A stretch of 64,000 nucleotides of DNA from an uncultured Polaromonas sp. Lineage in GTDB: Bacteria; Pseudomonadota; Gammaproteobacteria; Burkholderiales; Burkholderiaceae_C. The translations under genes and the position numbers were made by a program. The stretch covers positions 2,137 to 66,136 of the forward strand of contig CALMEI010000063.1 of the NCBI GenBank assembly GCA_937863225.1, written 5' to 3'. This document shows, piece after piece, positions 1-64,000 of this stretch; the first letter of the stretch is position 1; each line of letters opens with the position of its first letter. The notes beneath the pieces were generated by a model, which was not told the origin of the DNA, did no database searches, and saw nothing but the letters and a program-made list of their open reading frames with translations.

Positions 1-2654
1 CGCAGATGCATGGGGCGGCGCAGGCGTTTCGGGAGCAAGCGGGACATGGTTACAACAGTGACGCTTTTGGCGCAACACCCTGCGTGTGCTTGCGCATCCC
101 CACTGGAGGCGGCAAAACCTTGTTGGCCGCGCATGCGGTGCAAGTCATGGCGCAGGAATGGCGGGCGACGGACGCGCCAGTAGCGCTGTGGTTGGTGCCC
201 AGCGATACGATTCGCAGCCAAACCCTGAAAGCCCTGCAAACCGACGGCCACCCTTACCGTGAGGCTTTGGCGGCGCATTATGGCGCGGGGGTGCGGGTGT
301 GCCTGCTTGACGACATTGCCAACATCGCCCCGCCAGACTGGGGCTTGCAGGCCGTGGTGGTGGTGGCGACGATTCAAAGCTTTCGGGTGGACGACACCGA
401 CAAACGCAATGTGTACAGCTTTTCAGAGGAGTTTGAACGCCATTTCAAGGGCGTGGACGAGCAGCGTTTGCGCGTTTTACACGGTTTGCCCAATGCGCTG
501 GTGACGGCTGAAGAGGCGGCAAGCGATACAACAGGCGTGCTGCAAGGCTTTATAGCCCAGCCGCGTTGGAGTTTGGCCAACTGGTTGGCGCTGTACGAAC
601 CGATACTGATTGTTGATGAGGCACACAACACCAAAACGGACAAGAGTTTCACGGCTTTGCAGCGACTGAACCCCAGCATCATTCTGGAGTTGACCGCCAC
701 ACCAGTGGCTGGCAAGGTCAATGTGCTGTACCACGTAAGCGCCCAAGAGCTAGCGACAGAAAGCATGGTCAAACTGCCGATTGCGCTGGCCGAGCACCCA
801 CTGGGCTGGCAGGAGGCCGTGTTTGCCGCGATACAAACGCAGCGGGCGCTGGAGGGAGAAGCACTCAAAGACGAGGCTGCTGGGAACGGCTATGTGCGCC
901 CGATTGTGCTGTTTCAGGCGCAAAACGATAACGATGAAGTGCCGCCTGAAGTTTTGCGAACTTATTTACAAAACGAGCTGCACATTCCTCCCGAGCAAAT
1001 CAAAGTTGCCACCGGTAGTACGCGGGAGCTGGATGGACTGGATTTGAGCGCACGTACAGAGCCGACGCGCTTTGTCATCACCGTACAGGCGCTGCGCGAG
1101 GGCTGGGATTGCCCGTTTGCCTATGTGCTGTGTTCGCTGCAACGGCTGTCTAGCGCCACGGCGGTGGAGCAGCTGTTGGGGCGCGTGCTGCGCATGCCTT
1201 ATGCCGCACGACGTGGGCGCGAGGCCCTGAACAAGGCTTATGCCCATGTGGTAGAGGCGAAGTTTTCCAACGCGGCGCACGAGCTGGCAGATCGGCTCAT
1301 CAACAACATGGGGTTTGAGGCGCTGGATGTGGCGTCGATGATTGTGCAACAAGGATACTTGCCACTTTTTGATGAAAACCAACCTCCAGTTGGCGTAAAA
1401 ATTGCCGATATAGCTACGAATTTTATAGCTTCATCTCCCTCACCCGAATTACTGGCTGTGGCGGGTATTGAAGTAGCCACCATTGGCGGCGAGCAGCAAG
1501 TGGTAGTAACTGGACATATTTCTCCTGAAGTTGAAACTTTGTTGCTGTCGCAGGTGCGGGGCGCTAAAAAGCAGGAGCAGGTGCGCAACAAGGTGGCGCA
1601 ACACAACGCGCTGACCAGTGCGCAGCAAGCACCCGCCTCGCGCGGCGTACCGTTTGCCCCCCTGCCGACACTGAGTTACAGACCGAGAACTGATTTGTCA
1701 GGTCAAAATCACGGCGATCAAGGTGGCCAAAGTGATTTATGGCCTTTTTACCCCCTTGAACGCGCTGCCGTGCTGGAAACGGTGGATTTGGACTTGCTCA
1801 CGCCAGAAGCTGTGCAGTTGCAGGGTTTTTTGGTGGTTGAGCAGTCCAACACATTTGAGATCTACCTCAAAGACGCGCATATCCAGATGCGTGCGGCAGA
1901 TGCGAGCCAGATTGCGTTTGACTATGGCTCTAGCACAATCAGCGCGGATGATTTGGTGCGCTGGCTAGATCAGTCGCTGTTTCAAAAACTGCCCCATTTC
2001 ACGCAAAACGAGCGTTGTAGTTATTTTGCTGCGGTGGTGAGTTACCTCATCAACGAAAAACGGCAATCCTTGGTCGGTTTGGCGAAAGCACGTTTCAAAC
2101 TCGCACAGCAAATTGAGGCGCATGTGGCTGATTTGTTCAGCAATGCAGCCAAAACGCAGTTTCGCCAACTCGTTTTAGAGCAAGCGTGGGAAATCGCAGC
2201 CGACTGGGAGCGACCCATGGTTTTTGAGCGCAACCGCTACCCTGTGCCAACGGGTTCGCGTTATAGCGGACGCTACCAGTTCAACAAGCACTTTTACCCC
2301 GTATTGGCAGATTTGAAAGATGGTGGCGAAGAGTTTGCTTGTGCTCAGCTGATCGATAGCCATCCGCTTGTTGAACAGTGGGTTCGAAACCTAGACACAC
2401 CGCCTTGTGGATTTGCATTAGCCACCTCAAAAGGTCGGTTCTACCCCGACTTTGTCGCACAACTTAAAGACGGGCGCATGGCTGTTGTGGAGTACAAGGG
2501 AGCTCACTTGGTCAATCTTCCCTACGAAATTGAAAAGCGCCAAGTGGGTGAGCTGTGGGCCAAAGTCAGCCATGGTAGGTGTCTGTTTGGTCAAATTGTG
2601 CTGCACCGAGATGGTTTAAACATGGTGCAGCAACTGGACGCACTGTTTGCTTAA
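1..2654 (+). CDS. SF2 helicase fused to a PD-(D/E)xK-like nuclease, type III restriction Res-subunit-like; 5' end probably outside the window
   Basis: ORF 6..2654 and the frame stays open to base 1. Motifs: PTGGGKT (motif I), LIVDEAHN (motif II), LELTATP (motif III), [10 protein letters not shown] (motif VI-like). C-terminal YPDFV...VVEYKG nuclease-like motif. No helicase Q-motif region before motif I, so the N-terminus is likely missing. Confidence 0.6.
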
Positions 2655-2677
2655 TAAGTAGAAAGCCAAATATAGCC

Positions 2678-3403
2678 ATGCAAACCCAATTTCTCGGCCG
2701 TGTTGAGTACCTGCCGACTTACTTGGCCATGCAAACCTATACGGATCAGCGCAACCTACAAAATTCAGACGAAATCAGCCTCAAGCCTGCGAATTTATTG
2801 CCAAATGTGCTATGGATTTGTGAGCATGAGCCGGTTTTCACTCAAGGTTTAGCCGGCAAAACTGAACACATTTTGAATGCGGGTGACATTCCCATTGTAC
2901 AAACCAACCGTGGCGGGCAAGTGACGTACCACGGTCCTGGGCAAGTGGTGGCTTACCCCTTGATTGATTTGAAAGCCGCTGGCTTTTTTGTCAAAGGTTA
3001 TGTGTATCGATTGGAAGAAGCCATCATCCGGACTTTGGCTGATTTTGGCGTAACGGGTCACCGCGTGGCGGGTGCACCAGGCATTTATGTTCGGCTGGAT
3101 GATCCTTTTTCGCACGCCTTGTTGCCGCAAAGACCGCAAAAAAGCAACGTTGGACAAACCGCGATTGATTTCACTGGCTTGGGGAAAATTGCCGCATTGG
3201 GCATCAAAGTCAGCCGCCATTGTGCTTACCACGGCGTCGCGCTGAATGTGGCGATGGACTTAGAGCCCTTTTCACGCATCAATCCTTGCGGTTATTCTGG
3301 GCTACAGACTGTTGATCTTGCCATGCTTGGTGTATCCACCTCTTGGAATGAGGTGGCCCACGTTTTGGCGAATAAACTCAGCGCGTATTTGGCCCCTATT
3401 TAA
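2678..3403 (+). CDS. lipB: octanoyltransferase LipB
   Basis: ATG at 2678 lies inside track ORF 2579..3403 and just after the upstream stop. [13 protein letters not shown] and [10 protein letters not shown] motifs are typical of LipB. Confidence 0.9.
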
Positions 3404-3439
3404 ACGGAACTTAGCGCTTTGCCAACCTGCAAATACAGA

Positions 3440-3898
3440 TTATTTGTTCGGTTCGACTGCAGGTGCTGTGGGCACCATCATCGGGGGCAACTGGGTTTGT
3501 GCTGGTGCGGCGGTTGCGCTGACACTCATGACGTGATCAACCACATACTGTCCGGGTTCAGCATTGTCGGCATCGTAATTGTCACCGCGCCATGGTAAGG
3601 TTTTGCGGTATTGCACGTAGTGAACTTTCACTGTTTTACCGGTGGCATCACTCAACTTTTTGCTAATGACCTCGTCAACAGCTGTGAACTTAAAATTATT
3701 CGAATTGATGCTGCCACCACCGGTACGAAAGCCGGGTTGCATGATTTCGCCCTCAAACGTTTTGAACACGTTGCCTTTGCGAGAGATTTTCATCATCACA
3801 CCTTCGCGCTCGCCGTCGCTGTAAATATTGAAATAAAACCAGTAGACGTATAAAACTGGCAACAGCAAAATGATGAGAACTAAGAGTAGTTTTTTCAT
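3440..3898 (-). CDS. hypothetical membrane-anchored protein (N-terminal TM helix)
   Basis: ORF 3440..3913. The ATG at 3898 gives MKKLLLVLIILLLPVLYVYWF. No family recognised. Confidence 0.5.
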   Translation of the reverse strand: MKKLLLVLIILLLPVLYVYWFYFNIYSDGEREGVMMKISRKGNVFKTFEGEIMQPGFRTGGGSINSNNFKFTAVDEVISKKLSDATGKTVKVHYVQYRKTLPWRGDNYDADNAEPGQYVVDHVMSVSATAAPAQTQLPPMMVPTAPAVEPNK

Positions 3899-3995
3899 GG
3901 CGTTATTCTTCAAGAGTCAAAAGTAGATAAACAGAGTATACAAATCTATTGGCAGTCTGGTGACGCTTGTTCTTCTGAACGCATAAAATGATGAC

Positions 3996-4979
3996 ATGAC
4001 CACCTCCAACACCATTCGAGAAGCGCAAAGCCAGCAAGACTACAACCCTCTGGCCAAACAAAAAGCGGGCGCCAAGCTGTCACGCATTCCCGTCAAAGTG
4101 GTGCCAGGCGAAATTCTCAAAAAACCCGACTGGATTCGCGTCAAAGCAGGCTCACCGTCTACCCGCTTTTACGAAATCAAAGACGTGCTGCGAAGCAACA
4201 AGCTGGTGACCGTGTGCGAAGAAGCTTCTTGCCCCAACATTGGCGAATGTTTTGGCAAAGGCACGGCCACCTTCATGATCATGGGTGACAAATGCACCCG
4301 CCGCTGTCCCTTTTGCGATGTCGGACATGGTCGGCCAGACCCCTTGGATGCCGATGAACCTTTGAATTTGGCCAAAACCATTGCTGCACTGAAGCTCAAA
4401 TACGTGGTCATCACCAGTGTGGATCGTGACGATTTGCGCGATGGGGGCGCTCAGCATTTTGTGGACTGTATTCGAAACATTCGCGAACTTTCACCGCAGA
4501 CACAAATTGAAGTTTTGGTGCCCGACTTCAGGGGGCGTGATGACCGTGCTTTGAAAATCTTAACGACTGCGCCGCCCGATGTGATGAACCACAACTTGGA
4601 AACCGCACCGCGGCTGTATAAAGAAGCACGACCAGGCTCTGACTATTTATTCTCACTGCAACTGCTGAAAAAATTCAAAGACTTGCACCCCCATGTGCCG
4701 ACCAAAAGCGGCATCATGGTCGGCTTAGGCGAGACCGACGAAGAAGTGCTGCAAGTCATGCAAGACATGCGCAACCACAACATCGACATGCTCACCATTG
4801 GTCAATACCTCGCACCATCCAACGCGCACTTAACCGTCAAACGCTATGTGCACCCCGACACCTTCAAAATGTTCGAAACCCGTGCCTACGAGATGGGCTT
4901 TAGCCACGCCGCCGTGGGCGCCATGGTGCGTTCAAGCTACCATGCGGACGTGCAGGCCAGTAAAGCAGTCGCATCCTAG
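3996..4979 (+). CDS. lipA: lipoyl synthase LipA (radical SAM)
   Basis: [12 protein letters not shown] and [10 protein letters not shown] cysteine clusters; full-length 327 aa. Confidence 0.95.
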
Positions 4980-5030
4980 CCTTTTTGAGTTGCTTTGCAG
5001 AATTTTTCGGAAAATTTTGATATCTCAGAA

Positions 5031-5432
5031 TTACAAATTAGGTCGCTCAATCAACTCTATTTTGTAACCGTCCGGGTCAGTAATGAAGGCGATCACGGTA
5101 TTTCCGCCCTTAACGGGCCCAGGCTCACGTGTGATCGCACCACCTAGGCTCGCTGCGCGCTCGCGCACGGCAGTGCAAGTGGCCACCACATCGCGCACAC
5201 CAATCGCAAGATGGCCATAGGCGTTACCCAGCTCATAGCTTTCAACGCCATGGTTATAGGTCAGCTCAATCTCGGCGTGATCGGGGTTGGTGCCATAGCC
5301 CACGAAAGCGAGCGAGTATTTTTGCTCGGGGCGTTCGGTGGTGCGCAGCAGTTGCATGCCGAGCACTTGCGTATAAAAATCAATCGCGCGCTGAAGGTTG
5401 CCAACGCGCAACATGGTATGTAGGATTCTCAT
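5031..5432 (-). CDS. gloA: lactoylglutathione lyase (glyoxalase I)
   Basis: [26 protein letters not shown]... is a typical GloA N-terminus; 133 aa. Confidence 0.85.
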
Positions 5433-5433
5433 G

Positions 5434-7002
5434 TTAAACCGTTCCTCCCACAGTCAGCCCATCAATTCGCAACGTCGGTTGCCCCACACCCACTGGCACA
5501 CTTTGCCCCTCTTTGCCGCAGGTGCCCACGCCACTGTCCAACTTCACATCGTTGCCAATCATGCTGACTTGTTTCAAGCACTCTGGCCCACTGCCAATCA
5601 GCGTGGCGCCTTTGACGGGGTATTGAATTTTGCCGTTTTCTACCCAGTACGCTTCGGAGGCTGAAAAGACAAATTTGCCGGATGTGATGTCCACCTGTCC
5701 ACCACCGAAATTACTGGCATACAGTCCTTTTTTGATGCTGGCAATCACTTCGGCAGGTTCTTTGTCGCCACCCAACATGTAAGTATTGGTCATGCGCGGC
5801 ATGGGGGTATGGGCGTAGCTTTCGCGTCGGCCATTGCCCGTCGGCTTCACGCCCATCAAGCGTGCGTTCATGCTGTCTTGGATGTACCCCTTTAGGATGC
5901 CGTCTTCAATCAGCACATTGCGTTGCGTCGGGTTGCCTTCGTCGTCCACATTCAGCGAGCCACGTCGATCAGGCAAGGTGCCGTCATCCAGCACCGTCAC
6001 GCCTTTGGCCGCGACGCGTTTGCCTATTTTGCCGCTGAAAGCGCTGGAACCTTTGCGGTTGAAATCGCCCTCCAAGCCATGACCAATCGCCTCATGCAAC
6101 AAAATGCCCGGCCAGCCTGCGCCCAGCACCACCGTCATCACACCCGCAGGTGCGGGGCGGGACTCTAAATTGGTGAGCGCTGAGTTAACGGCTTGGTTCA
6201 CATAGTCTGCTATCAGCGCATCATCAAAATAATCCATGCCGAACCGTCCACCGCCGCCAGCCGATCCCGTTTCGCGACGCAACTCGCCTTTGATGGTTTG
6301 CTCCACAATCACCATCACGCTCAAACGCACCAAAGGTCGCACATCCGCCGCCAAGACACCATTGGCGCGAGCCACCAGCACCACGTCGTGCTCGCTGGCC
6401 AAACTGGCCATAACTTGCTTGACGCGCGGATCCTTGGCTCTGGCCAGCTGCTCCACTTTTTCCAGCAACTTCACTTTGTTGGCGCTGTCTAATGAAGCAA
6501 TCGGGTCCAGCTCAGCATAGAGCGATCGGCTTTTTGCTATGTTTTTAATAGCTATCTTGGCAGATTTATTGCCGGCTACCGTCGAAATTGACCTGACAGT
6601 GCGGGCTGCATCCAAGAGCGACGGCATCGATATATCGTCGGAGTAAGCAAACGCCGTTTTCTCGCCACTGACCGCACGCACACCCACGCCTTGGTCAATG
6701 CTGAAGGTGCCTGTCTTGACGATGCCCTCTTCCAAACTCCAACCCTCTGAGCGTGTGGTTTGGAAGTACAAATCGGCATCGTCGACTTTGTGCGCCCGTA
6801 TTTCACTCAAGACTCGCGATAGGTGTGACTGCGTCAAACCAAATGGCGTGAGCAATATTTTTTTAGCAATCGCAATGCGCTGTTCGGTTGCCATTTGCAG
6901 CGGTGCAGGGCGTTTGCTGTGTCGCATGACCTGCTCAGCCGACGATTGCCCGTTGAGTGAGTGTTGCAGTGCAGGATTTGGAGTGGAGAGTCTAGATGTC
7001 AT
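5434..7002 (-). CDS. tldD: metalloprotease TldD
   Basis: [11 protein letters not shown] motif and TldD/PmbA-like sequence throughout. The start is uncertain: ATG at 7002, or ATG at 6894 giving 486 aa. Confidence 0.85.
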
Positions 7003-7035
7003 CAACGTATTGTAGGCTTAGGGCACAATGTACGC

Positions 7036-7938
7036 ATGATTGCACGCTTACAAAAAACCACAGTCTTTGGGTATTTGGCTTTACTGGCTCTTTGGCTGCT
7101 ATGGGTTTGGCCATCTGTTTTCTTATTTGTCGCCGGCGTTGTTGCGCTGGGAACAGTGTCCGCGTTTTACTTGGGCTTGCTGTTTTTGCTGATTCACTAT
7201 TGGAACCGAACCGACCCAGCCCCCCGCGCCACCTGGTTTGAACTTGGCCGCGCATGGCTGCGCGAAGCCCGTGCTGCACAACGCGTCTTCATGTGGTGGC
7301 AACCGTTTCGCCACCAGAGCATTCCCGACCATTTAACTGACATTAACCCTCAGCAACGCGGTGTCATCTTCATTCATGGCTTCATGTGCAACCGTGGTTT
7401 TTGGATGCCATGGATGCGCGAACTGCAATCGCAGCAACGGGCTTTCATGTCCGTCAACTTGGAACCTATTTTTGGTTCGATTGACCATTACCCTGAAACC
7501 ATCGAGAACGCCATTGCCAAGGTGACCGCTGCGACAGGTCAAGCACCTACCTTGATTTGTCACAGCATGGGTGGCTTGGCTGCACGGGCATGGATGCGAG
7601 CCACGCCCAATGCCGATGCGCGGGTGCACCGCATCATCACCATCGGTACGCCGCATTCAGGCACACAACTATCCCTAGAAGTCGCCATGTTCATTGGCAA
7701 ACATGTCAACACCGTGCAGATGCGGCGGCTAGGACCTTGGGTGAGTGAATTGGCAAAAACCGAGACGCCCGAACGACGCGCCAAATTTGTGTGCTGGTAC
7801 GCCAGCTGCGACAACATCGTCGCCCCCACCTCCACTGCCATGTTGGCAGGCGCGGACAACCGCTTGGTCAAAGCACAAGGCCATGTGAGCATGGCGTTTG
7901 ATGCGCGTGTGATGCAGGACAGCTTGCAGCTTTTGTAA
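7036..7938 (+). CDS. membrane-anchored alpha/beta hydrolase (esterase/lipase family)
   Basis: ATG at 7036 inside ORF 6961..7938. Two N-terminal hydrophobic helices, VIFIHGF and CHSMGG nucleophile elbow. Confidence 0.7.
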   Translation: MIARLQKTTVFGYLALLALWLLWVWPSVFLFVAGVVALGTVSAFYLGLLFLLIHYWNRTDPAPRATWFELGRAWLREARAAQRVFMWWQPFRHQSIPDHLTDINPQQRGVIFIHGFMCNRGFWMPWMRELQSQQRAFMSVNLEPIFGSIDHYPETIENAIAKVTAATGQAPTLICHSMGGLAARAWMRATPNADARVHRIITIGTPHSGTQLSLEVAMFIGKHVNTVQMRRLGPWVSELAKTETPERRAKFVCWYASCDNIVAPTSTAMLAGADNRLVKAQGHVSMAFDARVMQDSLQLL

Positions 7939-7958
7939 TCACTTTTATCATTTGGTCT

Positions 7959-8819
7959 ATGAACAAAACCAAGCTGAAGTCTGAGAAACCAAACGATGGA
8001 TTGCGTTTGAAACTCTACACCATCATTTTCGAAGCCGATACACGTGCTGGCATGTTGTTTGACCGCTGGCTAATTGTGTTGATTTTGGCCAGCATCGCCG
8101 TGGTGCTGATGGCCAGCGTTGCCTCTTTGAATACACGTTTTGGATCCAGTTTTATTGTGTTGGAGTGGCTGTTTACGCTGCTGTTCACGGTCGAGTATGC
8201 ACTGCGACTGTATTGCTCCAAGCACCCCTTGCGTTACGCGTTGAGTTTTTACGGTTTAGTGGATTTGATTTCTATTTTGCCCACCTATTTGGCTTTGCTA
8301 TTCCCTGAAGCCCATGCGCTGATTGACGTTCGCATATTGCGACTCATGCGTATCTTGCGGATTTTTAAACTCACTGCTTATTTGGCCGAATACCAAGCTT
8401 TGGGTCATGCACTCAAAGCCAGTGCGCGCAAAATCTTGATTTTTTTGTCTGTGGTGATGATGGTGGTTTTAATCTTGGGCACACTTTTGTATGTGGTGGA
8501 AGGCCCTGAACACGGCTTTACCAGCATCCCCACTGCCATCTATTGGGCGATCTCAACCATTACAACAGTTGGTTACGGTGACATCGCTCCCAAGACGGAT
8601 TTGGGACGCTTTATTGCCTCTATCATCATGCTCATGGGCTGGGGCACCTTAGCAGTACCGACCGGCATCGTGACCAGCGAAATGACCACCCACCGCTATC
8701 GCAGTGTCGCGCAGCCGCCCACTACCCGCTCTTGCCCTGAGTGCATGAGCGAAGGCCACTTGCCTGATGCCCATTTTTGCAAAGATTGCGGTAGCGCTTT
8801 ACCCCCTTATCAAGCATAA
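7959..8819 (+). CDS. voltage-gated-type K+ channel (6TM) with C-terminal zinc-ribbon
   Basis: TTVGYGD selectivity filter, an S4-like RILRLMRILRIFK segment, and a C-terminal CPEC...CKDC motif. Confidence 0.85.
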   Translation: MNKTKLKSEKPNDGLRLKLYTIIFEADTRAGMLFDRWLIVLILASIAVVLMASVASLNTRFGSSFIVLEWLFTLLFTVEYALRLYCSKHPLRYALSFYGLVDLISILPTYLALLFPEAHALIDVRILRLMRILRIFKLTAYLAEYQALGHALKASARKILIFLSVVMMVVLILGTLLYVVEGPEHGFTSIPTAIYWAISTITTVGYGDIAPKTDLGRFIASIIMLMGWGTLAVPTGIVTSEMTTHRYRSVAQPPTTRSCPECMSEGHLPDAHFCKDCGSALPPYQA

Positions 8820-8896
8820 ACCCGCTTTGATGCGCGGAATTCAGCCCAATCCAAGTAATTGGCGTTTTATTCAGGGATAATGACTTCTTTTTCCAG

Positions 8897-8994
8897 CACC
8901 CAAGGAGCGTTGCAGCGCCAGACAACCCGGTTGGCGCAAGGCTTGGGTGGGTGTAGCGTCACAAAAGCTAGCACTGGATTGCAACGGCGCTCAC
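8897..8994 (+). promoter_or_regulatory. SAH (S-adenosylhomocysteine) riboswitch in the metH leader
   Basis: P1 is CACCCAAG (8897-8904) paired with CTTGGGTG (8942-8949). P2 is GCGCCA (8915-8920) paired with TGGCGC (8932-8937). A third hairpin lies at about 8951-8975. GGAGCGTTGC (8904-8913) pairs with GCAACGGCGCTCAC (8981-8994), matching the conserved SAH-element strings as I remember them. A T7 run follows at 8998-9004. Confidence 0.7.
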
Positions 8995-9042
8995 TGGTTT
9001 TTTTCTTGTATCTTGTGCTGTAACTGCGGCAAACCGTGCGCT

Positions 9043-11973
<2,931 letters not shown>

Positions 11974-12037
11974 GTGAGCCCATTAAGCGTCACGTTGTTA
12001 AGCGCAACTTTATCTGAGCTTGTTAAACTCGTGCACC

Positions 12038-14053
12038 ATGCGTCACCAACATACCTATAAAGTTCTTCCACAAATCCCTGTCATTGCAGCTTTGCTTGCT
12101 TTGAGTATCTACACGCTCACACGTTTGGGCTTGACGCTTTTCACGGGCTTTGATGGCACAGTTTTCAAAGGATTTGAGGCGGTGCCTTTGGCTTTATGGC
12201 CTGAGGTTTTTGTCAAAGGCTTTTGGTTTGACCTGTGCGTCATCAGCGTGTTGCTGGCACCGATTTGTTTGTATGAAGCCTTGCTGCCCAACCAATGGCG
12301 CGGCAAAACATGGCACCGCGTTTTGCGCATGGTGTGGTTTTGGTTGGCAATTGCCTTGTTGCTGTTCGGCGCGGTGGCAGAGTCGACTTTTTGGCTGGAA
12401 TTTTCGACGCGCTTTAACTTCATTGCGCTGGACTATTTGATATACACCACTGAGGTGATTGGCAATATTCGAGAGTCTTACCCGGTTGGTTGGATATTGG
12501 CAGGCATTGGTGCTGTCGCTGCCATTGTGCTCTTGTTCATCTGGTCTGCCATTCGACGTGCTGATGCACAAGGCGTGACTTGGTTACAGCGCGCCGCATT
12601 GGCTTTATTTGCTCTGGTCGTTCCTGCCACATTGATGTATTACGGCAACATTGATCAAATGGAACAGCCCCTGCTGCCGGCCTTGAGCCCCAATGTGAAT
12701 ACCAAAAACGCCTACGCCTCCGAACTTTCGGGCAATGGTTTGTTCACCATCGCCGCTGCACAACGCCGCAATGAATTGGATTACGACAAGTTTTACCGCA
12801 CCATCTCGCAACAGCAGGCCAACACCGCACTGGCCGACTTGGGCGTCAAACGCACACCTTTGGGTGACGACCTGCAAGCCAAACCCGTAACGGCCCTTCA
12901 TGCTGCGGTCACGCCCTTCAGCAGCAAACCCAAAAACGTCATTCTGATTTCGGTTGAGAGTTTGTCTGCCTCGTTCATGGACTCGTACCGTGCAGAAGGT
13001 GCAGCCCTCGGATTGACGCCTGAGCTCGACAAGCTGGCCAAAAACGGCATGAAATTTGAGCGATTGTTTGCCACAGGCACGCGCACTGTGCGTGGTTTGG
13101 AGGCTTTGTCATTGGGCACACCGCCGATACCGGGCCAAGCCATCGTGCGCCGGCCCGGTAACGAGCATTTGTCCACCATGGGCGAGCTGCTCAAGCCACA
13201 AGGTTTTGCCACTTTCTTTTTCTACGGTGGTTACGGTTATTTTGACAACATGAATGCCTATTACGCTGCCAACAATTATCACGTCGTAGACCGCACCGAT
13301 ATCCCCAAATCTGCCATTGGTTTTGAAAACGTATGGGGTGTGGCAGACGAGTATTTGTTTGACCACGTGATTCGCACATTAGACGACAAAAGCGACAAAA
13401 GCACAGGCGGCAAACCCTTCTTTGCGCAAATCATGACCACCTCTAACCACAGGCCCTACACCTACCCAGCCAACCGCATTGACATTCCGTCACCAGGTGG
13501 GCGCGAAGGTGCCGTGAAATACACAGACTACGCGATTGGCAAATTCATCAAAGACGCCTCCAAAAAGCCCTGGTTCAAAGACACGCTCTTTGTCATCGTG
13601 GCCGACCACTGCGCCTCAGCCGCCGGTAAAACGCGCTTGCCGGTTGCGGGCTACCACATTCCGGCTATTTTTTACGCGCCTGCCTTGCTCAAACCCAGTG
13701 TGTTTTCACCACTGGTGAGCCAAATCGACATTGCACCCACACTCATGGATGTGTTGGGCATGAAGGGGGTGGAGCAATTCTTTGGCCAATCTTTTTTCAG
13801 CGCGGCACCCGCTGCACAACGGGCGTTTATCAGCAACTACCAAGCTTTGGGGTATTTGAAAAACAACACCCTGACGGTGCTGCTACCCAAGCAAGAGGTT
13901 GAAAGCTTCAGCATTGCCCCTACGACCATGGCGGCCACCGCACGAGCCGTTGATCCCCTCCTGCTGAATGAAGCCATTGCCTATTACCAAACTGCGTCCA
14001 AGGCATACAAAACGGGCGCGCTGAAAGTTCACAAAACCAGCGCTGCAAAATAA
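12038..14053 (+). CDS. LTA synthase / sulfatase-family membrane protein (phosphoglycerol- or phosphoethanolamine-transferase-like)
   Basis: N-terminal multi-TM region followed by an alkaline-phosphatase-superfamily domain (ISVESLSA, TTSNHRPY, VADHC). ATG at 12038 inside ORF 12020..14053. Confidence 0.75.
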   Translation: MRHQHTYKVLPQIPVIAALLALSIYTLTRLGLTLFTGFDGTVFKGFEAVPLALWPEVFVKGFWFDLCVISVLLAPICLYEALLPNQWRGKTWHRVLRMVWFWLAIALLLFGAVAESTFWLEFSTRFNFIALDYLIYTTEVIGNIRESYPVGWILAGIGAVAAIVLLFIWSAIRRADAQGVTWLQRAALALFALVVPATLMYYGNIDQMEQPLLPALSPNVNTKNAYASELSGNGLFTIAAAQRRNELDYDKFYRTISQQQANTALADLGVKRTPLGDDLQAKPVTALHAAVTPFSSKPKNVILISVESLSASFMDSYRAEGAALGLTPELDKLAKNGMKFERLFATGTRTVRGLEALSLGTPPIPGQAIVRRPGNEHLSTMGELLKPQGFATFFFYGGYGYFDNMNAYYAANNYHVVDRTDIPKSAIGFENVWGVADEYLFDHVIRTLDDKSDKSTGGKPFFAQIMTTSNHRPYTYPANRIDIPSPGGREGAVKYTDYAIGKFIKDASKKPWFKDTLFVIVADHCASAAGKTRLPVAGYHIPAIFYAPALLKPSVFSPLVSQIDIAPTLMDVLGMKGVEQFFGQSFFSAAPAAQRAFISNYQALGYLKNNTLTVLLPKQEVESFSIAPTTMAATARAVDPLLLNEAIAYYQTASKAYKTGALKVHKTSAAK

Positions 14054-14526
14054 TGCCAACGCCTGTCGTCACATTGTCATTGCAGTTTGCACGATTCCCC
14101 ACGGTTTCCGTGCACCGACAAGCGTTGGCACGTCACACAGTGGCGCGCTGTATCAAACACGCATTGCAAGCTGATGTTCAGAGTCTAGAAATCACCGTGC
14201 GCATAGTGGACGAAGCCGAAGGTCGCGCTTTGAATACCAGTTATCGCCACAAAGATTACGCCACCAATGTGCTGACTTTTGATTACAGCGCTGCGCCGCA
14301 TGTGAGTTGCGATATTGTTTTGTGTGCGCCTGTGGTTGAAAAAGAAGCACGAGACAATCGCAAAACATTGGCCGATCATTACGCCCACTTGTTGGTGCAT
14401 GGCGTGTTACACGCCCAAGGTTTTGACCACGAAACCAGCCCAGCCGATGCCGAAGTCATGGAAGCCCTGGAAGTACAGATATTGACCCAGCTGGGTATGG
14501 CCAATCCTTATGCGACCAATCCATAA
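14053..14526 (+). CDS. ybeY: rRNA maturation RNase YbeY
   Basis: HLLVHGVLHAQGFDHE zinc motif. The start overlaps the upstream stop (TAATG). Confidence 0.9.
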   Translation: MPTPVVTLSLQFARFPTVSVHRQALARHTVARCIKHALQADVQSLEITVRIVDEAEGRALNTSYRHKDYATNVLTFDYSAAPHVSCDIVLCAPVVEKEARDNRKTLADHYAHLLVHGVLHAQGFDHETSPADAEVMEALEVQILTQLGMANPYATNP

Positions 14527-14588
14527 CGGCAAACTCTTACGCATCGAACAAATAACAAGCGTAGAATAAAAACCAATTTGTTTGAGGA

Positions 14589-15080
14589 ATGCGCATGAGA
14601 ATGAACCCTATTTTGCGATTGGCGACCTTGTTGCTGGCTGCTTTGTCCTGTGCCTTTTTTATCAGCACGCCCGCATGGGCACAAAACACGGTGAATACGG
14701 AGCGCGCGGGCATCATGAAAACAGTGACAGGCGATGTCCGAGTGCGTGATGCACAAGGCGAACGCCCGCTGAAAAGCGGCGACGCCGTCAAAACGAATGA
14801 CCGCTTGATCAGCGGCAAGCAAAGCACCGCCAGCGTGGTTTTGCGCGATGGTACGACCTTGGTTTTAGCCGAAAATTCACAACTGGTGTTGGATCAATTT
14901 GCTTTCAACTCAACGACCCAAGATGGCAGCCTGCTCATCAACTTGCTGCAAGGCAGTATGCGCATGTTGACGGGTTTGATTGCCAAAGTGAATCCACAAG
15001 CCATTCAAATCAAAACCAAAACGGTCAGCGTCGGTATTCGCGGCACTGACTTTATTGTTGAAACTGACGACAAACCATAA
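14589..15080 (+). CDS. secreted FecR-domain protein
   Basis: Signal peptide ending in AWAQ and a FecR-like beta-rich domain. Alternative ATGs at 14595 and 14601 follow the GAGGA. Confidence 0.65.
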   Translation: MRMRMNPILRLATLLLAALSCAFFISTPAWAQNTVNTERAGIMKTVTGDVRVRDAQGERPLKSGDAVKTNDRLISGKQSTASVVLRDGTTLVLAENSQLVLDQFAFNSTTQDGSLLINLLQGSMRMLTGLIAKVNPQAIQIKTKTVSVGIRGTDFIVETDDKP

Positions 15081-15682
15081 TGGATATCATCTTCAACGCC
15101 GCTGTTGCCATTGTGATGGCAACGACTCTGATTTTGGGCTTGAATGCTCCCAAAACAACGGTCATCTTGCTCCCTCAAGCCGACGGTTCACCTTCTGCTG
15201 TGGAGGTGAAAACCACTAGCGACTCGCAAGTATTGCAAACCCCTTACCAGCGTGCAACGGCAAAAAGTGGACAAGCTTTGGCCATCGATGCCTTAGACAA
15301 AAATGCTGTGGCTGATCAATACCCCAGTCTGTTTTCTGCCATGCCCGCGCCCGCTAAAAAGTTTGTCCTTAACTTCATGCCAGGCGGCACAGAATTAACA
15401 CCGGCGTCTAAAGCTGCTTTGCCTGACATATTGGCAGATGCCAACAATCGATCAGGCGCTGATTTGGTGGTCACCGGTCACACCGACACCACGGGGGCAT
15501 TGTTGGCCAATGATGCGTTGTCTCTCAAACGCGCCGAGGTTGTGACCAAATTGCTCGTTGAAAGCGGTGCGCCTGCGGCTCGCATTGAATCGGTAGGCCG
15601 TGGCAAACGCGAATTGCTCATCAAGACCGAAGACAATGTAGACGAAGCGCAAAATCGCCGGGTTGAAATTTGGGTTCGCTAG
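15080..15682 (+). CDS. OmpA-family (OmpA/MotB C-terminal domain) protein with N-terminal TM
   Basis: VVTGHTDTTG...NDALSLKRAE...NRRVEIWV. The start overlaps the FecR-domain gene stop (TAATG). Confidence 0.8.
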   Translation: MDIIFNAAVAIVMATTLILGLNAPKTTVILLPQADGSPSAVEVKTTSDSQVLQTPYQRATAKSGQALAIDALDKNAVADQYPSLFSAMPAPAKKFVLNFMPGGTELTPASKAALPDILADANNRSGADLVVTGHTDTTGALLANDALSLKRAEVVTKLLVESGAPAARIESVGRGKRELLIKTEDNVDEAQNRRVEIWVR

Positions 15683-15729
15683 GCGAACCACAACCTTTGC
15701 AGACAACCACGCGTACAAGGCAAACAAAC

Positions 15730-16584
15730 ATGAAACCACTCAAAGGCGTCCGCATACTCAGTTTAAGCCTGAACTTGCCAGGGCCTGCGGCCTTGATGCG
15801 CTGCAAAAGCATGGGTGCCACCTGCGTCAAGCTAGAGCCCCCCAGTGGCGACCCCATGCAGAGCCACAGTGCACACGCATATCAGCACATGCACACGGGC
15901 ATACGCACCCTGAAGGCCGACTTAAAATCGGCCACTGGCCAGCGCGCGTTGCAACGCGAATTGGCAAAAACCGATGTCTTGCTCACCTCCTTTCGGCCCT
16001 CGGCTTTGGACAAGTTGGGGCTGTCTTGGAAAGCACTGCACAAGGCTTACCCCAAGCTCAGCATGGTTGCCATTGTGGGTGCACCGGGTGCATTGGCTGA
16101 AATTCCAGGTCATGATTTAACCTACATGGCTGAAAACGATTTGGTCACAGGCTTGGAATTACCCGCCAGCCTTTACGCCGACATGGGTGGCTCGTTAATG
16201 GCCAGCGAAGCCGTGTTGCAAGCCGTTTTGACGCAGCGCAACCAAGACAAAGGCGTTTATCAAACCGTCTCACTGAGCCAAGCCGCCGCCTACTTAGGCC
16301 TGCCACGCGTGTGGGGTTTAACCTTGCCCAAATCCATCATAGGCGGTGCACATGCGGGCTACCGCGTCTACCCTTGCAAAAATGGCCGCGTTGCAGTTGC
16401 CGCCCTAGAGCCGCATTTCGCAGCATCGCTGTGCGCCGTGGTGGGCATCAAAATGACCAGCAGCAAAACCATGTTCACCCCCGCCACCCACCAAGCCATC
16501 GCCACATGGCTGGCCACACAAACGCGCCAACAACTGAACGCATTGGCCAAACAACACGACCTGCCTCTGCATACGCTACTTTAG
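15730..16584 (+). CDS. short family III CoA-transferase (CaiB/BaiF-like)
   Basis: ATG at 15730 inside ORF 15670..16584. KGVRILSLSLNLPGP...LEPPSGD...GHDLTYMA. About 284 aa, shorter than the typical family member. Confidence 0.65.
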   Translation: MKPLKGVRILSLSLNLPGPAALMRCKSMGATCVKLEPPSGDPMQSHSAHAYQHMHTGIRTLKADLKSATGQRALQRELAKTDVLLTSFRPSALDKLGLSWKALHKAYPKLSMVAIVGAPGALAEIPGHDLTYMAENDLVTGLELPASLYADMGGSLMASEAVLQAVLTQRNQDKGVYQTVSLSQAAAYLGLPRVWGLTLPKSIIGGAHAGYRVYPCKNGRVAVAALEPHFAASLCAVVGIKMTSSKTMFTPATHQAIATWLATQTRQQLNALAKQHDLPLHTLL

Positions 16585-16588
16585 TGTA

Positions 16589-16655
16589 TTTTATATATCA
16601 AATCTGGCTGTAGGCGGCGTATTGATTGCCTAGAGTGCTATTTAATTTATAGCAA
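16589..16655. repeat. dispersed 65-70 bp repeat family, intergenic copy
   Basis: ...ATCTGGCTGTAGGCGGCGTATTGATTGCCTAGAGTGCTATTTAATTTATAGCAA lies between two convergent stop codons (16584 and 16664). Confidence 0.85.
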
Positions 16656-16663
16656 TCTAGAAA

Positions 16664-17305
16664 CTACGGGCACGTATATTTTGTTGGCGATCTGAACGAC
16701 ATGCCTGACAGTGCTGCGTTGTATTGCATATAACGAATAAGCCGGTCTTTGGTACTGGTATTCATTGCTTCCATTTGTTTCGATATCTTATAGCTTTCAT
16801 CACGATTTGGGTTATAGGCATCACCCAAACACTTTGTGGCAAGCATTAATTCGTCCTCGAGTTTTTGTAACGCAACTTTGTCATTCAGGTCAACCAATAG
16901 CGTCTTCTGAAATGCCGCAGCTTTTAACATTGCTGAGCTTTTTTGTTGATCTGTCATGGGTTGTGCGGCAATCCAAGCCTCCATGTCATCGCGCACACCG
17001 TTTAGGTTTTGGTCTGCGCCCTTGATGTCTTTGGAGACGTCTATTTTGGGCAGCTTTCCTCTGGCCTGCATGTCTTTGACTTCGCCTCTTAAATCCATAT
17101 CAGCAGGCAAGGGATCTACTTGCGCAGTTTGCTGATATGTGGTGGCGCTTGCACCTGACTGTGGGCTTGCTGTAGTTCGCGGCAGCATCTCGACGGGTGC
17201 AGTGTCATCCGTGCTGAAACTGCACCATGCCAAGCCTAGACAGGCAAGGACTATCGCCAAATAGGGTGCGGCTTTGCGTAAGATTATGGGATTAGATGTA
17301 GCCAT
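16664..17305 (-). CDS. hypothetical lipoprotein/secreted protein, partner of the upstream hydrolase
   Basis: N-terminal hydrophobic segment with LAIVLAC (lipobox-like). AT-rich relative to neighbours. No family recognised. Confidence 0.55.
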   Translation of the reverse strand: MATSNPIILRKAAPYLAIVLACLGLAWCSFSTDDTAPVEMLPRTTASPQSGASATTYQQTAQVDPLPADMDLRGEVKDMQARGKLPKIDVSKDIKGADQNLNGVRDDMEAWIAAQPMTDQQKSSAMLKAAAFQKTLLVDLNDKVALQKLEDELMLATKCLGDAYNPNRDESYKISKQMEAMNTSTKDRLIRYMQYNAALSGMSFRSPTKYTCP

Positions 17306-17362
17306 ATTTGTTCATTTTGTATTTGGTTTTGCTGGTTACTTGCTAGATGCTGGTTGCTTGTT

Positions 17363-18760
17363 TCAGTTTCTCACACGTTCGATAGCCGCATCAATCATTG
17401 CTATCACCTGGGCATAGGCGTTGTATGCTTTGTTCAAATAAGTGCCGAGGAAGCCATGTCCAGACCAATCGCCCCGTGGCACCGAAGCATATGCGAGATC
17501 AGCACATGGCGGTGTCTCAGGACTCACTGGGGTATCAAAGCACGCAGGATCCAATGAGAGAATTCCTAAATCAATATTTGATGGACGCAATGAAGTACCT
17601 AATGCGCGTAAGCCCTTGTTAATAACACTGTCCGTATTAGACAAAATATAGTTATTTCCAATAAGACTTGAAGTTGGTGGGGCAATGTGCACCACTTCTA
17701 TCTTGACTGGTGGCGTTAGGCCTTGCATGCCAGCATACGCCGCATTTGCAAAAAAATTACCTTGTGAATGCGCAACAAATACCATGCCTTTGACAGTATC
17801 GGCATAGGATTTGAGTGTTGCGATGTGACCAGCGGTGTCTGATACTGTGGGTGGTTTGGTGACCAGTTTTAACAACCGATTCACCCACCATGAATTTTGG
17901 AGTTTATCGGCAATCAGATCTGCGAATTGACCAAGTGCCAAGCGAACGGACTCATTTTTACGCTCCGAAATCAGTTTCATGGTTACGGAGCCTGGGTTCA
18001 CGTAACTGCCATTCATGATTTCTGAGAACACCACCGCACCCCAATCATCGAAGCGTTTTTCAACACGCTCTTTAAGCTGATCGTATAACTCGATAAAGTC
18101 TTGTAAACAATCTATTTTCCCACCCAAACCATCAGGCGTACAGCCAGATTGGTTTAAAAACCTCGCATAAATGAGAGGTCTTTCGGTGGTGCTAGGGAAT
18201 TCAGCTTCTAACCTATCTATGCTAGCAGTAGCATCATCACTCGAATTCAACACACCATTGAAAAAGCCTAGGAGGGTGGGGAGATTATTTTCGCAGACGA
18301 GGTAAATGCTGAAATAACCGTAGTCCTGCACGGTTGTGAATTTCTGGACTAGTTTCTGTCCGTCAGGGCATGTACGTTTTTGAAGATCACGTCGAAACGA
18401 TAGCCTTGGATAAGTAGGATCAGTGGTCGAATATTCAAATGAGCAGTAATACGCCCCCCAACCTAATCCTGTACTGCTATCAATGAACTCGCCAACTGTA
18501 GCCGTTGTTGGAGGTAAATTACTAGTAATACCGTATGTTGCGTCAAAAGCAACAATAGCTTTATTGCAAGTGGTTTGTCGATCTGTAGAAATCGCCATGT
18601 CATACCCATTTAATGGTGTAGTTAGGTCGAAGAAATAGAACGTCGTAGTTTGCGCTGTAGCAGCACAAGCAAATAATAAAAATGGTAATAGCGCCAGCTT
18701 CTTACAATAGCAAATTAACCGAGATATAACTGAGTGCTGAGTGCTGAGTGCTGACCACAT
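17363..18760 (-). CDS. secreted alpha/beta-hydrolase-like protein (putative lipase/esterase)
   Basis: Signal-peptide-like LALLPFLLFACAATAQT and a VFVAHSQGN nucleophile-elbow-like motif. AT-rich codon usage by eye. Confidence 0.55.
   Translation of the reverse strand: MWSALSTQHSVISRLICYCKKLALLPFLLFACAATAQTTTFYFFDLTTPLNGYDMAISTDRQTTCNKAIVAFDATYGITSNLPPTTATVGEFIDSSTGLGWGAYYCSFEYSTTDPTYPRLSFRRDLQKRTCPDGQKLVQKFTTVQDYGYFSIYLVCENNLPTLLGFFNGVLNSSDDATASIDRLEAEFPSTTERPLIYARFLNQSGCTPDGLGGKIDCLQDFIELYDQLKERVEKRFDDWGAVVFSEIMNGSYVNPGSVTMKLISERKNESVRLALGQFADLIADKLQNSWWVNRLLKLVTKPPTVSDTAGHIATLKSYADTVKGMVFVAHSQGNFFANAAYAGMQGLTPPVKIEVVHIAPPTSSLIGNNYILSNTDSVINKGLRALGTSLRPSNIDLGILSLDPACFDTPVSPETPPCADLAYASVPRGDWSGHGFLGTYLNKAYNAYAQVIAMIDAAIERVRN
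18731..18754. repeat. heptanucleotide tandem repeat (TGAGTGC x3.4) at the 5' end of the hydrolase gene
   Basis: The repeat is read directly as tgagtgc tgagtgc tgagtgc tga, and lies at codons 3-10 of ORF 17363..18760. Confidence 0.9.
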
Positions 18761-18993
18761 GATGCTCCTTGTTTTTTGTGCAAGTGTATGCTTGATTTTT
18801 ATTTCGTTGCAACTTTAGCTTGCTTATAACTTTGCGCTGTTTCGCATATGTTTCGTATTAGCAACGCCGTTGCAGGCGAACGAAAACTTTGGTTTTAAGA
18901 TGCGTTTGCTGATTAACGGCTTTGGCTACACAGCATCACCGGTAGCATGGTGGAGCAATACATTTGTGATGCTGGTTGGCTAGCGCTTGGCTG

Positions 18994-19061
18994 AAAATAT
19001 ATGAAAAATTGGCCTGTAGGCGGCGTATTGATTGCCTAGAGTGCTATTTAATTTATAGCAA
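18994..19061. repeat. dispersed 65-70 bp repeat family, intergenic copy
   Basis: AAAATATATGAAAAATTGGCCTGTAGGCGGCGTATTGATTGCCTAGAGTGCTATTTAATTTATAGCAA. 48 nt are identical to the copy at 16608-16655. Confidence 0.85.
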
Positions 19062-19149
19062 ATCAATTGCTGCCGCTAAAAATTTTTCTCAGCGATGAAT
19101 GCTGAAGCTGAACAATACGGGTAGTCGATTTAGCGGGTTGTGGGTTGTA

Positions 19150-20412
19150 TTAGCGCAGCGTCACTTTGGCGAACTTGCGTTTGCCAACTTGAAGCACGTA
19201 CACACCTGCGCCCAGTTTGAGGCCTTTGTCGCTGACGACGTTTGAATCGATGCGCACGCCACCGCCGTCGATGAGGCGGTTGCCTTCGCCGCTGGGGGGG
19301 GCTAAGTTCGCTTGTTTTAAAAACGCGGCAATGCCCACAGGGGCGCCGCCTTCTGCCAGTGGCAATGTTATTTCTGCGATGTCATCCGGTATACCGCCGC
19401 GCGAACGGTTGATGAAGTCTTGCTCTGCCGTGTCGGCCGCTGCCGCGTTGTGAAAGCGGGTGGTGATTTCTTTGGCCAGCATGACTTTGGCGTCTTTGGG
19501 GTTGCGGCCGGCGGCCACTTCCGCTTGCAAGGCCGTAATCTCCATCTCGGATTTGAAGCTCAATAGCGTGTACCAACGCCACATTAACACGTCTGAAATG
19601 CTCAGCACTTTGGCAAACATGGTGTTGGCGTCTTCTGAAATGCCGATGTAGTTGTTTTTACTTTTCGACATTTTTTCCACGCCGTCGGTGCCTTCTAACA
19701 AGGGCATGGTCAGCACACATTGCGGCTCTTGGCCGTATTCTGCTTGCAGATGGCGGCCCATCAGCAAGTTGAATTTTTGGTCAGTGCCGCCCAGTTCTAA
19801 GTCGCTTTTTAGCGCGACGGAATCGTAGCCTTGCATCAGCGGGTATAAAAACTCATGCACACTGATGGGTGTGCCTGCTTTAAAGCGGTCGTGAAAATCG
19901 TTGCGCTCCATCATGCGGGCCACCGTGTATTTGGCTGATAACGCGATCATGCCGCGCGAACCCAAAGCATCACCCCATTCGCTGTTGTAGCGGATTTCGG
20001 TTTTGCTGGGGTCCAACACCATTGACGCTTGGCGGTAATAGGTTTGTGCGTTGGCTTCGATTTGCTCTTTGGTGAGCGGTGGCCGTGTGCTGTTACGGCC
20101 AGAGGGGTCGCCAATCAAACTGGTGAAGTCGCCAATTAAAAAGATGACGGTGTGCCCCAAGTCTTGCAGCTGTCGCATTTTGTTCAGCACCACCGTGTGG
20201 CCAATGTGAATATCGGGCGCGGTGGGGTCCAGGCCGAGTTTGATGCGCAGCGGGGTTTTGGTGGCTTCAGAGCGCTGCAGCTTTTTGATCCAATCGATTT
20301 GCGGAATCAATTCTTCACAGCCGCGCAAACTCACTGCCAATGCGTGCTTCACACCGTCGGACATGGTGTTCAAAGCATTTGTTTGAGATTCGGTGCTAGG
20401 CGATTGATTCAT
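19150..20412 (-). CDS. tyrS: tyrosine--tRNA ligase
   Basis: DIHIGHTV (HIGH) and KMSKS motifs plus a C-terminal S4-like domain. An alternative ATG lies at 20364. Confidence 0.95.
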   Translation of the reverse strand: MNQSPSTESQTNALNTMSDGVKHALAVSLRGCEELIPQIDWIKKLQRSEATKTPLRIKLGLDPTAPDIHIGHTVVLNKMRQLQDLGHTVIFLIGDFTSLIGDPSGRNSTRPPLTKEQIEANAQTYYRQASMVLDPSKTEIRYNSEWGDALGSRGMIALSAKYTVARMMERNDFHDRFKAGTPISVHEFLYPLMQGYDSVALKSDLELGGTDQKFNLLMGRHLQAEYGQEPQCVLTMPLLEGTDGVEKMSKSKNNYIGISEDANTMFAKVLSISDVLMWRWYTLLSFKSEMEITALQAEVAAGRNPKDAKVMLAKEITTRFHNAAAADTAEQDFINRSRGGIPDDIAEITLPLAEGGAPVGIAAFLKQANLAPPSGEGNRLIDGGGVRIDSNVVSDKGLKLGAGVYVLQVGKRKFAKVTLR

Positions 20413-20546
20413 ATAAATATTTTGTTAAAAAAGACCGTCTACGCGTTATACTGTGCGCTTTCGTCCAAAAGCAGGCTCTCAAAAGAAGACTAAAACTGAT
20501 TTGGTTTGTATTTTAACTTTCTCTGCTATCCGTCTTGTACCGCCAC

Positions 20547-21884
20547 ATGTTTTTAAAACAGTTCGCATCCCTCATTCATCAGCACCCCAAGCGTTTGGCT
20601 GCGCTGGCTGCTGCATTGTTGTTGTCGATAGGTGGTGGCGCTTATGCGGTGGTGACCCTGGAAGAAAATGCCAACCCTGTGCTGGTGCGTGACATTCTTG
20701 AAACTATACAAAACGTCAATGCGCAGGGTCAAGCGACAAATTACCAAGCTGCGACACCCCTGACAGCCATGACTTTGGTGCGCTCTACCAGCACTCGCGC
20801 AAATGATACGGTCGACATACTGCTGAAACGCTTGGGTATTTTTGATACCGCAGCATCCGCCTATTTACGCAGCAACCCGGAGGTACAAAAAGCCTTGTTC
20901 AGCCGTGCCGGACGCATGGTTAATGCACAAGCCACCGCCAACAATGCCTTGTTAGATTTAACCGTGCGTTGGGTCGAGAAAGACGATACCCGTGTGTTTC
21001 AGCGTATGCACATCAAGCAAACGCAAAATGGGTTTTCTACAGTGGTTGAAACGGCCCCACTGGTTGTCAACCACACGGTGGCTGGTGGCGTGATTGAGTC
21101 ATCCTTGTTTGCAGCCACCGATGCCTCCAATGTACCCGATGCAGTTGCGGTGCAATTTGCAGAATTGTTTGCGGGTGACATTGATTTCAGACGCGCATTG
21201 CGCAAGGGCGATCGTTTCCAAATGGTTTACGAAACATTGCAAGCCGACGACGAAACGATAGGCGCCGGTCAACTGTTGAGTGCCGAATTCGTCAATGCTG
21301 GCAAATTGCACCAAGCCATGTGGTTTCAAGAATCAGGTGGCAAAGGACAGTATTACTCGTTAGAAGGCTTGAGCTTACGCAAAGCGTTTTTAACATCCCC
21401 ATTGAAGTACACCCGCGTGTCCAGCGGTTTTGGTATTCGTGTGCATCCCATTTCCAGAGACAAACGTGCGCACAAAGGCATCGACTATGCTGCGCCCACA
21501 GGCACTCCTGTTCGTACTGTGGGAGACGGAACCGTCGCCTTTGCTGGTGTGCAACGCGGTTACGGTAATGTGATTGAAGTGGCGCATCGCGACAACAAAA
21601 CCACTGTGTTCGCCCATTTGAGCCGCATCGATGTGAAAAAAGGCCAGAAGGTCGAACAGGGTGCGGTGATCGGTGCAGTGGGTTCGACTGGCTTTAGCAC
21701 TGGGCCGCATTTGCATTTTGAATTCCGAGTGGATGGCGAACATCAAGATCCTTTAACCATTGCCAATGAACGCAACACGCAGCCCATTTCTGCGGCCGCT
21801 AAACCTGCGTTTGACAAGGCTGCCTCTGTCTTGAAGCTGCAGCTCAAAGATGCGAGCACCATCGTACAAGCCCGCGCACAGTAG
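20547..21884 (+). CDS. M23-family peptidoglycan DD-metalloendopeptidase
   Basis: HKGIDYAAPTGTPV and GSTGFSTGPHLHFE motifs. ATG at 20547 inside ORF 20535..21884. Confidence 0.85.
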   Translation: MFLKQFASLIHQHPKRLAALAAALLLSIGGGAYAVVTLEENANPVLVRDILETIQNVNAQGQATNYQAATPLTAMTLVRSTSTRANDTVDILLKRLGIFDTAASAYLRSNPEVQKALFSRAGRMVNAQATANNALLDLTVRWVEKDDTRVFQRMHIKQTQNGFSTVVETAPLVVNHTVAGGVIESSLFAATDASNVPDAVAVQFAELFAGDIDFRRALRKGDRFQMVYETLQADDETIGAGQLLSAEFVNAGKLHQAMWFQESGGKGQYYSLEGLSLRKAFLTSPLKYTRVSSGFGIRVHPISRDKRAHKGIDYAAPTGTPVRTVGDGTVAFAGVQRGYGNVIEVAHRDNKTTVFAHLSRIDVKKGQKVEQGAVIGAVGSTGFSTGPHLHFEFRVDGEHQDPLTIANERNTQPISAAAKPAFDKAASVLKLQLKDASTIVQARAQ

Positions 21885-21917
21885 GGTTCACGCTGAATTG
21901 TTTCTGAGTCCACCACG

Positions 21918-23042
21918 ATGATGGGTGACGACCTTTACATTGGTTTGATGTCTGGCACCTCGTTAGACGGTGTAGATGGTGTAATTTACGATTTGTCATC
22001 GCTCCCGCCGCATGTCGTTGCACACGCCAATGCGCCCATGCCACACACACTGCGCAACGAACTGCTGGCGCTCAATGCAGCCAGCGAAAATGAATTGCAC
22101 CGCGCGGCATTGGCCGCCAATGCTCTGGTGCATGTTTACGCAACAGTGGTGAATCAGTTGCTCCACCAAGCCAATCTCAATGCACGCCATATCCAGGCAA
22201 TTGGGGCACACGGACAAACCGTCAGGCACCGCCCTGCTGAGTTTGATGGCACTGGCTACACCATCCAATTGAACAACCCTGCGTTACTCGCCGAGTTAAC
22301 AGGCATTGATGTGGTGGCTGATTTCAGAAGCCGAGACGTCGCTGCAGGCGGTCAAGGCGCGCCATTGGTGCCCGCCTTCCATCAAGCGATTTTTGCAACA
22401 CAAGCCCCCAATGCGGTGGTACTGAATATGGGTGGCATTTCTAATCTGAGCGTGTTGGGCGCAAGTGATCAGGCAGAACCCATGCTTGGTTTTGATTGTG
22501 GCCCCGGCAATGCGCTGATGGACCATTGGTGTCACACGCACACAGGTCAGTCTTTTGATGCCGATGGTGCTTGGGCGGCATCGGGTCAGGTGAACAATGA
22601 AGTGTTACGCAAATTGATGTCAGAACCATTCATCGAAGCACTGCCCCCTAAAAGTACAGGACGTGATTTGTTCAACCCAGCTTGGCTTGCACAGCAGCTC
22701 AAAGGGTATGAAACACTGGCACCGAATGATGTTCAAGCCACGTTAACTGAGTTCACCGCACAAACTTGCGCCAGCAATGTCCGCCATTTTGCAAAGCCAT
22801 GCAAAACCTTGATTGTGTGCGGCGGCGGGGCGCTCAATGGGCATCTGATGCGCAACTTGCAAGCCGCTTTACCTGAAATAAATGTGTCCCGATCCGATGC
22901 CTACGGCTTGTCACCTTTGCAAGTGGAAGCGGCGGCGTTTGCATGGTTGGCCCGAAAAATGTTGCGGCGCGAAACGGCCAGCTTTAAAAATGTGACAGGG
23001 GCACAAGGCCCCCGTATCTTAGGTGCGCTTTATCCAGCGTGA
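21918..23042 (+). CDS. anmK: anhydro-N-acetylmuramic acid kinase
   Basis: YIGLMSGTSLDGVD N-terminus with AnmK-like sequence throughout. Confidence 0.9.
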   Translation: MMGDDLYIGLMSGTSLDGVDGVIYDLSSLPPHVVAHANAPMPHTLRNELLALNAASENELHRAALAANALVHVYATVVNQLLHQANLNARHIQAIGAHGQTVRHRPAEFDGTGYTIQLNNPALLAELTGIDVVADFRSRDVAAGGQGAPLVPAFHQAIFATQAPNAVVLNMGGISNLSVLGASDQAEPMLGFDCGPGNALMDHWCHTHTGQSFDADGAWAASGQVNNEVLRKLMSEPFIEALPPKSTGRDLFNPAWLAQQLKGYETLAPNDVQATLTEFTAQTCASNVRHFAKPCKTLIVCGGGALNGHLMRNLQAALPEINVSRSDAYGLSPLQVEAAAFAWLARKMLRRETASFKNVTGAQGPRILGALYPA

Positions 23043-23055
23043 TTAAACCGTGGAA

Positions 23056-23439
23056 TTAAGCGCTGAAACTCGAACCACAGCCGCAAGTGGTCGTGGCATT
23101 TGGGTTTTTAATGACGAATTGTGCCCCAGTCAAGTCTTCTTTGTAGTCAATCTCTGCACCCACCAAATATTGGTAGCTCATGGCGTCAATCAATAAAGAC
23201 ACGCCATTCTTGGTCATTGTCGTGTCGTCCTCGTTGGTCACTTCATCAAATGTAAAGCCGTACTGAAAACCTGAACAGCCGCCACCCTGCACAAACACGC
23301 GCAGCTTCAAATCTGGGTTGCCTTCTTCAGCGATCAAATCAGCCACTTTGGCTGCCGCATTGTCGGTAAAAACAATGGGGTCTGGCATGACAGGCATCGA
23401 TGTGTCTGTGTTTGGAGTGGCTTGGGCTACTGCGTTCAT
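23056..23439 (-). CDS. erpA: iron-sulfur cluster insertion protein ErpA
   Basis: [11 protein letters not shown] and C-terminal CGCGSSFS motifs. ATG at 23439 inside ORF 23056..23457. Confidence 0.9.
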
Positions 23440-23595
23440 GTTTCTTCTCCTTGACAAGCCTTATTGAAGGCCAAAGCTTGCATTGGTTGACTGATAGATA
23501 GTGTACTGATTTTATCGGGATTAGCCAGAGACTCAAATTACCCCACCGAGTACCCCTATGGTTTCTGGTTTTATTACCTGCTTCGGTCAGTTTAA

Positions 23596-24024
23596 TCAAT
23601 GATGGCTTGAGGCATCGTTGTTGTTACCGTTGGATTCCAAGATCAAAGGCGCTTTGTGATCAGAGCCGACTTCTTGTAGCGAGGGTTGCAACAAGCCCGT
23701 GATCACGGCGCCTTGGTGCATTTCAAGCGCGGTGTAGTACACATCGCCCACAATCTTGGCTTTGGGTTGCAGTTCCAACATGATTTTGGCGTACACCGGA
23801 CCATCAACACAACCATTGATGATCACATGGTCGGCAAAGATACTGCCTGTGATGTGTGCGGTTTCGGAAATGACCAAAATACTGGAATGTGCGGGGTCTG
23901 ATCGCACATCCCCTGTTATCACACCGTCGACACGCAAACCGTCCGAAAATTTGATGTTACCTTCGATGTGACTGCCGATTGCAATCAAGCTTTTGATGGG
24001 GGGTTGTTTCTTTTTTGCGAACAT
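23596..24024 (-). CDS. bactofilin-family polymer-forming protein
   Basis: Repetitive beta-helix-type sequence (GNIKFSDGLRVDGVITGDV...IINGCVDGPV...IVGDVYY). Confidence 0.8.
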   Translation of the reverse strand: MFAKKKQPPIKSLIAIGSHIEGNIKFSDGLRVDGVITGDVRSDPAHSSILVISETAHITGSIFADHVIINGCVDGPVYAKIMLELQPKAKIVGDVYYTALEMHQGAVITGLLQPSLQEVGSDHKAPLILESNGNNNDASSHH

Positions 24025-24129
24025 ATCAGACGCCCTGTACCTGTTTGGTTGTTAACTGAGAATAAAGTGTAGCAAGCATTAGCATAGATAAGCAAACTAA
24101 ATTGCAGGCTTAATTATTATGAAATTGTT

Positions 24130-24837
24130 TTATATTTTGGCGGTTTGCACAGCGCGGGTTTGGTTACCTTCCAACAGTTTGGCCGATACAGACTTCACCA
24201 CCACACCCAAAGGCAACTCCAAAACACCTTCAGCACGCTTGTATTGCGTCAGTTGTATGGCTTGTGACCCACCGGGCAATGCCATGCTCCATGGTTTGCC
24301 ATTTTGTAGACCTGAAAAAGTAAGCTCTAACTTACCATTGAATGCAGGTGCATTCTTAATTGGCTGTATGACCAACACTTGCCATTTGATTTGATTACCG
24401 GCCAGCAACTCCGCTTGCAAGCTGCGTATGGCCAACCCTGCTGCGCCATTGGTCTGCGTCAATTTTTCAAAAAACCCCAAATCATCTCGCAGCGCACGAT
24501 TATCCAGTTCAAGCTGCTTCAACTGTTCATTCAGTTTCTCTTTGCCCGCCTTTTCGGTGGCCAAGGTCAAATCAGCTGTGTTTATTTTTGTTAGGTTTTT
24601 GTCGTTAACTTCGCGTAATTGGACGACTTCTGTCCTTAACTTCTGCAATTCTTCTTTGGCATCTTTGTCTAGACCAGCAATGCTTTTACCGAATTCGAAC
24701 GCCCATAAAGACAGTGCAGCCGAAAACCCAAACACCAAGGCCAAAGCCAACCAGCGCAAAGGCCAAGGAATTGCGCCGCGCACCGTCATACTGGGTGCAC
24801 TGATGGTTAATCGACGACGTAATAGGCGAAAACGCAT
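24130..24837 (-). CDS. membrane-anchored coiled-coil protein (DUF6776-like, usual bactofilin neighbour)
   Basis: One TM helix followed by a coiled coil (ELQKLRTEVVQLREVNDKN...). The family assignment is from memory only. Confidence 0.5.
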   Translation of the reverse strand: MRFRLLRRRLTISAPSMTVRGAIPWPLRWLALALVFGFSAALSLWAFEFGKSIAGLDKDAKEELQKLRTEVVQLREVNDKNLTKINTADLTLATEKAGKEKLNEQLKQLELDNRALRDDLGFFEKLTQTNGAAGLAIRSLQAELLAGNQIKWQVLVIQPIKNAPAFNGKLELTFSGLQNGKPWSMALPGGSQAIQLTQYKRAEGVLELPLGVVVKSVSAKLLEGNQTRAVQTAKI

Positions 24838-24849
24838 GGTTGTTATCTT

Positions 24850-24894
24850 TTATAAAAACGACAAAGCCGCAACAAGCATGACCTGTGCGGCTTT
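24850..24894 (-). terminator. rho-independent terminator after rpsI
   Basis: A 9 bp stem, AAAGCCGCA (24863-24871) with TGCGGCTTT (24886-24894), is followed on the minus strand by GTCGTTTTTAT. Confidence 0.7.
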
Positions 24895-24944
24895 GTAATA
24901 TAGCGGAATTTGCTTGCCGATTTGCTTTCGCTGTCGGCAAATAC

Positions 24945-25337
24945 TTAACGCTTGCTGAACTGTTTGCGGCGGCGTGCAGAACGCAGACCGACCTTTTTAC
25001 GCTCCACTTCACGTGCATCGCGGGTAACAAAGCCCGCTTGCGACAATTGGGGTTTCAATGTCAAATCGTAGTCCATCAAGGCACGGGTAATACCGTGGCG
25101 TGATGCGCCAGCTTGACCTGATTCACCACCACCTGCCACATTGATCATGATGTCAAATGTGTCAGCGTGGTTGGTCAACATCAAAGGTTGCTTCACGATC
25201 ATGATGGATGTGGCACGGCCGAAGTACTCAGCGATGTCTTTGCCATTGACCTTGATTTGGCCTGAACCTTTTTTCAAGAAAACACGTGCGACGCTGGATT
25301 TGCGACGGCCGGTTCCGTTGTTCCAATCTCCAATCAT
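24945..25337 (-). CDS. rpsI: 30S ribosomal protein S9
   Basis: [14 protein letters not shown]...RRKQFSKR. Confidence 0.97.
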
Positions 25338-25816
25338 GCTGCTGCTCCTTCTTTTGCGGCTTTAACGGCATTGTTTGAAACGCCAGCGATGTCCAACACC
25401 TTGGGTTGTTGTGCGCTGTGTGGATGCTCGGCACCCGCGTACACCTTGAGCTTTTTGATCATGGCGTAGCCCAAAGGGCCTTTTGGCAACATGCCTTTAA
25501 CGGCTTTTTCCAAAGCGCGGCCAGGGTGGTTGGCTTGCATGTCTTTGAAGTTGGTTTGGTAGATACCGCCTGGATAACCAGAATGGCGATAGTACATTTT
25601 GTCCAACGTTTTGGCACCGGTCACACGCAGGTGAGCGGCATTGATGATGACAATAAAGTCACCGGTATCGACGTGAGGGGTATAAATGGCCTTGTGTTTG
25701 CCGCGTAAACGGAGAGCAACTTCGCTGGCTACTCGTCCGAGGACCTTGTCGGTCGCGTCAACCACAAACCACTCATGCACCACGTCAGCGGGTTTTGCGC
25801 TGAAAGTTGAGGTCAT
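25334..25816 (-). CDS. rplM: 50S ribosomal protein L13 with a 17-residue C-terminal extension
   Basis: Canonical L13 sequence up to ...QQPKVLDI, then [17 protein letters not shown]. The stop overlaps the rpsI start (ATGA). Confidence 0.95.
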
Positions 25817-25843
25817 AAGTTACTCTTTAAAAGTTAGGTTTGC

Positions 25844-25866
25844 GCGGCTTTCAGTCTGAAAGCCGC
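25844..25866 (-). promoter_or_regulatory. perfect 10 bp hairpin in the rplM-rpsI leader
   Basis: GCGGCTTTCA-gtc-TGAAAGCCGC lies about 30-50 nt upstream of the rplM start. Its function is unknown. Confidence 0.3.
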
Positions 25867-26002
25867 ATGGTTTGGGTTCTTTTCTACGGTCGGTGCTCTT
25901 CTAGTGAGAGCCTCTTAGGTAGGGATTAAAACCTCGCCGCGGAACCACGGTATCGCTGCGAAGCTCTCCATTATATGAGAAATATGGAAAAAGGGGAAAT
26001 TT

Positions 26003-26026
26003 GCCAAAACGGCCGTTAGCAACGGC
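26003..26026 (-). terminator. weak terminator after the CDGSH gene
   Basis: GCCGTT-agc-AACGGC stem followed on the minus strand by CGTTTTGG. Confidence 0.35.
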
Positions 26027-26032
26027 ACCTGC

Positions 26033-26277
26033 TTACTTTGGACGATTATGGCTACCGTCACACAGTGGTTGGTTGGCAGTGGCTTTGCAACCACAAAAGT
26101 AAACTGTTTTGGACTCTTTTGCTTCGTACTTCACAGGGGTAAAAGTGGAGTCTTTATGCGAACCATCACAAAAGGGTTGGTTTTTACTTTGGCCGCACGC
26201 GCACCAAAAAAATTGGCTTTGCCCGCTTCAACCTGAACTGGAAACGGCGCATCTGATGCTCTAACTGCTTCACTCAT
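26033..26277 (-). pseudogene. CDGSH-type iron-sulfur domain protein, frameshifted in an A7/T7 run
   Basis: My own translation of the minus strand gives MSEAVRASDAPFPVQVEAGKANFF, then after a +1 shift WCACGQSKNQPFCDGSHKDSTFTPVKYEAKESKTVYFCGCKATANQPLCDGSHNRPK*. The span is 245 nt, which is not divisible by 3. The break lies in the homopolymer at 26206-26212. This gene is absent from the ORF track. Confidence 0.8.
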
Positions 26278-26389
26278 TTCAAAACTCCTTGATTCAATAT
26301 ATAGAACGGCTAAAACGCACCATTATCAACAGTACGGAATGACCCTTGCTTTTCTAATGAAACCGTAACATGTGCAATGCGTGGGGTGC

Positions 26390-26456
26390 GCTATGAATAT
26401 AATAGCAATATAGACAATCAATACAACGCTTACAGGCCAATTTGTCACCTAATTTA
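26390..26456. repeat. dispersed 65-70 bp repeat family, degenerate intergenic copy
   Basis: GCTATGAATATAATAGCAATATAGACAATCAATACAACGCTTACAGGCCAATTT..., 28 nt downstream of the stop at 26484. Confidence 0.7.
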
Positions 26457-26483
26457 TTGCTGGCGTAGCCGCTTGAGCCAGGG

Positions 26484-27200
26484 CTAGGCCGAACTGGCGG
26501 CCAATTTGATTATCTCTTTGTAGGTATAGATGGCACTCCCACTGGGCAGGTTTTTGGTGACCGCATTCATGGCCTGTGCTATCTGTGTCGCTTGGATCGG
26601 GCGATACTTTGCGGGTATGAGCGGTGACATCAGCGACAGCACGGACGCGAGTGCACCAGGTGTGTGCTGCGAACCGATGATCACCGATGGCCGAAAGATG
26701 CTGACCACATGTATGCCTTGATCCAATACGGCTTGTTCGGCTTCCCCCTTCACCCTGGCGTAACGCGGCATGCCTGCAGCGCCTGAGCCGGTCTCGCTCG
26801 CTTTGATGTCTGCCCCAATGGCGGACATGAATGCAAAGTGCTGAACGCGTCCAGAGTCCTTCAAACCAGCGGCAAACGCCGCATTGAGCTCAACATCCAC
26901 TGCGCGATGTTGTGCCAGTGACAGGCTTGCAGTGCCTGCTCCCACTCCAAGAACACTGAAAGCTACCGCATCCGCGTCACTTTCACGCAATGCTGCTGCG
27001 ACGGTCTGGCGCAGTACCTGCGGCTGCATATCGGGCACCAAACGCTCATCAACAGTGGCCATAGCGCCAGCATTCTGAAAGATCGAACGCCGACCAACCA
27101 CCACCACGCGGGTGAAGCGCTTAGAGCGCACGATTTCCGCTAACAGTGCTTTGCCAACTGAGCCAGAAGCGCCAAGGATGATTGCTGTAGTCATGGTCAT
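26484..27200 (-). CDS. NAD(P)H-binding atypical SDR-like oxidoreductase
   Basis: ILGASGSVGKALL Rossmann motif; 238 aa. Confidence 0.7.
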   Translation of the reverse strand: MTMTTAIILGASGSVGKALLAEIVRSKRFTRVVVVGRRSIFQNAGAMATVDERLVPDMQPQVLRQTVAAALRESDADAVAFSVLGVGAGTASLSLAQHRAVDVELNAAFAAGLKDSGRVQHFAFMSAIGADIKASETGSGAAGMPRYARVKGEAEQAVLDQGIHVVSIFRPSVIIGSQHTPGALASVLSLMSPLIPAKYRPIQATQIAQAMNAVTKNLPSGSAIYTYKEIIKLAASSA

Positions 27201-27275
27201 GGTGATTTATCTCGCATTTGCTGAATTGGCATGTTCTGTCCGCAAGGCGTTGTCTTGATACTCGCTACGGTCCTG

Positions 27276-28613
27276 CTAAACCACCCCATCTCGCCGCCAC
27301 TGCGCCACATCGTTGGCTGAGCAAGACAACAGCTCCTGCAACACCTCTTCTGTGTGCTGACCGCACAGTGGCGGGGCACGCATTGTGCTGGCAGGGGTGG
27401 CGCTGAGTTTGAGTGGGTTGGCCACCAATTGCACTTCGCCAGCGATGGGGTGCGGGTAGGTGGTGACCATGCTTCTCGCCAGAACTTGGGGGTCTTTGAA
27501 AACGTCGTCAAAGTTATTGATGGGGCCGCAAGGGACGTGAACTGCTTGCAGGGCGCTTAGCCAATCTTCTTTGCTGCGGGTTTTGAGGATGGTGGCCAAG
27601 AGTGGAACGAGCACCTCACGGTGGGTGACACGGTCTTGGTTTTTGATGTATTTTGAGTTGGCAGCGATTTGGGGGTGGCCTGCGATTTGGCAAAACTTGG
27701 CGAACTGGTTGTCGTTGCCTACCGCCAAGATGATGTACTCTTTTTGCGTCGCGCCTGTGGCAACATCTTTGCTGGGCGCTACTTCAAACACTTGGTAGGG
27801 CACGATGTTGGCGTGGGCATTGCCCAAGCGTTTGGGCACTTCGCCATTAGACAAATACTGCGCACCCAAGTTGGCGAGCATAGACACCTGCGTGTCTAAA
27901 AGCGCAATGTCGACTTGCTGCCCTTGGCCGGTGCGTTCGGCATGACGCAGCGCCGCCAAGATACCAATCACCGAATTCAATCCCGTGAACAAATCGGCCA
28001 CCGCCACGCCCACTTTTTGCGGACCACCGCCAGGTACATCATCGCGTTCGCCGGTGACGCTCATCAAACCACCCATGGCCTGCACGGCGTAGTCGTAACC
28101 CGCACGGTCTTTATAGGGCCCAGTTTGCCCGAAGCCGGTGATGCTGCAATACACCAAGGAGGGCTTGAGTTTGGACAGGCTGGCATAGTCCAAGCCATAA
28201 CGTGCCAAATCACCCACTTTGAAATTCTCCACCACGATGTCACACTGCATGACCAGCTTGCGAATCAAGGCTTGACCTGCAGGCTGCGCAATATCACAGG
28301 TAACCGAGCGTTTGTTGCGATTGGCGCACATGAAATAAGCCGATTCAACGCTGTCATGGCCGTCCTTGTCTTTTAAAAACGGTGGCCCCCAACGGCGCGT
28401 GTCGTCACCGCCTTGACCTTCTGACGCATCTTTGGCCGGACGCTCTATTTTGATCACATCAGCACCTAAGTCGGCCAATGTTTGCGTGCACCACGGGCCG
28501 GCCAAGATGCGGGTGAGGTCCAGCACACGCACACCGTCAAGTGCCGTCGGGCTTTTTGGATTGAAGTTTTTCGTTAGATTCATGGCATGGAACTGTGTTT
28601 TTAAGTTGTCCAT
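27276..28613 (-). CDS. family III CoA-transferase (CaiB/BaiF)
   Basis: GVRVLDLTRILAGPWCTQTLADLGADVIKIE with full-length family III architecture. An alternative ATG lies at 28583. Confidence 0.85.
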   Translation of the reverse strand: MDNLKTQFHAMNLTKNFNPKSPTALDGVRVLDLTRILAGPWCTQTLADLGADVIKIERPAKDASEGQGGDDTRRWGPPFLKDKDGHDSVESAYFMCANRNKRSVTCDIAQPAGQALIRKLVMQCDIVVENFKVGDLARYGLDYASLSKLKPSLVYCSITGFGQTGPYKDRAGYDYAVQAMGGLMSVTGERDDVPGGGPQKVGVAVADLFTGLNSVIGILAALRHAERTGQGQQVDIALLDTQVSMLANLGAQYLSNGEVPKRLGNAHANIVPYQVFEVAPSKDVATGATQKEYIILAVGNDNQFAKFCQIAGHPQIAANSKYIKNQDRVTHREVLVPLLATILKTRSKEDWLSALQAVHVPCGPINNFDDVFKDPQVLARSMVTTYPHPIAGEVQLVANPLKLSATPASTMRAPPLCGQHTEEVLQELLSCSANDVAQWRRDGVV

Positions 28614-28625
28614 GATAATCGCAGG

Positions 28626-29915
28626 ATGACAGCAACATTTTTACCCAAACGCCAAGCCATTGTGGTGTTCATCGCTTTTGCTTTTGCCTATTTTTTATCC
28701 GCATTGATTCGCGCGATCACAGCCACCTTGTCGCCCACGCTCTCTTTAGAGCTGGGTTTGCAAGCGCGTGATCTGGGTTTGCTGGCAGGCGGTTATTTTT
28801 TAGGCTTCGCCGCCATGCAGTTACCCATGGGCAAATGGCTGGATAAGTACGGACCTAAAAAAGTGATTTTGAGTTTGCTACCGATTGCTTTGCTGGGCAG
28901 TGTGGCATTTTCCATGTCCAATCATTTTTATGGCTTGCTGATAGCGCGCATATTCGTTGGTATTGGCGTCAGTGCTTGCCTGATGGCACCGCTGACCGGT
29001 TACCGGCGTTGGCTAGAACCCAGCCAACAACAGCGTGCCAATGCATGGATGCTGATGACCGGCTCGCTTGGTATGGTCGCGGCCACCTTGCCTGTGCAGT
29101 GGCTGATGCCCTTGATCGGTTGGCGTGGCATATTCCTTGTCTTTTCAGCGCTGGTGTTGCTGGCCATTTTGGCATTGCTTTGGCTGGCACCGGCTTGGGA
29201 GTCACCGACAGCAAGCCAACAACAAACCCTGACGCCAAAGTCCAACCAATCGGATACAGGGTATCAACAAGTTTGGGCGAACCCTTATTTTCGCAGCTTG
29301 ATACCGATCGGCTTTTTGGCTTATGGCGGTTTGATTGCTTTGCAAACATTGTGGGTCACACCGTGGATGATTAAGGTGGCTGGCTACAGCCCAGCCCAGG
29401 CCGCGTCGGGTTTGTTTGGCATTAACCTCACCATGCTGTTTACATTTTGGTTGTGGGGCGCCATCAATCCGTGGTTGGTTCAACACAAGATTCATTCCGA
29501 CACGTTGTTGCTGCGTGGTTTTCCTTTAAGTTTTGTCATTTTAGCTATTATAATCATAGCAAGTCAGGCAACAAATACGCCGCCTACAGATCAATTTGGC
29601 AATGTATTTTATGTTTTGCAACAACACATTTGGATACTCTGGGCGCTGTACTTTGTCGGCTGCAGTTTCGTGGCGCTGACACAACCCGCGATTGCCTTGG
29701 TTTTTCCACCTCAGTTGGCAGGTCGGGCATTGTCGGCATTCAATTTGGTGATGTTCTTGGGTGTGTTTGTGGTGCAGTGGAGTTTGGGTTTGCTGATTGA
29801 TGTCTTCAAGTATTGGGGCTATACCGAGGTGCGTGCATTTCAAGGGGCGTTTGTTGTTTACCTGATTTGCGTCATGGCATCCTACGTGTATTTCGCCGTG
29901 AAAAGACCTCGATAA
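28626..29915 (+). CDS. MFS transporter
   Basis: About 12 hydrophobic segments and an MFS-like GKWLDKYGPKK loop. Confidence 0.8.
   Translation: MTATFLPKRQAIVVFIAFAFAYFLSALIRAITATLSPTLSLELGLQARDLGLLAGGYFLGFAAMQLPMGKWLDKYGPKKVILSLLPIALLGSVAFSMSNHFYGLLIARIFVGIGVSACLMAPLTGYRRWLEPSQQQRANAWMLMTGSLGMVAATLPVQWLMPLIGWRGIFLVFSALVLLAILALLWLAPAWESPTASQQQTLTPKSNQSDTGYQQVWANPYFRSLIPIGFLAYGGLIALQTLWVTPWMIKVAGYSPAQAASGLFGINLTMLFTFWLWGAINPWLVQHKIHSDTLLLRGFPLSFVILAIIIIASQATNTPPTDQFGNVFYVLQQHIWILWALYFVGCSFVALTQPAIALVFPPQLAGRALSAFNLVMFLGVFVVQWSLGLLIDVFKYWGYTEVRAFQGAFVVYLICVMASYVYFAVKRPR
29544..29612. repeat. dispersed 65-70 bp repeat family, copy inside the MFS gene (in frame)
   Basis: GCTATTATAATCATAGCAAGTCAGGCAACAAATACGCCGCCTACAGATCAATTTGGCAATGTATTTTATG encodes AIIIIASQATNTPPTDQFGNVFY. 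Confidence 0.8.
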
Positions 29916-29999
29916 GCAATCGCCGGTAAAATAGAAACAGACCATCGGCCAATCTCGAACCTGACTTGCAGCGCATCGCCGCAGGCTTGCAATCTTCCC

Positions 30000-31829
30000 A
30001 TGAACACCTTAATCGCCTCTAAAAAATCTGCTGGCCATGTTGCCAATGAACGCTCTGATTGGGACACCTTGTCTCGCCTCATGCCTTTTGTTTGGCGCTA
30101 CAAATGGCGCGCTTTGTCGGTCCTGGCTTTGCTGGTCATGGCCAAAATTGCCACCGTCAGCGTACCGTTGCTGTTGAAACAATTGGTGGACAGTTTGAAC
30201 CCAACGTTGACACAAGCCGTCATCGTCGTTCCTGTTGCTTTGTTGCTTGGCTATGGCGTTTTGCGTGTGTTTTCCAGTTGGTTCACCGAGGCTTGCGAGG
30301 CCGTTTTTTCGAAGGCCACCGAGGGTATTTCGCGCAGCATCTCACTCGAAGTGTTTCGCCACTTGCATGGCTTGAGCTTGCGCTTTCACTTAGAGCGTCA
30401 AACGGGCGGTATGACCCGCGATATTGAACGCGGCACCAGTGCGGTGCGCGCCTTGATCAGTTTTGCTTTGTTCCGCATTGTTCCTACCTTAATGGAAATG
30501 GCTTTTGTACTGGCACTCTTGGCCATGAAATTTGACCAATGGTTTGCTTGGATCACATTGGCCGCTTTGACGCTCTACATTGCATTCACCATCGGCATCA
30601 CCCAATGGCGCACCCAATTCCGTAAAAAAATGAACGAGATGGATGGCGCTGCGCACAGCCGCGCGATAGATTCGCTCTTAAATTATGAAACCGTTAAATA
30701 TTTCAATAACGAAGATTTTGAAGCCAAGCGTTATGACGAAAACTTAGCTCGCTTTCACAAAGCCAGCGCCATGAGTCAACGCTCTTTAAGCTACCTCAAC
30801 GGTGGACAACAACTCATCATCGCGGTGGCTTTGGTGGCGATGCTGTGGCGTGCCACACAGGGTGTGGTCGATGGCCGTTTGACTTTGGGCGATTTGGTCA
30901 TGATTAACGCCTTCATGATTCAGCTCTACATTCCTTTAAACTTTTTGGGCACCATGTACCGGGAAATCAAACAAAGTTTGACCGATCTGGACAAAATGTT
31001 CACGCTCTTGGAAAAGGAGCGCGAAATTGCCGACGTGGCAGGCGCTCAGGATTTGCAACTGTGGCATACCAACGCAGCGTCTACCGATGCAGACTCGCCC
31101 GATGTCAGTTTCAACAACGTGCACTTTGCCTATGACCCAACCCGACCCATCTTGCATGGTGTGAGTTTTCAAATTCCAGCGGGCAAAACGGTCGCGGTGG
31201 TGGGACCATCAGGCGCGGGCAAATCGACTCTGGCGCGCTTGCTGTACCGCTTTTACGATGTGCAACAAGGCAGCATCACCATCGCAGGACAAGACATCAA
31301 AACCGTGACCCAGTCCAGCGTGCGCCAAGCGATAGGCATAGTGCCGCAAGACACGGTGCTGTTTAACGATACAGTGGCCTACAACATCGCTTATGGCAAA
31401 ACATCGGCCAGCCAAGATGAAATCATTGAAGCGGCCAAATCTGCCCGCATTCACGATTTCATAGCCGCCACACCCAAGGGTTATGAAACCGCTGTGGGCG
31501 AACGTGGCTTGAAACTGTCTGGCGGCGAAAAACAGCGCGTGGCCATCGCACGCACTTTGTTGAAAAACCCACCGATTTTGATATTTGATGAAGCCACTTC
31601 AGCACTGGATTCTGCCAACGAACGCGCCATTCAAGCCGAGTTGCACAACGTGGCACAAAACAAAACCACTTTGGTGATTGCCCATCGTTTGTCCACCGTG
31701 GTGGAGGCGCACGAAATCATCGTGATGGATGCTGGCAAAATTGTTGAGCGTGGCAACCATGCCGAACTCTTGGCCAAGCAAGGCGTGTACGCCAACATGT
31801 GGGCGCTGCAGCAAAACAGCGCCGATTAA
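30000..31829 (+). CDS. ABC transporter permease/ATPase, ATM1/HMT1-type exporter
   Basis: An N-terminal 6-TM domain plus an NBD with GPSGAGKST, LSGGEKQR and ILIFDEATSALD motifs. Confidence 0.85.
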   Translation: MNTLIASKKSAGHVANERSDWDTLSRLMPFVWRYKWRALSVLALLVMAKIATVSVPLLLKQLVDSLNPTLTQAVIVVPVALLLGYGVLRVFSSWFTEACEAVFSKATEGISRSISLEVFRHLHGLSLRFHLERQTGGMTRDIERGTSAVRALISFALFRIVPTLMEMAFVLALLAMKFDQWFAWITLAALTLYIAFTIGITQWRTQFRKKMNEMDGAAHSRAIDSLLNYETVKYFNNEDFEAKRYDENLARFHKASAMSQRSLSYLNGGQQLIIAVALVAMLWRATQGVVDGRLTLGDLVMINAFMIQLYIPLNFLGTMYREIKQSLTDLDKMFTLLEKEREIADVAGAQDLQLWHTNAASTDADSPDVSFNNVHFAYDPTRPILHGVSFQIPAGKTVAVVGPSGAGKSTLARLLYRFYDVQQGSITIAGQDIKTVTQSSVRQAIGIVPQDTVLFNDTVAYNIAYGKTSASQDEIIEAAKSARIHDFIAATPKGYETAVGERGLKLSGGEKQRVAIARTLLKNPPILIFDEATSALDSANERAIQAELHNVAQNKTTLVIAHRLSTVVEAHEIIVMDAGKIVERGNHAELLAKQGVYANMWALQQNSAD

Positions 31830-31850
31830 CCGTGCACTTTGTAATTAGCT

Positions 31851-32729
31851 CTATAGCTTGGTGCTTAATTTAACGGGTGTGGCTTTGATGTCTTCATCGG
31901 GTTGGATACGCTCACTCATCCAGCGGGTTAAATCCAACCACATTTGCCGCATCTCAGAATCCAGCGGGGTGCGTTGCGCATTGGGTAACTCTATCGTTAC
32001 AACAGGGATGCGTTTGTGAATACCGCCGTAGTTGCCTAAGGAGCCTGGGTAAATTCCCACTTGGTCCAAATACAAACGCCCCAACTTACCGGGCGGAACG
32101 GTAGGACCGTCAAAATCTAAAACACCAAAAGGTGCGTGAATGCTGACAATCAGATTGGGTTTGAAGCGCTCCATCTGGGCGTGCAAAAATTTAGATTCTG
32201 GTTCAGACAAAGGGCCGGGGCCTGGCCAGCGCCGAGGGTCTTTTTTGGTACGTTGCTCCCAATAAATTTTGGCTTGCTTGTGCCAATTGGGCGTCGGGAA
32301 ATTGCGATTCAGATCGACGCCGTTCGCATTGACGCGTTTGCTTGGTTTGGCATACAAACCATCTGGATTGAGCAAAGGTATAAAGCGCCAATGCACTTCT
32401 ACAGGTGTTTGCTTTACCAAGCCAATCCAATGCATCGCAACCGATGTTGAAGACATTTCATCCCCATGGATGCCGCCAATGACGAGCACGCGCAACTTGG
32501 CATCGTCTGGCAGCACATCACGGGTCATGAGCGGAACGCCGTTGACGGAGCGCGCACCTGAGTCCAACAATTGAGTTTGCACACAGGTACTTTGCGACAC
32601 GCTGGGCAAGTGGCGTGTCAGGGTGTTGCAAAATTGATTTTTGTTGGCATCAATAGCGACTGAAGCTGGCGTATTTATTGCCTGAGTTGCTATTATTGCT
32701 ATAGCAAGCGCCTTGTGTATCAAATACAT
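31851..32729 (-). CDS. M14 zinc carboxypeptidase-family protein (murein peptide amidase MpaA-like)
   Basis: VIGGIHGDEMSS, LNPDG and GVDLNRNFP motifs. The N-terminus is built from a repeat copy. Confidence 0.75.
   Translation of the reverse strand: MYLIHKALAIAIIATQAINTPASVAIDANKNQFCNTLTRHLPSVSQSTCVQTQLLDSGARSVNGVPLMTRDVLPDDAKLRVLVIGGIHGDEMSSTSVAMHWIGLVKQTPVEVHWRFIPLLNPDGLYAKPSKRVNANGVDLNRNFPTPNWHKQAKIYWEQRTKKDPRRWPGPGPLSEPESKFLHAQMERFKPNLIVSIHAPFGVLDFDGPTVPPGKLGRLYLDQVGIYPGSLGNYGGIHKRIPVVTIELPNAQRTPLDSEMRQMWLDLTRWMSERIQPDEDIKATPVKLSTKL
32650..32705. repeat. dispersed 65-70 bp repeat family, copy forming codons about 9-27 of the M14 peptidase gene
   Basis: The plus strand reads ...GCTGGCGTATTTATTGCCTGAGTTGCTATTATTGCTATAGC. 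In gene sense this encodes AIAIIATQAINTPAS. Confidence 0.8.
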
Positions 32730-32741
32730 GGCTTTGTCTTT

Positions 32742-33332
32742 CTACTGCGCTTCTGGGTCGGCTGCAGTGCGCGCCATGCGCTCGCTTTTCCAATACACAT
32801 CATCGCCTGCCACGCCATTGACCAGCATGCGATTCAAAACCCGTGCCAGCACAAACATCAAATCACTTAGTCGGTTGAGGTATTGACGCGGTGCGTCGTT
32901 GATGCGCTCAAACTCGCCCAGTGCAACCACGGATCGTTCTGCTCGGCGTGCCACAGTACGACACACATGGGCCAGTGCCGCTGCACGGCTGCCTGCTGGC
33001 AAGATGAATTCCGCTAATTTGGGCAAGGTGGCGTTGTGATGTTCTAAGGCCTCATCCAATACAACGATTGCCTCTGTCTTCAGCAGCTCAAAACCAGGAA
33101 TGGACAATTCACCGCCCAAGTTGAACAGCTGGTGCTGAATTTCGTTGAGCAAATCACGCACACTGTCTGGCATTGCTTCACACAGCAACAAGCCAATGTG
33201 CGAATTCAGCTCGTCCACATCGCCCATTGCGTGCACCCGCAAGTGATGTTTGGAGACGCGGGTGTTGTCGCCTAAGCCGGTGGTGCCCGCATCGCCGGTG
33301 CGGGTTGCGATTTGTGAGAGTCTGTTGCCCAT
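32742..33332 (-). CDS. ATP:cob(I)alamin adenosyltransferase, PduO type
   Basis: IATRTGDAGTTGL N-terminus and a PduO-type helical-bundle sequence. Confidence 0.85.
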   Translation of the reverse strand: MGNRLSQIATRTGDAGTTGLGDNTRVSKHHLRVHAMGDVDELNSHIGLLLCEAMPDSVRDLLNEIQHQLFNLGGELSIPGFELLKTEAIVVLDEALEHHNATLPKLAEFILPAGSRAAALAHVCRTVARRAERSVVALGEFERINDAPRQYLNRLSDLMFVLARVLNRMLVNGVAGDDVYWKSERMARTAADPEAQ

Positions 33333-33346
33333 GTGTTTAACTGTAC

Positions 33347-34753
33347 CTAAAGCGGTAAAGTTACCACAAAACTTGCGCCTTTTCCGTTTGCGCCTGCTTC
33401 ACAACGCACTGAGCCGCCGTGTCGCGTGGCGATAGACTTCACCAAAGACAAGCCCAGACCCACGCCGCCCTCACGCTCGCTCGCGCCCGGCGCACGGAAG
33501 AAGGGCTCAAAAATTCGCTCTCTCAATTCCACAGGAACGCCTGGACCATGGTCGGTGACGCAGATGATGGCCATCTTGTCTGCCAGCGCCAAGCTGAGTT
33601 GGACGCGTTCTTGATCGGTTGTTGCCGTGTTTGTTGCATTGTTTTGCGTGGTTGATTGCGGCTTGGCATAGCGGTTGGCATTTTCCAGCAAGTTGCGCAT
33701 CACACGTCGCAATAATTTGGGCACACCTTGCACCACGACTTCAGTGGTGCCTTGCACATCCAAATCCGCGCCGGTGAGGGCACACTCTTCGGCCGCCATA
33801 CCAATCAAATCGACCTTTTCAAAGGTGCCGACATCCGCTGACGCTGAGTCCAAGCGGCTGGCCAATAATATTTCGGCAATGAGCGCATCCAGCTCGTTGA
33901 TGTTGCGGGCAATTTCGTCTTTCAAACGTGTTTGTGCAGGGTTGTCTGCATGGCTGCCCATCAGCTCTATGCTCATGCGGATGCGGGTCAACGGTGACCG
34001 CAGCTCATGCGAAGCGTTGGCCAACAACGATTTGTGTGAGCTCACCAAGGCTTCGATGCGGCTGGCAGCGGTGTTGAACCGTTCAGCCAAAAAAGCCACT
34101 TCGTCTTTGCCACTGACTTCAACCCGCGTGGACAAGTCGCCTTGCCCCCATTGTTCAACACCGCGTTGCAAATTGTTCAGACGTTTGGTCAATCGCCGTA
34201 TCACCGGGTAAGTGCCCAAGGCCACAGCAATGCCAACCAAACCCAACATCCATACAAATCCAAATGGCGGTGTAAACCACGACGCATTGGCAGGTGGTCC
34301 GGTTCGACTCATATCACGATCTTGTTTGCGGTCGCGCATGCGTTCATGTAAACGATCCCGCACATTGTCATTCGGTCGCTCCAAATTCCGATCGTAATTA
34401 CGGTTAAAGGGACGCAAGGGCTCTAACGCACCTGTTTCTGGGTTGACGCGCTGTGGTCTGGGCAATTCCGCTGTGATGCTGCTGCCGGCTGGCACGGCTT
34501 GGCTGAGTTGAATGGTGAATTCCAGGGGCATTGCTGGCGCACGCGGTAAGGCTTTGGTGCGACCTATCTCATCGCCCGCTTCATTTTTAATGATCAATTC
34601 ACGCACCAACATCGCACTGCTGAATTCCGCACTTTTGCGCTCTGCGCTTTCGCGCCATGCGAGACCCACCATCAAAATCAACACCGCCACAGCAACCACC
34701 ACCGCCACCCAAATACGGACGTACAAACGGTCAAAGAATGGTTGGTTCTGCAT
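33347..34753 (-). CDS. sensor histidine kinase (TM-HAMP-HisKA-HATPase)
   Basis: The H-box is ANASHELRSPLT. N, G1 and G2 boxes are LENANRY, DHGPGV and GVGLGLS. Confidence 0.9.
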   Translation of the reverse strand: MQNQPFFDRLYVRIWVAVVVAVAVLILMVGLAWRESAERKSAEFSSAMLVRELIIKNEAGDEIGRTKALPRAPAMPLEFTIQLSQAVPAGSSITAELPRPQRVNPETGALEPLRPFNRNYDRNLERPNDNVRDRLHERMRDRKQDRDMSRTGPPANASWFTPPFGFVWMLGLVGIAVALGTYPVIRRLTKRLNNLQRGVEQWGQGDLSTRVEVSGKDEVAFLAERFNTAASRIEALVSSHKSLLANASHELRSPLTRIRMSIELMGSHADNPAQTRLKDEIARNINELDALIAEILLASRLDSASADVGTFEKVDLIGMAAEECALTGADLDVQGTTEVVVQGVPKLLRRVMRNLLENANRYAKPQSTTQNNATNTATTDQERVQLSLALADKMAIICVTDHGPGVPVELRERIFEPFFRAPGASEREGGVGLGLSLVKSIATRHGGSVRCEAGANGKGASFVVTLPL

Positions 34754-34759
34754 CTTGCT

Positions 34760-35482
34760 TTAGTCTTGTTGCTTGGCAAATACGTAACCCACGCCACGCA
34801 CCGTCAAAATGCGCTTCGGGTCTTTGGCGTCTACTTCTATGGCGGCGCGAATACGCCCCATGTGCACATCGATGGAGCGATCAAACGCTTCCAGCTCGCG
34901 CCCACGTACCGCCTCCATGATTTGGTCTCGCGTGAGCACGCGGCCGGCACGCTCTGCCACTGCCAACAGCAAGTCAAACTGATAAGAGGTGAGCTCTACC
35001 GCTTGACCTTTCAAACGCACTTCGCGCGCATCGCGGTCAATTTCTAAAGAGCCAAAACGCAGCAAAGGCAGTGCACCTGATGCTTCGGGAGTTGTACTGG
35101 ATGCGTCTTGGCTGCGTCGCAAAATGGCACGAATGCGCGCCAACAATTCACGCGGTTCAAATGGCTTGGCCAAATAATCGTCAGCACCCACCTCCAAACC
35201 AATCACGCGGTCCATCGGGTCGCCTTTCGCGGTGAGCATCAAAAGTGGCGTTTTACCCAAGGCCCCGCCCAATGCACGGATGCGGCGACAAATTTCCAAG
35301 CCGTCCATATCCGGCAGCATCAAATCCAACACCACCAAAGACGGTGGTGTTTTTTGCAAAGCTGCCAGACCACTGGCACCGTCCAAGGCATGCGTCACTT
35401 CCAGACCGCCTTGTCGCAGGTATTCACTGACCATGCTGGCCAAACGCTCATCGTCTTCAATCATCAAAAGTTGTTGCGTCAT
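34760..35482 (-). CDS. OmpR-family response regulator
   Basis: Receiver domain (LVVLDLMLPDMDG) plus a winged-helix output domain (LTVRGVGYVF). Confidence 0.9.
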   Translation of the reverse strand: MTQQLLMIEDDERLASMVSEYLRQGGLEVTHALDGASGLAALQKTPPSLVVLDLMLPDMDGLEICRRIRALGGALGKTPLLMLTAKGDPMDRVIGLEVGADDYLAKPFEPRELLARIRAILRRSQDASSTTPEASGALPLLRFGSLEIDRDAREVRLKGQAVELTSYQFDLLLAVAERAGRVLTRDQIMEAVRGRELEAFDRSIDVHMGRIRAAIEVDAKDPKRILTVRGVGYVFAKQQD

Positions 35483-35630
35483 TTTTTAAACTTCTATTTG
35501 CATGTGTTTTTATCAATGCTACTCAGGGTTAAACGCGGCCGACCTTTCGCGCGAAAGGACATGATGCATCTGGCCTATCTTGATTTGCATGAAGCCAGCG
35601 TAAAGTATTGTAAATTTCATATCCTGAATT

Positions 35631-35698
35631 GCTATATTATTCATAGCACTCTAGGCAATTAATACGCCGTCTAGAGCCTGATTTTTCATATATTTTAG
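35631..35698. repeat. dispersed 65-70 bp repeat family, intergenic copy
   Basis: GCTATATTATTCATAGCACTCTAGGCAATTAATACGCCGTCTAGAGCCTGATTTTTCATATATTTTAG, 11 nt downstream of the ampG stop. Confidence 0.85.
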
Positions 35699-35708
35699 GC
35701 GTTACTGG

Positions 35709-37106
35709 CTATGACTGTGCCACCTGGACCTTGGCTGCCAACCACACCAACAACAACACGGGCACACCCAGCATGGCGGTGGCGATGAAAAAATCACTGT
35801 AACCAAACTTGTCAACAAATTGCCCTGAAAACCCAGCAATGAATTTGGGTAACAACAGCATCAGTGAACTGAACAAGGCATATTGTGTGGCGGAGTAATT
35901 CACATTGGTGAGGCTTGACAGGTAGGCGATGAACGCGGCTGATGCAATGCCACTGGCAAGATTGTCGGCTGAAATCACCCACACCAAAGCCGTTAAGTCA
36001 TGGCCGCGTCCGCCCAACCATGCGAAAAGCAAATTGCTGATTGCGCTCAAGAACGCGCCCAACATCAGCACGCGCATCACGCCATAGCGCATGGACAACA
36101 CACCCCCGATGAAGGCGCCCACCAATGTCATGATGACGCCAAACACTTTGGTGACATTGGCCACTTCCAACTTGGTGTAGCCCATGTCCACATAAAACGG
36201 ATTGGCCATGATGCCCATGACCACATCACTGATGCGATAAGTCGCAATCAAGGCCAACAACAAAGCCGCATGCCATTTGTAGCGTTTGAAAAAATCGGCA
36301 AACGGATTGATCAACGCGCCCTGCAACCACTCACCGATACTTTTAGCAGGTGCAAATTCACGCTCTGCGGGTTTGGGTGACCACAGCACGGTGACCACAC
36401 CCAAAAGCATGGATGCGGCCATCACCAAATACGCTGTTTGCCACGCCTGATGCTGGTAGGCGGCTTTGACCGCTTCACCAGCGATGGCAGAGCTGGCCGC
36501 CAGTGCAGTGCTTGCTGCGGGTGAAATTTCTGCCCAAGCCGCCACCCAAAACACGCCCGCACCGGCCCAAATCATGGCCACGCGATAACCCGTTTGATAG
36601 GCTGCGGCCAACGCGGCTTGTCTGTCCACATCGGCGGCTTCGATGCGGTAGGCGTCCAATGCAATGTCCTGCGTGGCAGAGCCGAACGCCACTGCCAATG
36701 CGAACCAAACCACAGGCAACAAGGATTGTTGTGGGTCATTCACCGCCATACCCACCAAACCGGCCATGATGAGCGCTTGCGATAACAACAACCAACTGCG
36801 CCTGCGCCCCAGCCTTGTTGTCAAGACAGGGATGGGCAGTCTGTCAACCAAAGGCGCCCACACCCATTTGAAACCATAAGCCAAGCCCACCCAACTCAGG
36901 TACCCAATGGTGCTGCGATCGATGCCTGCTTCGCGCAGACGAAAGCTGAGTGTCCCCAGAACCAACAGCAAAGGCAGGCCAGCCGAAAAGCCCAGCAAAA
37001 GCATCCGCAAAGTGGGCGGCTCAAGGTAAACCTTGAGCGTTTCGATCCAACTGCGTTTGGCTATTTGGTTTGCTGCGGTGGGTGCAGAAGTGTTGGGGCT
37101 GGTCAT
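35709..37106 (-). CDS. ampG: muropeptide MFS permease AmpG
   Basis: AmpG-like sequence (LLGFSAGLPLLLV...WVWAPLVDR...RRRSWLL). Confidence 0.8.
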   Translation of the reverse strand: MTSPNTSAPTAANQIAKRSWIETLKVYLEPPTLRMLLLGFSAGLPLLLVLGTLSFRLREAGIDRSTIGYLSWVGLAYGFKWVWAPLVDRLPIPVLTTRLGRRRSWLLLSQALIMAGLVGMAVNDPQQSLLPVVWFALAVAFGSATQDIALDAYRIEAADVDRQAALAAAYQTGYRVAMIWAGAGVFWVAAWAEISPAASTALAASSAIAGEAVKAAYQHQAWQTAYLVMAASMLLGVVTVLWSPKPAEREFAPAKSIGEWLQGALINPFADFFKRYKWHAALLLALIATYRISDVVMGIMANPFYVDMGYTKLEVANVTKVFGVIMTLVGAFIGGVLSMRYGVMRVLMLGAFLSAISNLLFAWLGGRGHDLTALVWVISADNLASGIASAAFIAYLSSLTNVNYSATQYALFSSLMLLLPKFIAGFSGQFVDKFGYSDFFIATAMLGVPVLLLVWLAAKVQVAQS

Positions 37107-37142
37107 GCCGCCATCATAATGCCTGCAAACTCCACGCGCGCG

Positions 37143-37493
37143 CTAGTATTTGGTAGCAGGAATGATGGTGCCTTCGTAATACGCTTTGGTGATGATGGTA
37201 TTGGCAGCAGGCTTATCTTTGGTGCTGGTGCAATTGGCCACCACTGCCGTGTGCACCGTGGTTTCGCCACCCGCTACACCACCATAAAATTGTTTCAAAC
37301 GACTGACTGTTTCTTTGGCCTCGTTGCCATTGGGCGAAATGTACACGCCATCGATGCACACATTGCCAGCACTCGCGGAAACATTGTCGGCTTGAAAGTA
37401 CGACTCATCTATGCTGCCGCCACCGCAAGCTGACAAGCCCAGGATACCGCCCACCAATACACTGCCAATGCCAATTTTGCGAAGTGAAAACAT
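37143..37493 (-). CDS. small lipoprotein, unknown function
   Basis: ATG at 37493 inside ORF 37143..37598. Lipobox LGLSAC. Confidence 0.6.
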   Translation of the reverse strand: MFSLRKIGIGSVLVGGILGLSACGGGSIDESYFQADNVSASAGNVCIDGVYISPNGNEAKETVSRLKQFYGGVAGGETTVHTAVVANCTSTKDKPAANTIITKAYYEGTIIPATKY

Positions 37494-37557
37494 GATTTTC
37501 TCCTTAAGTAATTGATTCTTACAATTGTGCTGTCTGTAGATTATCATACTCTTAACC

Positions 37558-38055
37558 ATGCCAAAAACAACACATAAAGCGCCAGACGCACAAGCCATCG
37601 CTTTTGAACCTGAATTTATTCAGCAATTGAAACTCATTTTTGAAGAAAGCATCGTTTTCAATCAAGTACTGGGGCTTAAAGTAAACAAAGTGTCACCCGA
37701 CAAATGCACAGGCAGCATCATCATGCGACCAGAATTGATAGGCCACTACAGCCATAACCGCATGCATGGCGGCGTGATCAGCGCGTCGCTGGATGCCATG
37801 GGTGGCTTGGCTGTGATGGCGGCGATAGGTGCCAGACACATGGACGAACCCGTAGCAGCTCGCCTGTCTCGATTTGGCAAACTGGGTACCATCGATTTGC
37901 GGATTGATTATTTACGGCCAGCGATTGGTGAAATGTTCACCTTGCAAGCTGAAGTATTGCGCTTAGGTTCGCGCGTGGCCTCGACGCGCATGTCATTCAT
38001 GGCTGCAGACGGCAAACTGCTCTCAACAGGAGCGGGCGCTTACATAGTTTCTTAA
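37558..38055 (+). CDS. hotdog-fold thioesterase (PaaI/YigI-like)
   Basis: NRMHGGVISASLDAMGG motif; 165 aa. Confidence 0.75.
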   Translation: MPKTTHKAPDAQAIAFEPEFIQQLKLIFEESIVFNQVLGLKVNKVSPDKCTGSIIMRPELIGHYSHNRMHGGVISASLDAMGGLAVMAAIGARHMDEPVAARLSRFGKLGTIDLRIDYLRPAIGEMFTLQAEVLRLGSRVASTRMSFMAADGKLLSTGAGAYIVS

Positions 38056-38067
38056 GCGCAAGTTTCT

Positions 38068-39735
38068 TCAGCCTGCATCCAACTCATAGTTGGCATACAC
38101 GGGTGTCCAATCGCGTTGGGACAATCGTTTGTCCATTTGTTCGCGACTGGCCGTCGCCACACCAATGCGCTGGGCTGATTCAGCCACCGCACGGGCCACG
38201 TGGTCGGTGACTTTCATCAAATCTGCTATCGGTGGAAACACCGCGCCACTGGCCAAACGCTCAGGCGTGACTTGAGATGCCAATGCAAAAGAGGCATCGG
38301 TCATCATTTCTGCTTCTACCGTGCGTGCCCCTGAAGCTGCCACGCCCCAGCCAATGCCAGGGAACACAAAGGTATTGTTGCCTTGACCGATGATGTGCTG
38401 TTTGCCCTTCCAAGTGACCGCGGGGAAAGGGCTACCCGTTGCCATCCAGACTTGGCCATCTGTCCAAGCAATGGCGTCTTCAGGCATGATTTCGGTTAAA
38501 TTGGTCGGATTCGACAGTGCAAACACGATCGGTTTGGGTGTGTTTTTCAGCACAGCTTCGATGATTTTTTGATCAAACGATGCACCTTGGCCCGATAAAC
38601 CCAACAAAACGGTCACCTTGGCGTTGAAGATGGTTTCCAGCAAGTTGGGGTTCTTGCTGGCAAATTCCCACTGCGCCAAGCTGCTGCGCTGGTGTGCAAA
38701 TTCTTTTTTGTAATCTTCTAAGCCTTCGCGGTCGTCCAATATCAAACCGCGTGAATCCAAAACAAAGATGCGTTTGTGCGCATCCGCCGCTGACATGCCC
38801 AAACGCACCAAGCCGTTGCGCACTTGCTGAGCCACGCCAATACCGCCTGCGCCTGCGCCACTGACCAAGAAAACCTGTTCTTTCAGTGTTTTGCCTTGCT
38901 CGGTCGCAGCCAACAGCCCCGCCAATGCCATCGCGCCGGTACCTTGAATATCGTCGTTGAAGCTGGGGATTTTTTCGCGGTAGCGTGCCAGTGCATCAAA
39001 GGCGGTGGACTTGCTCAAATCCTCCCATTGCAGCAAGGCATTGGGGAAGCGTTTGCGCCAAGCATCAATGAATGCATCGACCATTTCGAAATATTTGGCG
39101 CCACGTATGCGTGGTTTGCGTACGCCCAAATAAAACGGATCCTCCAACAGTTTTTTATTGTCGGTACCAAAATCCAAAATTACAGGCAAGCTGCGCACTG
39201 GGTTGATACCCGCTGTCAGCGAATACAAGCTGAGTTTACCCATGCAAATGGCGATGCCGCCAAAACCTTGGTCACCAATTCCCAATATGCCTTCGGCATC
39301 GGTCACCACCGCCAAATCGGTGTCGCTGAAGGCGGCCAGAATGCTGTCCAGGTTGTTGTAGTTGTCCTCGGTTACCACCAAGCCACGCGGGGCGCGGTAA
39401 ATGTGGCTGAATTCTTCAATCGCCTGCCCTACCGTCGGTGTGTAGACGATGGGCAGCATTTCTTCGATGTGCGCTTGTATCAGCGCGTAGAACTCGGTGC
39501 GGCTGTAGTCTTGCAGACCGCGCAAAAAAATGTATTTGCTCAATGGTGTGGCAAATTTTGAAAACTGCTCATAGGAGCGTGCGATTTGCTCATCCAGCGT
39601 TTCAACGCGTTGCGGCAGCCGCCCTTCAATGCCAAACGCACGACGTTCTTCCAGAGAGAACGCAGTGCCTTTGTTCAAATACGGATCTTCGAGCAGCGCG
39701 CGTCCGCGGGTTTTAACTTTGATAGTATCTTGCAT
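38068..39735 (-). CDS. maeA: NAD-dependent malic enzyme
   Basis: LEDPYLNKGTAFSLEER, VVTDAEGILGIGDQG and GAGAGGIGVA motifs. ATG at 39735 inside ORF 38068..39777, which starts at a GTG. Confidence 0.9.
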   Translation of the reverse strand: MQDTIKVKTRGRALLEDPYLNKGTAFSLEERRAFGIEGRLPQRVETLDEQIARSYEQFSKFATPLSKYIFLRGLQDYSRTEFYALIQAHIEEMLPIVYTPTVGQAIEEFSHIYRAPRGLVVTEDNYNNLDSILAAFSDTDLAVVTDAEGILGIGDQGFGGIAICMGKLSLYSLTAGINPVRSLPVILDFGTDNKKLLEDPFYLGVRKPRIRGAKYFEMVDAFIDAWRKRFPNALLQWEDLSKSTAFDALARYREKIPSFNDDIQGTGAMALAGLLAATEQGKTLKEQVFLVSGAGAGGIGVAQQVRNGLVRLGMSAADAHKRIFVLDSRGLILDDREGLEDYKKEFAHQRSSLAQWEFASKNPNLLETIFNAKVTVLLGLSGQGASFDQKIIEAVLKNTPKPIVFALSNPTNLTEIMPEDAIAWTDGQVWMATGSPFPAVTWKGKQHIIGQGNNTFVFPGIGWGVAASGARTVEAEMMTDASFALASQVTPERLASGAVFPPIADLMKVTDHVARAVAESAQRIGVATASREQMDKRLSQRDWTPVYANYELDAG

Positions 39736-39823
39736 GGTGTGATGTGTTTGATTGGCCAAGGTTTGAATTGTATACACTTGGCTATCATGCAGCTAACCGA
39801 ACGTGAATAAAAAGGAACCCTCT

Positions 39824-40207
39824 ATGGATGCCATTACAAATAAAGATTTTGACAAGGGCTTGGCCATGCGCAAGCAAGTGATGGGTGAAGACTTTGTGGC
39901 AAACGCGATCGGCAAAGCGACCGACTTCACCCTGCCCATGCAGCAATACATCACACGCAATGCCTGGGGTGATGTGTGGCAACGCACGGGGCTTGATTTG
40001 AAAACACGCAGCCTCATCACCATTGCGATGCTGACAGCCTTAGGTAAACAGCATGAGCTCAAAGGTCATGTGCGCGGAGCGCTGAACAATGGTGCAAGCG
40101 TCACTGAAATTCAAGAAGTGCTGTTGCATGCCAGCATTTATTGCGGCGTACCAACGGCGGTGGAAGCTTTTCGCAGTGCGGCTGAAGTGATCGATCAACC
40201 TGTATGA
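39824..40207 (+). CDS. carboxymuconolactone decarboxylase-family protein
   Basis: PcaC/CMD-like sequence (WQRTGLDLKTRSLITIAMLTALG...ASIYCGVP). ATG at 39824 follows AAAGGAA. Confidence 0.8.
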   Translation: MDAITNKDFDKGLAMRKQVMGEDFVANAIGKATDFTLPMQQYITRNAWGDVWQRTGLDLKTRSLITIAMLTALGKQHELKGHVRGALNNGASVTEIQEVLLHASIYCGVPTAVEAFRSAAEVIDQPV

Positions 40208-40230
40208 GCCAAGTCTACCCAATGGCTGTA

Positions 40231-40296
40231 AAATTTATATAAAATCTGGCTCTATGCGTCATAAGATATGCCTAGAGTGCTATTAAAATCATAGCG
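40231..40296. repeat. dispersed 65-70 bp repeat family, intergenic copy
   Basis: AAATTTATATAAAATCTGGCTCTATGCGTCATAAGATATGCCTAGAGTGCTATTAAAATCATAGCG, 24 nt after the stop at 40207. Confidence 0.8.
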
Positions 40297-40333
40297 CATC
40301 ACTACACATTAAATATCTATCGAGAGGTTCAAC

Positions 40334-40681
40334 ATGCTGTTTAAATTCAAATCCACTGTCGCTGGCGACTTGATTATGCTGGAGCCCAATGGCCGACGCG
40401 TGTTGGAAATCATTGGCAAAGACCCCCATCAAGCTGGCATCATTTTGCCTGCACAAATGCCTGCCGCATTAAACGCTTTAGACAAAGCCATTCAAGAGGA
40501 AGATGAAGCAGTTGAAAAAGCCAAACGCAATGCGAACAACGCATGCACTGGTTTCAATGATGCAGAAAACACGGCTACATATGCTGACCATGGTGTCCCA
40601 CTGCGTCAGCGCACATTGCCATTTGTCGAACTGTTAAAAAAATGCAAACAAGCCGATGCCGAGATAGTTTGGGGCGTGTAG
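40334..40681 (+). CDS. DUF1840-like small protein
   Basis: The MLFKFKSTVAGDLIMLEPNGRRVLEIIGKD N-terminus is recognised from memory as DUF1840. Confidence 0.6.
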   Translation: MLFKFKSTVAGDLIMLEPNGRRVLEIIGKDPHQAGIILPAQMPAALNALDKAIQEEDEAVEKAKRNANNACTGFNDAENTATYADHGVPLRQRTLPFVELLKKCKQADAEIVWGV

Positions 40682-40714
40682 TGACGTAAAGGCTGTGCCA
40701 CAATGCCAGCGCCC

Positions 40715-40746
40715 ACAAAAAAGCCGCATGATATGCGGCTTTTTTT
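40715..40746. terminator. bidirectional rho-independent terminator between convergent genes
   Basis: AAAAAA-AGCCGCAT-gat-ATGCGGCT-TTTTTTTT. Confidence 0.85.
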
Positions 40747-40806
40747 TGCGTCTTTTTCAATGCTCGGTGGTGAGCACTTAATCAGACAAAGTTCAATTTC
40801 ATCGTC

Positions 40807-41793
40807 TTAATCGGCATATGCGCCAGCTGCTTTGATCACGGGACCCCATTTGGCAATTTCTGCAACGACAAATTTTTTGTGCTCTGCAGGCTCCATGCGC
40901 TTGTCAGTGACCACAATCGCGCCCAAACCTTCTTGGCGTTTGATGAAATCAGGGTCTTTCAGTGCGGCTTTCATGGCCTCATTGATTTTCTTGGCGACTG
41001 GAGCAGGCATGCCTTTAGGTCCATACAGACCGTGCCAGATGCTCACTTGGAAGTCTTTCAGTCCCGCTTCGTTCAATGTGGGCACATCTTTCAAAGCTGC
41101 CGTCATCACACGTTTAGGGGTGGTAACACCAAACGCTTTGATTTTTTTGCCTTCAATTTGCGCTGAGGTATTGGTTGTTTGGTCGCACATGATATCGACT
41201 TGGCCGCCCAATAAATCGTTCATGGCCGGTGCAGTGCCTTTGTATGGCACTGTCGTCATATCAATGGCCATGGCGCTTTGGAACATCATGCCGCACATGT
41301 GTGAAGCTGAACCAGGACCCGCGTTGGCCAAATTGATTTTGCCCTTGTTATCGTTTGCCCATTTGCGCAATTCGGCAAAATTATTCGCTGGCAAGGTGTT
41401 GCGGCCCACCAATGTCATGGGTACGTCGTTAACCATGCCCAAGAATTCAAAATCGTTTTCCACGTTGTAAGGCAATTTGCGAATCATGGTGGGCAAGCTG
41501 GCTTGTCCAATATGGAACAACAACAAAGAATAGCCGTCTGGATTGGCTTTGGCAATCTTGTTGGCGCCAATCGAGCCGCTGGCACCAGCCACGTTTTCCA
41601 CCACAATGGTGCCGCCCAAGGTTTTACCCATGGCCACGGCCAAATCGCGTGCGACTTTGTCAGTGGGGCCGCCTGCCGCAAAGGGAACAACGATGCTGAT
41701 GGTTTTGTCTTTGATGGGGTAATCTTGCGCTTGCACGGAAGCGCCCAGCATGGCAAAACAGGCCATGGATACTGCGAGTAGTTTCTTCATCAT
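40807..41793 (-). CDS. Bug-family (TctC-like) tripartite tricarboxylate transporter substrate-binding protein
   Basis: ATG at 41793 or 41790 inside ORF 40807..41862. Signal peptide ending in VQAQDYP, then VVPFAAGGPTD and Bug-family sequence. Confidence 0.85.
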   Translation of the reverse strand: MMKKLLAVSMACFAMLGASVQAQDYPIKDKTISIVVPFAAGGPTDKVARDLAVAMGKTLGGTIVVENVAGASGSIGANKIAKANPDGYSLLLFHIGQASLPTMIRKLPYNVENDFEFLGMVNDVPMTLVGRNTLPANNFAELRKWANDNKGKINLANAGPGSASHMCGMMFQSAMAIDMTTVPYKGTAPAMNDLLGGQVDIMCDQTTNTSAQIEGKKIKAFGVTTPKRVMTAALKDVPTLNEAGLKDFQVSIWHGLYGPKGMPAPVAKKINEAMKAALKDPDFIKRQEGLGAIVVTDKRMEPAEHKKFVVAEIAKWGPVIKAAGAYAD

Positions 41794-41965
41794 GTGTCCT
41801 AAGAAAAAAGTTAAAGTTAGTCTGTTCAGCCCAAGATCGACGCACATCGATTCCAAAGCCAAGCCACTAACTATAACGCCAATCGCAGATGCTGGTTTAC
41901 CGTGAAAACCCTATTCAGAAAACCGGTCGTGGCCTGGCACGTCCATTTTTGCAGCGAATGTGGAA

Positions 41966-43264
41966 TTATTTATAGCTGCGGGCATCTTCAATCACGCGCC
42001 CATCGTTCGGCAAGCTGCCTGGGGCCAGCCACTCGACCGAGCCACGCAATTTGGTGACATCACGTATCGCATCACTGATTTTGGCGATCACATCGTCGGC
42101 GCTGGCTTTCGCAGACTCAACCCGCAAAGTCATCACATCGTTGGCCATTTCACCTGAAACCACCAAGCGCGCTTTCAAAACTTCGGGGAAGCGCTTGGCA
42201 ATGGTGTTGACTTGTCCTGGGTGCACAAACATGCCACGAATTTTGGTGGTCTGGTCCGCTCTGCCCATCCACCCTTTGATGCGGGTATTGGTTCGCCCAG
42301 TAGGACAAGCGCCAGGTAATACGGCCGACAAGTCGCCCGTACCAAAGCGAATCAGTGGGTAAACAGGATTCAAGGAAGTGACCACCAACTCACCCACTTC
42401 GCCTTCAGGCACGGGGTCGCCCGTACCGGGGCGAACGATTTCAACGATCACGCCTTCATCCACAACCAGGCCTTCACGGGCGCTGGTCTCATAAGCGATC
42501 AAGCCTAAATCAGCCGTGGCGTAGCACTGAAATGCGTCGATGCCATGCTCAGCAAACCAATCGCGCAAACTCGGCGGGCAAGCCTCGCCCGACACCATGG
42601 CCTTGGTCAGGCTGGGTAAAGCCACGCCCATCTCTTGGGCTTTGTCTAAAATAATTTTCAAAAAGCTGGGTGTGCCCACGTAACCTGCCGGCATGAGTTC
42701 TGCCATGGCTTGCACTTGCTGCTCAGTTTGTCCCGTGCCCGCTGGAAAAACGGTACAGCCCAACGCGTGTGCGCCGGTTTCCATCATCGAGCCGGCGGGT
42801 GTAAAGTGGTAGCTGTAGCTGTTGTGTATCAACTCTCCCGCTTTGAAACCTGCGGCAGACAAAGCCCGCGCCATGCGCCAGTAATCAACGCTGGCACCCT
42901 CTGGTTCATAAATGGTGCCTGGGCTGGCGAACACGCGTCGCACCCCCGCCCCAAATGGCAAGGCATTGAATCCACCAAAGACCACATCTGCCAGCGCACT
43001 TTGTCCACCATTTCCGTTGGTGGCCGCTTTGCGTGTGCTTTGTTGGCGCTCCAGCAATTCGGTTTTACGTGTCACTGGCAATTGCGCCAGCGCTTGTCTG
43101 TTGCACACCGTGCTGGCATCGACACCACGCAAAATGTCAGCAAACGCTATGCTGTTTTTTTGTGCATGGGCGATTTGCTGCGGCAATGCCGCAAACTGCT
43201 CTTTCTCCCGTTCGACTTGGCTGCGGGTCTCGGCGACGCTTAACTGGTTTGCAAAATCGCTCAT
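41966..43264 (-). CDS. phenylacetate-CoA ligase-family (PaaK/F390-synthetase-like) adenylating enzyme
   Basis: PaaK-like sequence. The ATG at 43264 overlaps the upstream stop (ATGA). Confidence 0.7.
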   Translation of the reverse strand: MSDFANQLSVAETRSQVEREKEQFAALPQQIAHAQKNSIAFADILRGVDASTVCNRQALAQLPVTRKTELLERQQSTRKAATNGNGGQSALADVVFGGFNALPFGAGVRRVFASPGTIYEPEGASVDYWRMARALSAAGFKAGELIHNSYSYHFTPAGSMMETGAHALGCTVFPAGTGQTEQQVQAMAELMPAGYVGTPSFLKIILDKAQEMGVALPSLTKAMVSGEACPPSLRDWFAEHGIDAFQCYATADLGLIAYETSAREGLVVDEGVIVEIVRPGTGDPVPEGEVGELVVTSLNPVYPLIRFGTGDLSAVLPGACPTGRTNTRIKGWMGRADQTTKIRGMFVHPGQVNTIAKRFPEVLKARLVVSGEMANDVMTLRVESAKASADDVIAKISDAIRDVTKLRGSVEWLAPGSLPNDGRVIEDARSYK

Positions 43265-44097
43265 GCCAACCACCGTTTTCTGCGTTTGTAGCTTTTGCCA
43301 TCTTTGAAGGATTTTCGCTCACCGCCGCCCATGCCCAAATAAAACTCTTTCACATCTTCGTTGTTCGCAAGATCGCTGGCTTGTCCATCCATCACCACGC
43401 GCCCACTTTCCATGATGTAACCGTAATCGGCGTATTTCAGTGCCATGTTGGTGTTTTGTTCTGCCAGTAAAAAAGTGACTTTTTCACGGTGGTTCAAATC
43501 TTTCACAATCTCAAACACCTCTTCCACAATTTGTGGCGCCAAACCCATGGATGGCTCATCCAGCAACACCATGCTGGGGTTGGCCATCAGCGCACGACCA
43601 ATCGCGCACATTTGCTGCTCACCACCGGACGTGTAAGCCGCTTGACTGGTGCGGCGTGTTTTGAGACGCGGGAAGTAGTTGTACACTTTTTCTAAATTGG
43701 CCTCGACCTCGGCTTTGTTTTTACGTGTGTAGCCGCCCGTCAGTAAATTTTCTTCAATGGTCAAATGGGCAAAACAATGTCGCCCTTCCATCACCTGCAC
43801 CACGCCACGCTGCACCAAATCAGCTGGGCTCAAGTTCTCAATGCGTTCGCCTCTGAGCTCAATCGAGCCTTTGGTAACTGCACCACGCTCACCTTTCAAC
43901 AAATTTGAAATGGCGCGCAAAGTGGTCGTTTTGCCGGCACCATTGCCGCCCAATATGGCCACAATGTTGCCCTCTGGCACACTCAATGACACGCCTTTGA
44001 GTACCAAAATAACATGGTTGTAAATCACTTCGATGCCATTCACATTTAAAACAATGTTGGCATCAGGTGCAGATGTTGATGTAGAGCTTGTAGTCAT
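43261..44097 (-). CDS. ABC transporter ATP-binding protein (LivF-like) with a basic C-terminal tail
   Basis: GGNGAGKTT, SGGEQQM and LLDEPSMGL motifs. Confidence 0.9.
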   Translation of the reverse strand: MTTSSTSTSAPDANIVLNVNGIEVIYNHVILVLKGVSLSVPEGNIVAILGGNGAGKTTTLRAISNLLKGERGAVTKGSIELRGERIENLSPADLVQRGVVQVMEGRHCFAHLTIEENLLTGGYTRKNKAEVEANLEKVYNYFPRLKTRRTSQAAYTSGGEQQMCAIGRALMANPSMVLLDEPSMGLAPQIVEEVFEIVKDLNHREKVTFLLAEQNTNMALKYADYGYIMESGRVVMDGQASDLANNEDVKEFYLGMGGGERKSFKDGKSYKRRKRWLA

Positions 44098-44128
44098 AGT
44101 GTGGTGGTGAAAAAGTCAAACCAAACGG

Positions 44129-44156
44129 CAAGGCTTCAAATGATCTTGAAACCTTG
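44129..44156 (-). promoter_or_regulatory. intercistronic hairpin downstream of the binding-protein gene
   Basis: CAAGGCTTCAA (44129-44139) pairs with TTGAAACCTTG (44146-44156) with one mismatch. It could act as an mRNA-stabilising or attenuating structure. Confidence 0.3.
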
Positions 44157-44209
44157 GCGTTTGATGACTGCCCCCGCTACACGGGTGCGCAGTCAATACG
44201 CCTAGCTAA

Positions 44210-45529
44210 TTAAGATTGGCAATCCGCAGGTGTGCGAGGTGTCAACTTCTTGTCTGCTGCGTATTTTGCAGCAGTGGCTTTAACCAAAGGCTTCAAGATT
44301 TGTTCATCGGCTTGCAACCAGTCAGAGCTGAAGGCCCACTTTTTGCCATCCCATGTGTGCACACGTGCCCAGTTTGAACCCATATGGTCAACACATGATG
44401 TGCTGACGGGGCGCATCACGCCACCGAAACCAGCCGCATCAATTTTGGCTTGCGTCAAGTTCAAGTTTTCCAAGCCCCAACGCACTTGCTCGCCCGTCAT
44501 GACTTTGCCTTTGCCATAACGATCTTGGGCTGAACGAACACCCTCAATCGCCATCATGGCACTCATCGCACCACGCATATACAGCACTTGTCCCACTTCT
44601 TCTTTAGGACCTGTGCCAGCGCCTTTGGCGTGCAATGTCGCCAAAACCTCTTTCACAACTTTGGAGTTTGGCTCTGCACCGTGCTGCATGGTCACAGCGT
44701 TATACCCTTTGGCACCTTCGCCCACGTCTTTGACATCAGGCTCTGCACCTGACCACCATACGCCGTACATTTTTTCACGTGGGTAGCCAGTCGCTTGCGC
44801 TTCTTTGAGGGCGGTGGAATTCATCACACCCCAGCCCCACAACATCACATAATCAGGCTTGGCTTGACGCACTTGCAACCAAGTTGCTTTTTGCTCTACG
44901 CCTGGCGCAGTGACGGGCAACAATTGCAAATCAAAGCCCAACTGGCGTGAGCGCTCTTGCAACAAGGCAATGGGCTCTTTACCATATGGGCTGTCATGGT
45001 AAACCAAGGCGATTTTTTTGCCTTTGAGTTTGTCTAAACCGCCTTCTTTTTTGCCAATGTGCTGTACCAAAGCATCAGCTGCCAACCAATAAGTACCGGC
45101 CAATGGGAAGTTCCACTTAAACACCGTACCGTCTTGGCTTTCGCTGCGGCCATAGCCAGCCGTGATCAGAGGGATTTTGTCGATAGGCGCTTTTTCAGTC
45201 AAAGCAAATGTGGCCCCGGTTGAGAGCGGTTGCACAACCGATGCGCCGCCATTTTTACCCTTCAGGCGTTCATAGCACTCCACACTGCGTGCCGTGTCAT
45301 AGCCAGTTTCGCACTCTTCGTAAGAAATCATGACCTTGTTAATGCCACCACGTGCATTGACCAACTTTAAGTAGTCAACATAGCCATTGGCCCAGGGCGT
45401 GCCATTCGGTGCATAAGCGCCCGTACGGTATGACAAAACAGGGAAAAACTGTGTATTAGCTTGTGCAAAAGCACCAGAACCCACAGCTACCAAAGCGGCC
45501 GCAACCGCCAAATGACGAAGTTTCAACAT
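44210..45529 (-). CDS. ABC transporter periplasmic substrate-binding protein (Leu/Ile/Val-binding family fold)
   Basis: Signal peptide ending in GAFAQ and type I PBP-like sequence. ATG at 45529. Confidence 0.85.
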   Translation of the reverse strand: MLKLRHLAVAAALVAVGSGAFAQANTQFFPVLSYRTGAYAPNGTPWANGYVDYLKLVNARGGINKVMISYEECETGYDTARSVECYERLKGKNGGASVVQPLSTGATFALTEKAPIDKIPLITAGYGRSESQDGTVFKWNFPLAGTYWLAADALVQHIGKKEGGLDKLKGKKIALVYHDSPYGKEPIALLQERSRQLGFDLQLLPVTAPGVEQKATWLQVRQAKPDYVMLWGWGVMNSTALKEAQATGYPREKMYGVWWSGAEPDVKDVGEGAKGYNAVTMQHGAEPNSKVVKEVLATLHAKGAGTGPKEEVGQVLYMRGAMSAMMAIEGVRSAQDRYGKGKVMTGEQVRWGLENLNLTQAKIDAAGFGGVMRPVSTSCVDHMGSNWARVHTWDGKKWAFSSDWLQADEQILKPLVKATAAKYAADKKLTPRTPADCQS

Positions 45530-45634
45530 CACTATCTCCTTTAATACGCACTTTCGTGCTTTTTGGTTAACAAACTACAAACAAAACACAAAGAACCTTC
45601 AAACCTACCCATTCAAAAACATCGGCCCTTTTGC

Positions 45635-46711
45635 TCAATGTGGGAAAGGCCATAACCGCAATTTTTGTTTCGCCACTGACCACAGCTTTGCCAAACCATG
45701 TGGCTCAACAATCAAGAACCAAACAATCAAAGCACCAAAAATCATCAGCTCAGCGTGCGATACGGCCGCTGTTGAGGCCTCAAAACCAAAGAGCCCTCCA
45801 ACAAACGGCAAAAATTGGCTCAAGAAAATGGGTAACAAAACAATGAACGCAGCGCCAAAGAAACTTCCCATGATGGAGCCCATGCCACCGATGATGACCA
45901 TGAATAACAGCTTGAACGAGATATCTACTGAAAAAGCGGCCGGCTCCCAAGCGCCCAAATAGACAAAGCCCCACAAAGCCCCTGCCACGCCAATGATGAA
46001 TGAGCTGACAGCAAACGCACTGAGCTTGGCAAACATGGGACGGATACCAATCACCGCAGCAGCCACGTCCATGTCACGAATGGCCATCCATTCACGCCCA
46101 ATCGCGCTGCGCACCAAATTTTTTGCCATCAACGCTATCAAGGTCAAGATGGTTAAACAAAATAAATATTTGGCAACAGGGCTCTCAATTTCGATGCCAA
46201 AAACCTGCAGCCCTGACACCGAGACCGAACCAGATGGCGAATCGTTGGTGAACCATTTGATGCGTAAAAACATCCAATCGCTGAAAAACTGCGCAGCCAA
46301 TGTGGCCACGGCCAAGTACAAACCTTTCACCCGCAAACTGGGCAAACCAAACAGTATTCCAAATGCAGTTGCGCACAAACCGCCCAGTATCAAAGCCGCA
46401 ATCAAAGGCATGCCGGGTACCCGCACAAAGAAATTAAAAGCCGCATATGCCCCGACCGCCATGAATGCACCCGAGCCCAAGGAAATTTGACCACAATAAC
46501 CGACCAAAATATTCACGCCCAAGGCGGCCAATGACATGATTACAAAAGGAATCAAGATGGCGCGAAACGCATAGTCACTGCCCAACAAGGGCACCGCCAA
46601 GAAAGCAAAGGCGATGATGGCAAGCACTGCCCAACGGTCTTGCGCAATGGGAAATATTTGCTGGTCAGCTCGGTAGCTGGTTTTAAATTGGCCGTTTTCT
46701 CTGTAAAACAT
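45635..46711 (-). CDS. branched-chain-type ABC permease (LivM-like)
   Basis: Polytopic membrane protein with a GQISLGSGAFMAVGAY motif. Confidence 0.85.
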   Translation of the reverse strand: MFYRENGQFKTSYRADQQIFPIAQDRWAVLAIIAFAFLAVPLLGSDYAFRAILIPFVIMSLAALGVNILVGYCGQISLGSGAFMAVGAYAAFNFFVRVPGMPLIAALILGGLCATAFGILFGLPSLRVKGLYLAVATLAAQFFSDWMFLRIKWFTNDSPSGSVSVSGLQVFGIEIESPVAKYLFCLTILTLIALMAKNLVRSAIGREWMAIRDMDVAAAVIGIRPMFAKLSAFAVSSFIIGVAGALWGFVYLGAWEPAAFSVDISFKLLFMVIIGGMGSIMGSFFGAAFIVLLPIFLSQFLPFVGGLFGFEASTAAVSHAELMIFGALIVWFLIVEPHGLAKLWSVAKQKLRLWPFPH

Positions 46712-46739
46712 AGTTTTCTATTCTTTGGGTTAAAGCAAC

Positions 46740-47669
46740 TTAAACGCGGTCGATGATTTTTTCACCAAACAATCCTTGTGGTCGGAACAACAAAAAGACC
46801 AGCGCCAACACATAGGCAAACCAAATCTCAATGCCGCCACCCACATAGGGGCCCAAAAACACTTCTGACAACTTTTCGCCCACACCAATGATCAAGCCCC
46901 CAATAATGGCGCCAGGGACCGATGTTAATCCGCCCAAAATCACCACCGGCAAGGCGCGCAAAGCAATGGTGGTCAATGAAAATTGAACCCCCAACTTGGA
47001 GCCCCAAATCATGCCAGCCACCAAAGCCACCACACCCGCCACGGTCCAGACAATGACCCAAATTCGATTCAAAGGAATGCCAATACTTTGGGCGGCTTGG
47101 TGGTCATCGGCAACCGCGCGCAAAGCACGACCCGTTGCTGTTTTCTGGAAAAACAAACTCAAAGCGGCGACCAATATTGCGGCGATCACGGCCGCATACA
47201 AGTCTTCTTTATTAATGAGCACACCGCCTTCAAACAGGCTTTCAAACATCATGATGGGCTCTTTGGGCATGCCCACATCAATCTTGTAAATGCTGCTGCC
47301 AAAAATGGTTTGTCCCAAACCATCCAAGAAATAGCTGATACCCAATGTGGCCATTAACAAGGTGGTGCCTTCCTGATTCACCAAATGCCGCAAGGCCAGA
47401 AACTCAATCAACCAAGCCACCGCCCACATCATGAGCGCTGCAATGGCAAAGGCCGCAATGTTGGCAATGACCGGGCTTTCAACGCCGGTCCAGATTGGAA
47501 TCCATTCGGCGAAACGCGCCATCGCCAACGCTGCAAACAGCACCATGGCGCCTTGTGCAAAATTGAATACGCCAGATGCCTTGAAAATCAAGACAAAGCC
47601 TAACGCGACCAGCGAGTACAACATGCCCGCCATCAAACCACCCAACAATGTTTCTAGAAAAAATCCCAT
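46740..47669 (-). CDS. branched-chain-type ABC permease (LivH-like)
   Basis: Polytopic membrane protein with a GVFNFAQGAMVLFAA motif. Confidence 0.85.
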   Translation of the reverse strand: MGFFLETLLGGLMAGMLYSLVALGFVLIFKASGVFNFAQGAMVLFAALAMARFAEWIPIWTGVESPVIANIAAFAIAALMMWAVAWLIEFLALRHLVNQEGTTLLMATLGISYFLDGLGQTIFGSSIYKIDVGMPKEPIMMFESLFEGGVLINKEDLYAAVIAAILVAALSLFFQKTATGRALRAVADDHQAAQSIGIPLNRIWVIVWTVAGVVALVAGMIWGSKLGVQFSLTTIALRALPVVILGGLTSVPGAIIGGLIIGVGEKLSEVFLGPYVGGGIEIWFAYVLALVFLLFRPQGLFGEKIIDRV

Positions 47670-47672
47670 GAT

Positions 47673-48461
47673 TTAATGTCCCGTTCCTAAATAGGCGCTG
47701 ATCACCTCTGGGTTGTTGCGCACCTCGTCGGGTGTGCCATCACCGATTTTTTTACCATAGTCCAGCACCACCACGCGGTCTGAAATATCCATCACCACAC
47801 CCATGTCGTGCTCAATCAACACCACGGTGGTACCGTATTCGTCATTGATGTCCAGCACAAAGCGACTCATGTCTTGTTTTTCTTCCAAGTTCATGCCGGC
47901 CATGGGCTCATCCAACAGCAACACTTTGGGCTCCATCGCCAAGGCACGGCCTAAGTCGACACGCTTTTGCAAGCCATAAGGCAATTGACCCACAGGGGTT
48001 TTGCGATAGGCTTGAATTTCCAAAAAGTCGATGATGTGTTCCACAAATTCACGGTGTTGCAACTCTTCTTTTTCAGCAGGCCCTAGGCGCAACGCTTGCA
48101 TGAATAAATTGCTTTTGATGCGCAAGTTACGGCCTGTCATGATGTTGTCAATCACACTCATGCCTTTGAACAAAGCCAAGTTTTGAAAGGTGCGTGCGAT
48201 GCCCATGGTGGCCACTTGGTGACTGTCCATGTGACCGAACGTTTTGCCTTTGAAGGTGATGCTGCCTTGTGTGGGCGTATAGACACCATTGATGCAGTTC
48301 AGCATGGAACTTTTACCTGCACCGTTGGGGCCAATGATGGCGCGAATTTCATGCTCGCGCACGTCAAAAGAAATATCGGTCAGCGCCTTGACGCCACCAA
48401 AGGAGAGGCTGATGTTATGCACGTCAAGTATGACGTCACCAATTTTTTTCTGGTTACTCAT
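47673..48461 (-). CDS. ABC transporter ATP-binding protein (LivG-like)
   Basis: GPNGAGKSS and LLLDEPMAGMN motifs. Confidence 0.9.
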   Translation of the reverse strand: MSNQKKIGDVILDVHNISLSFGGVKALTDISFDVREHEIRAIIGPNGAGKSSMLNCINGVYTPTQGSITFKGKTFGHMDSHQVATMGIARTFQNLALFKGMSVIDNIMTGRNLRIKSNLFMQALRLGPAEKEELQHREFVEHIIDFLEIQAYRKTPVGQLPYGLQKRVDLGRALAMEPKVLLLDEPMAGMNLEEKQDMSRFVLDINDEYGTTVVLIEHDMGVVMDISDRVVVLDYGKKIGDGTPDEVRNNPEVISAYLGTGH

Positions 48462-48463
48462 GT

Positions 48464-50410
48464 TTATGCTGCTGCTTTCACGGGGGCGTAAATGGTGGCA
48501 TCTACCAATTTAAGGGTGGCGCTGACACTGCCGGTGCGCCCGTCTTCAAACTTCACCACGGTTTCGATAAATTGTTCGGTTTTGCCTTCGTACAGGCCAT
48601 CCACCAACGCTTGGTATTTTTCGGCGATAAAGCCTCGGCGCACTTTGTTGGTTCGTGTTAATTCGCCATCATCGGCGTCCAGCTCTTTGTGCAACACCAA
48701 AAAGCGGCTGACTTGGCTGCCCGCCAGCAAGGTGTCTGCGCTCAAGTCGGCATTGACTTTTTCTACGCACTCTTTGATGAGCTCGTAGACCTCTGGCTTT
48801 TGCGCCAAATCGGTGTAACCGGCATAAGGCAAATTGCGACGCTCAGCCCAATTGCCCACCGCCTCCATGTCGATGTTGATCATGACGCAAACTTTTTCAC
48901 GTCCGTCACCATAAGCCACCACCTCTTTGATGTGGGGGAAAAACTTGAGTTTGTTTTCGACGTATTTGGGCGCAAACATTGCGCCGTCAAATGCACCGCC
49001 TTTGATGCGGCCCACATCTTTCACGCGGTCAATGATTTTCAAGTGCCCGTGCGCATCCAAAAAGCCCGCATCGCTGGTGTGGTACCAACCGCCATCGGTT
49101 AACACCTCATCGGTGGCGGCTTGGTTTTTGTAATAGCCTTTGAACAAACCGGGAGACTTCACCAAAATTTCACCGTTGTCTTGCACTTTGATTTCTACAC
49201 CAATGCTGGGCACGCCCACCGTGTCTGCCCATGCTTGGTTATCGGGTTGTTGGCACACAAACACGGCCGTTTCGGTTGAGCCATACAGTTGCTTCAAGTT
49301 GATGCCAATCGAACGGTAAAAGGTAAACAAGTCCGGTCCAATCGCTTCACCCGCTGTATAGGCCACGCGCACACGGCTCATGCCCAAGTTATTGCGCAGC
49401 GGCCCATACACCAACCAGTTGCCCAAACCATAAATGAGGCGATCCACCATGCCAACCGATTTGCCGTCCATCAATGCGGGGCCGACTTTTTTGGCTTTGG
49501 CCATGAAGTAATGGAACATCTTGCGCTTGAGTGCACCCGCGTCTTCCATGCGAATCATCACGCTGGTGAGCAAACCTTCAAACACCCTGGGGGGCGCAAA
49601 GTAATAAGTTGGCCCGATTTCTTTCAAGTCAATCGTTACCGTGCTGGTGGATTCGGGGCAGTTCACCACATAGCCACAAGCAAGCCATTGCGTGTAGCTG
49701 AAAATATTTTGCCCAACCCAAGCGGGTGGCAAATACGCCAGCACATCCTCTGCACTGCTCAGTTTGTCAAATTTGGCGCCAGACTGTGCGGCCGATAACA
49801 AACTGTGGTGCGTGTGCACAACCCCTTTTGGGTTACCTGTGGTGCCCGATGTAAAGAACATCGCCGCCACATCGGTCGGTTTGGCTATTTCAACTTCGGT
49901 TTTGAAAAACTCGGTATGCAACTCTGCAAACACCTTGCCAGCGGCAATCAACTCATCCAGCGACGCCAAGCCCAGCACATCGTATTTGCGCAACCCACGT
50001 GGGTCATCAAAATAAATGTGCGTCAACTGCGGGCATTGGTCACGCACTTCCAGCAATTTGTCGACCTGCTCTTGGTCTTCGGCAAAGGCAAAGCGCACTT
50101 CCGCGTTGTTGATGGGAAACACACATTCCGCAGCGGCTGCATCTTGGTACAGTGGAATCGGTATCGCACCCAAAGCTTGCACCGCCAACATGGTGGCATA
50201 CAAGCGTGGACGGTTTGCGCCCACCACAACCATGTGCTCGCCGCGCATCAAACCTGCTTGGTGTAACCCTGCTGCGATGTGCTGCACACTGGCCAACAAG
50301 TCTGCCCACGACAAAGCCTGCCACACCCCATATTCTTTTTCGCGCATGGCGGTTGCCTGCGGGCGCTCGGCAGCATGCTGTAAGAGAAGTTGAACAAACG
50401 TGGTTTGCAT
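48464..50410 (-). CDS. AMP-dependent acyl-CoA ligase (long-chain-fatty-acid-CoA ligase-like)
   Basis: FTSGTTGNPKGV AMP-binding motif; 648 aa. It is the first gene of the transporter cluster. Confidence 0.85.
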   Translation of the reverse strand: MQTTFVQLLLQHAAERPQATAMREKEYGVWQALSWADLLASVQHIAAGLHQAGLMRGEHMVVVGANRPRLYATMLAVQALGAIPIPLYQDAAAAECVFPINNAEVRFAFAEDQEQVDKLLEVRDQCPQLTHIYFDDPRGLRKYDVLGLASLDELIAAGKVFAELHTEFFKTEVEIAKPTDVAAMFFTSGTTGNPKGVVHTHHSLLSAAQSGAKFDKLSSAEDVLAYLPPAWVGQNIFSYTQWLACGYVVNCPESTSTVTIDLKEIGPTYYFAPPRVFEGLLTSVMIRMEDAGALKRKMFHYFMAKAKKVGPALMDGKSVGMVDRLIYGLGNWLVYGPLRNNLGMSRVRVAYTAGEAIGPDLFTFYRSIGINLKQLYGSTETAVFVCQQPDNQAWADTVGVPSIGVEIKVQDNGEILVKSPGLFKGYYKNQAATDEVLTDGGWYHTSDAGFLDAHGHLKIIDRVKDVGRIKGGAFDGAMFAPKYVENKLKFFPHIKEVVAYGDGREKVCVMINIDMEAVGNWAERRNLPYAGYTDLAQKPEVYELIKECVEKVNADLSADTLLAGSQVSRFLVLHKELDADDGELTRTNKVRRGFIAEKYQALVDGLYEGKTEQFIETVVKFEDGRTGSVSATLKLVDATIYAPVKAAA

Positions 50411-50623
50411 CGTCGCGATATCCTTTTAGATTCTGTATTTGCAGAATGGGCCAAATTGAAGCCGAATATTAAGCCCCGATTTGACGTTAGGTTGTCATTT
50501 GAGCGACAATTGAGCCCTCTGTTCACTAGGACTTTCCCTAGTTTCGCCGTCATTCCGCTTTAAATTGTTCACTTATTTGTTCTGCATCAAACACGATCAC
50601 AGCTTCAAACCCGGCACACACAC

Positions 50624-51331
50624 ATGGCCATCGAGTTATCACTGCATCAACGCCGTCGCCCTCCCAGCCAACAAGAACTGGACGCCATTCCTTGGCTCAA
50701 CACCCTAGAGGGCAAAGTGCAGCAACGCGCCATCAACGACATGGCCGTGACACAAGCCAACACCGGCGACATCGTGTGCCGCATGGGGCGACCCGTCACC
50801 TATTGGTTTGGCTTGATCGAAGGCTTGCTGAAAATGAGCACCGACAATGCCATGGGGCAAACCATGACCTTTACCGGCGTGCCGCCCGGTGGCTGGTTTG
50901 GCGAAGGCACCGTACTCAAACGCGAACCGTACCGCTACAACATCCAAGCCCTGCGAAAAAGCGTGGTGGCTGGCATCCCCATTGACACCTTTGACTGGCT
51001 GTTGGACAACTCGATTGGGTTTAACCGCTTTGTGATGTTGCAGCTCAACGAGCGATTGGGTCAATTCATTGCCGCGCGCGAGATCGACCGCATGAACAAC
51101 CCAGACATCCGCGTGGCGCGCAGCTTGGCGGCCCTGTTTAACCCCATTCTTTACCCCGGCGTGGGCGAGGTGTTGCGCATCACACAGCAAGAGCTGGCCT
51201 ATTTGGTAGGCCTGTCGCGCCAGCGCGTCAACGAAGCACTGACCAACTTGTCCGACCAAGGCACCATCAAGGTTGAATACGGCGGCTTGCGGGTGCTGGA
51301 TTTATACGCTTTGCGGACGCGCAATTTTTAA
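50624..51331 (+). CDS. Crp/Fnr-family transcriptional regulator
   Basis: cNMP-binding-like beta-roll (GWFGEGTVLK) plus a C-terminal HTH (ITQQELAYLVGLSRQRVNEAL). Confidence 0.85.
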   Translation: MAIELSLHQRRRPPSQQELDAIPWLNTLEGKVQQRAINDMAVTQANTGDIVCRMGRPVTYWFGLIEGLLKMSTDNAMGQTMTFTGVPPGGWFGEGTVLKREPYRYNIQALRKSVVAGIPIDTFDWLLDNSIGFNRFVMLQLNERLGQFIAAREIDRMNNPDIRVARSLAALFNPILYPGVGEVLRITQQELAYLVGLSRQRVNEALTNLSDQGTIKVEYGGLRVLDLYALRTRNF

Positions 51332-51353
51332 GCAGTGCGCTATCATCAGCACC

Positions 51354-51782
51354 ATGAGCACCACCTACAACGCAGACTACTTCAATCAATTTGGCGTCAA
51401 CCATTTGCCCGGGCACTTGGGCATCGTCATCACCGACGTCAGCGGCAAACAGGCCGTCGCTGAAATGCCAGTCAAACCCCAATTGATGGCACCCAACGGC
51501 TTTTTGCATGCCGGCAGCATCGTCACGCTGGCCGACACCTGCGCGGGCTACGGCTGCGTTGCCAACCTGCCCGCAGGCGCCAAAGGCTTTACCACCATCG
51601 AGCCAAAATCCAACCACCCGGCCACGCGGCGCGAAGGCCCCGTCAGCTGCACCGCCACGGCCATTCACTTGGGTAGAAACACCCACGTCTGGGACGCCGT
51701 CGTCACCGACAAAACCACCGGCAAAACGCTGGCGTTGTTCCGCTGCACACAAATGATTCTCTACCCCCAAGCCAGCGCTTAA
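51354..51782 (+). CDS. PaaI-family hotdog thioesterase
   Basis: ATG at 51354 inside ORF 51273..51782. NGFLHAGSIVTLADT motif. Confidence 0.75.
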   Translation: MSTTYNADYFNQFGVNHLPGHLGIVITDVSGKQAVAEMPVKPQLMAPNGFLHAGSIVTLADTCAGYGCVANLPAGAKGFTTIEPKSNHPATRREGPVSCTATAIHLGRNTHVWDAVVTDKTTGKTLALFRCTQMILYPQASA

Positions 51783-51785
51783 GTC

Positions 51786-51854
51786 AAAAATATATGACAA
51801 ATCGACCTCTAGCCGGCATGGTTATTGCCTAGAGTGCTATTAAATCAGTAGCAA
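51786..51854. repeat. dispersed 65-70 bp repeat family, intergenic copy
   Basis: AAAAATATATGACAAATCGACCTCTAGCCGGCATGGTTATTGCCTAGAGTGCTATTAAATCAGTAGCA lies between convergent stops (51782 and 51869). Confidence 0.8.
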
Positions 51855-51868
51855 GCCAAGTCTTCTCA

Positions 51869-52717
51869 TCAAACCTTCTCCAACGCCAGCAAACCGGTTG
51901 CGGTATTGGAGATGGGGATGTGGTAGTTGCTGTGGACTTTGCGGACGCCTGCGCCGTTGCCTGCTGTTAGAGCGGCGCGCATGGCGAGCCACATCAGCAG
52001 TTCCACGCCTTGGGTACCGGTTTTTTCGACCAGCTCGTGGATGCTGAATTGCGTCGCCCATTCGGGGTTGGATTGCAGGCTTTCTAAAAACTGCAAGTCA
52101 AAGGCTTTGTTGATAAAGCCAGCGCGTTCGCCGTCCAACTGGTGGCTGAGACCGCCAGAGCCGATGAAGGCGACTTTTTTGTTGCTGTCCCAAGCGGCAA
52201 CGGCTTCGCCCACGGCCTTGCCCAGCGCGTACACGCGGCTGGCTTTGGGCAGCGGAAACTGCACGGTGTTGATGCAGATGGGCACCACGGTAACGGGGCA
52301 GTCACCTTCGGGCCACAGCAATTTGAGTGGCAATGTGCAAGCGTGGTCGACCAGCATTTCTTGGCAAGTGACAATGTCAAACTCTTTGTCGATGAGGTGG
52401 TTAACAATCTGCCATGACAAGTCAACTTCGCCTTTGAAGGGCGGCAGCGTGGGAATGCCCCAACCTTCGTCGGCATTGTTGTACTGCGCCGCGGCGCCCA
52501 CGGCAAAGGTGGGCATTTTGTCCAAAAAGAAGTTCAGGCCGTGGTCGTTGTAAAAAATCACCACCACATCGGGCTTGACTTTGCCCAGCCATTCGCGCAC
52601 CGGTGGAAAGCCGTCAAAAAAAGGCTTCCAATACGGCTCTTGCTGAAGTCCTTTGTGAATGGCGCCGCCAATGGCGGGTATGTGTGATGTGCCGATGCTG
52701 CCAATGAGTTGGGCCAT
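51869..52717 (-). CDS. ligB: class III extradiol dioxygenase beta subunit (protocatechuate 4,5-dioxygenase LigB-like)
   Basis: IGTSHIPAIG...VVIFYNDHG...KMPTFAVG LigB-type sequence. Confidence 0.8.
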   Translation of the reverse strand: MAQLIGSIGTSHIPAIGGAIHKGLQQEPYWKPFFDGFPPVREWLGKVKPDVVVIFYNDHGLNFFLDKMPTFAVGAAAQYNNADEGWGIPTLPPFKGEVDLSWQIVNHLIDKEFDIVTCQEMLVDHACTLPLKLLWPEGDCPVTVVPICINTVQFPLPKASRVYALGKAVGEAVAAWDSNKKVAFIGSGGLSHQLDGERAGFINKAFDLQFLESLQSNPEWATQFSIHELVEKTGTQGVELLMWLAMRAALTAGNGAGVRKVHSNYHIPISNTATGLLALEKV

Positions 52718-52763
52718 GGTGGTGGTGTCCTTTTCTAGTCGATGCTTATGGGGTTTGATGTGT

Positions 52764-53120
52764 TTAACACTGCTGGTTAGCGGCGACCAGCTTGGCGCAA
52801 AACTCTTCTTTGCTCATGCCGGTTTGCTGTGCGCCAATGTCTTGCATGTTCAGCCCAAAAATGCCGGCAAATTTGGCCAAGTAATAGGCATTGCCACCCG
52901 CTGCAATCAGCTGCAACACGTTTTTGGCACGAATGGCCGCGGCTTGGGTTTCGGTTAAGTGGTATTTGCGCATATAGGCTTCTTCGTCTTGCAAAAATTC
53001 GGCGCGGCATTCGGCTGCGTTAAACGAGAAACACATTTTGTTCAGCGCGTAGCCTTTTTTGGCTTGCTCGCCATCAAAAGGGGTGGTGCCAAAAATGGGT
53101 GGCAGTGTGGTTTGCGTCAT
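52764..53120 (-). CDS. ligA: protocatechuate 4,5-dioxygenase alpha subunit (LigA-like)
   Basis: ATG at 53120 inside ORF 52764..53186. GYALNKMCFSFN...FLQDEEAYMRKY LigA-type sequence. Confidence 0.75.
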   Translation of the reverse strand: MTQTTLPPIFGTTPFDGEQAKKGYALNKMCFSFNAAECRAEFLQDEEAYMRKYHLTETQAAAIRAKNVLQLIAAGGNAYYLAKFAGIFGLNMQDIGAQQTGMSKEEFCAKLVAANQQC

Positions 53121-53192
53121 GAAATCTCTCCAAATCGAAAATAAGTGCCAGCAGTATGCGTGGGCTATTGCAAAAGATACAGACATGAATCA

Positions 53193-53220
53193 TCATCAAA
53201 CACATGAGCAATTTTGATGA
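53193..53220. promoter_or_regulatory. interrupted dyad in the ligA/LysR divergent promoter region, candidate LysR-type operator
   Basis: TCATCAAA-N12-TTTGATGA is a perfect 8 bp inverted repeat between the divergent starts at 53120 and 53246. Confidence 0.4.
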
Positions 53221-53245
53221 ATAAACTCAAGAATAAAACTCAACC

Positions 53246-54148
53246 ATGACAATTACCAAAGACTTTGCAGACCTGGATGGTCGGCTCCTAAAGCTGCTGT
53301 TGGCGGTGGTAGAGACTGGCTCCATCACCGCGGCGGCCGTGCAACTGGGGGTCACCCAATCGGCGGTGAGCCATTTGCTGGACAAGCTGCGCGCCATCAC
53401 GGGCGACCCATTGTTTGTGAAATCGGGGCGCGGCATTGTGGCCACACAGCGTGCCCTGCTGCTGGCCGTGCAAGCCCGCGAATTGTTGTCTGGCATGGAG
53501 CGCTTTGCCCTGTCAGGCGATTTTGTGCCCGCACGTTGGAAAACCACCTTCACCATCGCCGCCAATGATTTTCAGCGCGATGTGCTGCTGCCGCCCTTGA
53601 TGCAAATCTTGCGCGAGCAAGCACCGCAGGTGGTGCTGCGCGTGATTCCTTCTGGCATACCCAGCTTAGAAATGCTGCGCAACGAACATTGTCAACTGGT
53701 CATCAGCCCACGCCCGCCGGATGGCACCGACATTGTGCAAAAGCGTTTGTTTGTCGACAAATACCGCGTGTTTTACGACGCCAGCCAGCGCGATGCGCCC
53801 AAAAACAAAGCCGAGTATCTGAATGCCGAACACATCACCGTGGTGTACGAGCCCAAACGCGCTTTGGACATCGACCAATGGCTGTTGGCGCGCGGTGTGC
53901 AGCGGCAGTTTCGTGTGCTGGTGCCGGGCTTTGCCGGCATAGCGCCCTTTATCCGCGGCAGCCACATGCTGGCCACTGTGCCCGGCTTGCTGCAATCGCA
54001 TTTGTTAAACGGCTTGGCATCCTGCCCCGTCCCCGTGGCCTGCCCACCCATGCCCATGTACATGATCTGGCACCAACGCCACCACCTCGACGCAGCGCAC
54101 CAATGGCTGCGCGGCCAACTGGCGGGAATTAAGGCTTTGTTGATTTGA
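53246..54148 (+). CDS. LysR-family transcriptional regulator
   Basis: N-terminal HTH (LKLLLAVVETGSITAAAVQLGVTQSAVSHLL) plus a LysR substrate-binding domain. Confidence 0.9.
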   Translation: MTITKDFADLDGRLLKLLLAVVETGSITAAAVQLGVTQSAVSHLLDKLRAITGDPLFVKSGRGIVATQRALLLAVQARELLSGMERFALSGDFVPARWKTTFTIAANDFQRDVLLPPLMQILREQAPQVVLRVIPSGIPSLEMLRNEHCQLVISPRPPDGTDIVQKRLFVDKYRVFYDASQRDAPKNKAEYLNAEHITVVYEPKRALDIDQWLLARGVQRQFRVLVPGFAGIAPFIRGSHMLATVPGLLQSHLLNGLASCPVPVACPPMPMYMIWHQRHHLDAAHQWLRGQLAGIKALLI

Positions 54149-54273
54149 AGTAATGCGGCGCTGGGTCAGCATTGCATGTTACCGTGCTTGCTGCACAGTA
54201 TGTCAAGCGGCTACCTTCATACTATGGGCTGCAATGCCCACGACGGAGGCGGGCAATTGTATTGGTAACTTAC

Positions 54274-54702
54274 TCAAGGATTGAAAATCAGTATTCGCAA
54301 GTCATCAATTACTGAAAAGTGTTTATTGTTAGCTGTCAACAGAGTCAAAGAGTGCGTCATAGCCGTAGCTGCAATCAGGGCATCAGCCAGATGAACACTG
54401 TGCGACAAGGCGTATTTTTCAACCAAGCTACAAGCCAAGTTGCTAATGGTTTGGGTAATAGGCAAGATGTCTGGCAGAGCCTCGTCATCGCTTGATTTGA
54501 AGGCTTTTTGTATCGCTTTCAGCTCGGTTTTGTTACGACAACCCTGTGCCAACTCCATGTAAGACACTGCTGAAATTACCCAATCAGGCGTGTTTTGCAC
54601 CATGGCAAGCGCATTGGTGTTGCCGCGTGTTAGCCAAATCAACACATCTGAATCAATCAGCACACGGCTGGCAGCCGTTGCAGTTTTTGTAGCGCTGGGC
54701 AT
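54274..54702 (-). CDS. vapC: PIN-domain toxin VapC
   Basis: VLIDSDVLIW N-terminal acidic motif, ...ADALIAATA..., LLTANNKHF. It starts immediately after the antitoxin stop. Confidence 0.8.
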   Translation of the reverse strand: MPSATKTATAASRVLIDSDVLIWLTRGNTNALAMVQNTPDWVISAVSYMELAQGCRNKTELKAIQKAFKSSDDEALPDILPITQTISNLACSLVEKYALSHSVHLADALIAATAMTHSLTLLTANNKHFSVIDDLRILIFNP

Positions 54703-54969
54703 TTAAAACCGTGGTGCCCGCAACGCCCGCACATAGGCTGCAGGGTCAGCCACATCATCCCGCTCTGCCCACATACCCACTATCCCGTTTAAACGCTTTA
54801 CTTTGTCAGTAGAGTCTGTAGGTGTTTGCTGGTCTAAAAACTGGTCAACAGCTTGCCGAATCAACTCACTCTTAGTCACCGCCGACCGCCTGCAGGCCGC
54901 CGCTAGGCGCGTTTGCTGCGTTTGAGTGAGGTAGATTTGGGTACGGGCTAGGGTTTGGGTGGACTGCAT
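54703..54969 (-). CDS. vapB: ribbon-helix-helix antitoxin (VapB/CopG-like)
   Basis: 88 aa. TQIYLTQTQQTRLAAACRRSAVTKSELIRQAVDQFL has an RHH pattern and abuts the PIN gene. Confidence 0.75.
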   Translation of the reverse strand: MQSTQTLARTQIYLTQTQQTRLAAACRRSAVTKSELIRQAVDQFLDQQTPTDSTDKVKRLNGIVGMWAERDDVADPAAYVRALRAPRF

Positions 54970-55021
54970 GATGTATTAATTATACATCAAATTAAATTAT
55001 GTTTATTTTTATAAGTATCTA

Positions 55022-55049
55022 TTTACAAAAAAATAAAAGTGCTTATAAT
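55022..55049 (+). promoter_or_regulatory. sigma70-like promoter of the AT-rich two-gene module
   Basis: TTTACA (55022-55027), a 16 nt spacer, then TATAAT (55044-55049). A GGAGA RBS lies at 55068-55072. Confidence 0.5.
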
Positions 55050-55078
55050 TTAGCTATGATTGGCACTTGGAGATAAAA

Positions 55079-55375
55079 ATGATTACAACCACTGAAGCAT
55101 TAATTTTAGGACTACTTGCTCAAACACCGCTTGGTGCATTTCCTTCTGAATTGATAAATCGTTCAAATGGTAAATTAAAACGTGGTTCTGCTTATGCACT
55201 TTTAGCGCGTATGGAAGATGCCAAGTTGGTTAGTTCAGAATCTGTACAACCGACGGAACTTTTAGCATTAGCACGAACAAAATATAAGATTACAGCGGCT
55301 GGGCAGAATGCGCGAATCGAGTTAGCAAATTATTGCAATCTACCCATTTCATATGATTTTAATTTTGGAGTATGA
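55079..55375 (+). CDS. PadR-like winged-helix transcriptional regulator
   Basis: ATG at 55079 inside ORF 55067..55375. ALILGLLAQ...GSAYALLARMEDAKLVSS...KYKITAAG follows the PadR pattern. Very AT-rich. Confidence 0.6.
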   Translation: MITTTEALILGLLAQTPLGAFPSELINRSNGKLKRGSAYALLARMEDAKLVSSESVQPTELLALARTKYKITAAGQNARIELANYCNLPISYDFNFGV

Positions 55376-55378
55376 ATT

Positions 55379-55831
55379 ATGAAGAAGCCAAACAAAAATT
55401 ATGAAATTGAAGAAACTCCAGACATTGATAAATATTTATATGAATTAAAAGATGCATTCAAATATGAAGATAAATGGAAGGTTGATCTTCAACTGCATAC
55501 AGATTCTCAAAAAATGAAATTTTACTTTCGATTTTTTCGAGCTCAAAATCAAGATTTATATATTCCTAAATTCAAAGTCAATAGAAAAGCTCCTAAGCTT
55601 CAAAAATTAAGCCTGTTTGCTGATAACCTACCTATTTCATGGGGTAAAGTACTTAAAACGGCAGCTGCAGAATACGAGGAGCGTATCAATGAACTATGGG
55701 GAGCAGGTAAATATCGATCTGCGAAATGGAATCAAAAATTAGCTTGGATTTGTGCTTTTAGTAATTTAGGATACTACCTTTGGCTTAAAGTCTGGAAGCC
55801 TGTAAGCACTGTATTTCGTAGATTATTATAA
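55379..55831 (+). CDS. hypothetical protein with a C-terminal hydrophobic helix, unknown function
   Basis: 150 aa, Lys/Tyr/Phe-rich and very AT-rich. LAWICAFSNLGYYLWLKVW is a putative TM helix. The start is 4 nt after the PadR-like stop. Confidence 0.55.
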   Translation: MKKPNKNYEIEETPDIDKYLYELKDAFKYEDKWKVDLQLHTDSQKMKFYFRFFRAQNQDLYIPKFKVNRKAPKLQKLSLFADNLPISWGKVLKTAAAEYEERINELWGAGKYRSAKWNQKLAWICAFSNLGYYLWLKVWKPVSTVFRRLL

Positions 55832-55845
55832 ATTTGGCATTTCAA

Positions 55846-55875
55846 GCAAAAAGCCCTCATTCGAGGGCTTTTTGC
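55846..55875. terminator. bidirectional terminator (perfect 13 bp stem)
   Basis: GCAAAAAGCCCTC-attc-GAGGGCTTTTTGC. Confidence 0.85.
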
Positions 55876-55896
55876 TGTGATTGACTCATTACACAA

Positions 55897-56198
55897 TCAA
55901 ACGTCAATATTCCCCGCCCGCAACGCATTCGTCTCAATAAAATCCCTGCGTGGCTCAACCTCATCCCCCATAAGCATGGTGAAAACGCGGTCGGCTTCGA
56001 TGGCGTCGTCGATTTGGACGCGTTGAAGGCGGTGTACGGTGGGGTCCATGGTGACTTACCACTGTTGGGCGGGGTTTTCTCGCCCAAGCCTTTGTAGCGC
56101 TGGCGACTGGTGTTGCGTTCGGCTTCGGCGATGAGCTACTTCAGGGCGACGTGCTCTTCTTTTCGATGCTCGCCTTCGCCGCGCATGACTTTGGCACT
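55897..56198 (-). pseudogene. gyrB: decayed 3' fragment of DNA gyrase subunit B
   Basis: The minus strand reads ...MRGEGEHRKEEHVALK*LIAEAERNTSRQRYKGLGE, then a frameshift, then [50 protein letters not shown]. This is a typical GyrB C-terminus, and only about 100 codons are present. Confidence 0.8.
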
Positions 56199-56272
56199 AA
56201 CGCCACCAACTCGACGCTGCGCACCAGTGGCTGCGCGACAAACTGGCGGCAATTGCGGCTTTGTTGACTTGA
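56199..56272 (+). repeat. duplicated 3' end of the LysR gene (direct repeat of 54075..54148)
   Basis: 65 of 74 positions are identical by my alignment. It keeps the same frame and stop: RHQLDAAHQWLRDKLAAIAALLT* versus RHHLDAAHQWLRGQLAGIKALLI*. Confidence 0.85.
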
Positions 56273-56340
56273 CGCAAATTGATGCGGGCGGGATGCCCTT
56301 AAGCTGTGCGCTGCATAAAATGGCAGCTGGTTAGCTGGGT

Positions 56341-56886
56341 ATGGCAAATTTTAAGAAGGATTTTGATATGGCAACGCTTGAATGGTCAGACGAATTGGCG
56401 CTGGACTTTCCGTTGATGGACGACACGCACCATGAGTTTGTGCAGTTGTTGGCCGAGGTGCACAACGCCAGTGACGACACTTTGCTGATGCATTGGGCCA
56501 ACTTGATTGACCACACCGACGACCACTTTGGTCGTGAAGACGAATGGATGCTGCAAACCGCTTTTGCTTCTGGCAATTGCCACACCACGCAGCACAAAAT
56601 TGTGCTGCAAGTGCTGCGCGAAGGTTTGCAACACGGTCAAAATGGCGACTTGAAAATGATACGTGCCATGGCGGACGAGCTGGCCAATTGGTTTCCGCAA
56701 CACGCGCAAGCCATGGACGCTTCTTTGGCGCTGCACATGCGCCGCGTGGACTTTGACCCTGTGACTGGCAAAATCAACAAACCTGAAGCGTTGCCCAAAG
56801 AGGCCATTCACGGTTGCGGTGGCGACAGTTGCGCTGACAGCGAATCCGGCCTAGCTGCACAGAGCGATGCCAGCGCTTTGGCATGA
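56341..56886 (+). CDS. hemerythrin-like metal-binding protein with a Cys-containing C-terminal tail
   Basis: WSDELALDFPLMDDTHHEF...HTDDHFGREDEWM...HKIVL hemerythrin His/Asp/Glu pattern. An alternative ATG lies at 56368. Confidence 0.8.
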   Translation: MANFKKDFDMATLEWSDELALDFPLMDDTHHEFVQLLAEVHNASDDTLLMHWANLIDHTDDHFGREDEWMLQTAFASGNCHTTQHKIVLQVLREGLQHGQNGDLKMIRAMADELANWFPQHAQAMDASLALHMRRVDFDPVTGKINKPEALPKEAIHGCGGDSCADSESGLAAQSDASALA

Positions 56887-57530
56887 ATGATGTGACCAGC
56901 CGCAACGACGACACCCACAACAGCACCCCTTCAACCATTGCCCCCCATCGCCCGTACGAAGATGTGCAGGCCCTGGTGACGGGCACTTTGTTTGTGGCGC
57001 TGGGCGTGGTGCTGTTTGGGCAGGCGGGTTTGCTCACCGGTGGCACGGCCGGTTTGGCATTTTTGATTCGCTATGCCACAGGCCTTGATTTTGGCATTGC
57101 CTTTTTTTTGGTGAACTTGCCTTTTTACGTCTTCGCTTGGCGGCGCATGGGGGCAACTTTTGCGCTGAAAACGTTTGCGGCGGTCAGCCTGTTGTCGCTG
57201 TTTGCTTTCTTCTTGCCCTTTGGCATCAAGCTCAGTTATCTGTCCTCTGTTTTGGCTGCGGTGTTGGGTGGCTTGTTGTGTGGCGCCGGCATGTTGATGC
57301 TGTTTCGGCACAAGGCCAGTTTGGGTGGCTTGAACGTGGTGGTGCTGTATTTGCAAGACAAATACGGTTGGCGTGCAGGCACGGTGCAAATGGTTTTTGA
57401 CTGCCTGATTGTGCTGGGGGCGCTGCTCATTGCAGACTGGCAACGCGTGGCGCTGTCGGTGATGGGCGCCGTGGTGATGAACCTGACGTTGACCATCAAC
57501 CACCGCGCCGGGCGCTACATGGCGGTTTGA
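56883..57530 (+). CDS. YitT-family-like integral membrane protein
   Basis: 5-6 hydrophobic segments and a GGTAGLAFLI motif. The start overlaps the hemerythrin stop (ATGA). Confidence 0.5.
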   Translation: MNDVTSRNDDTHNSTPSTIAPHRPYEDVQALVTGTLFVALGVVLFGQAGLLTGGTAGLAFLIRYATGLDFGIAFFLVNLPFYVFAWRRMGATFALKTFAAVSLLSLFAFFLPFGIKLSYLSSVLAAVLGGLLCGAGMLMLFRHKASLGGLNVVVLYLQDKYGWRAGTVQMVFDCLIVLGALLIADWQRVALSVMGAVVMNLTLTINHRAGRYMAV

Positions 57531-57544
57531 CCAAAGTTAATGGT

Positions 57545-57600
57545 GTTTTTGGCCTCTAGGCGGCATGTTTGCTGCCTAGAGTGCTATTTAATTTATAGCG
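57545..57600. repeat. dispersed 65-70 bp repeat family, intergenic copy
   Basis: GGCCTCTAGGCGGCATGTTTGCTGCCTAGAGTGCTATTTAATTTATAGCG. It holds a perfect dyad, CTCTAGGC (57554-57561) with GCCTAGAG (57574-57581), and lies between convergent stops. Confidence 0.85.
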
Positions 57601-57603
57601 TTA

Positions 57604-58797
57604 TCACAGTAACACGCCACCTGGCTTCTCACCGCGTTCGTACACCACATGGGCGCGACCGACGATTAAATTGTCCAGCGTGCCGATATTGATCAAGTCC
57701 TTGTTGGTATAGGGCAGCTTGTGCAACACGTAGCGCATGGCGTTCAAGCGGGCGCGTTTTTTACAGTCGGATTTGATGACCGTCCACGGCGCATCGGCAG
57801 TGTCGGTTTCAAAAAACATGGCTTCTTTGGCCTTGGTGTAGTCGTCCCATTTGTCCAGCGATGCAACGTCAATGGGGCTGAGTTTCCACTGCTTGAGTGG
57901 GTGCAGCTCGCGCTCTTTGAACCGGCGACGCTGCTCTTTGCGGCTGACTGAAAACCAAAATTTAATCAGGTGAATGCCGCTGGCAACCAGTTGCCGCTCA
58001 AACATCGGCGCTTGGTGTGTGAACTCTTGGTATTCTTTTTCGGTGCAAAAGCCCATGACCCGCTCGACACCGGCACGGTTGTACCACGAGCGGTCAAACA
58101 TGACGATTTCGCCCGCGGTTGGCAAGTGCTCGACATAGCGCTGGAAATACCATTGGCCGCGTTCGGTTTCAGATGGTTTTTCTAAGGCCACCAAGCGTGC
58201 GCCGCGTGGGTTTAAATGTTCCATGAAGCGCTTGATGGTGCCCCCTTTGCCGGCCGCATCGCGCCCTTCAAACAAGATGACCACGCGTTGTTTGGTTTCT
58301 TTGACCCAGCTTTGCAGCTTCAGCAACTCAACTTGCAGTGCGTATTTTTGGGCTTCGTAGCGCTTGCGCGTCATCAGGTTTTTGTAGGGGTAGCCGCCGC
58401 TGCGCCAGTCGCTGGACAGTTCTTCGTCGGGGTTGATTTTGTCGCCTTTGCCTTTTTTGCCAATTAACATTTGGCGCACGGCGGCAATGTCGTCGGGCGA
58501 GCTGCCTTTTAAAAACGTTTCCAAAGTGGCGGCTTTGTCTTTGCTTTTGGCCACAATGTCTTTCAGCGCATTGAGCTGCGCACCCTGCGCGGCATCTTGC
58601 CGTTTGTTGATTTGATTCAGCCCCACGCCCTGACTGGTTTTGGCACCACTGACATCGCCCTGCTGAACCGTGCGCGTTGCTTGGGGCTGGCGCTTGGCCG
58701 CTGCTTTGCGCGCTGGCGGGGTGCGGGTTGCGGGTTTGGCTGTGCTTGTTTTGGTTGCGGTTTTGGTAGCGGTATTGCTTGTCTTTTGAACTGCCAT
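57604..58797 (-). CDS. ppk2: polyphosphate kinase 2 with a long basic N-terminal extension
   Basis: VVILFEGRDAAGKGGTIKRF Walker A and PPK2 sequence. ATG at 58797 inside ORF 57604..58854. Confidence 0.85.
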   Translation of the reverse strand: MAVQKTSNTATKTATKTSTAKPATRTPPARKAAAKRQPQATRTVQQGDVSGAKTSQGVGLNQINKRQDAAQGAQLNALKDIVAKSKDKAATLETFLKGSSPDDIAAVRQMLIGKKGKGDKINPDEELSSDWRSGGYPYKNLMTRKRYEAQKYALQVELLKLQSWVKETKQRVVILFEGRDAAGKGGTIKRFMEHLNPRGARLVALEKPSETERGQWYFQRYVEHLPTAGEIVMFDRSWYNRAGVERVMGFCTEKEYQEFTHQAPMFERQLVASGIHLIKFWFSVSRKEQRRRFKERELHPLKQWKLSPIDVASLDKWDDYTKAKEAMFFETDTADAPWTVIKSDCKKRARLNAMRYVLHKLPYTNKDLINIGTLDNLIVGRAHVVYERGEKPGGVLL

Positions 58798-58966
58798 AGA
58801 CGTCTTTCTTAGAAAAAACAAAGAAACCACTATACGCTTATTTTTTTGCGCCATGTTTGACGTTTGTCAATTGGCGCGAGCAAATAATTGGGCGTCAATC
58901 GGCGTCGCTTGGGGTGTTATATTCACCTTCAGGTCGAAAGAATCTATCAACCAATTGGAAACCAAG

Positions 58967-59536
58967 ATGCAACGACGTCGCTTGATCACAGGGGTATTTG
59001 GGCTTGGCCATGCTGCCCTGATGCTGGGCCTTTTGGGCTGCAGCGGTGTCAAAGCGCAACCGCGATTCAGCGTCACACTGGAACAGGTGCAGCAGGTTTT
59101 GGCGCCCCGTTTTCCGCGCCGTTACCCGATTGCTGGCTTGCTGGATTTGGCGGTGCAAGCGCCTGTTTTACAGCTGCTGCCCGCTGACAACCGTTTGCGT
59201 GCCACGATGTTGGTGGATGCAGCGGGCTCTGCTTTGCAACGCAAACAATCGGGGACGTTTGAGATGGATTTTGCATTGCGCTACGAACCGTCTGACCGCT
59301 CCATACGCGCCACCAAGCTGCGCTTCAGACGGTTGTATTTTCCGGGTTTGCTGCCAGCTGTGTCTGATTTGTTGAACCGATATGGCCAACCATTGAGCGA
59401 CCAGTTGCTGAAAGAAGTGGTGCTGCACCAACTGCGCCCACAGGACACTGCCATGATGGACAATTTTGGCATGCAGCCCGACAGCATCACCGTCACCGAA
59501 ACAGGCTTGGTGTTTGGCTTTGCCGCCAAACAATAA
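58967..59536 (+). CDS. DUF1439-like lipoprotein
   Basis: ATG at 58967 inside ORF 58853..59536. Tat/Sec-like MQRRRLITGVFGLGHAALMLGLLGCSG with a lipobox. Confidence 0.55.
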   Translation: MQRRRLITGVFGLGHAALMLGLLGCSGVKAQPRFSVTLEQVQQVLAPRFPRRYPIAGLLDLAVQAPVLQLLPADNRLRATMLVDAAGSALQRKQSGTFEMDFALRYEPSDRSIRATKLRFRRLYFPGLLPAVSDLLNRYGQPLSDQLLKEVVLHQLRPQDTAMMDNFGMQPDSITVTETGLVFGFAAKQ

Positions 59537-59542
59537 AATAAA

Positions 59543-60316
59543 TCAACTGACGAAGGCGCGCTCAATCACGTAATCCCCTGCTTGGCCAATGCCTTCGGAG
59601 ATTTTGAAGCCCAAACCATCGAGTGTGGTGCGCAGGTCTTTGAGCATGGCGGGGCTGCCGCAAATCATGGCGCGGTCGGTGGTGGGGTTGAATGCTGGCA
59701 AGCCCAAATCGGCGCACATTTTGCCGTTCAAAATCATGTCGGGAATGCGGCCCATGGTTTTGTAGGTTTCACGCGTGACCAAGGGGTAATACAGCAGTTT
59801 CTTCGTCACGTCCTCGCCTAAAAACTCATCTTGTGGCAGCTCTTTGGTGATGTAGTCGTCGTACGCCAATTCGCTGATGTAGCGCACACCGTGCACCACC
59901 ACCACTTTTTCAAAGCGCTCGTAAGTGGCAGGGTCGCGGATGATGCTCATGAAAGGCGCCAAGCCAGTGCCCGTGGAGAACAAAAACAGATTTTTGCCCG
60001 GCAGCAAATCGGTGATCACCAAAGTGCCGGTTGGTTTGCGACCGACCAACACCTCATCGCCCACCTTCAAGTGCTGCAAACGTGATGTCAACGGGCCGTC
60101 TTGCACCTTGATGCTGAAAAACTCCAAATGCTCGGCATAGCTGGCGCTGGCAATGCTGTAGGCGCGCAACAGTGGTTTGTTGTTGACCATCAAGCCCACC
60201 ATGACGAAATGGCCACTTTCAAAGCGCAAGCTGGGGCCGCGCGTGGTGGTGAACGAAAACAAGGTATCGTTCCAGTGGTGAACAGTCAATACTTTTTCAG
60301 CTTCAAAGGCGGCCAT
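59543..60316 (-). CDS. fpr: ferredoxin--NADP(+) reductase
   Basis: RAYSIAS FAD-binding motif, and LFSTGTGLAPF and MICGSPAM NADP-binding motifs. Confidence 0.9.
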   Translation of the reverse strand: MAAFEAEKVLTVHHWNDTLFSFTTTRGPSLRFESGHFVMVGLMVNNKPLLRAYSIASASYAEHLEFFSIKVQDGPLTSRLQHLKVGDEVLVGRKPTGTLVITDLLPGKNLFLFSTGTGLAPFMSIIRDPATYERFEKVVVVHGVRYISELAYDDYITKELPQDEFLGEDVTKKLLYYPLVTRETYKTMGRIPDMILNGKMCADLGLPAFNPTTDRAMICGSPAMLKDLRTTLDGLGFKISEGIGQAGDYVIERAFVS

Positions 60317-60481
60317 GGTGGGGATTTTCTTAACGGGTTGACGAGGCGTGCTCAGCCATCAAACCTGCTGAGCAAATGCTGCATTTTACCTGTCACACAC
60401 AGCCCAGACTTTGCGATGCATCAATACTCCCCCAAGTAAGTGCGAATTTCAGCTCGCAGCAAGGGCGCTACACTTGGCGGT

Positions 60482-61405
60482 ATGACCGCTACGACCCCAA
60501 ACACCAAGCCGCCATTGCCCACTACCGCGACAGCAGCTGCCCCCGCAGGACCCGTTTTTAGGCGCGCCGCACCGCCAGCAATTGCCCAAGCAGCCACGGC
60601 TAAAGGTGCCGCCCCGGCCAAAGCCACCATTCGTTTAAACAAACGCATGGCAGAGCTGGGCCTGTGTTCGCGCCGCGAAGCGGACGACTGGGTGGCCAAT
60701 GGCTGGGTGAAGGTCAATGGCGTGGTGGCAACCATGGGGCAACAGGTTTTGCCCACCGACAAAATTGAGACCGACCGCATTGCCAAAGGGCAGCAAGCCA
60801 ACCAAGTCACCATTCTCATCAACAAGCCCATCGGCTATGTCAGCGCACAGGCCGAGGACGGGCATCAGCCCGCCGTGACCTTGTTCACGCCCCAAAACCG
60901 CTGGGCCGATGACAATGCGCGTTTTTTTTGGAACCACTCGCAACTGCCTGGACTGGCACCTTGTGGCCGCTTAGATATTGATTCCGTTGGCCTGTTGGTG
61001 ATGACGCAAGACGGCCGCATCGCACGGCAATTGATTGGTGAAGACTCCAACATGGAGAAGGAATATTTGGTGCGGGTGGCGTATTACGGTAGCGCCGAGA
61101 TCAGCAAACACAGCACCCCCATTGCACAGAACGTGCAAAGCGTGTTTCCGCCTGAATTGCTGGCCAAATTGCGTTTTGGTTTGAGCTTGGATGGACAGCC
61201 CTTGCGCCGTGCCCGGGTGGATTGGCAAAACCCTGAACAATTGCGTTTCATTTTGACCGAAGGCAAAAAACGCCAAATCCGCCGCATGTGTGAGCAGGTG
61301 GGCTTGAAAGTGGTGGGCTTGAAGCGGGTGCGCATTGGCAACATCGTGCTGGGCAATTTACCGTTAGGCCAATGGCGTTATTTGACGCCACATGAAAAAT
61401 TTTGA
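60482..61405 (+). CDS. rRNA pseudouridine synthase (RsuA/RluF family) with a low-complexity N-terminus
   Basis: S4 domain (RLNKRMAELGLCSRREADDWV) and catalytic GRLDIDSVGLLVMTQDG. ATG at 60482, or the earlier track start at 60440. Confidence 0.85.
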   Translation: MTATTPNTKPPLPTTATAAAPAGPVFRRAAPPAIAQAATAKGAAPAKATIRLNKRMAELGLCSRREADDWVANGWVKVNGVVATMGQQVLPTDKIETDRIAKGQQANQVTILINKPIGYVSAQAEDGHQPAVTLFTPQNRWADDNARFFWNHSQLPGLAPCGRLDIDSVGLLVMTQDGRIARQLIGEDSNMEKEYLVRVAYYGSAEISKHSTPIAQNVQSVFPPELLAKLRFGLSLDGQPLRRARVDWQNPEQLRFILTEGKKRQIRRMCEQVGLKVVGLKRVRIGNIVLGNLPLGQWRYLTPHEKF

Positions 61406-61485
61406 TATTTTCTTGACATAGGTCATACCACGTCTGACGCTGTGGCACATACTACCCCTTGTATACCACTTTACAAGGAATCGAT

Positions 61486-62211
61486 ATGAAACACGTTTTT
61501 AATTTACGTTTGAGTGCCCTTGCGCTTGTTGCTGGCAGCCTGTTGACGGTCCAAGCGCACGCTGCAGATGCGCTCACCGATGCGATGCAAGCCGCCTATG
61601 CGCCGTACCGCGTGGCATTGTTCAAAACCAATGGCGAATCGCAAGAAGAGTCACAGCAAGCCATTAAACAAGCGCAAACGGCTTGGGCCAAACTGAGTGA
61701 GCAATTTGCCACCAAACCACCCGCACCGTATGACCGCGATACGGCGTTGGCCGCGTCATTGACCGACGTGAGCAAAGTCTACGCCAAAGCCAGCGACCAA
61801 GTGAACGCCAAACAACTGACGGCGGCCCATGAAACACTGGAAGCAGCACGCGACATCATGGCCGCCGTTCGCCACCGCAACAATGTGGTTGTGTTCAGCG
61901 ACCACATGAACGCCTACCACAGCGAGATGGAAACCTTGTTGATTGAAGGCCCCAAAATTCTGACCAAAGCCCACGGCATTCATTTGCTGTCTGCACAGGC
62001 GGGCGTGTTGGCCTATTTGAGCAAACGGCTCACCAGCGAAGCGCCAGCGCAGTTGAATGGCAATGCTGAATTCAGAAAGCTGGTCATCGCGGTTGACCTA
62101 TCCATTGCTGCTTTGCAAGCCGCTTTATTGGCTGACAACATCGATGCGGTTAAAGATGCCATGAGCAAGGTTAAAAAACCATACAGCCAATTGTTTTTGA
62201 AATTTGGTTAA
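61486..62211 (+). CDS. secreted helical protein, unknown function
   Basis: ATG at 61486 inside ORF 61459..62211. Signal peptide ending in VQAHA. Confidence 0.55.
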   Translation: MKHVFNLRLSALALVAGSLLTVQAHAADALTDAMQAAYAPYRVALFKTNGESQEESQQAIKQAQTAWAKLSEQFATKPPAPYDRDTALAASLTDVSKVYAKASDQVNAKQLTAAHETLEAARDIMAAVRHRNNVVVFSDHMNAYHSEMETLLIEGPKILTKAHGIHLLSAQAGVLAYLSKRLTSEAPAQLNGNAEFRKLVIAVDLSIAALQAALLADNIDAVKDAMSKVKKPYSQLFLKFG

Positions 62212-62237
62212 TTCAATTAACAACCGTATTACCCATC

Positions 62238-62594
62238 ATGAGCACGTTCAATCACACCGAACTTATCAAAAACATCAGCGAAAACTTGGTGCCCTTGCGC
62301 AAATCACAACCCGAGGCGATGCAGGCGTTTGGCGCTTTGTCAAAAGCGGCACTGGCCGAAGGCAGTGTCAGCGCCAAACACAAAGAGCTGATAGCTTTGG
62401 CGATTGGCATCACGCAGCATTGCTCTGGCTGCATTGGCTTTCACATTAAAGCCTTGCACAAACTGGGGTGTACGCGCGTTGAACTGGATGAAATGCTGGC
62501 CGTGTGCGTTTACATGGGTGGCGGGCCGGCACTGATGTACACGGCCGAAGCCATCAAAGCCTGGGATGCAATGGGTCCTGGCTCGGCTGGCTAA
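62238..62594 (+). CDS. AhpD-like / carboxymuconolactone decarboxylase-family protein
   Basis: CxxC motif in ITQHCSGCIGFH; 118 aa. Confidence 0.8.
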   Translation: MSTFNHTELIKNISENLVPLRKSQPEAMQAFGALSKAALAEGSVSAKHKELIALAIGITQHCSGCIGFHIKALHKLGCTRVELDEMLAVCVYMGGGPALMYTAEAIKAWDAMGPGSAG

Positions 62595-62598
62595 ACAC

Positions 62599-62931
62599 TC
62601 ACACTTTGGGCTTATCGCTGTGTGAAACCTCGTAGCAGTCCGCCACGTAGGTGGGGCCTTTCATCATCCACACGATGACGCAGCCCATGGTCACCAAGAT
62701 GGACAAAGACCAGATATACAAACCCAAGCCCAGCATCATGTAGTCCAGCTTTTGAATTTCACGTGCCAAGGCTTCTGTTGTTTTGGCAGTGATGAAGTAG
62801 CGCCCTGCAATCGCCATCAGCGCTGGCAACACAATCCCAGCAACAAAAACGGTAGGCATGATGCGCAAAATCCGCCACTCTAAACCGGGCGCGGAACGTT
62901 GGTAACCAGGTAGTTTTCTGAGCCAATCCAT
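62599..62931 (-). CDS. small integral membrane protein, unknown function
   Basis: Two clear hydrophobic helices; 110 aa. Confidence 0.5.
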   Translation of the reverse strand: MDWLRKLPGYQRSAPGLEWRILRIMPTVFVAGIVLPALMAIAGRYFITAKTTEALAREIQKLDYMMLGLGLYIWSLSILVTMGCVIVWMMKGPTYVADCYEVSHSDKPKV

Positions 62932-63035
62932 AATGGGTTTATTTTATAGCGTTCCATCCAACGGTGTTTTGAATTACGATTAACATGGGGTATCGTTTCA
63001 TTTGATTAACACCCTTTTGTTTGAAGGATTCATCC

Positions 63036-64000
63036 ATGTCCACATTGCACCGCGTCGCCATCAGCGCCACTGGTATTTATATACCGCCCCATGTCATTAC
63101 CAACGCCGAATTGGTCGATACGTTTAACCGCTTTGCCGACTTGCAAAATGCGGCACACGCAGCTGAAATCAGCGCCGGCACCAGCACGGCCATACCGCAC
63201 TCCAGCACAGAATTCATTGAAAAAGCATCTGGCATACAAAATCGCTATGTGCTGGAAAAATCGGGCGTGTTGGACCCCACGCGGATGCGACCACGCTTTC
63301 AAAAGCGCGCCGATGAAGCGTTAAGTTTGATGGCTGAAATCGGCGTAGCAGCAGCGCAAGATGCTTTGCAACGCGCTGGCAAAACCGCGGCCGATGTGGA
63401 TGCCGTGATTTGCTCCAGTGCCAACATGCAGCGCGCCTCCCCCGCCATGGCGATTGAAATTCAGAACGCCTTGGGCATTCAAGGATTTGGTTTTGACATG
63501 AATGTGGCTTGCTCATCGGCCACTTTTGGCATCGAGATGGCGACCAACATGGTGAAGTCCGGCGCGGCCCGCGCGGTGATGGTGATTAACCCCGAAATCA
63601 CTTCTGCGCATTTGGCATGGAAAGACCGTGATTGCCATTTCATTTTTGGCGATGTGTGTACCGCTATTTTGGTTGAGCGTTTGGATTTAGCGCCACTAGG
63701 GGCATTTGAAATTTTGGGTACCAAGTGCTTCACGCAGTTTTCTAACAACATCCGTAATAACTTTGGTTTCATGTCTCACGCGGAAGACCGCGACGTGAAC
63801 GACCGCGACCAGTTGTTTTACCAAGAAGGCCGCAAAGTGTTCAAAGACGTGTGCCCCTTAGCGGCGGAACACATCAGCACGCACTTGGCGCACCATGGCT
63901 ACACGCCGCAACAAACGCGCCGCTTTTGGCTGCACCAGGCCAACATCAACATGAACCAGTTTGTCACCCGCAAACTGCTGGGGCGCGACCCAAACCCAGA
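63036..64000 (+). CDS. beta-ketoacyl-ACP synthase III-like (FabH-family) enzyme, 3' end outside the window
   Basis: This gene is not in the ORF track because no stop falls inside the window. My translation from the ATG at 63036 gives MSTLHRVAISATGIYIPPHVITNAELVD...FDMNVACSSATFGIEMA (active-site Cys context)...RRFWLHQANINMN. Confidence 0.8.
   Translation, partial: MSTLHRVAISATGIYIPPHVITNAELVDTFNRFADLQNAAHAAEISAGTSTAIPHSSTEFIEKASGIQNRYVLEKSGVLDPTRMRPRFQKRADEALSLMAEIGVAAAQDALQRAGKTAADVDAVICSSANMQRASPAMAIEIQNALGIQGFGFDMNVACSSATFGIEMATNMVKSGAARAVMVINPEITSAHLAWKDRDCHFIFGDVCTAILVERLDLAPLGAFEILGTKCFTQFSNNIRNNFGFMSHAEDRDVNDRDQLFYQEGRKVFKDVCPLAAEHISTHLAHHGYTPQQTRRFWLHQANINMNQFVTRKLLGRDPNP

Follow-up and report, generated by a model that had tools for sequence, protein, structure and literature searches.

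The ~2.4-kb module of two genes found between tyrS and the gene of a CoA-transferase is real and represents a mobile accessory cassette, since close relatives carry just one copy of a dispersed repeat, here called R, at its exact position. The reading we favour, at a probability of about 0.6, is that the cassette encodes a secreted hydrolase that attacks lipids or the cell envelope together with a cognate lipoprotein partner of the inhibitor or immunity type, and that this accessory operon integrated at a resident R. The features of the locus are listed below in coordinates of the window, i.e. the whole 64-kb stretch of DNA that was analysed.

15670-16584, plus strand: CoA-transferase family III gene, the left flanking core gene (Pfam PF02515, E 1e-38; database protein P0275)
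16591-16655, plus strand: repeat R, left copy (~65 nt), with the core 16608-16655
16664-17305, minus strand: lipoprotein gene, 213 aa, with the lipobox IVLAC22
17363-18760, minus strand: gene for the putative exported α/β-hydrolase, 465 aa, with an AAGGAG Shine-Dalgarno and a hydrophobic N-terminal signal-like segment
18730-18754, minus strand: tract of 3.6 heptanucleotide units (TCAGCAC in coding-strand sense), beginning at codon 3 of the hydrolase gene
18761-18800, minus strand: conserved leader with the Shine-Dalgarno (CAAGCATACACTTGC...AAGGAG)
18801-18995: AT-rich upstream spacer of the cassette, 195 nt
18996-19061, plus strand: repeat R, right copy, with the core 19014-19061
19088-19106, minus strand: terminator-like hairpin with a T-run, 3' of tyrS and outside the cassette
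19150-20412, minus strand: tyrS, the right flanking core gene (Pfam tRNA-synt_1b, E 2e-78; 93% identity to the protein of locus L008)

The 2.34 kb between the R copies (16656-18995) have a GC content of 0.449 compared to 0.518 for the window, the seventh lowest value among 617 equal-sized windows. GC3 is 0.40 in the hydrolase gene and 0.49 in the lipoprotein gene, as opposed to 0.64-0.66 in the flanking CoA-transferase and tyrS genes. An earlier sequence-only reading had described the interval as more AT-rich than its neighbours and proposed a GC and codon-usage profile as a check; both measures are indeed atypical for the window, and the two ORFs, encoding a 465-aa signal-peptide protein with an AHSQG motif and a 213-aa lipoprotein, are present as it described them. 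The true start of the CoA-transferase probably lies at ~15730, as the database protein has 284 aa, and its stop codon is found 6 nt upstream of the left R copy. The leader with its Shine-Dalgarno is common to the window, to loci L006 and L007 and to the hydrolase-less arrays L001-L004, and the heptamer varies in copy number (~4.6 in L006 and 7.9 in L007). The 195-nt spacer had no match in any related locus fetched.

The hydrolase consists of a signal peptide, a variable Cys-containing N-terminal region (residues ~36-160) and a catalytic domain with the motifs GFFNGV (165-170) and AHSQGN (S332), followed by D377 and H435. GFFNGV, H-S-Q-G-N, D377 and H435 are invariant across 40 hydrolase sequences, and the segment A330-H-S332-Q-G334, likewise invariant in 40 homologues, has the form of a nucleophile elbow. 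In the AF2 model, the N-terminal third of which is unreliable, the elbow follows a strand (325-331) and precedes a helix (334-345), with pLDDT >90 around the motifs. Ser332, Asp377 and His435, in Ser-Asp-His order, are the putative catalytic triad. The top Foldseek matches are lipases (2zyr, 1i6w, 8oim), and with E-values of 6e-3 or worse and TM ~0.2 they fall below conventional significance, which weighs against the favoured reading. Pfam and NCBIfam gave no match for the window protein and no family assignment among the 40 homologues scanned, the marginal matches being Abhydrolase_6 (E 0.0075) and Tle3 (E 0.099) in 2/40 each and DUF676 in a few members, while searches against the PDB by single sequence and by profile returned nothing useful. 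The protein is a putative Sec-exported α/β-hydrolase of an uncharacterised lipase/esterase-like family.

The partner protein comprises a lipobox, a disordered Pro/Thr/Gln linker and a helical domain of ~140 aa, and has an EF-hand-like loop (D98-x-N-x-N-G-x-x-D-D-x-E) and the invariant cysteines C159 and C212. According to the lipobox rule, a signal peptide within the first ~35 residues ends in [LVI][ASTVI][GAS]C (PROSITE PS51257); the N-terminus (...R10-K11...AIVLAC22) appears to fit this rule, and the homologues show the corresponding segments LLTAC, LLASC, ITAC, LPAC, LSAC and LYAC. The protein is predicted to be a periplasm-facing lipoprotein with a putative Ca-loop-like motif and disulfide pair. 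It had no match in Pfam, NCBIfam or the PDB by sequence or fold (the best Foldseek E-value for the model was 0.44, not a credible match), and the 20 homologues scanned were without family. The two proteins had previously been left without a known family, and the Pfam and NCBIfam scans, in which no housekeeping family was matched either, agree with this. A literature search on the AHSQG motif and on lipase/immunity/lipoprotein systems found nothing on a hydrolase-lipoprotein family of this kind.

The two genes are linked well beyond the window. The hydrolase gene adjoins a lipoprotein homologue in L005-L007, in L088-L091, on Cupriavidus and Aeromonas plasmids and in 24 of 48 metagenome loci (11 of the 18 with at least 1.5 kb on both sides). 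Both chromosomes and plasmids of Beta- and Gammaproteobacteria carry the pair, among them conjugative plasmids in Cupriavidus, and its members are always annotated as "hypothetical" and lack a Pfam family; a hydrolase profile search returned thousands of representative clusters. The pairs are tight, often translationally coupled, and found in both gene orders. The lipoprotein genes also form tandem arrays of 2-6 diverged paralogues, some without a hydrolase gene, and the intact hydrolase-less arrays keep the hydrolase leader, the ATG and a remnant of the heptamer. In addition, C-terminal hydrolase fragments (profile positions 220-353) are found, each followed by another lipoprotein gene. L001_214, the last lipoprotein gene in an array that has no hydrolase and the one orphan-array gene tested, has a dN/dS of 0.21-0.28, consistent with purifying selection. 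These arrays, orphans and fragments suggest the genetics of effector/immunity loci. They recall the orphan modules of CDI and Rhs systems, where a full-length gene and its partner are followed by 3'-terminal fragments each with a partner, and where partners form diverged arrays, but there is no large delivery protein here, and the 'toxin' is a complete Sec-exported enzyme. A search for delivery domains or a T6SS link of the pair found none, and its neighbours at the loci studied are tyrS, the CoA-transferase gene, uvrD and other housekeeping genes.

Judging from these sequences, the lipoprotein is most likely a specific binding partner of the hydrolase, and because of the lipoprotein arrays and orphan patterns a partner of the immunity or inhibitor type is favoured. 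Such a protein would neutralise the hydrolase in the envelope of the producer and may also assist its maturation, and the module would then be an enzyme attacking envelopes or lipids, combined with self-protection, for competition or substrate acquisition. Lipoproteins such as Tli3, which confer immunity to lipase toxins acting in the periplasm, are described in two articles (PMC9860674, PMC13133936). The T6SS Tle1-4/Tli pairs are similar in that the gene of a serine hydrolase with a G/A-x-S-x-G elbow adjoins that of a periplasm-facing lipoprotein, that partner genes are duplicated and sometimes orphaned, and that the loci are accessory and strain-variable. Unlike these, the window hydrolase has a Sec signal peptide and neither a trafficking domain nor linkage to vgrG, hcp, PAAR or adaptor genes, the neighbours seen being housekeeping genes; it belongs to no Tle Pfam family, the Tle3 match being the best, and its partner matches none of the known Tli proteins.

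In their Sec signal peptides and Ig-like or YfaP-like modules the hydrolases look like ordinary exoenzymes, and none of those scanned has a T6SS, CDI or Rhs trafficking domain. This counts against the favoured reading, since the route to the periplasm of a competitor is left unexplained, and as regards delivery, an ordinary secreted enzyme that has a maturation factor is a better fit than an effector. Under such an explanation, the module would be a secreted lipase or esterase for niche-specific nutrient acquisition, with the lipoprotein as a dedicated steric chaperone or Ca-dependent activator. The tight and often translationally coupled pairing in both gene orders is in keeping with this, as is the lipoprotein architecture, which recalls Lif. 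Lif proteins, which serve family I.1/I.2 lipases in folding or secretion, consist of a membrane anchor, a flexible linker and a helical domain, and LipA-Lif operons (PF03280) similarly couple the gene of a lipase-like secreted enzyme to that of a membrane-tethered helical periplasmic protein. However, neither the two window proteins nor the 20 lipoprotein homologues matched PF03280 (Lipase_chap) or a lipase family by sequence or profile, and the partner is a lipoprotein of 160-215 aa rather than a TM-anchored foldase of ~340 aa. Furthermore, the partner genes are found in arrays and in the absence of the enzyme gene; diverged paralogue arrays that persist without a hydrolase gene, the purifying selection on L001_214 and the 'orphan modules' of hydrolase fragment plus lipoprotein are hard to explain for a chaperone. 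We consider a pure maturation factor rather unlikely. A preprint reports a T6SS lipase that is activated by its own immunity lipoprotein (bioRxiv 10.1101/2023.03.28.534661), and the chaperone and immunity roles are therefore not exclusive. The earlier proposal of a secreted lipase/esterase with a chaperone or immunity-type partner is supported as regards a putative α/β-hydrolase with weak lipase-like fold matches and a linked partner, for which the array and orphan patterns favour the immunity type over a chaperone.

The cores of the two R copies that border the cassette are identical in 48/48 nt on the same strand, and the 48-nt core has no further match at ≤3 mismatches (chance expectation 0.00). 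The similarity extends 5' to ~16591 and ~18996, imperfectly and with one indel. Over the whole unit the two copies are 88-91% identical, compared to ≤83% for any other pair in the window, in agreement with the earlier claims that the repeats share 48 identical nt in the same orientation and are the most similar pair present. The dispersed nature of R had been understated: there are 11 strong and two weak copies in the 64 kb, in both orientations (~1 per 5 kb). R is also present in related genomes, with syntenic positions kept across genera. Its palindrome TGCTAT-N7-ATAGCA is conserved around a hypervariable spacer. Of the strong copies, one lies in frame inside metH, as a 24-codon insert missing from E. 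coli MetH, and another within the ORF of an MFS transporter, where the reading frame is the same. R is a MITE/REP-like dispersed repeat family, i.e. short, numerous, mostly extragenic and with an internal palindrome. Rickettsia palindromic elements (RPE) and other MITEs insert in frame as well; compared to these, R is shorter (~65 nt) and mostly extragenic. Rfam holds no family for R, its sole match in the window being a SAH riboswitch, and among viral contigs the repeat had a single match, which was uninformative. A purely structural terminator is rejected, as scans for intrinsic terminators and sigma-70 promoter consensus called neither flanking copy, single-sequence folds were marginally better than shuffles (z-scores -0.6 to -2.7), and the longer 'CTCTAGGC...GCCTAGAG' stem is not kept across copies. 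Despite this, most R copies directly follow gene ends, 3-90 nt from the 3' end of a gene and in both orientations.

Because R belongs to such a dense family, the bracketing of the cassette is in itself weak evidence of mobility, and the weight rests on the sister relationship of the flanking copies and on the empty and alternative-occupant sites. The sequence-only reading had proposed to look for an empty site with a single repeat copy beside tyrS in related strains. Such sites were found in L008 (Ca. Aalborgiella aggregata), the closest relative available, with 93% TyrS identity, and in L009 (a Polaromonas MAG, TyrS 86%), where tyrS and the CoA-transferase gene converge on exactly one R in the place of the two seen at occupied sites. 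A second occupied site, L140, has the order tyrS (87%), R, hydrolase' (43%), lipoprotein' (54%), R, CoA-transferase (75%), with a GC content of 0.433 vs 0.521. The R pair of L140 is 83% identical and ≤74% identical to any other copy, and in both the window and L140 the two flanking copies are thus each other's closest relatives. The site is occupied in two of the four lineages sampled, and more distant Comamonadaceae lack the pair beside tyrS. The empty sites, the second occupant and the atypical composition are in line with the earlier suggestion of a horizontally acquired cassette, for which recombination at the repeat would be the route.

The same cassette is found at a different locus in L006, where a copy is 84% identical over 2193 nt. 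The encoded pairs of the window and L006 share 84% and 78% aa identity (dS 0.34-0.48), as opposed to 43% and 54% for the window and L140, the flanking genes of which are 75-87% identical. Beyond the lipoprotein gene of L006 come R and then a truncated minus-strand ORF in the position of a 93-aa gene that abuts uvrD in L001-L005, and its 3' flank matches the junction of R and the 93-aa gene, L006 being a short contig on which uvrD itself is not found. The uvrD locus was looked for inside the 64-kb window and is absent. At the left R copy of the window, the 3' end and the 8 nt separating it from the lipoprotein stop are homologous to the R-lipoprotein junction of L001, L004 and L006, and in the clade of the window R always lies directly 3' of the terminal or sole lipoprotein gene. 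L007 has the order R-hydrolase-lipoprotein-R. In L005 an internal lipoprotein paralogue is also followed by R, giving the succession lipoprotein, R, lipoprotein, R, phd-PIN, R.

For the integration at R that we favour, the module would move as leader, hydrolase gene and lipoprotein gene plus one R. Recombination between two R copies would excise it, and Campbell-type re-integration at another R would leave a duplicated or homogenised repeat. The resident R between the convergent tyrS and family-III CoA-transferase genes would be the target, and the perfect 48-nt direct repeat would keep the module deletable. The cassette encodes no recombinase. Neisseria minimal mobile elements, as well as REP/NIME-flanked islets, are small variable islets between conserved genes without mobility genes. 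The cassette resembles them in having one junction with empty and alternative-occupant states, dispersed repeats at its borders and no integrase or transposase; it differs in that a single border repeat becomes two sister copies on occupation, and this points to recombination at the repeat and not in the flanking genes. Against the proposed route, a Campbell crossover between R copies differing by ~25% would not alone give identical 48-nt cores, and would need conversion or repair, or a target duplication; moreover, the direction, gain or loss, is not rootable with four genomes.

The cassette could instead be ancestral at the tyrS/CoA-transferase site, the empty sites of L008 and L009 being R x R deletions, and the low GC content and the divergence of L140 from the window would then reflect fast evolution or in-situ replacement. 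Occupation of the same site in two of four lineages and a phylogeny too sparse to root (TyrS identities of 86-93%) are compatible with this, and, given the minimal homology for RecA, deletion between 48-nt direct repeats is plausible. We nevertheless find an ancestral cassette improbable: the window pair is far closer to the L006 pair at another locus than to the L140 pair at the same site, more distant Comamonadaceae do not have the pair next to tyrS, and the GC3 of the hydrolase gene departs strongly from that of its neighbours. It is similarly doubtful that the bracketing is incidental, R being frequent enough for a two-gene operon to have a copy on either side by expectation. Copy identity would then be due to local gene conversion, R would have no role in moving the genes, and movement would be due to homologous recombination in the flanking core genes following DNA uptake, in the manner of minimal mobile elements. 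The abundance of R in both orientations, mostly near gene ends, its conservation at syntenic positions across genera and the lack of a recombinase in the cassette would fit, but the empty site holds exactly one R where occupied sites hold two, sister copies occur at two independent occupied sites, the R-lipoprotein junction accompanies the gene at its different loci, and R separates successive units in L005.

There is also a slim chance that R is the site at which a system as yet unrecognised, similar to a delocalised integron, shuffles cassettes by recombination in Comamonadaceae of a Rhodoferax/Aalborgiella-like clade. A trans-acting enzyme, either a tyrosine recombinase acting on TGCTAT-N7-ATAGCA or one of HUH/RAYT type, would excise circles of one or more genes plus R, and these would re-insert at any of hundreds of genomic R copies. 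The cargo would include Sec-exported lipase-type toxins of a new class with lipoprotein immunity arrays, as well as toxin-antitoxin pairs, and in-frame insertions in metH and other core genes would be due to this element too. As in integron cassettes, units of one or more promoter-proximal ORFs each have an imperfect-palindrome repeat behind them, three such units, among them a TA pair, stand in succession in L005, and the empty site keeps one repeat. Integrons proper are rejected, as R lacks GTTRRRY-type core sites at its ends, is conserved in sequence rather than structure, and is scattered in either orientation, within housekeeping genes or between them, with no array beside intI/attI. Composite-transposon and IS200-like readings are dismissed since one R stays in the empty site and there is no mobility gene.

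Two protein families without a Pfam or NCBIfam model thus make up a tightly linked module in Beta- and Gammaproteobacteria, conjugative Cupriavidus plasmids included. The pair has the genetics of interbacterial effectors and their immunity proteins, and yet export of the enzyme is by Sec. Should the lipoprotein prove to confer immunity, the pair would represent a lipase-type antagonism system that is independent of a secretion system, or at least a new enzyme/inhibitor pair. The locus itself forms a natural series of empty site, occupied site, alternative occupant and the same cassette elsewhere, and this series is useful for studying the way in which short dispersed repeats initiate the gain and loss of genes in environmental Comamonadaceae, a group abundant in activated sludge and freshwater.

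The two repeat copies at 16608-16655 and 19014-19061, which the sequence-only reading had described as a same-strand pair with 48 identical nucleotides, proved to be so both on reading the sequence and in a mismatch-tolerant search, which returned no further near-match to the 48-nt core in the window (0 expected by chance). They belong to a dispersed repeat of ~65 nt, here called R (left copy 16591-16655, right copy 18996-19061), and are indeed the most similar pair in the window, with 88-91% identity over the full unit compared with ≤83% for any other pair. The core matches at 48/48 positions between the flanking copies, against 34-41/48 for R copies of related genomes. The AT-richness noted previously was also borne out: GC content is 0.449 in the enclosed 2.34 kb and 0.518 in the window as a whole, which places the interval 7th from the bottom among 617 windows of equal size, and GC3 is 0.40 in the hydrolase gene and 0.49 in the lipoprotein gene, compared with 0.64-0.66 in the adjacent CoA-transferase and tyrS genes. 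The two ORFs agree with the earlier description of a secreted AHSQG protein and a lipoprotein-like partner:

16664-17305, minus strand, lipoprotein ORF of 213 aa with an IVLAC lipobox
17363-18760, minus strand, hydrolase ORF of 465 aa; AHSQG occupies residues 330-334, the N-terminus has a hydrophobic, signal-like segment, and the Shine-Dalgarno sequence is AAGGAG

A second AT-rich islet in the window (54068-56277; GC 0.355 at 55-56 kb) has at its borders two 86% identical copies of an 86-nt direct repeat (54068-54153 and 56192-56277), a duplication of the 3′ terminus of a LysR-family gene (53246-54148). Its cargo comprises an RHH/PIN (VapBC-like) pair (54274-54969, minus strand), a PadR-like ORF and a 150-aa ORF without a family.

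A TyrS scan of species-representative genomes yielded 80 Comamonadaceae loci, the closest being that of Ca. Aalborgiella aggregata (L008; TyrS 93%), with a Polaromonas MAG (L009) at 86%. In both, tyrS and the CoA-transferase gene adjoin convergently, and the spacer of ~100-150 nt between them contains exactly one R, oriented as in the window, providing the empty site with a single repeat copy for which the sequence-only reading had suggested searching. Another related locus, L140, is occupied, with the order tyrS (87%), R, hydrolase′ (43% over the catalytic domain), lipoprotein′ (54%), R and CoA-transferase (75%), and a GC content of 0.433 vs 0.521. As read from the sequences, its tyrS-side R lies 12 nt from the tyrS stop, the same distance as the single R of L008, and its other R keeps a short distance to the CoA-transferase stop; the occupant thus sits between two R copies, each with one resident flank. 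The flanking copies are mutual best matches in both occupied genomes (88% in the window, 83% in L140). We consider it highly probable (roughly 85%) that the window carries an accessory cassette tied to a duplicated R, at a position unoccupied in relatives.

The 64-kb window holds 11 strong and two weak copies of R, on both strands. The repeat is confined to the clade of the window (the window itself and loci L001-L009, L093 and L140/141), whereas the hydrolase-lipoprotein pair is far more widespread. A comparison of 35 distinct copies shows conservation of GGCGTATTnATTGCCTA and of a TGCTAT-N7-ATAGCA palindrome with a hypervariable 7-nt spacer; the longer stem of some copies is not preserved in the family as a whole, and predicted folds are modestly better than those of shuffled sequences. 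No Rfam family matches R, and no promoter or terminator was called on either cassette-flanking copy. Since most copies lie 3-90 nt past the 3′ end of a gene, in either orientation, and two in the window lie in frame inside ORFs (metH and an MFS transporter), R behaves like a MITE, mobile now or in the past. The metH copy (11394-11457, minus strand; ORF 8947-11973, plus strand) forms an in-frame 24-codon insert (11389-11460) in the MetH activation domain, at a position where E. coli MetH (1msk) has zero residues, and in this in-frame behaviour it resembles the Rickettsia palindromic elements. The other copy (29543-29608, within an MFS_1 ORF at 28626-29915, plus strand) uses the same reading frame as the metH insert (…LAIIIIASQATNTPPTDQFGN…). 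Directly upstream of the long metH ORF and overlapping its annotated GTG start, not at ahcY, is a SAH riboswitch (8896-8999, plus strand; 53.7 bits, gathering threshold 37).

At a different locus, L006, a pair followed by R aligns with the window cassette at 84% identity over 2193 nt; the aligned stretch begins within the left R and extends to 40 nt before the hydrolase ATG. Beyond this R is a truncated minus-strand ORF in the position that the 93-aa gene ahead of uvrD occupies in L001-L005, with a flank near-identical to theirs; the L006 contig stops before any uvrD. The window and L006 pairs differ by a dS of 0.34-0.48, much closer than the L140 pair at the same locus as the window, and core genes of the window and L008 differ by a dS of 1.0-1.3; it is chiefly on these distances that movement between R sites is preferred to vertical inheritance at a single site. 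The window junction of R, 8-nt spacer and lipoprotein stop is homologous to those of L001, L004 and L006, indicating that the lipoprotein gene and its downstream R travel together. L007 has the order R, hydrolase (35%), lipoprotein (49%), R.

R is present once at the empty site and as two sister copies at occupied sites, where each has one flank of resident sequence; the junction between lipoprotein gene and R is conserved from locus to locus, and donor-type R-hydrolase-lipoprotein-R arrangements exist elsewhere. Recombination between two R copies would release a circle with one R, which could then integrate at another R. A crossover between copies that are ~25% different would not alone be sufficient for 48 identical nucleotides. 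The identical tract is limited by the end of R on one side and a 1-nt indel on the other, as expected if heteroduplex repair had spanned the entire homologous stretch; equally possible is the action of a target-duplicating enzyme or subsequent gene conversion. No recombination enzyme is encoded in the cassette. The perfect 48-nt direct repeat should permit low-frequency deletion restoring an L008-type site.

A word-indexed search found >250 hydrolase homologues, and a profile search 3518 representative clusters at E ≤1e-3 and 583 at ≤1e-30, counts that a C-terminal YfaP-like domain in the profile may inflate; none of the homologues found has a precomputed Pfam domain. GFFNGV, H-S-Q-G-N, D377 and H435 are invariant in a 40-sequence alignment, in an order fitting an alpha/beta-hydrolase triad. 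The AlphaFold model has a mean pLDDT of 69, with >90 around the invariant motifs and low confidence in residues 35-127, and Foldseek against the PDB gave sub-threshold matches only, headed by the lipases 2zyr (A. fulgidus), 1i6w (B. subtilis LipA) and 8oim (SpL). The predicted protein is quite likely an active enzyme of the lipase/esterase type. Longer family members have extra Ig-like or YfaP-like modules and are devoid of T6SS, CDI or Rhs trafficking domains. From codon 3, the gene contains a perfect tract of the heptamer TCAGCAC, with 3.6 copies in the window (18730-18754), ~4.6 in L006 (~65-96) and 7.9 in L007 (274-328); the extra heptamer of L006 is offset by a 1-nt deletion, and the frame is preserved. 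This tract could be a slipped-strand on/off switch of the hydrolase.

In all inspected lipoprotein homologues with an intact N-terminus, a lipobox precedes a low-complexity linker and a domain of ~140 aa, in which the loop D-x-N-x-N-G-x-R-D-D-x-E and two cysteines are invariant. By our own reading, the loop appears similar to the Ca2+ sites of EF-hands or dockerins. The domain is modelled as a confident helical bundle (pLDDT ~95), for which no structural neighbour was found in the PDB.

A lipoprotein homologue directly adjoins the hydrolase homologue in Hydrogenophaga and related genomes and at 24 of 48 metagenome loci; among the 18 loci that extend at least 1.5 kb on both sides, the number is 11. 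Both gene orders exist, the lipoprotein gene coming first and overlapping the hydrolase start on plasmids of Cupriavidus metallidurans and Aeromonas media, and arrays hold up to six diverged lipoprotein paralogues. Two Hydrogenophaga loci (L088 and L089) share the pair and downstream genes and differ upstream of the hydrolase at 4001, where one assembly has a DNA methylase and unknown ORFs and the other has a Mg-chelatase/ComM-like gene.

The uvrD-adjacent locus of L001-L004 contains 4-5 tandem lipoprotein paralogues without a hydrolase. Just ahead of the first of these genes, the leader and start codon of the hydrolase persist together with two heptamer units (92% identity over 64 nt); the hydrolase has thus been lost and the lipoprotein genes kept. 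In L001 (8297-8361), as in L003 and L004, leader, ATG and about two heptamers are fused straight onto the first gene of a four-gene array, a clean hydrolase deletion with the expression signals retained. L005 combines a hydrolase remnant with five lipoprotein paralogues and a phd/PIN pair, and R follows each of three consecutive units (2968-5353: lipoprotein, R, lipoprotein, R, phd-PIN, R). Its 158-aa lipoprotein seems chimeric by eye, the N-terminus resembling the 158-aa paralogue of L004 and the C-terminal domain the 214-aa type. C-terminal fragments of the hydrolase (profile positions ~220-353) occur at several loci, and each has a further lipoprotein gene after it. The hydrolase has a dN/dS of 0.20 and the lipoprotein one of 0.21-0.31, a range that also covers the terminal lipoprotein gene of one hydrolase-less array.

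A cognate pair, diversified partner arrays, orphan partners under selection and 3′ fragments that have been displaced along with a partner gene each are together the picture given by effector/immunity loci. Against this stand the Sec signal of the hydrolase and the absence of any delivery domain, and a plain exoenzyme plus maturation factor may apply instead. We tentatively read the lipoprotein as serving in immunity or inhibition and not in maturation. For lipase toxins that act in the periplasm, immunity proteins that are lipoproteins have been described (PMC9860674 and PMC13133936), and one lipase effector is reported to be activated by its own immunity lipoprotein (bioRxiv 10.1101/2023.03.28.534661), so that the two roles can coincide.

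Lipase effector/immunity pairs are the nearest functional likeness of the module, which does not match the Tle/Tli families, shows no T6SS link among its neighbouring genes and fits neither Lif systems nor integron cassettes. Its behaviour in the genome is closest to that of small variable islets bordered by repeats. Neither protein family has been characterised, and what happens at the repeat sites is unusual, but no new principle is required.

Follow-up and report, generated by a model that had tools for sequence, protein, structure and literature searches.

A vapBC-bearing islet behind a LysR gene of an uncultured Polaromonas sp. as a probable scar of copied gyrB-adjacent DNA

Integrative islands and prophages that target the 3' end of a gene or tRNA carry a copy of that end, which restores the target, and are bracketed by attL and attR direct repeats. 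Type II VapBC modules stabilise accessory DNA. For homology-facilitated illegitimate recombination (HFIR), a passage of PMC6382021 citing de Vries and Wackernagel (2002) gives joins of 3-10 bp. The locus described here, an islet of about 2 kb between a LysR-family gene and a hemerythrin-domain gene, was compared with all three. It lies in a window of 64,000 nucleotides, the whole stretch of DNA that was analysed. Judged from its sequence, the islet is probably the scar of an old, integrase-independent copy-insertion of a module that elsewhere resides next to gyrB.

The islet had been described in a first-pass annotation as containing vapBC, an AT-rich pair formed by a PadR-like and an unknown gene, a gyrB fragment and no integrase. 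Pfam searches and the GC profile, with 27-38% GC across padR-unk and 55-60% in the flanks, agreed with this inventory (Table 1). The acidic motifs LIDSD, YMELA and LADAL were found in VapC, and the vapB stop codon abuts the vapC start codon; a PIN toxin and an RHH antitoxin are thus predicted from one operon, as in type II VapBC systems. The palindrome beside vapB is a candidate operator in the divergent promoter region. The PadR-like protein passed the Pfam gathering score, while its NCBIfam match was far under the cut-off. In Unk the N-terminal 70 residues or so are hypervariable, and the C-terminal 80 or so are conserved and helical with a hydrophobic helix at the end; the AlphaFold model reached a pLDDT of about 80 at residues 75-149 only. 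Among 5.8 billion proteins, 12 homologues of Unk were present. No Pfam, NCBIfam or PADLOC match was obtained for it, and its predicted structure gave no PDB fold match. The hairpin behind unk is kept at the same place in L076, L072 and L170 and could be a bidirectional transcription terminator. Exact-protein look-ups with LysR, hemerythrin, VapC and Unk returned the same population only.

Table 1. Features of the islet and its borders (positions in the window; a dot marks features without strand)
Feature	Position	Strand	Basis
LysR-family regulator gene, intact, divergent from ligAB	53246..54148	+	Pfam HTH_1, LysR_substrate
Direct repeat, copy 1: end of LysR with its stop codon, plus about 18 nt of native LysR-hemerythrin spacer	54068..54166	+	Alignments
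Spacer of about 107 nt from repeat copy 1 to the vapC stop codon; junction J1 at its left edge	54167..54273	.	Alignments
vapC, PIN-domain toxin, 142 aa, intact	54274..54702	-	Pfam PIN, E = 1.6e-14
vapB, ribbon-helix-helix (RHH) antitoxin, 88 aa	54703..54969	-	Pfam RHH_1, 22.9 bits (cut-off 20.5)
7-5-7 palindrome GATGTATTAATTATACATC beside the vapB start	54970..54988	.	Read from sequence
Promoter-like site upstream of the padR-like gene, 11/12 match	55022..55049	+	Consensus match only
PadR-like small winged-helix regulator, 98 aa	55079..55375	+	Pfam PadR, 29.9 bits (cut-off 27)
unk, 150-aa protein	55379..55831	+	ORF
Perfect hairpin with 14-bp stem between unk and the gyrB fragment	55845..55876	.	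Inverted-repeat scan
gyrB 3'-end pseudogene fragment, about 100 codons	55897..56191	-	Pfam DNA_gyraseB_C (ORF 55897-56049)
Junction J2, CATGACTTTGGCAC common to the gyrB antisense strand and the LysR tail	56184..56199	.	Alignments with L059
Direct repeat, copy 2: orphan end of LysR with native spacer	56192..56294	+	Alignments
Hemerythrin-domain gene, native downstream neighbour of LysR	56341..56886	+	Pfam, NCBIfam, synteny in L059/L080/L014

As proposed in the first-pass annotation, the LysR-hemerythrin junction was compared with that of related genomes, and the empty site was recovered in three related contigs, L059, L080 and L014, in which hemerythrin comes directly after LysR. The 2 kb that separate the repeats are therefore an insertion. 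Such an empty target site would fit any insertion mechanism and not an integrase alone. The LysR protein was 87-90% identical to its orthologues in L059 and L080, and the DNA on both flanks of the islet was alike in its identity to these two loci (85-91%). Sliding identity to L059 and L080 did not step up or down across the junction, as it would at the edge of a foreign flank. Neither the module nor gyrB was found downstream of LysR in any of the 145 LysR loci from the sampled genomes and metagenomes.

The two LysR tails form by far the largest repeat within 52-58.5 kb. Without gaps, positions 54068-54153 and 56192-56277 are identical at 74 of 86 positions (86%; blastn E = 6e-24), and the last 81 nt of the LysR gene belong to copy 1. 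The earlier count of 65 identities in 74 positions between 54075-54148 and 56199-56272, with the same frame and stop codon, was reproduced. In gapped alignments the likeness ran, more weakly, for about 18-22 nt beyond the stop codon to about 54166 and 56294, and copy 2 continued into the upstream region of hemerythrin as in L059. The longest identical run between the copies was 11 nt. Two of the codon changes between the tails are synonymous and six are non-synonymous, so the tails do not resemble orthologues that diverged under constraint. In a three-way comparison with L059, which covered only 86 nt, seven changes were unique to copy 2 and four to copy 1, and the two copies agreed against L059 at eight positions. 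The differences had been taken for orthologue divergence rather than decay; with six of eight codon changes non-synonymous and more unique changes in copy 2, they look instead like decay of the orphan copy.

The left junction, J1, is located at about 54166/54167. The spacer that follows it matched nothing else in the window and none of about 160 fetched loci, and homology to other copies of the module begins exactly at 54274-54276. At the right end the insert closes with the last 300 nt or so of gyrB in a decayed state, with a 15-nt deletion, a 1-nt frameshift, two stop codons and about 16 amino-acid changes. The fragment was 85-86% identical to the intact tails of L069 and L076 over aligned positions, or 81% when gaps were counted by blastn, while the two intact tails were 93% identical to each other and differed by only two amino acids. 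A second copy of the fragment was not present in the window. The window ORF 6-2654 was considered as the gyrB of this genome and rejected, as it encodes a ResIII/DEAD helicase.

The gyrB fragment meets the second LysR tail within a patch of 8-14 nt that is common to both genes (CATGAcTTTGGCAC). The homology to gyrB extends through ...CGCATGACTTTGGCAC, and the homology to LysR begins with CATGA-T(C/T)TGGCAC. The LysR gene of L059 reads CATGATTTGGCACCA at the equivalent position. Intact gyrB in both L069 and L076 contains TTTGGCAC (plus CATGA), as do the LysR tails of the window and L059. This overlap of the two homologies, together with the L059 sequence, places the J2 join within the 8-14 nt of microhomology. 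In its sequence, such a patch is the hallmark of illegitimate recombination mediated by microhomology.

The origin of the inserted DNA was apparent from other copies of the same genes. In three metagenomic lineages (L069/L070, L076 and L170) a module of vapC-vapB and, divergently, padR-like-unk is located immediately downstream of an intact gyrB, and the islet is collinear with it. Window positions 54274-55830 were 76-82% identical to the modules of L069, L072, L076, L169 and L170, and positions 55890-56197 aligned to the last 310 nt or so of intact gyrB in L069 and L076; L170 is collinear with the window across unk, hairpin and gyrB. In L069 dnaA and dnaN lie upstream of gyrB, and the L076 contig ends inside gyrB. 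The four-gene unit was encountered on about a dozen metagenomic contigs only and usually adjoins gyrB. It is a rare and conserved gyrB-adjacent module, newly brought out here, that includes a protein with a hypervariable N-terminus. In the comparison with other module copies, vapC was 82-86% identical at the amino acid level, with 44-48 synonymous against 22-25 non-synonymous codon changes, and the PadR-like protein was 83-89% identical. In vapC, padR and the C-terminal part of unk there were about 2-3 synonymous changes for each non-synonymous one, and the module genes have stayed intact under purifying selection since the insertion. Both the module and the gyrB fragment of the window were placed as outgroups to L069, L072 and L076, and the identity of the module to that of L076 (82%) was similar to that of core genes (77%). 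These values fit a linked descent of module and gyrB fragment within the family. A second padR or unk copy from this MAG was not detected in the PadR and Unk searches; the original module copy has either been lost or is unassembled.

An event of the following kind would account for the preferred reading of the islet as a copy-insertion. A nascent strand or a DNA end that lay just beyond the stop codon of LysR (at about 54166) may have taken as template the region downstream of gyrB, which is the native place of the module in this family. About 2.0 kb would have been copied, comprising vapCB, padR-unk and then about 300 nt into the 3' end of gyrB, before the strand rejoined LysR at the common TTTGGCAC, 81 nt before the LysR stop codon. 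With the point of return upstream of the point of departure, about 100 nt of the target would have been duplicated, and the LysR frame would thereby have remained intact: it would be completed by copy 1, and the orphan copy 2 would be left in front of hemerythrin. The gyrB fragment and the second tail, which have no function, would have decayed later, and retention of the module was plausibly aided by the addictive VapBC pair. The event may have been a template switch or the copying repair of a double-strand break. We infer that J1 and J2 arose together in this one event and that the template was presumably the gyrB locus of the lineage itself. The position of the islet also favours this reading: it is situated about 8-15 kb from parB, parA, gidB and gidA, genes that, like gyrB, are generally sited near the origin of replication. 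Simple inversion models between gyrB and LysR were also tried and failed to give the observed gene order.

The best surviving alternative, although a rather improbable one, is import from a related donor in which LysR, the module and gyrB were contiguous. The two tails would then be the orthologues of donor and recipient, which accords with their divergence of 14%, and a recombinase would not be required. The DNA could have entered by HFIR, anchored by homology in ligAB-LysR and joined illegitimately at TTTGGCAC; the J2 microhomology fits such a route. It could also have been excised as a circle at the J2 microhomology and then have entered the LysR tail through homologous recombination. However, the donor arrangement was absent from all 145 LysR loci of the sampled collections, and the even identity of both flanks to L059 and L080 gives no hint of donor DNA. 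The eight positions at which both tails agree against L059 do not call for a foreign donor, and the excess of unique, mostly non-synonymous changes in copy 2 also speaks against it. An earlier illegitimate event would still be needed for J1.

The islet was originally interpreted as a degraded or non-autonomous island, with attL/attR-like repeats and a gene end brought by the element. On this model a tyrosine recombinase, either lost later or supplied in trans, would have inserted it at an attB site in the LysR 3' end. This is unlikely. Direct repeats do flank the insert, LysR is intact, relatives have empty sites, and the padR-unk pair is low in GC. The module is also found in more than one context: one copy (L072/L073) adjoins a truncated Mu-like prophage and not gyrB. 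In addition, a phage-like element encodes the closest PadR homologue outside the module (74% identical), in translational coupling with a tyrosine recombinase (that of L163). The prophage context and this homologue together indicate some link to mobile elements, but padR is the only thing that L163/L164 have in common with the islet. On its left, copy 2 is bounded by a microhomology join to the coding sequence of gyrB, and the insert is collinear with chromosomal DNA from beside gyrB, including 300 nt of that gene; as a copy of a chromosomal neighbourhood, it does not bear out the idea of an island bringing a replacement end. Likewise, the repeats share no identical run longer than 11 nt.

The search for larger elements with the LysR-tail segment, which the first-pass annotation had suggested, was negative: the tail was absent from the module copies L069-L076, L169 and L170 and from the viral contigs, plasmids and phage records searched. 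The islet and its proteins gave only generic gyrB similarity in plasmids, phages and viral contigs. An integrase or transposase domain was found neither in the islet nor in the called genes about 6 kb to its left or at least 14 kb to its right, so that there is no integrase within about 6 kb. Rfam, tRNA and tmRNA scans revealed no RNA gene able to serve as an att site. Of the earlier interpretation, the true insertion, the duplicated tail that keeps LysR intact and the missing integrase were upheld; the att repeats with an element-borne gene end were not. A transposon, IS or MITE was rejected as well, since the inverted-repeat scan detected no terminal inverted repeats pairing the ends of the islet and the duplication comprises about 100 nt instead of a short target-site duplication.

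Another possibility, which has little probability, is that the four-gene unit is a recombinase-less mobile or defence-like module that has relocated repeatedly, to gyrB, to the prophage and to LysR. It might have been moved by an L163-like recombinase in trans or through the REP-like elements that flank it elsewhere, and the LysR-tail duplication would be one footprint of such moves. Downstream of gyrB in L069, L076 and L072, each small gene block is flanked by REP-like repeats of about 60 nt. The window contains this element about 13 times, in ordinary intergenic sequence. These repeats were also considered as parts of a cassette array with attC-like sites, an idea that was dropped because they are REP-like, dispersed and absent from the islet.

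Equally improbable is a large tandem duplication joining the LysR tail to gyrB at the microhomology, after which most of the first copy would have been deleted, except for the module and the gyrB fragment next to LysR. J2 has the shape of a duplication join point. The nearness of the islet to parAB and gidAB would also suit this model. In L076 the gyrB-module block is less than 1 kb from genes for a FAD-binding protein and a pseudouridine synthase, from which the islet of the window is 3.3 kb away. However, gyrB would have to be located to the right of the window in the orientation of the fragment, whereas in L076 it lies on the far side of the FAD-binding gene and is oriented opposite to it. 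The model also requires a further large deletion that was precise, and tandem duplications normally collapse through homologous recombination.

The source is a MAG, but an assembly chimera is most improbable: the arrangement is identical in an NCBI MAG contig (GCA_035329845.1) and recurs in two others, an ENA assembly (L161) with one mismatch in 11.7 kb and a Logan assembly (L068) at 100% identity, so it is not the artefact of one assembler, the repeat copies differ by 14% and would not be confused by an assembler, and the gyrB piece is a decayed pseudogene and not a live gene stitched in.

Gene-end duplications around foreign-looking, AT-rich DNA with a toxin-antitoxin pair can thus mimic attL/attR without site-specific recombination, and genome scans in which islands are called from direct repeats at the 3' ends of genes will misclassify such scars. 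As a natural record of microhomology-mediated copy-insertion the islet is clean: both parental contexts can be recovered, a fragment of an essential gene was carried along and the target was preserved.

In comparison with the known systems, the islet shares with integrative islands the gene-3'-end repeats around foreign-looking DNA, the intact target and the empty sites in relatives. Unlike them, it has neither an integrase nor a conserved att core, the att-like segment is missing from the other copies of the cargo, and the boundary of the repeat is a junction with gyrB coding sequence. The toxin-antitoxin genes correspond to type II VapBC in that an RHH antitoxin is followed by a PIN toxin in one operon, both intact and under purifying selection; unlike the usual VapBC, the two genes are tied to a divergent padR-like-unknown pair, and the four form one unit. 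The islet also resembles products of illegitimate recombination and HFIR: the join lies in 8-14 nt of common sequence, ordinary chromosomal DNA with a truncated gene was inserted, a recombinase, terminal inverted repeats and a short target-site duplication are lacking, and the outcome is a duplication plus an insertion. It differs from those cases in being natural and ancient, in having moved a complete toxin-antitoxin and regulator module, and in having kept its target through a 100-nt duplication. Strict HFIR also needs a LysR-module anchor in the donor, which none of the 145 sampled LysR loci has. The islet is a clear example of an already known process.

The 3' end of the LysR gene was confirmed to be duplicated on either side of the 2 kb islet (65 of 74 positions identical, 54075-54148 and 56199-56272), with the same frame and stop codon. 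Ungapped extension gave 74 identities over 86 nt (54068-54153 versus 56192-56277; blastn E = 6e-24), and, with gaps allowed, similarity persisted into the spacer for about 18-22 nt beyond the stop codon, as far as about 54166 and 56294. The gene content named in the first-pass annotation was borne out by Pfam (see table), and the GC profile was low, as expected there, over padR-unk (27-38%). No tRNA or tmRNA gene was found in the window, and Rfam had no match at the islet junctions. The same structure recurs in DAOLFY010000005.1 (MAG GCA_035329845.1) and in one ENA and one Logan assembly.

Features of the islet, its flanks and the dispersed REP-like element
Feature	Coordinates	Strand	Remarks
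LysR	53246-54148		Pfam
VapC (PIN)	54274-54702	minus	Pfam
VapB (RHH)	54703-54969	minus	Pfam
Perfect 7-5-7 palindrome	54970-54988		GATGTATTAATTATACATC; directly upstream of vapB start codon
Promoter-like site	55022-55049		11/12; upstream of padR-like-unk
PadR-like protein	55079-55375		Pfam
150-aa ORF (unk)	55379-55831
Perfect hairpin	55845-55876
gyrB C-terminal fragment			Pfam; between unk ORF and hemerythrin
Hemerythrin	56341-56886		Pfam
REP-like element, window	2771-2816, 6516-6595, 11385-11440, 16588-16667, 19004-19061, 26389-26460, 29544-29613, 32656-32707, 35619-35694, 40240-40297, 51795-51854, 57550-57605
REP-like element, L069	3685-3756, 5055-5126, 6685-6756
REP-like element, L076	4717-4774, 5351-5408, 7053-7110
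REP-like element, L072	134-193, 1790-1849

LysR scans of species-representative genomes and metagenomes yielded 145 loci (L numbers denote comparison loci throughout). The empty site anticipated at the LysR-hemerythrin junction was present in three of these, L059, L080 and L014, where hemerythrin directly follows a LysR with 87%, 90% and 78% amino acid identity to that of the window. Past tail copy 2, the spacer can be aligned with that of L059, and copy 2 is therefore continuous with the native region upstream of hemerythrin. FAD-binding and pseudouridine synthase genes lie downstream in both L014 and the window. The relatives' junctions and the L014 synteny show that LysR-hemerythrin adjacency is ancestral and the islet an insertion. 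At about 51868 the window lacks some 2.2 kb that L059 and L080 have between the thioesterase gene and ligB; this stretch (L059 about 4350-6640) aligns poorly between the two loci.

Context look-ups showed vapC-vapB / padR-unk to be a fixed four-gene unit (the module), located immediately downstream of intact gyrB in three lineages. L069/L070 show the complete dnaA-dnaN-gyrB operon, with a DUF3800 gene separating unk from gyrB. In L076, whose contig ends inside gyrB with dnaA and dnaN outside its view, a DUF4160/DUF2442 pair lies there, and in L170 only a REP-like element and a hairpin. The window shows 76-82% DNA identity to these modules over 54274-55830, positions 55890-56197 align with the last 310 nt or so of these lineages' gyrB, and L170 is collinear from unk through the hairpin to gyrB. 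The DNA-level matches and this collinearity show that the islet is a copy of the gyrB-downstream neighbourhood, with some 100 codons of gyrB included.

One further module copy (L072/L073) adjoins a truncated Mu-like prophage; in L072 (1-11799) the prophage stops after a virion morphogenesis gene, with no tail genes before the module. In L076 vapC is apparently disrupted (5520-5947; two tblastn pieces, called gene only 108 aa). The window's module and gyrB fragment are alike placed as outgroup to L069, L072 and L076, and window and L076 have diverged to a similar degree in the module (82% identity) and in core genes (77%), a pattern that fits linked descent within the family. Searches with PadR and Unk turned up no other copy from this MAG. 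The genes parB, parA, gidB (rsmG) and gidA (mnmG), usually close to the replication origin, lie about 8-15 kb right of the window end (L160 13231-19376). The whole region is probably origin-proximal and, given the nearby par and gid genes, the real gyrB may be a near neighbour of the islet locus.

A REP-like element of about 60 nt, made up of a hairpin GCTATnnnnnnnATAGC and then TTAGGCAATAAATACGCCGGCTAGAG, recurs roughly every 5 kb along the window, and none was found within the islet. In the relatives it borders every small gene block 3' of gyrB, oriented as the upstream gene.

The VapBC pair is intact, with the PIN acidic motifs present and the vapB stop codon abutting the vapC start; the padR-like-unk operon is divergent from it. 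The palindrome is a candidate operator. Unk150, the product of the 150-aa ORF, had just 12 homologues in a set of 5.8 billion proteins and no family or fold match. Its conserved C-terminal half is helical with a terminal hydrophobic helix, and our guess is a partner for the PadR-like regulator, anchored in the membrane. The N-terminal 70 or so codons (55387-55597) are unalignable between module copies and sharply bounded, while the sequence on either side is 80-88% identical and conservation exceeds 90% in the C-terminal 80 residues; the variability points to replacement of a segment or to strong diversifying selection. A distant padR-unk pair (L165 8540-9767, also L166-L168; PadR 56% identical, partner 31%, E = 6e-10) has an HTH_3 gene upstream and an unrelated chromosomal context. 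Its occurrence there implies that the two-gene pair is older and wider than the module.

At the junction of the gyrB fragment and tail copy 2, homology to intact gyrB runs through ...CGCATGACTTTGGCAC to about 56199, and LysR homology begins with CATGA-T(C/T)TGGCACCAACG from about 56184; L059 LysR reads CATGATTTGGCACCA. As the homologies overlap, the join lies inside 8-14 nt common to both parents, which is the hallmark of microhomology-mediated illegitimate recombination, and its position explains where the repeat starts. Joins of 3-10 bp are given for homology-facilitated illegitimate recombination (HFIR) in PMC6382021. At the left junction, the 107 nt after about 54166/54167 found no match.

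In the gyrB fragment, a 15-nt deletion, a 1-nt frameshift and two stop codons are accompanied by about 16 amino acid changes; the intact gyrB tails of L069 and L076 are 2 residues apart. The first-pass annotation had attributed the LysR-tail differences to orthologue divergence rather than decay. The tails differ by 6 non-synonymous and only 2 synonymous codon changes, and across 86 nt 7 changes are unique to copy 2 and 4 to copy 1 (both differ from L059 at 8 positions), which speaks against that view. The differences fit a duplication within the lineage and later decay of the orphan copy, and a foreign orthologous tail would be unnecessary. In vapC, padR and the unk C-terminus, synonymous codon changes relative to other module copies outnumber non-synonymous ones 2-3 times; the module has been maintained.

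We consider one copy-insertion event, through template switching or break repair, the probable origin. Copying would have departed from LysR some 18 nt beyond the stop codon, run through the module and 300 nt into gyrB, and rejoined LysR at TTTGGCAC, 81 nt short of the stop codon; such a return would duplicate about 100 nt and leave LysR intact. Import from a donor with contiguous LysR-module-gyrB, by HFIR or by a circle and homologous recombination, is unlikely: no such donor occurs among the 145 loci, and identity to L059 and L080 shows no step across the site.

Somewhat less likely still is integrase-mediated insertion of an att-bracketed island, as first proposed. No recombinase was present among the islet genes, as already noted there, nor in the genes called over about 6 kb on its left and at least 14 kb on its right, and the islet had no terminal inverted repeats. 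Larger integrase elements with the same att-like segment did not emerge; the LysR tail was absent from all other module copies and from viral, plasmid and phage collections. The longest identical run shared by the repeat copies is 11 nt. Overall, the att/integrase reading finds no support. The sole, indirect integrase link is a PadR homologue, 74% identical to the islet's, that is translationally coupled to a tyrosine recombinase of 426 aa and overlaps its gene start (L163 9001-10559, L164 168-1726). That element looks phage-like (DnaB-like helicase, RdgC, thymidylate kinase, GIY-YIG) and has nothing beyond PadR in common with the islet. A large tandem duplication with later deletion, for which the orientation in L076 is unfavourable, is improbable, and an assembly artefact extremely so.

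The feature is best described as a probable old microhomology-mediated insertion scar that moved a gyrB-adjacent toxin-antitoxin and regulator module. The process is already known, and the islet is a new example of it.
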